Below are positions 1 to 11,986 of a DNA stretch of 11,986 nt, in pieces. Below the pieces are notes generated by a model that had not been told where the DNA came from, did not search any database, and saw only the letters and a program-made list of their open reading frames with translations. The DNA is from Vulcanimicrobiales bacterium (GTDB lineage Bacteria > Vulcanimicrobiota > Vulcanimicrobiia > Vulcanimicrobiales > Vulcanimicrobiaceae). Position numbers and translations under genes: made by a program. The stretch spans positions 1-11,986 of the forward strand of contig JBBRLI010000045.1 in the NCBI GenBank assembly GCA_038231455.1, read 5' to 3'. Position 1 is the stretch's first letter; every line of letters begins with the position of its first letter.

Positions 1-261
1 CGATTCATGGGGTTCGAGCGCGACGCCAATGCGGTCGACGCCGACCGGCTTCTCCCCCGCGAAGCGGACGTGAGCATGCCCGATCCGCGAGTAGTTGCCT
101 TCAGCGATGAGGCGCGGAAAAAGGTGCATCATCCCGTCCTTGGAGCGAACGCCGCCGGGATTGAGGACGCCCCATGCCTCGTGCGGCTGACCGGTCTGCG
201 GGCTCATGATGACGCCGAGCCGTGTGGCCGTAAAATTTAAATCGAGCGCGAGTGTCGACAT
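1..261 (-). CDS. Glycoside hydrolase family 130-like (beta-mannoside phosphorylase/glycosidase) protein, N-terminal part; runs off the left edge of the window
   Basis: Not in the ORF track because it has no stop inside the window. Hand translation from ATG at 261: MSTLALDLNFTATRLGVIMSPQTGQPHEAWGVLNPGGVRSKDGMMHLFPRLIAEGNYSRIGHAHVRFAGEKPVGVDRIGVALEPHES. The pattern GVLNP...hLFPR...SRIG is typical of the first blade of GH130 beta-propellers. GAGG SD-like motif about 10 nt upstream. Confidence 0.8.
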   Translation of the reverse strand, partial: MSTLALDLNFTATRLGVIMSPQTGQPHEAWGVLNPGGVRSKDGMMHLFPRLIAEGNYSRIGHAHVRFAGEKPVGVDRIGVALEPHES

Positions 262-390
262 GGTACGAGAACCTCAAGATTCAGGTGTTGGCCGAGGCGC
301 TAGACGAGCGGCAGAACCGACAACGCAGGACGCCGACCGAGCACTGCGGTGAATCGCCGATCACTGCAAGCATATCGCGGACCGGGCCGA

Positions 391-462
391 CTCGGTATCG
401 TGAAAATCATGGAGGCTCTCGAACGGCGCTGCGCCCGATTCCCTGATTTTCACGATACCGAG
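391..462. repeat. Perfect 19-bp inverted repeat with 34-nt spacer, extending imperfectly to about 373-480
   Basis: CTCGGTATCGTGAAAATCA (391-409) is the exact reverse complement of TGATTTTCACGATACCGAG (444-462). Outer arms TATCGCG (373-379) and CGCGATA (474-480) also pair. Confidence 0.9.
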
Positions 463-492
463 CCGACGCGGGGCGCGATACAGTTAAGTGAC

Positions 493-1326
493 ATGGCAAT
501 TCTCGATCACCGCGAGCTGCAGGTCGAACCCGGCCAAAACGTTGCTTTGGCCGACATCGATGCCGGTTCAACAGGTGTTTTTGACCATCACCGACGTGCG
601 AAGAAGAAGCTTCACCGCGATATCAAGCGACTCGCCGAGCTGCAAAGCATCTTTTACGCCTCCGGACAGTATGCGCTGCTCATCGTTCTGCAGGGCATGG
701 ACACGGCAGGCAAGGACAGCGCGATCAAACACGTGATGACCGGCGTCAACCCGCAAGGCGTTGACGTTACCAGCTTCAAGGCACCCTCAACGCTCGAGCT
801 GGAGCACGACTACCTCTGGCGGACGACCAAAGCACTGCCGCCGCGCGGACGCATCGGCATTTTCAATCGTTCGTACTACGAGGAACTCTTGGTCACACGC
901 GTGCACGAATCGCTGCTCGATCGCGAGAATCTTCCGCCGGGCAGCGCATCGGATCCGGACCTCTGGAAGGATCGCTTCGAGGACATCAACGGCTTCGAGC
1001 ATCACTTGTCGCGCAACGGTACCGTCATCGTGAAGCTCTTTCTGCATCTTTCACAAGACGAACAGCGCAAGCGCTTACTTGCGCGGATCGATACGCCGGA
1101 CAAGAATTGGAAATTTTCAGCGGCCGACGTTCACGAACGCACGTTCTGGAACAGCTACCAATGCGCATACGAGCAGATGCTCGAGCATACGAGCACCGCG
1201 TGGGCACCGTGGTACATCGTTCCCGCCGACCACAAGTGGTTCACGCGCGTAGCGGTCGCCGGGATCCTCGTTGCGAAGCTCGAATCGCTCGGTCTTGCTT
1301 ACCCGCAGGTTAGTGACGAGCGGTGA
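493..1326 (+). CDS. ppk2: Polyphosphate kinase 2 family, class III-like polyphosphate:nucleotide phosphotransferase
   Basis: Walker A LQGMDTAGKDSAIKHV, GVNPQG, SFKAPS..EL.HDYLWR, FNRSYYEELLVTRVH, KNWKFS and TAWAPWYIVPADHKWFTR. Start placed at ATG 493 (MAILDHRELQVEPG), because the ORF-track extension from 349 crosses the inverted repeat and is not PPK2-like. The frame continues past TGA 1324-1326 to 1410 (see findings). Confidence 0.93.
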   Translation: MAILDHRELQVEPGQNVALADIDAGSTGVFDHHRRAKKKLHRDIKRLAELQSIFYASGQYALLIVLQGMDTAGKDSAIKHVMTGVNPQGVDVTSFKAPSTLELEHDYLWRTTKALPPRGRIGIFNRSYYEELLVTRVHESLLDRENLPPGSASDPDLWKDRFEDINGFEHHLSRNGTVIVKLFLHLSQDEQRKRLLARIDTPDKNWKFSAADVHERTFWNSYQCAYEQMLEHTSTAWAPWYIVPADHKWFTRVAVAGILVAKLESLGLAYPQVSDER

Positions 1327-1406
1327 GCGCATCTGGCGGCACTCGAGAAGCAGCTTACGCTTGAAGGCGAACACGTTCACGAGGGACAGCCGCAACGCAC
1401 ATCTGC

Positions 1407-1613
1407 GTGAAGCGTATTCTCGGCGTCGATCGCGGTTTATCGCCAATCGCGTTTGCGACCTATGAAACAGAATCGATCGGCGAGCGAATCGTGATGTACG
1501 GCGGTGTTGAACCGCTCGGGGAGGCCAACGCTGGCGATCCTCAACGCGTTGCGTGCAACGACAGCGACGGATGCAACGGCGGTTCCTCGGAATTTATTGG
1601 GAAGTGCGGGTAG
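1407..1613 (+). pseudogene. Probable degenerate N-terminal remnant of acetate kinase
   Basis: MKRILGVDRGLSPIAFATYETESIGERIVMYGGVEPLG...RVACNDSDG resembles the AckA N-terminus (ILVhNxGSSSIKFALYE...GxhExIG), but the catalytic GSSSxK motif is eroded and the ORF is only 68 aa. Its GTG overlaps the TGA at 1408-1410 of the extended ppk2 frame. Confidence 0.45.
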
Positions 1614-1824
1614 ATATTTTCCGAGGATCCGGTACGGCAAGCCGAAGGCAAGAGATGCCTCGCGTAAACCGGCGATTGACGACGAGCTCGCGCGATCCGT
1701 CGAAATGGAGCTCGCCCTTGCCAAGGCGCGTATTCGCATCAACCGCAAGTAAAACGTGTCGATACTTATATCCTCGAACATGCTGCCCACCATGTTCGAG
1801 CGTGCCCCAGGCAAAGTGAAGTGA

Positions 1825-1846
1825 TGCCGGTTGGGCGCAACCGGCA
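1825..1846. terminator. GC-rich hairpin between convergent genes; possible weak terminator
   Basis: TGCCGGTTG-GGCG-CAACCGGCA, a 9-bp stem. No canonical U-tract follows it on either strand (minus strand reads TCACTTCACTTT). Confidence 0.35.
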
Positions 1847-1940
1847 AAAATGGAGTCTCATGGCCATTGACTGGCCCCTCAAAACGCACGCAGACCACTA
1901 GACCACTGCACCCGCCAGTGCGTTTCATGTAACCCGGGCG

Positions 1941-3050
1941 CTACTGTAGGTAGGCTTTACCGATCGCCATGCCTTGACGAACGTGCACGCCTTGCTGCGA
2001 GTCGAGGTGCACGTTGCTGCGTTGCTCGAACACCATAACGAAGTCCGACCCACCGAAGGCGAAGTAGCCGAGCTCCTCGCCCTTACGAAGTTCGCGCCCG
2101 ACTTCCGCCGTCATCACCACCGACGAGACTTGCGCCATGCCCATCGGCACGCAGGCAACCAGGCCGATTGGCGAATCGATGACTGCCAGGCCGCGCGTCT
2201 GCACGAACTGGTAGCCCGTTTGGTCGAGACAATTCAGCACGTTACCGGGCTTGCCGTTCGCTGTGCCGGGGATCGCCTCGACGTCGAGAAACGCCTGACC
2301 TTGAATGACGCGCGCCTCCAAGACCGTTCCGGGAACCGGCGTGTGCCAGCGATGGTAATCCGTGGTGTTGAGAAAGCTATGCGTGAAGATGCCGTCCTTG
2401 AAGCGATCCGCGTACGGACTACCCTCGAGGAGCTGATGAATCGACCAGTGTAGACCTTTGCTCTTCACCAAGATATCGGATGAATCACTGATCTGCCACC
2501 AGCCGACGAACGTGGAATCGGCCGGCGCGACGAGCACCGTCGGATCGTTGAGAGACGCGACAGGACGCAAACCGGGCTTGACGTCGCGCGCCATGAATTG
2601 GTTGAAGGTTTGGTAGCCGCTCGGCGGTGCCATGTATTCGTCCCAATTAAAGTTCGGCGCGGTCTTGAACGATTCGATCTCCTTTGCGGACTCGGTCGTA
2701 TCGAGATAACTGCCCCACGACTTTGCGAATTCGTCGATCCAAGCCGAGAGCTGGGTCAGCGTCTGGACGCCCTTGCCGGGCTCGATCGGGTTTTGCAAGC
2801 TTCGGACCGGTTCTTGATCGAGGATGAAGTAGAACTCGGCCATCTTCTGATAGATCCGGTGCGAATCACCGGGCGATGACGGTGTCCATTTTGCGAAGCC
2901 GTCGACGTACTTCAGGTAGTCTTCGAGCGTCTTGATGCCGGCGAGCGACTCGATGTGGAGCTTTTCCGTCGTCGCGATTGCCTCGTCGAACTTGGCCTTC
3001 CAGCCGTTCTTGTCGATCAGTGCGGAGAGTTTTTCCGTTACGGGATGCAT
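1941..3050 (-). CDS. Phosphatidylserine decarboxylase family (pyruvoyl-dependent, self-cleaving) protein; substrate uncertain
   Basis: YQTFNQFMARDVKPGLRPVA, APADS (catalytic Asp), FLNTTDYHRWHTPV (His) and KGEELGYFAFGGSD (GG/S autocleavage; Ser codon at 2046-2048 gives a 35-aa alpha chain). AAGGA SD upstream of ATG 3050. No obvious TM segment. Confidence 0.9.
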   Translation of the reverse strand: MHPVTEKLSALIDKNGWKAKFDEAIATTEKLHIESLAGIKTLEDYLKYVDGFAKWTPSSPGDSHRIYQKMAEFYFILDQEPVRSLQNPIEPGKGVQTLTQLSAWIDEFAKSWGSYLDTTESAKEIESFKTAPNFNWDEYMAPPSGYQTFNQFMARDVKPGLRPVASLNDPTVLVAPADSTFVGWWQISDSSDILVKSKGLHWSIHQLLEGSPYADRFKDGIFTHSFLNTTDYHRWHTPVPGTVLEARVIQGQAFLDVEAIPGTANGKPGNVLNCLDQTGYQFVQTRGLAVIDSPIGLVACVPMGMAQVSSVVMTAEVGRELRKGEELGYFAFGGSDFVMVFEQRSNVHLDSQQGVHVRQGMAIGKAYLQ

Positions 3051-3449
3051 ACAGGACTACTTTCCTTGACGATGATGAGTTAGCGGCGGAAGCCGAGCGG
3101 GTCGGTTGGCAAGTCGAGGGTTGGAATATCGTTCAGACGCGGTCGCTCGAGCCGACTGCTAATTAAAAATGATTCGTGTTTTTGGTAGGCGGCTCCGAAT
3201 GCTGATAGGCCAACGGGTACGCACCAAGGCGCTCGAGCAAGCCCTTGCAGTCGAACGACCGGAATTGCCACGGCGAGCTTTGCCGTCCCAGCAAAACAGA
3301 TGTTAGACCTCGACCGCGTGTCACGCAATCGTGGTTTTCTCGGATAGCTTTCGGTAAATAGAGATGCCAGTATTGGGTGCGCCCTTGGCCCGAGCAATGT
3401 ACTGCAATTACGGGAATACGTTCGGCCATATTCAAGACAGGCGGACCAT

Positions 3450-5027
3450 ATGTCGAGCAATGCAGCACCGAAGCGGCAGCCGGGCGCGGTTAAGAAAAAG
3501 GTCGTCGTGATCAGCATGATCACGCTCGCGATCATGAATGTCACCACCGTCATGAGTCTGCGCGGCCTGCCGTCCCAAGCCGTATACGGCTTAAATTCAA
3601 TCTTCTATTTCGGGCTCGCTGCGGTCGTATTCTTGATTCCAGTCGCGCTCGTCGCAGCGGAACTGGCGTCGACATTCCCGGAAAAGGGCGGCGTCTTCCG
3701 TTGGATCGGCGAGGCATTCGGTCCGGCTTGGGGCTTTGCTGCATTGTATTACGAGTGGCAGTCGATCGTCGTCTGGTTTCCGACCGTCTTGATCTTTGCC
3801 GGCGTCGCTTTCGCCTATATCTTCGGCTCGGCGAGCTTCGATGCGGCACTCGCAGCCAACAAGTTCTACGTCATCGCTGTCGTGCTTTTGGTGTTCTGGT
3901 CGGTCACGCTCTTCACGTTTCGCGGAATCCAATCGTCCTCGAAGTTGAGTACGCTCGGCGGCTTGATTGGTACGATCATTCCGGGCGCGATTCTTATTCT
4001 CGCCGCCGGCGTCTACGTCGTGCTCGGCAATCCAGTCCATCTCGACATGACAACCGGGTACATTCCGAAGTTTAACAACATAAGCACGGTCGTACTGGCC
4101 GGAAGTATCTTTCTCTTTTTCGCGGGCATGGAGATGCAAGCGGTTCACATCACGGATATGAAAAACCCAAGCCGCGACTATCCGCTTTCCCTTTTGATCG
4201 CTACGGTGGTGATCGTTGCGGTGTTCGTGCTCGGGACGTTGGCGATTGCGATAATCGTACCGCAAAAAGATATCAATCTCACACAGAGCCTACTCGTGGC
4301 GTTCCGCACCTTGTGGACGGCATTGCACGTGCCGTGGATGGGGAACGTGATGGCGGCGATGCTGGCGTTCGGCGTGCTGGGGCAGGTGAGCGTGATCATT
4401 GCGGGCCCGTCCACCGGCCTGCTCGCGGTCGGTAAAGGCGGGTATCTCCCGAAATTCTTCCAGCGCACGAACAAGAACGGAATTCAGGTTCCAATCCTGG
4501 TCTTCCAGGGGATCGTCGTCAGCGTTCTCGCGTTAGCACTGACGGTGCTACCGTCTGTGCAGTCTGCCTATCAAATCCTCAGCCAAATGGCGACGGTGAT
4601 CATCCTGGTCATGTACCTGATCATGTACGCCGCCGCTCTCCGTCTCCGACATACGCAGCCGAACAAACACCGGCCCTTCAAAATTCCCGGCAACGCCGTG
4701 GGCATATGGCTCGTTGGCGGAATCGGCTTCATCGCCGCGCTCGGCGCATGCGTTTTGAGCTTTATCCCGCCGACGCAAATCGCGACCGGCAGTCCGGTGC
4801 TTTACATTGGCATCCTGGTGGTCGGTAGCGCCATCTTCCTTGCGATCCCGTTTGTGATCTATGCGTTCCGCAAGCCCGAATGGAAAGCTGCCAATGCGGA
4901 CTTTGCTGCGTTCGATTGGCAAATCGAAGGCCGCACGCCGAGCGAAGTTTCGAAGTGGCCGGTCGGCCACGTTGCAAAGCCGGTGCCCGTTCCGAACAAG
5001 GCACCATCGCCACCGGCTGCGGCCTAA
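3450..5027 (+). CDS. APC-superfamily amino acid/amine antiporter, GadC-like
   Basis: About 12 hydrophobic segments. TLAIMNVTTVMSLRGLPSQA, FLIPVALVAAELA, GGVFRWIGEAFG, FLFFAGMEMQAVH and RPFKIPG are characteristic of the GadC-type antiporter group. Hydrophilic C-terminal tail. Confidence 0.9.
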   Translation: MSSNAAPKRQPGAVKKKVVVISMITLAIMNVTTVMSLRGLPSQAVYGLNSIFYFGLAAVVFLIPVALVAAELASTFPEKGGVFRWIGEAFGPAWGFAALYYEWQSIVVWFPTVLIFAGVAFAYIFGSASFDAALAANKFYVIAVVLLVFWSVTLFTFRGIQSSSKLSTLGGLIGTIIPGAILILAAGVYVVLGNPVHLDMTTGYIPKFNNISTVVLAGSIFLFFAGMEMQAVHITDMKNPSRDYPLSLLIATVVIVAVFVLGTLAIAIIVPQKDINLTQSLLVAFRTLWTALHVPWMGNVMAAMLAFGVLGQVSVIIAGPSTGLLAVGKGGYLPKFFQRTNKNGIQVPILVFQGIVVSVLALALTVLPSVQSAYQILSQMATVIILVMYLIMYAAALRLRHTQPNKHRPFKIPGNAVGIWLVGGIGFIAALGACVLSFIPPTQIATGSPVLYIGILVVGSAIFLAIPFVIYAFRKPEWKAANADFAAFDWQIEGRTPSEVSKWPVGHVAKPVPVPNKAPSPPAAA

Positions 5028-5091
5028 AAATGCATCCCTCGGACTGATTCTCGACACCCGATTCTCTCGGCTCACAAAGGACAACCTCACC

Positions 5092-7023
5092 ATGTCGACC
5101 AGTATCCGCCCAAACGGTACCGCTCTCGTTCTGAACGATCATGCGAACGGCGCCGCGGCCGCAACGCCTCTCGCAGTCGAAGCGCTCTTCCTTGGGCCGA
5201 AGTCCGAAAATCAGCAGTTTTTCCGGTCGAGTCTGCGTGCGATCATCGAAGATCACATCCACTGGCGCAGCGACTTCAACCCCGCCGACAAAGCGATTGT
5301 ATCGGTCTCGGAAATGCGCGACGCACCATTCGTGCACACACTCGATCGGACGACTGAAGTGCTTGATCAGGTGTCTACGCGCTTACGCGAGTCGCAAGGT
5401 CCATGGTTTTCCGTCCGCTACCTCGGGCACATGCTGTCTGACATTCTCATGGTCGCAAATCTCGCCAAGATGGCGACGATTCTCTATAACCCGAACAACT
5501 GCGCATACGAAGCCTCGGAAGCTACCGAACCGATGGAGTTGGAGGTCGGTAAGGACTTCGGCCGTTTGCTCGGTTACGATGCGCAAACGAGTTGGGGACA
5601 CATCACGACCGACGGAACCGTCGCAAACTACGAGTCGCTGTGGCTGGCAAGAAACCTAAAGTCGTTCCCGCTTGCTGTTCAGCAGATCTCCCCGGACCTG
5701 GTCCAAGGGCTAGACGAGTGGCAGCTACTCAATCTCTCAGTCGAGAGCATCCTCGATCTTCTCGATAGCACAAAGAAGCAGGGAACCTTTGCCAAGGTGC
5801 TTGAGGCGTCGGCCCGCGGTCGTGGTGCCGGCGGCGGGAAGTTGGGCAAAGTTCTCGTTCCGCAATCGCGCCATTACTCGTGGGAGAAGGCGGCGGACAT
5901 CCTTGGCATCGGTTTGGATGCGCTCGTAAACGTGCCGGTGGACAACCTTTACCGGATCGATCTGCACGCACTGCGCGCTTCACTCGAAGACTGTCTCGCA
6001 AAGCACGTTCCGGTCATGGCGTTGATCTCCGTCGTCGGAACGACGGAAGAAGGCGCCATCGACGACATAGCCGCGATCGTCGCAATGCGCGAAGAATTTG
6101 CCAAAAAGGGCCTTTTGTTCTATTACCACATTGATGCGGCATACGGCGGCTACGGTCGAACGCTGTTTCTCGACGAGCAGGGCGACTTCATGGAGTACGC
6201 TACGCTGCAGCAGCGGATCGATGAGCTCGATGTAGCCGGCCCGGAGCACAACTTCCCCTCGAAGAGCGTGTGGAGTTCTTATCGGGCGATGCCGGCGGCC
6301 GACTCGGTCACGATTGACCCGCACAAGATGGGCTACGTGCCTTACGCAGCCGGCGGGATCAGCGTTCGCAATAAACGCATCCTCGGTTTGGTCTCGTATT
6401 CGGCTGCATACGTCTTCGACGGCAAGGACATCGAACTCAATCTTGCCAGCGTTATCATGGAAGGCTCGAAGTCCGGCGCATCGGCTGCGGGTGTTTGGGC
6501 CGCGCATCAACTGCTTCCGCAGAACATCGCCGGTTACGGTCAACTGATGGCGCGTAGTCTCGGCGGTGCTCGCCACTTCGTTCGGACGCTCGCGAAGCTC
6601 GAAGAGTTCTCCGTTTCCGGTAAGACGATCGTATGCCGTCCGCTACTGAGCGAACCGGACTTCAACATCGTCTGCATGGCCTTCAACTATAAAGGCAACA
6701 CGAGCCTAGCGACGATGAACGACCTAAATATGAAGATCTATCATGCCTCGTCCTATTCGGGCGGCCGGATGTATTCCGAGGATTGGATCACGTCGCATAC
6801 CGTGCTTGAAGCAAAATCATACGGGACGGCTCCGGTCGATTTCATCAAAAAGTTCGGCATCACCGAGGCCGAATGGAAAGACGTCGGTCAGGTCGTTGTC
6901 CTGCGTGCCTGCGTGTTGCACCCGTGGATGGCGAGTGCGTCGACATATCCGGAACAGTGGCAGTCGTATCTCGAAATAATGCAAGGCAAGATCGCGCAGA
7001 TTATCGCCAACGACAAGCCGTGA
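5092..7023 (+). CDS. tdc: Group II PLP-dependent decarboxylase, tyrosine decarboxylase (TyrDC/TdcA)-like, 643 aa
   Basis: Collinear with Enterococcus/Lactobacillus TyrDC as I recall it: ALFLGPKSEN, RYLGHM, WGHITTDGTVANYESLWLARNLKSFP, VPQSRHYSWEKAADILGIG, VVGTTEEGAID, HIDAAYGGYGRTLFLDE, SVTIDPHKMGYVPYAAGG (PLP Lys at 6325-6327), EGSKSGA and FGITEAEW..VGQVVVLRA. Start is ATG 5092 with an AAAGGA SD. Substrate not certain. Confidence 0.9.
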   Translation: MSTSIRPNGTALVLNDHANGAAAATPLAVEALFLGPKSENQQFFRSSLRAIIEDHIHWRSDFNPADKAIVSVSEMRDAPFVHTLDRTTEVLDQVSTRLRESQGPWFSVRYLGHMLSDILMVANLAKMATILYNPNNCAYEASEATEPMELEVGKDFGRLLGYDAQTSWGHITTDGTVANYESLWLARNLKSFPLAVQQISPDLVQGLDEWQLLNLSVESILDLLDSTKKQGTFAKVLEASARGRGAGGGKLGKVLVPQSRHYSWEKAADILGIGLDALVNVPVDNLYRIDLHALRASLEDCLAKHVPVMALISVVGTTEEGAIDDIAAIVAMREEFAKKGLLFYYHIDAAYGGYGRTLFLDEQGDFMEYATLQQRIDELDVAGPEHNFPSKSVWSSYRAMPAADSVTIDPHKMGYVPYAAGGISVRNKRILGLVSYSAAYVFDGKDIELNLASVIMEGSKSGASAAGVWAAHQLLPQNIAGYGQLMARSLGGARHFVRTLAKLEEFSVSGKTIVCRPLLSEPDFNIVCMAFNYKGNTSLATMNDLNMKIYHASSYSGGRMYSEDWITSHTVLEAKSYGTAPVDFIKKFGITEAEWKDVGQVVVLRACVLHPWMASASTYPEQWQSYLEIMQGKIAQIIANDKP

Positions 7024-8000
7024 GGCGAGTGCCTCGGCGGATCGCGACCGTCGCGTTCGCGCTCGCAATTGCTGGCTGGGCGCGAACTGCTTCGGCCGAC
7101 GGTCAGATCGATGCCGACGTAAAGCAGTGGTTCACCGGTCCGTTGATCGCCCCGTCGCCTGCGTTGCCGGTCGCCCGTTTGCTGGCGGTAGAGCCGTATG
7201 TCATCTACAGCGACACAACGGGCGCGTTCGGTGCCAACGGCGGCCGAACGTCCCGCCCTCACGCGGCGAATCACTCACTCTTCGTGTTCGCGATTAAGTA
7301 CGCAATCACGAAGCGCCTAACGGTTGCAATTACTCCATCGCTGGCGTATCAGACGAACGGTGCGTTGCCAGTCGGTGCCATCGGCGTGGGCGACCTTCCG
7401 GTGGAACTCGAGTACCGGTTCAAGAACGGGAACGGCAAAACCGGCTCACCATCGGTTACGTTCGATCTCGGCGTAACTACGCCCATCGGCGCCTACCAGC
7501 AACTCGCAAATCCGCTCGACGGTATCGGCAGCGGCGCAAGCACGCTCAAGGAAGGTGTCGTCGTTCAGTCGCTCTTCAATACCGCTAGCAATCATGCGAT
7601 GCGCGTTCGGCTCTGGGCCGCGGTCTCCGAACCGCTCCGCGACGTGACGGTCCGAGACTTGAGCGTGTACGGCACGCTGGCGGGCTTCAGAGGTTCGGTA
7701 ACCCCCGGAATTTCGAGAGCGCTCGGCCTCGGCATGGAATACGGGCTCGATCGCCGTTGGGTGATTGCTCTCGACCTCAGCCAGAACTACGCCAACGCGT
7801 TCCGCCTGCGCGGAATCGACGCGAAGGGAAGCGTCGTGCGCAGTACGAGCACCTACGGTGATTCCTTCGTCCTGGCACCGGCGATCGAATACAATATGTC
7901 GGGACGCCTCGGCATCATCGGCGGGGTCGCGTTCTCGGCCGCCGGCCGCAACGCTTCGTCGTTCGTTGCGCCGCAAGTCGCGTTGAGCATGGCATTCTAG
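7020..8000 (+). CDS. Secreted, predicted outer-membrane beta-barrel protein (porin/transporter-like), 326 aa
   Basis: GTG 7020 overlaps the decarboxylase TGA (GTGA). Sec signal peptide RRVPRRIATVAFALAIAGWARTASA/D. WFTGPLIAPSP...VEPY N-terminal motif, amphipathic beta-strands (GDLPVELEYRF, LAPAIEYNMSGRLGIIGGVAFS) and terminal Phe (VALSMAF). Confidence 0.75.
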   Translation: MRRVPRRIATVAFALAIAGWARTASADGQIDADVKQWFTGPLIAPSPALPVARLLAVEPYVIYSDTTGAFGANGGRTSRPHAANHSLFVFAIKYAITKRLTVAITPSLAYQTNGALPVGAIGVGDLPVELEYRFKNGNGKTGSPSVTFDLGVTTPIGAYQQLANPLDGIGSGASTLKEGVVVQSLFNTASNHAMRVRLWAAVSEPLRDVTVRDLSVYGTLAGFRGSVTPGISRALGLGMEYGLDRRWVIALDLSQNYANAFRLRGIDAKGSVVRSTSTYGDSFVLAPAIEYNMSGRLGIIGGVAFSAAGRNASSFVAPQVALSMAF

Positions 8001-9305
8001 ATGGCGGAGGCCGCGAAGCAGAAGCCCAGCATGAACGTGTGGGGAGTCGCTGCGCTCGGCGTTGGAGCGATGGTCGGCGCGGGCATTTTCGCTCTGCTTG
8101 GAGAGGTCGCGCTAGTCGCTCACGGGGCAGCGTGGATCGCATTCATCGCCGGCGGCATCATCGCTATGTTCTCGGGGTATTCCTACGCTCGCCTCGCAGC
8201 CACGTACCCGTCGGATAGCGGCATCGTCGCGTTCTTCAACGCCGGATTGCCTGCCCGCGCAGCCGCCGGCTCGTTTTCTCTGATTTATTTGTTGACGTTG
8301 GCCGTGTCGAGCGCCCTTATCGCGAAGAGCTTCGGAGCCTACGCGGCACGGCTGGCGTTCGGCGACGGCGCAGCACCGATCTGGATCGACCTTTTCGCTA
8401 CCGCCATCGTCATCGGGCTCACTGTCCTCAACGCGGTCGGCTCGCGCGCCGTCGCGCGTGCCGAGATCGTCCTCGTCGCGGTCAAACTCTTGACGCTGGG
8501 CGCGCTACTGGTGGCCGGTTCGACGACGTTCTCCGCGGCGCGCCTTGGCAGCGCACACGAGGTTGGTCTCTCCTCGATCATCGCTGCAGTGGGACTCACG
8601 TTTTTCGCGTATTCCGGGTATGGCATTATGGCGAACGCTTCGGGTGACGTTGCCAAACCGAATGTCGTCATTCCACGCGCGATCTACGGCGCTATCGGCT
8701 TCGTCATTCTCCTCTACGTAGCGGTTTCGGTCATCGTTCTTGGAAACGTCAGCCAAGCCGATCTTGTGAAATATGCCGATACGGCCGTCGCTCAGGCGGC
8801 GAAGCCCGTGCTAGGCAGTGCGGGATTCATCGCAGTCTCGATCGCGGCGCTGCTCGCGACGGCCTCGGCGATCAACGCGATACTCTTCAGCAGTATGAAC
8901 ATCGCCCAAGGTCTCGGAAAAGCCCGCCAGCTCCCGGGCGCCTTCACCACCGTCGTCAGAGGCAAGCTCAGCCGTGGCGTCCTCGTCGCGGTGGTTGGGG
9001 TCCTCGCGATCATCAACTTTCTCGACCTCTCGGCAATTGCCGACGTCGCAAGCGCGGCTTTTCTCATCACGTACTTGGCGGTGTTCGTCGCACATTGGCG
9101 GCTTGTGAAAGAAACGAAGAGCAGTCGTGTTGTCATCGGGGTCGGTGCGTGTTTGATGGCCGTCGTGCTCGCCGTCTTCGAGACATCGGTTTATCGCAAG
9201 AGCGTGACGTTGCTATGGCTCACGGTCGGGCTTGTCGTTGCCGCAGTCGCGATCGAGCTCGTGCTCGCACGGACGGCACGGTCGAAGCCGGCCCTCGCAG
9301 CGTGA
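8001..9305 (+). CDS. APC-family amino acid permease (second, distinct subfamily)
   Basis: TM1 GVGAMVGAGIFALLG, SYARLAATYP..SG, TM6 FFAYSGYGIMANASGDVAKP...IPRAI, about 12 TM segments. ATG directly abuts the upstream TAG. Confidence 0.92.
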   Translation: MAEAAKQKPSMNVWGVAALGVGAMVGAGIFALLGEVALVAHGAAWIAFIAGGIIAMFSGYSYARLAATYPSDSGIVAFFNAGLPARAAAGSFSLIYLLTLAVSSALIAKSFGAYAARLAFGDGAAPIWIDLFATAIVIGLTVLNAVGSRAVARAEIVLVAVKLLTLGALLVAGSTTFSAARLGSAHEVGLSSIIAAVGLTFFAYSGYGIMANASGDVAKPNVVIPRAIYGAIGFVILLYVAVSVIVLGNVSQADLVKYADTAVAQAAKPVLGSAGFIAVSIAALLATASAINAILFSSMNIAQGLGKARQLPGAFTTVVRGKLSRGVLVAVVGVLAIINFLDLSAIADVASAAFLITYLAVFVAHWRLVKETKSSRVVIGVGACLMAVVLAVFETSVYRKSVTLLWLTVGLVVAAVAIELVLARTARSKPALAA

Positions 9306-9535
9306 TGAAAAAACGAACCATCGGCGATCCCCGAGACATCGATGCGCCGCAACCCCGTTCAATCCGTTATGAGCGGCTGCGCTATGTGGGACGACTCATG
9401 CCGCCCCACATGTCCGGTACATCGCCTGCGAAATCACGGCCCGGTCATCATCCGCCGATTTTAGCGACTTCAGCACATTCGGCCGCAACGTCGACCGGAA
9501 GCTGCGGATCGTGCGCCTTACGAATAAGCGCGTAT

Positions 9536-10327
9536 CTAAAACTGGCCGCCCCGAGCGCGACAATCATTTGCTCGGTCCCGGGCGGTGCGGCCGATCGCGG
9601 CAAACGACTGCGGGTCGAGGCTAGCGCCACCGACGAGCGCCCCATCGACGTCGGCCAAAGCCAAGAGGCTCGCCGCGTTCTGGGGGTCCACCGAGCCGCC
9701 GTAGAGGATACGTATTCGGTGCGCGATTTCCGCGCCCAGCACGGAGGCCACGTTGGCGCGAATCCGTGTGTGCGCGTCTTCGGTGACCGACGGGGGGGCC
9801 GGCGAACCATCGCCGATCGCCCAGAGCGGCTCGTATGCGAAAATGGCGGTTTCCGCACCTGTGCGGTCGACGCCCCGTAATGCGGCGGAGACTTGCCGCT
9901 CGAGCACAGCGGCCGTTGCCCCCGCCGCTCGTTCGCCTTTCGTTTCACCCACGCAGACCACCGGAATCAACCCGTGGGCCAGCGCCGAGCGAAGTTTCCA
10001 ATTGACGGACTCGTCGGTCTCGTTGAAGTAACGGCGACGCTCGCTATGCCCGATAAGAACGTGAGTGCAGCCAAGGGCGAGGAGCATCGTGGGTGAGGTC
10101 TCACCGGTGTACGCACCCTCATCGAGCCAATGCATGTTCTGTGCACCGACTTCGAGTTGCGTGCCGCGGACGGCTGCCGTGACCGCCGGCAGCGAGGTCA
10201 TTGCCGGAAAGAGCAGCGTTTCCACGCCGTCGCCCGCGTCGACCGCTCGAAAGTCCTCGATGAAGGCGACGGCGTCGGCCGGCGTTTTGTGCATTTTCCA
10301 GTTCGCGGCGATGAGCAGCGGGCGCAT
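9536..10327 (-). CDS. tpiA: Triosephosphate isomerase
   Basis: AANWKMHK, GAQNMHW, GAYTGETSP, IGHSERR, AYEPLWAIG, LYGGSV and DGALVGGASL. Start is ATG 10327, or alternatively GTG 10336 or TTG 10342, the last overlapping the xfp stop. Confidence 0.96.
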   Translation of the reverse strand: MRPLLIAANWKMHKTPADAVAFIEDFRAVDAGDGVETLLFPAMTSLPAVTAAVRGTQLEVGAQNMHWLDEGAYTGETSPTMLLALGCTHVLIGHSERRRYFNETDESVNWKLRSALAHGLIPVVCVGETKGERAAGATAAVLERQVSAALRGVDRTGAETAIFAYEPLWAIGDGSPAPPSVTEDAHTRIRANVASVLGAEIAHRIRILYGGSVDPQNAASLLALADVDGALVGGASLDPQSFAAIGRTARDRANDCRARGGQF

Positions 10328-10338
10328 CGAGGTCACGG

Positions 10339-11986
10339 TCAACCGGGGTCGCTCCATTTCCAGTTTCGAATCTCCGGCAAATCCTGGCCGTGCTCAGCGA
10401 TGTACCGCTTATGCTCGATCAGTTTATCGTGCATGCGCTGCCGTAGGTAATCGGACCCGGCACCGAGCTCTGGAAGACGATCGAGTACATCGCACACCAG
10501 ATGGAAGCGGTCGAGGTCGTTCTCCACGCGCATATCGAAGGGCGTCGTGATCGTCCCCTCTTCTTTGTAGCCGCGAACGTGCAGGCGTTGGTTCGTTCGT
10601 CGGTACGTCAAACGATGAATGACCGATGGATAGCCGTGGAACCCAAAAACGATATGCTTGTCCTTTGTGAAAAGGGCGTCATAGTCGGCCTCGCTCAACC
10701 CGTGGGGGTGCTCGCTTGCCGACTGCAGCTTCATGAGGTCGACGACGTTGATCACGCGAATCTTGATGCCGGGCAAGTTGGTACGGAGAATCCACGTTGC
10801 CGCGATGATCTCAAGCGTCGGTGTGTCACCGCAACACGCCATGACGACATCGGGTTCGCCGCCTTGGTCGTTGCTGGCCCAGGTCCAAATGCCGATGCCC
10901 TCGGTGCAATGGATGTCCGCGGCCTCCATGTTCAGCCACTGCGGCAATGCGTGCTTTCCGGCGACGACGACGTTCACGTAGTTGCGGCTGCGCAGGCAAT
11001 GATCGAACACCGACAAGAGACAATTCGCATCGGGCGGCAAGTAGACGCGCACGATGCTGGCCTTTTTATTGATCACATGATCGATGAACCCGGGATCCTG
11101 ATGCGTGAACCCGTTGTGATCCTGTTGCCAAACGTGCGAGGCCAGCAGATAGTTGAGCGATGAAATGTCCTGGCGCCACGGCAACTGCGCGCACACCTTG
11201 AGCCACTTCGCATGCTGGCTGAACATCGAATCCACGATCCGAATGAACGCCTCGTAACTGTTGAACAGTCCATGCCGGCCGGTTAGCAGGTAGCCTTCCA
11301 GCCAGCCCTCACACTGATGCTCGCTCAACATCGAATCGAGCACGCCGCCGGCGGGTGCGAGGAACTGATCGTTCGACTCGCGGCCCGCGTCCCATTGACG
11401 AGCGGTGACCTCGAAGACGGCCCCCAAGAGATTCGAGAGCGTCTCGTCCGGGCCGAAGATGCGGAAGTTGCGCGGCTCCGAGTTCGCTTGCATGACGTCG
11501 CGCAGAAAGAGACCCAGGACGTCGCAATCGCGCGCGTCGACGGCACCCGGCGCCGGCACGGCTACCGCGTGCGCGCGGAAATCCGGCATGCGCAGATCTC
11601 GCAGAAGTTTGCCGCCGTTGGCGTGCGGGTTGGCGCCCATGCGGCGGTCACCCGTGGGTGCGAGTTCGGCAAGTTCGTCGATGAGCCGACCGCTCTCATC
11701 GAATAACTCCTCCGGCTTGTAGCTCTTCATCCACGCTTCGAGTAACGGGACGTGCTCGGGGTGATCCGCGTCGACCAGCATCGGGACCTGGTGCGCGCGA
11801 AACGTCCCCTCGATTTGAAGACCGTCGACGACCTTGGGTCCGGTCCAGCCTTTCGGCGTGCGAAGCACGATCATCGGCCAGCGTGGCCGCGTCGTGTCGC
11901 CGGTCGTCCGCGCGTGCTGCTGAATGCGCGTGATGTCGTCGATCGCGCGGTCCATCGTTGCGGCCATCGCCTCGTGCATTGCGCCC
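10339..11986 (-). CDS. xfp: Xylulose-5-phosphate/fructose-6-phosphate phosphoketolase, C-terminal part; 5' end lies outside the window
   Basis: [100 protein letters not shown] and [10 protein letters not shown]. Confidence 0.97.

Follow-up and report, generated by a model that had tools for sequence, protein, structure and literature searches.

What does a locus do in which a pair of unrelated amino-acid decarboxylases is joined by one outer-membrane channel and two amino-acid transporters of the inner membrane? This five-gene cassette was analysed within an 11,986-nt stretch of DNA, referred to as the window, with the following features.

1941..3050, minus strand: PSD-superfamily pyruvoyl decarboxylase, PsiD-like, 369 aa (PF02666; sequence, profile and fold matches)
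3051..3449, no strand: divergent intergenic region, 399 nt by coordinates, presumed to control both transcription units
3450..5027, plus strand: GadC-family amino-acid/amine antiporter, 525 aa (PF13520, TIGR03813.2, 12 hydrophobic segments)
5092..7023, plus strand: TyrDC-family PLP-dependent decarboxylase, 643 aa (PF21391 + PF00282, TIGR03811)
7020..8000, plus strand: COG4313-type outer-membrane beta-barrel channel, 326 aa precursor (signal peptide, fold match)
8001..9305, plus strand: ApcT-like APC-superfamily amino-acid permease, 434 aa (PF13520, 12 hydrophobic segments)
9536..10357, minus strand: second, foreign-looking triosephosphate isomerase (TIM) gene in the accessory stretch
1316..10390, approximate, no strand: strain-specific (accessory) stretch with the cassette (contig breaks in other runs)

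The close linkage of the four plus-strand genes, claimed in the sequence-only reading, was present in the sequence with its coordinates, gap, overlap and abutment. The TAA stop of the antiporter (5025-5027) was separated by 64 nt from the decarboxylase ATG at 5092, which is preceded by AAGGA about 10 nt upstream. The GTG of the barrel gene (7020-7022) overlapped the decarboxylase TGA (7021-7023) in a GTGA, and the barrel TAG (7998-8000) abutted the permease ATG (8001). For the 643-aa decarboxylase and the 326-aa barrel, the gene starts agreed with database entries identical in length and sequence. The PSD-family gene was transcribed divergently from the shared intergenic region, as described earlier, and the family calls held as well: PF02666 for this gene, PF13520 and TIGR03813 for the antiporter, PF21391, PF00282 and TIGR03811 for the TyrDC-like protein, and PF13520 for the second permease. 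No Rfam family was found in the intergenic region, a scan of it for sigma-70-like promoters gave no enrichment over shuffled sequences, and no regulator or pH sensor was detected in the window, the last being a point against the preferred reading set out below.

The antiporter and the TyrDC-family enzyme

The TyrDC-like protein scored 672.6 bits with TIGR03811, under the cut-off of 905.3, and matched the L. brevis and E. faecalis TyrDC structures (5HSI, 7CWX) at about 1e-168. Residues K392, D328, H241, T298, Y398, Y420, S440 and D389 of LbTDC were kept in the alignment (PMC4904194), by which the catalytic residues are intact. Three LbTDC positions were altered: S586>C, M505>I and M588>L. In LbTDC, more than 10% of the activity was retained at S586 only with A, G or T (PMC4904194); Cys is outside this set, so tyrosine may not be the substrate. 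A GadB-type glutamate decarboxylase was not found in the window, the GadB-type model TIGR01788 giving 22 bits with the TyrDC-like protein.

The antiporter just reached the threshold of the GadC model TIGR03813.2 (651.5 bits, cut-off 650). It matched E. coli GadC (4DJI) at 1.1e-67, and scored 284.5 bits with the TyrP and 35.7 bits with the AdiC model. The earlier assignment as GadC-like was thus upheld, GadC fitting better than TyrP. The preferred reading, set out below, is weakened by a substrate mismatch, as the antiporter scores far higher with the Gln/Glu-GABA model than with TyrP while its partner is of the TyrDC type.

In 48 of 80 genome loci the gene immediately 5' of the decarboxylase, in the same orientation, encoded a GadC/TyrP-family antiporter (one more locus had it downstream only); in metagenome loci the two were neighbours in 30 of 80. 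The antiporter-decarboxylase pair is a widespread, conserved core. The antiporters beside more distant TyrDC homologues were just 32-40% identical to that of the window and scored about equally with the GadC and TyrP models; the pairing found in the clade of the window is therefore a re-assortment.

The channel, the permease and the pyruvoyl enzyme

The proposed outer-membrane barrel was borne out by a signal-peptide-like N-terminus (...ASA/DG), a C-terminal Phe (...SMAF), a beta-barrel in the AlphaFold2 model (pLDDT 78.4) and the fold search, where the COG4313 channel 4RL8 (Pput2725) was the best match (E 2.3e-12, TM 0.74 by target), followed by FapF. Once a signal peptide of about 26 residues is subtracted, the 326-aa precursor fits the 270-320 mature residues of the family, which includes Pput2725, TcpY and SphA. 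Unlike these channels, the window barrel had no Pfam match, PF13557 included, even at E<=10; it had 237 homologues, and PF13557 was present on 35 among the 120 listed. Characterised COG4313 channels are linked to the uptake of hydrophobic molecules, not amino acids, which speaks against the preferred reading, and known members lie in phenol or sphingosine loci rather than amino-acid decarboxylation loci (PMC4493636).

The second permease was confirmed as a member of the APC superfamily and could be refined to ApcT-like: it matched M. jannaschii ApcT (3GI9) at 4.8e-54, with Lys at the K158 position. The ApcT type is a proton-coupled transporter rather than an antiporter. Such a symporter would use up the proton-motive force (PMF) instead of building it, a point against a PMF function.

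In the PSD-like protein PF02666 covered residues 149-364 and was the sole domain detected by Pfam. The self-cleavage site read from the translation is predicted as FGG/S within FAFGGSD; this site and the DYHRWH motif were invariant across 35 homologues. The protein stayed under the cut-offs of all four matching NCBIfam PSD models (e.g. 115.7 vs 371 bits). The top PDB sequence match was PsiD (9e-19), aligned over 140-333 to the chain end ...FGG, and the second was E. coli PSD (2e-15), with only 136-253 aligned. The family profile gave 72.1 bits for PsiD, 65.5 for A. oryzae arginine decarboxylase (ADC) and 62.8 for E. coli PSD. PsiD also ranked first in the fold search (5.8e-11), conducted with a model of middling confidence (pLDDT 69.7). 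Of the earlier claim of a pyruvoyl decarboxylase the PSD superfamily stood, with the refinement that PsiD fits slightly better than lipid PSD; the preference is modest, 72 vs 63 bits.

With fungal PsiD (tryptophan) and A. oryzae Ao-ADC1 (arginine), its best matches by sequence, profile and fold, the enzyme shares the GGS-type cleavage motif, the His of the YHRWH motif and an N-terminal extension, helical and some 140 residues long, without a membrane segment. It differs in its identity of about 21% over the fold alignment, its bacterial origin and its linkage to transporters, not to a biosynthetic pathway.

Recurrence, assembly and host

The full functional set recurred only in the three closest metagenome loci, where the decarboxylase was 77-79%, the antiporter 70-80% and the permease 51-77% identical to the window protein. 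In each, the genes lie on one strand:

L087: DC2, ApcT-like, GadC-like, TyrDC-like, OprD-like porin
L088: PSD-like, GadC-like, ApcT-like, TyrDC-like, OprD-like porin
L089: DC2, GadC-like, TyrDC-like, COG4313-like barrel, ApcT-like

The second-decarboxylase slot was occupied, depending on the locus, by the PSD-like enzyme or by DC2, a PF00282 enzyme of 573-602 aa with GAD65/67 as its best PDB matches. The PSD-like homologue of L088 was 86% identical and co-directional, 19 nt upstream of the antiporter in an operon-like row. An outer-membrane barrel was present 3' of the decarboxylase in the window, the three loci and the fragment L091. These barrels were of two unrelated kinds, COG4313-type (50% identical in L089, in the equivalent position) and OprD-like, the latter with a signal peptide and an ...EYDF terminus; in its nearest atlas clusters, 22-37% of the members carry PF03573. 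Across the clade, parts have been swapped for unrelated proteins of the same class and the gene order has been shuffled. The linkage is more than chance because the functional set recurs, re-ordered, in the three loci.

The expected co-conservation thus held in the closest clade, where all five functions were present, and failed outside it. Around TyrDC homologues that are more distant, none of 80 genome loci had a PSD, barrel or second-permease homologue within 10 kb, and no cassette gene adjoined the more distant PSD-like homologues in seven further contexts (L182-L187, L201). The full set is known from 4-5 loci only. The L088 host is a relative of the source genome (syntenic flank with 72-75% nucleotide identity); with at least one related host, the loci therefore lack phylogenetic independence.

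The contigs of four other runs broke at about 1316 and about 10381-10399, with higher depth in the flank contigs. The assembly of the region is sound, because one independent 9,066-nt contig covers 1316-10381, with 24 differences. Runs holding the cassette were labelled as sediment and soil metagenomes. A close TyrDC homologue was found in none of 60 relatives and, among 401 genomes of the phylum, in the source genome alone. Among 273 chunks of the genome, the window ranked at the 99.6th percentile in tetranucleotide distance. Given this absence and the atypical composition, the cassette is accessory and rare. The TIM of the window was about 45% identical to the genus TIM, a 93.6% orthologue of which is carried by contig C7. 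The host is diderm, as judged from the presence of Omp85/BamA.

Role of the cassette and its relation to known systems

The cassette is probably a horizontally mobile, envelope-spanning decarboxylation/exchange module of a diderm, serving acid resistance or PMF with two substrates; we infer acid resistance, amine export, the two substrates and the physiology from its parts. A hydrophobic or aromatic L-amino acid would pass the outer membrane through the COG4313-type channel and be swapped for its amine across the inner membrane by the antiporter. The cytoplasmic TyrDC-family enzyme would decarboxylate it, consuming one proton per turnover, which would raise the cytoplasmic pH and build the membrane potential. 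The cofactor-independent pyruvoyl decarboxylase would act on a soluble amino acid, not a lipid, and may add, with the ApcT-like permease, a second substrate or uptake route.

A less probable alternative is that these parts work in the production of amines or the scavenging of amino acids instead. Scarce aromatic or hydrophobic amino acids would then enter through the channel and the proton-coupled permease, and the biogenic amines made would be signals, nitrogen/carbon intermediates or building blocks. It is favoured by the ApcT-like permease with its kept K158 position, a type known for proton-coupled uptake, by the biosynthetic nature of PsiD and Ao-ADC1, by the sediment/soil labels, and by the hydrophobic-molecule uptake in which COG4313 members are implicated (PMC4493636). 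According to a 2025 review (PMC12607914), acid resistance is also not conserved in all bacterial AADCs. However, the GadC-family antiporter directly 5' of the decarboxylase, a conserved core, is the signature of precursor/product exchange, and no amine-using enzyme (oxidase, transferase, NRPS) was found in the window or L087-L089.

There is little chance that the PSD-family gene encodes a conventional phosphatidylserine decarboxylase for membrane lipid synthesis and merely neighbours a TyrDC/antiporter island, which would leave one decarboxylation system. PF02666 as its sole domain, its standing as the sole PF02666 gene of the genome, its divergent transcription, the name 'phosphatidylserine decarboxylase' of its homologues in database sources and the small score advantage of PsiD agree with that. 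Action on lipid is nevertheless unlikely, because the best matches are PsiD and the A. oryzae enzyme, the motif is GGS as in PsiD (GGSS) and not LGST as in PSD (PMC11929908), a search of the genome for pssA (TIGR00473) found none, and the protein has no hydrophobic N-terminal segment. With the window protein as query, all 60 relatives likewise lacked a PSD homologue, so the lineage seems to do without PSD. The scores under all four PSD models, the L088 homologue within its cassette row and the fact that in L087 and L089 the slot holds a PLP amino-acid decarboxylase also argue against it. Least probable, and very improbable, is a chimeric or wrongly binned contig, which would make the five-gene linkage and the diderm host unsafe. 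In its favour, the genome is split into 106 contigs and the window stands out in composition; compared with the same-genus genome, the TIM, PPK2 and phosphoketolase of the window reach only 46-62% identity, and contig C91 carries a 94% variant of the window's end. Against this, four other runs reproduced the region in independent assemblies, the window head and C86 share an exact overlap of 141 nt, C86 in turn overlaps C17, on which there is DNA with 87% identity to the same-genus genome, the L088 cassette adjoins DNA syntenic with contig C21 of the source genome, and the barrel gene itself speaks for a diderm host.

The decarboxylation/exchange module resembles several known systems. The tyrS-tdc-tyrP-nhaC tyrosine decarboxylation operon of Enterococcus and Lactobacillus has the same decarboxylase family, with all PLP and catalytic residues kept here, and likewise an adjoining APC-superfamily precursor/product antiporter; its proton consumption/PMF mechanism is the model applied to the cassette. 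TyrDC-TyrP provides enterococci and lactobacilli with acid resistance and PMF, according to the same review (PMC12607914). In the window, by comparison, the decarboxylase is under the equivalog cut-off, the antiporter is upstream and GadC-type, not TyrP, tyrS and nhaC are absent, the channel, the ApcT-like permease and the second decarboxylase are added, and the host is diderm. Chlamydia aaxABC, described in PMC2720952 as porin AaxA, pyruvoyl arginine decarboxylase AaxB and arginine/agmatine antiporter AaxC, has in common the three layers of outer-membrane barrel, cytoplasmic decarboxylase and inner-membrane exchanger. Both systems include a pyruvoyl enzyme, that of the window being of the PSD superfamily (only PF02666 reported); no component was shown homologous (the antiporter's AdiC-type score being that given above), and the window has a COG4313-type barrel and doubles both the decarboxylase and the transporter. 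The GadB/GadC system of E. coli, which gives glutamate-dependent acid resistance, shares the antiporter type, without a GadB-type enzyme in the window; L087 and L089 hold instead the distant GAD65/67-like PLP enzyme. Providencia (bioRxiv 10.1101/735845), likened by description, is a Gram-negative in which a tyrDC-tyrP operon is accompanied by another aromatic amino-acid decarboxylase, the GAD67-like AdcA, which adjoins a permease and is redundant with TyrDC; there, each of the two PLP-dependent enzymes has a locus of its own, and no outer-membrane gene is described.

The earlier statement that the combination is undescribed agreed with the literature search, in which no description was found in open-access text. 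The cassette is most likely a variant of known acid-resistance systems in a form not previously described, its most likely role being proton consumption and amine export. The core antiporter-decarboxylase pair would be ancient, and the outer-membrane channel, the second permease and the second decarboxylase would be add-ons of one small clade, within which every add-on may be exchanged for a protein that is unrelated but belongs to the same functional class.

Gene arrangement and protein families of the cassette

The window makes up the entire contig C45 (11,986 nt) of genome G000. The features of the cassette were determined from an ORF map and from direct reading of the sequence:

1941-3050, minus strand: PSD-family gene, leaving a divergent spacer of 399 nt
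3450-5027, plus strand: GadC-like antiporter gene, stop codon TAA
64 nt: gap from the antiporter gene to the decarboxylase start codon (ATG at 5092), which AAGGA precedes
5092-7023, plus strand: TyrDC-like decarboxylase gene, TGA at 7021-7023
7020-7023: overlap of the GTG start of the barrel gene (7020-7022) with the decarboxylase TGA (7021-7023)
8001-9305: permease gene, the last one, its ATG abutted by the TAG of the barrel gene (7998-8000)

The gene order, the 64-nt gap, the GTGA overlap, the TAG/ATG abutment, the divergent PSD-family gene and the 399-nt spacer described in the sequence-only reading were all present, and the gene models of 643 and 326 amino acids were backed by database entries of the same length and sequence. 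Two additional open frames are probably no genes: orf163 (1437-1928, minus strand) is rich in Arg, Ala and Ser and gave no Pfam or NCBIfam match even at E ≤ 10, and the 157-aa ORF at 3080-3553 was rejected likewise. The Rfam scan of the window resulted in no family, and the counts of the promoter and terminator scan of the window were not above those of shuffled sequences. The 614 nt between the PPK2 and PSD-like genes (1327-1940) hold no convincing gene and no Rfam match. Near the 5' end of the long PPK2 ORF (349-1326) lies an inverted repeat whose 41-nt arms (373-413 and 440-480) are separated by 26 nt and are 85% complementary. Since the match to the PPK2 family does not begin before residue 53-82, PPK2 translation may in fact start further downstream, and the repeat could be a terminator or have a regulatory role.

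The assignment of the 5092-7023 product to the TyrDC-like PLP enzymes held. The TyrDC C-terminal and group II PLP-decarboxylase domains were detected in it (PF21391, 8.8e-41, and PF00282, 1.6e-17), and the structures of L. brevis and E. faecalis TyrDC aligned with it end to end (about 1e-168). According to the catalytic, PLP-binding and pocket residues of the L. brevis enzyme (LbTDC) listed in excerpts of PMC4904194, the Schiff-base lysine K392 as well as D328, H241, T298, Y398, Y420, S440 and D389 are all conserved. Three pocket positions are changed (S586 to Cys, M505 to Ile, M588 to Leu), and in the alignment the substrate pocket is still small and hydrophobic, with no charge gained. The glutamate decarboxylase model TIGR01788 gave only 22 bits. 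The TIGR03811 score, 672.6 bits, is below the equivalog cut-off of 905.3, so the protein does not qualify by score as an equivalog of Enterococcus Tdc with the same function.

No Pfam family, and thus no PF13557, was matched by the barrel protein even at E ≤ 10. It has a signal-peptide-like start and the C-terminal end ...SMAF, and PF13557 was present in 35 of the 120 homologues listed from a total of 237. The AlphaFold2 model built with 39 sequences is a beta-barrel (pLDDT 78.4, pTM 0.74), for which the best PDB fold match was the COG4313 channel Pput2725 (4RL8; E 2.3e-12, TM 0.74 by target), with FapF in second place. The predicted fold is thus of the Pput2725 type with an N-terminal segment ahead of strand 1, the strand count in the model not being rigorous. 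In the accessible text of PMC4493636, COG4313 channels are described as 12-stranded barrels and are implicated in the uptake of hydrophobic molecules, e.g. trichlorophenol and sphingosine.

The last permease has 12 hydrophobic segments, and its nearest solved relative is M. jannaschii ApcT (3GI9, 4.8e-54). The position of ApcT K158, which we take to be a mark of proton coupling, is occupied by Lys within ...VAVKLLTL....

Neighbourhoods of the decarboxylase homologues

All the window proteins were used to search 80 genome and 80 metagenome loci around decarboxylase homologues. In 48 of the 80 genome loci, the gene immediately upstream, read from the same strand, encodes a GadC/TyrP-family antiporter, and one further genome locus has such a gene on the downstream side alone; in the metagenome set, 30 of the 80 loci have it next to the decarboxylase gene. 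Some of the loci without an antiporter match are short contigs. The core pair was found in many archaea (Micrarchaeota, Methanoregula, Methanobrevibacter) and in varied bacteria. In loci L018, L024, L027, L040, L048, L098, L102-L105, L113 and L114, which belong to Methanoregula-like organisms, Methanomicrobiales and some Dehalococcoidia, the TyrDC homologue lies between two antiporter genes.

The expected co-occurrence of all five proteins was borne out in part. The full functional set was found in the sister loci L087, L088 and L089. In the 80 genome loci with distant homologues, no gene within 10 kb matched the PSD-like, barrel or second-permease protein (at least half of the query covered, E ≤ 1e-5). 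In each of the three sister loci, long metagenome contigs whose decarboxylases are the closest to that of the window (77-79% identity), the genes of the extended set share one strand; DC2 denotes a second decarboxylase.

Gene order in the sister loci, with identities in brackets
L087: DC2, ApcT-like permease (69%), GadC-like antiporter (70%), TyrDC-like decarboxylase, OprD-like protein
L088: PSD-like protein (86%), GadC-like antiporter (80%), ApcT-like permease (77%), TyrDC-like decarboxylase, OprD-like protein
L089: DC2, GadC-like antiporter (73%), TyrDC-like decarboxylase, COG4313-like barrel (50%), ApcT-like permease (51%)

The DC2 proteins (573-602 aa, PF00282) are 83% identical to each other, their nearest solved relatives, all weak, are human GAD65/67, GADL1 and CSAD, and no homologue was found in the genome of the window, G000. 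The OprD-like proteins (508-521 aa) have a signal peptide and end in ...FQLEYDF; in their nearest atlas clusters, which are commonest in Vulcanimicrobiota, PF03573 was present in 22-37% of the members. An OprD-like gene was also located 3' of the decarboxylase gene in the fragment L091. Every locus of the window clade therefore has a barrel gene downstream of the decarboxylase gene, from two unrelated barrel families, and every one has a second decarboxylase, of two unrelated chemistries. Functional coupling is supported more strongly by such replacement with unrelated proteins of the same class, combined with a changing gene order, than it would be by a conserved arrangement. A crude inspection by eye of 98 loci in which a downstream ORF could be called, many of them from archaea or monoderms, showed a barrel-like gene only in L087, L088 and L089. 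The flank of L088 is syntenic with the G000 contig C21 (72-75% nucleotide identity), so its host is a relative of G000, and the sister loci are not independent cases; they are also few. SpoIIE-type (PP2C-like) phosphatase genes were noted near the cassette in L087 (11951-12931) and L088 (765-1229), with no equivalent in the window.

The antiporter of the window has 12 hydrophobic segments and matched E. coli GadC with 1.1e-67. Its TIGR03813.2 score was 651.5 against the cut-off of 650, and the scores of the sister loci were 629.2, 630.8 and 652.0, all at the threshold. The TyrP model gave 284.5 bits with the window antiporter and 268-302 bits within the window clade. The antiporters next to the more distant TyrDC homologues are 32-40% identical to the window antiporter, and for 11 of these distant-locus proteins the GadC-type and TyrP models gave similar scores (350-477 bits). 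The antiporter is re-assorted in the window clade. A GadC-type pairing with a glutamate decarboxylase was rejected, the neighbour being of the TyrDC type and the GAD65/67-like DC2 occurring in L087 and L089 only. The families give different hints: aromatic amino acids for the decarboxylase, and the Glu/Gln-GABA type for the antiporter. Since the distant antiporters score about equally on both models and those of the window clade score far higher on the GadC-type one, the substrate is not readable from the names.

The PSD-like protein as an amino-acid or lipid decarboxylase

The PSD-like protein matched PF02666 with 2.1e-43 over residues 149-364, which would be expected also of a lipid phosphatidylserine decarboxylase. 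The matching NCBIfam PSD models argue against the lipid enzyme, as no cut-off was reached (115.7 bits against 371, 101.3 against 307, 78.2 against 111.75 and 61.6 against 285). The sequence match to the fungal tryptophan decarboxylase PsiD (9e-19) covered residues 140-333 and stopped exactly at the end of the PsiD beta chain, ...FGG; the match to E. coli PSD (2e-15) covered residues 136-253 only. With the profile of 35 family sequences, PsiD, the PSD-like arginine decarboxylase of A. oryzae (Ao-ADC1) and E. coli PSD scored 72.1, 65.5 and 62.8 bits, respectively. The fold search gave the same ranking (PsiD 5.8e-11 over 378 columns, PSD 7.5e-8 over 261) with a middling model (pLDDT 69.7). The nearest solved relatives over the whole beta chain thus appear to be proteins of the PsiD/Ao-ADC1 type, by modest margins, and the small lead of PsiD over E. 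coli PSD leaves some room for the lipid enzyme. The predicted self-cleavage site is FAFGG|SD and not LGST, the motif which excerpts of PMC11929908 assign to PSD, with GGSS assigned to PsiD. The YHRWH histidine is present, and no N-terminal hydrophobic segment was detected in the protein.

The genome context also disfavours the lipid enzyme. The gene is the sole PF02666 gene in G000, and no pssA of the CDP-alcohol type (TIGR00473, E ≤ 0.001) was matched in this 93.67% complete genome, the PLD-type PssA of E. coli being outside the search. None of the 60 relatives from genus to class gave a PSD-like homologue with this query. In L088 the PSD-like gene is located 19 nt upstream of the antiporter gene, within a run of genes that resembles an operon and includes amino-acid transporters, and in L087 and L089 its slot is filled by a PLP amino-acid decarboxylase. 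On the other side stand 7 contexts of more distant PSD-like homologues without an adjoining transporter or cassette gene. In the phylum sample, PSD-like matches (E ≤ 1e-30) were found in 10 of 401 genomes, including the unpublished G361, all but that of G000 at 36-51% identity; 6 of these regions were inspected, and in none did a cassette gene lie beside the PSD-like gene. The phylum sample around G402, the Acidobacteriota genome with locus L071, gave a match in 1 of 401 genomes, with cadherin-like, MoxR and ABC proteins as neighbours. These 7 contexts demonstrate no general link of the PSD-like family with transporters. Based on the lack of a match to CDP-alcohol-type pssA, the lack of homologues in the relatives with this query, the PsiD-type motif, the position in L088 and the replacement in L087 and L089, the PSD-like protein is read as a soluble amino-acid decarboxylase and not as a lipid enzyme.

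Distant PSD-like homologues (40-42%) in L174 and L176 (G355:C29 and G146:C103), from one genus of the same family, are embedded in unusually long ORFs (1464 and 1809 aa) and may be fused forms. The search for PSD-like homologues gave 1259 proteins at E ≤ 0.001, ordinary PSDs possibly among them; the best 120 have 59-92% identity.

Mobility and proposed function of the cassette

No decarboxylase homologue was found with this query in any of the 60 relatives from genus to class. In a comparison of 401 genomes from the phylum, G000 alone had a close decarboxylase, its own; ten others had 32-52% identity. The tetranucleotide distance of the window was at the 99.6th percentile of 273 genome chunks of 12 kb, and its GC content was 59.8% (genome 61.3 ± 1.2%). 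The flanking genes in the window are not genus orthologues, as phosphoketolase and PPK2 are 62% and 53% identical, respectively, to those of a same-genus genome. A second TIM gene (9536-10357, minus strand) overlaps the 3' end of the phosphoketolase gene and has about 45% identity to the genus-type TIM, which is encoded on the G000 contig C7 and is 93.6% identical to that of the same-genus genome; this extra TIM gene apparently moves together with the cassette stretch. Mis-binning is unlikely, because the head of the window overlaps contig C86 by exactly 141 nt, C86 in turn overlaps C17 (68.9 kb) at its beginning, and a stretch of C17 is 87% identical to the same-genus genome.

DNA of the cassette was detected in part in 20 DNA sequencing runs, sediments among the sources, and to at least half in 12; no RNA run was among those listed. 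Contigs of four runs repeated the arrangement, one of 9,066 nt spanning 1316-10381 with 24 differences. Independent contigs broke at about 1316 and about 10381-10399 in the run assemblies X2, X3 and X4 and at about 1316 only in X7, and the flank contigs were deeper, contig depth being only a hint. Breaks and depth together suggest that about 9 kb were inserted in this strain in particular, between flanks that are shared more widely. The 1327-1940 stretch may be the island's edge, since the independent contigs break at about 1316. No tRNA, integrase or flanking direct or inverted repeats were found at the insertion ends in the window. The cassette is real, rare and mobile. The phosphoketolase end of the window (11603-11986) has a counterpart with 94% identity on the 1,221-nt contig C91; this suggests strain heterogeneity in the assembled population. 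Some run contigs matched the window only from 4781 (all four runs) or 7234 (X2, X3, X7) onward, and in three runs position 11954 was joined to 7352 within one contig, with 19 other nucleotides at the junction. Such contigs may stem from co-occurring strains whose cassettes differ in gene order.

Decarboxylase/antiporter pairs are a textbook route to acid resistance and amino-acid-driven proton-motive force. To our knowledge, most descriptions come from monoderms and enterics and usually leave the step across the outer membrane aside. Omp85/BamA is encoded in G000, so the host is diderm. As the channel is encoded in the cassette and swapped for an unrelated one in sister loci, it can be argued that passage through the outer membrane has been under selection as a component of the system. 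The analysis shows which parts are present, that they occur together, what folds they have and that the catalytic residues are intact; an envelope-spanning decarboxylation/exchange system is on balance a probable reading of these observations. The amino acid would cross the outer membrane via the cassette-encoded channel, the GadC-family antiporter would swap it for its amine, and the TyrDC-type enzyme would decarboxylate it in the cytoplasm with the consumption of one proton. For a second substrate or an uptake route, the ApcT-like permease would act together with the pyruvoyl enzyme. The physiological model used was TyrDC-TyrP, to which the accessible text of PMC12607914 ascribes acid resistance and proton-motive force.

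Apart from Chlamydia aaxABC, the only comparable case, no decarboxylase/antiporter cassette with an encoded outer-membrane channel was found in the open-access literature, which agrees with the combination having been called undescribed, and no description of a bacterial PsiD-like enzyme was found there. The cassette would function like aaxABC, with an outer-membrane channel in the gene set, but is not a member: for its pyruvoyl enzyme PF02666 was the only Pfam family reported at E ≤ 0.001, which shows no homology to AaxB, and its antiporter scored 35.7 bits on the arginine/agmatine antiporter model with a cut-off of 574. The words 'outer membrane', 'porin', 'pyruvoyl' and 'Gram-negative' are absent from the accessible text of the 2025 review of bacterial aromatic decarboxylases (PMC12607914). 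TyrDC together with a GAD67-like second aromatic decarboxylase is reported from the Gram-negative Providencia in the available portion of bioRxiv 10.1101/735845.

A broader proposal is tentative, and we consider it rather doubtful: that bacterial 'phosphatidylserine decarboxylases' of about 375 aa with an invariant F-x-F-G-G-S-D-F are soluble, PLP-independent amino-acid decarboxylases of the PsiD/Ao-ADC1 kind, one of which would form the second arm of this cassette beside a TyrDC-type enzyme. This two-substrate system would span both membranes and consume protons, and its channels, permeases and decarboxylases would be interchangeable. If true, the enzyme would be the first PSD-superfamily pyruvoyl enzyme with a role in bacterial amino-acid/amine exchange. 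The cassette provides a testable hypothesis for a large bacterial family annotated as lipid PSD, namely that free amino acids are decarboxylated without PLP; if this is true, a new enzyme class would be added to bacterial biogenic-amine formation and a widespread annotation would be corrected.
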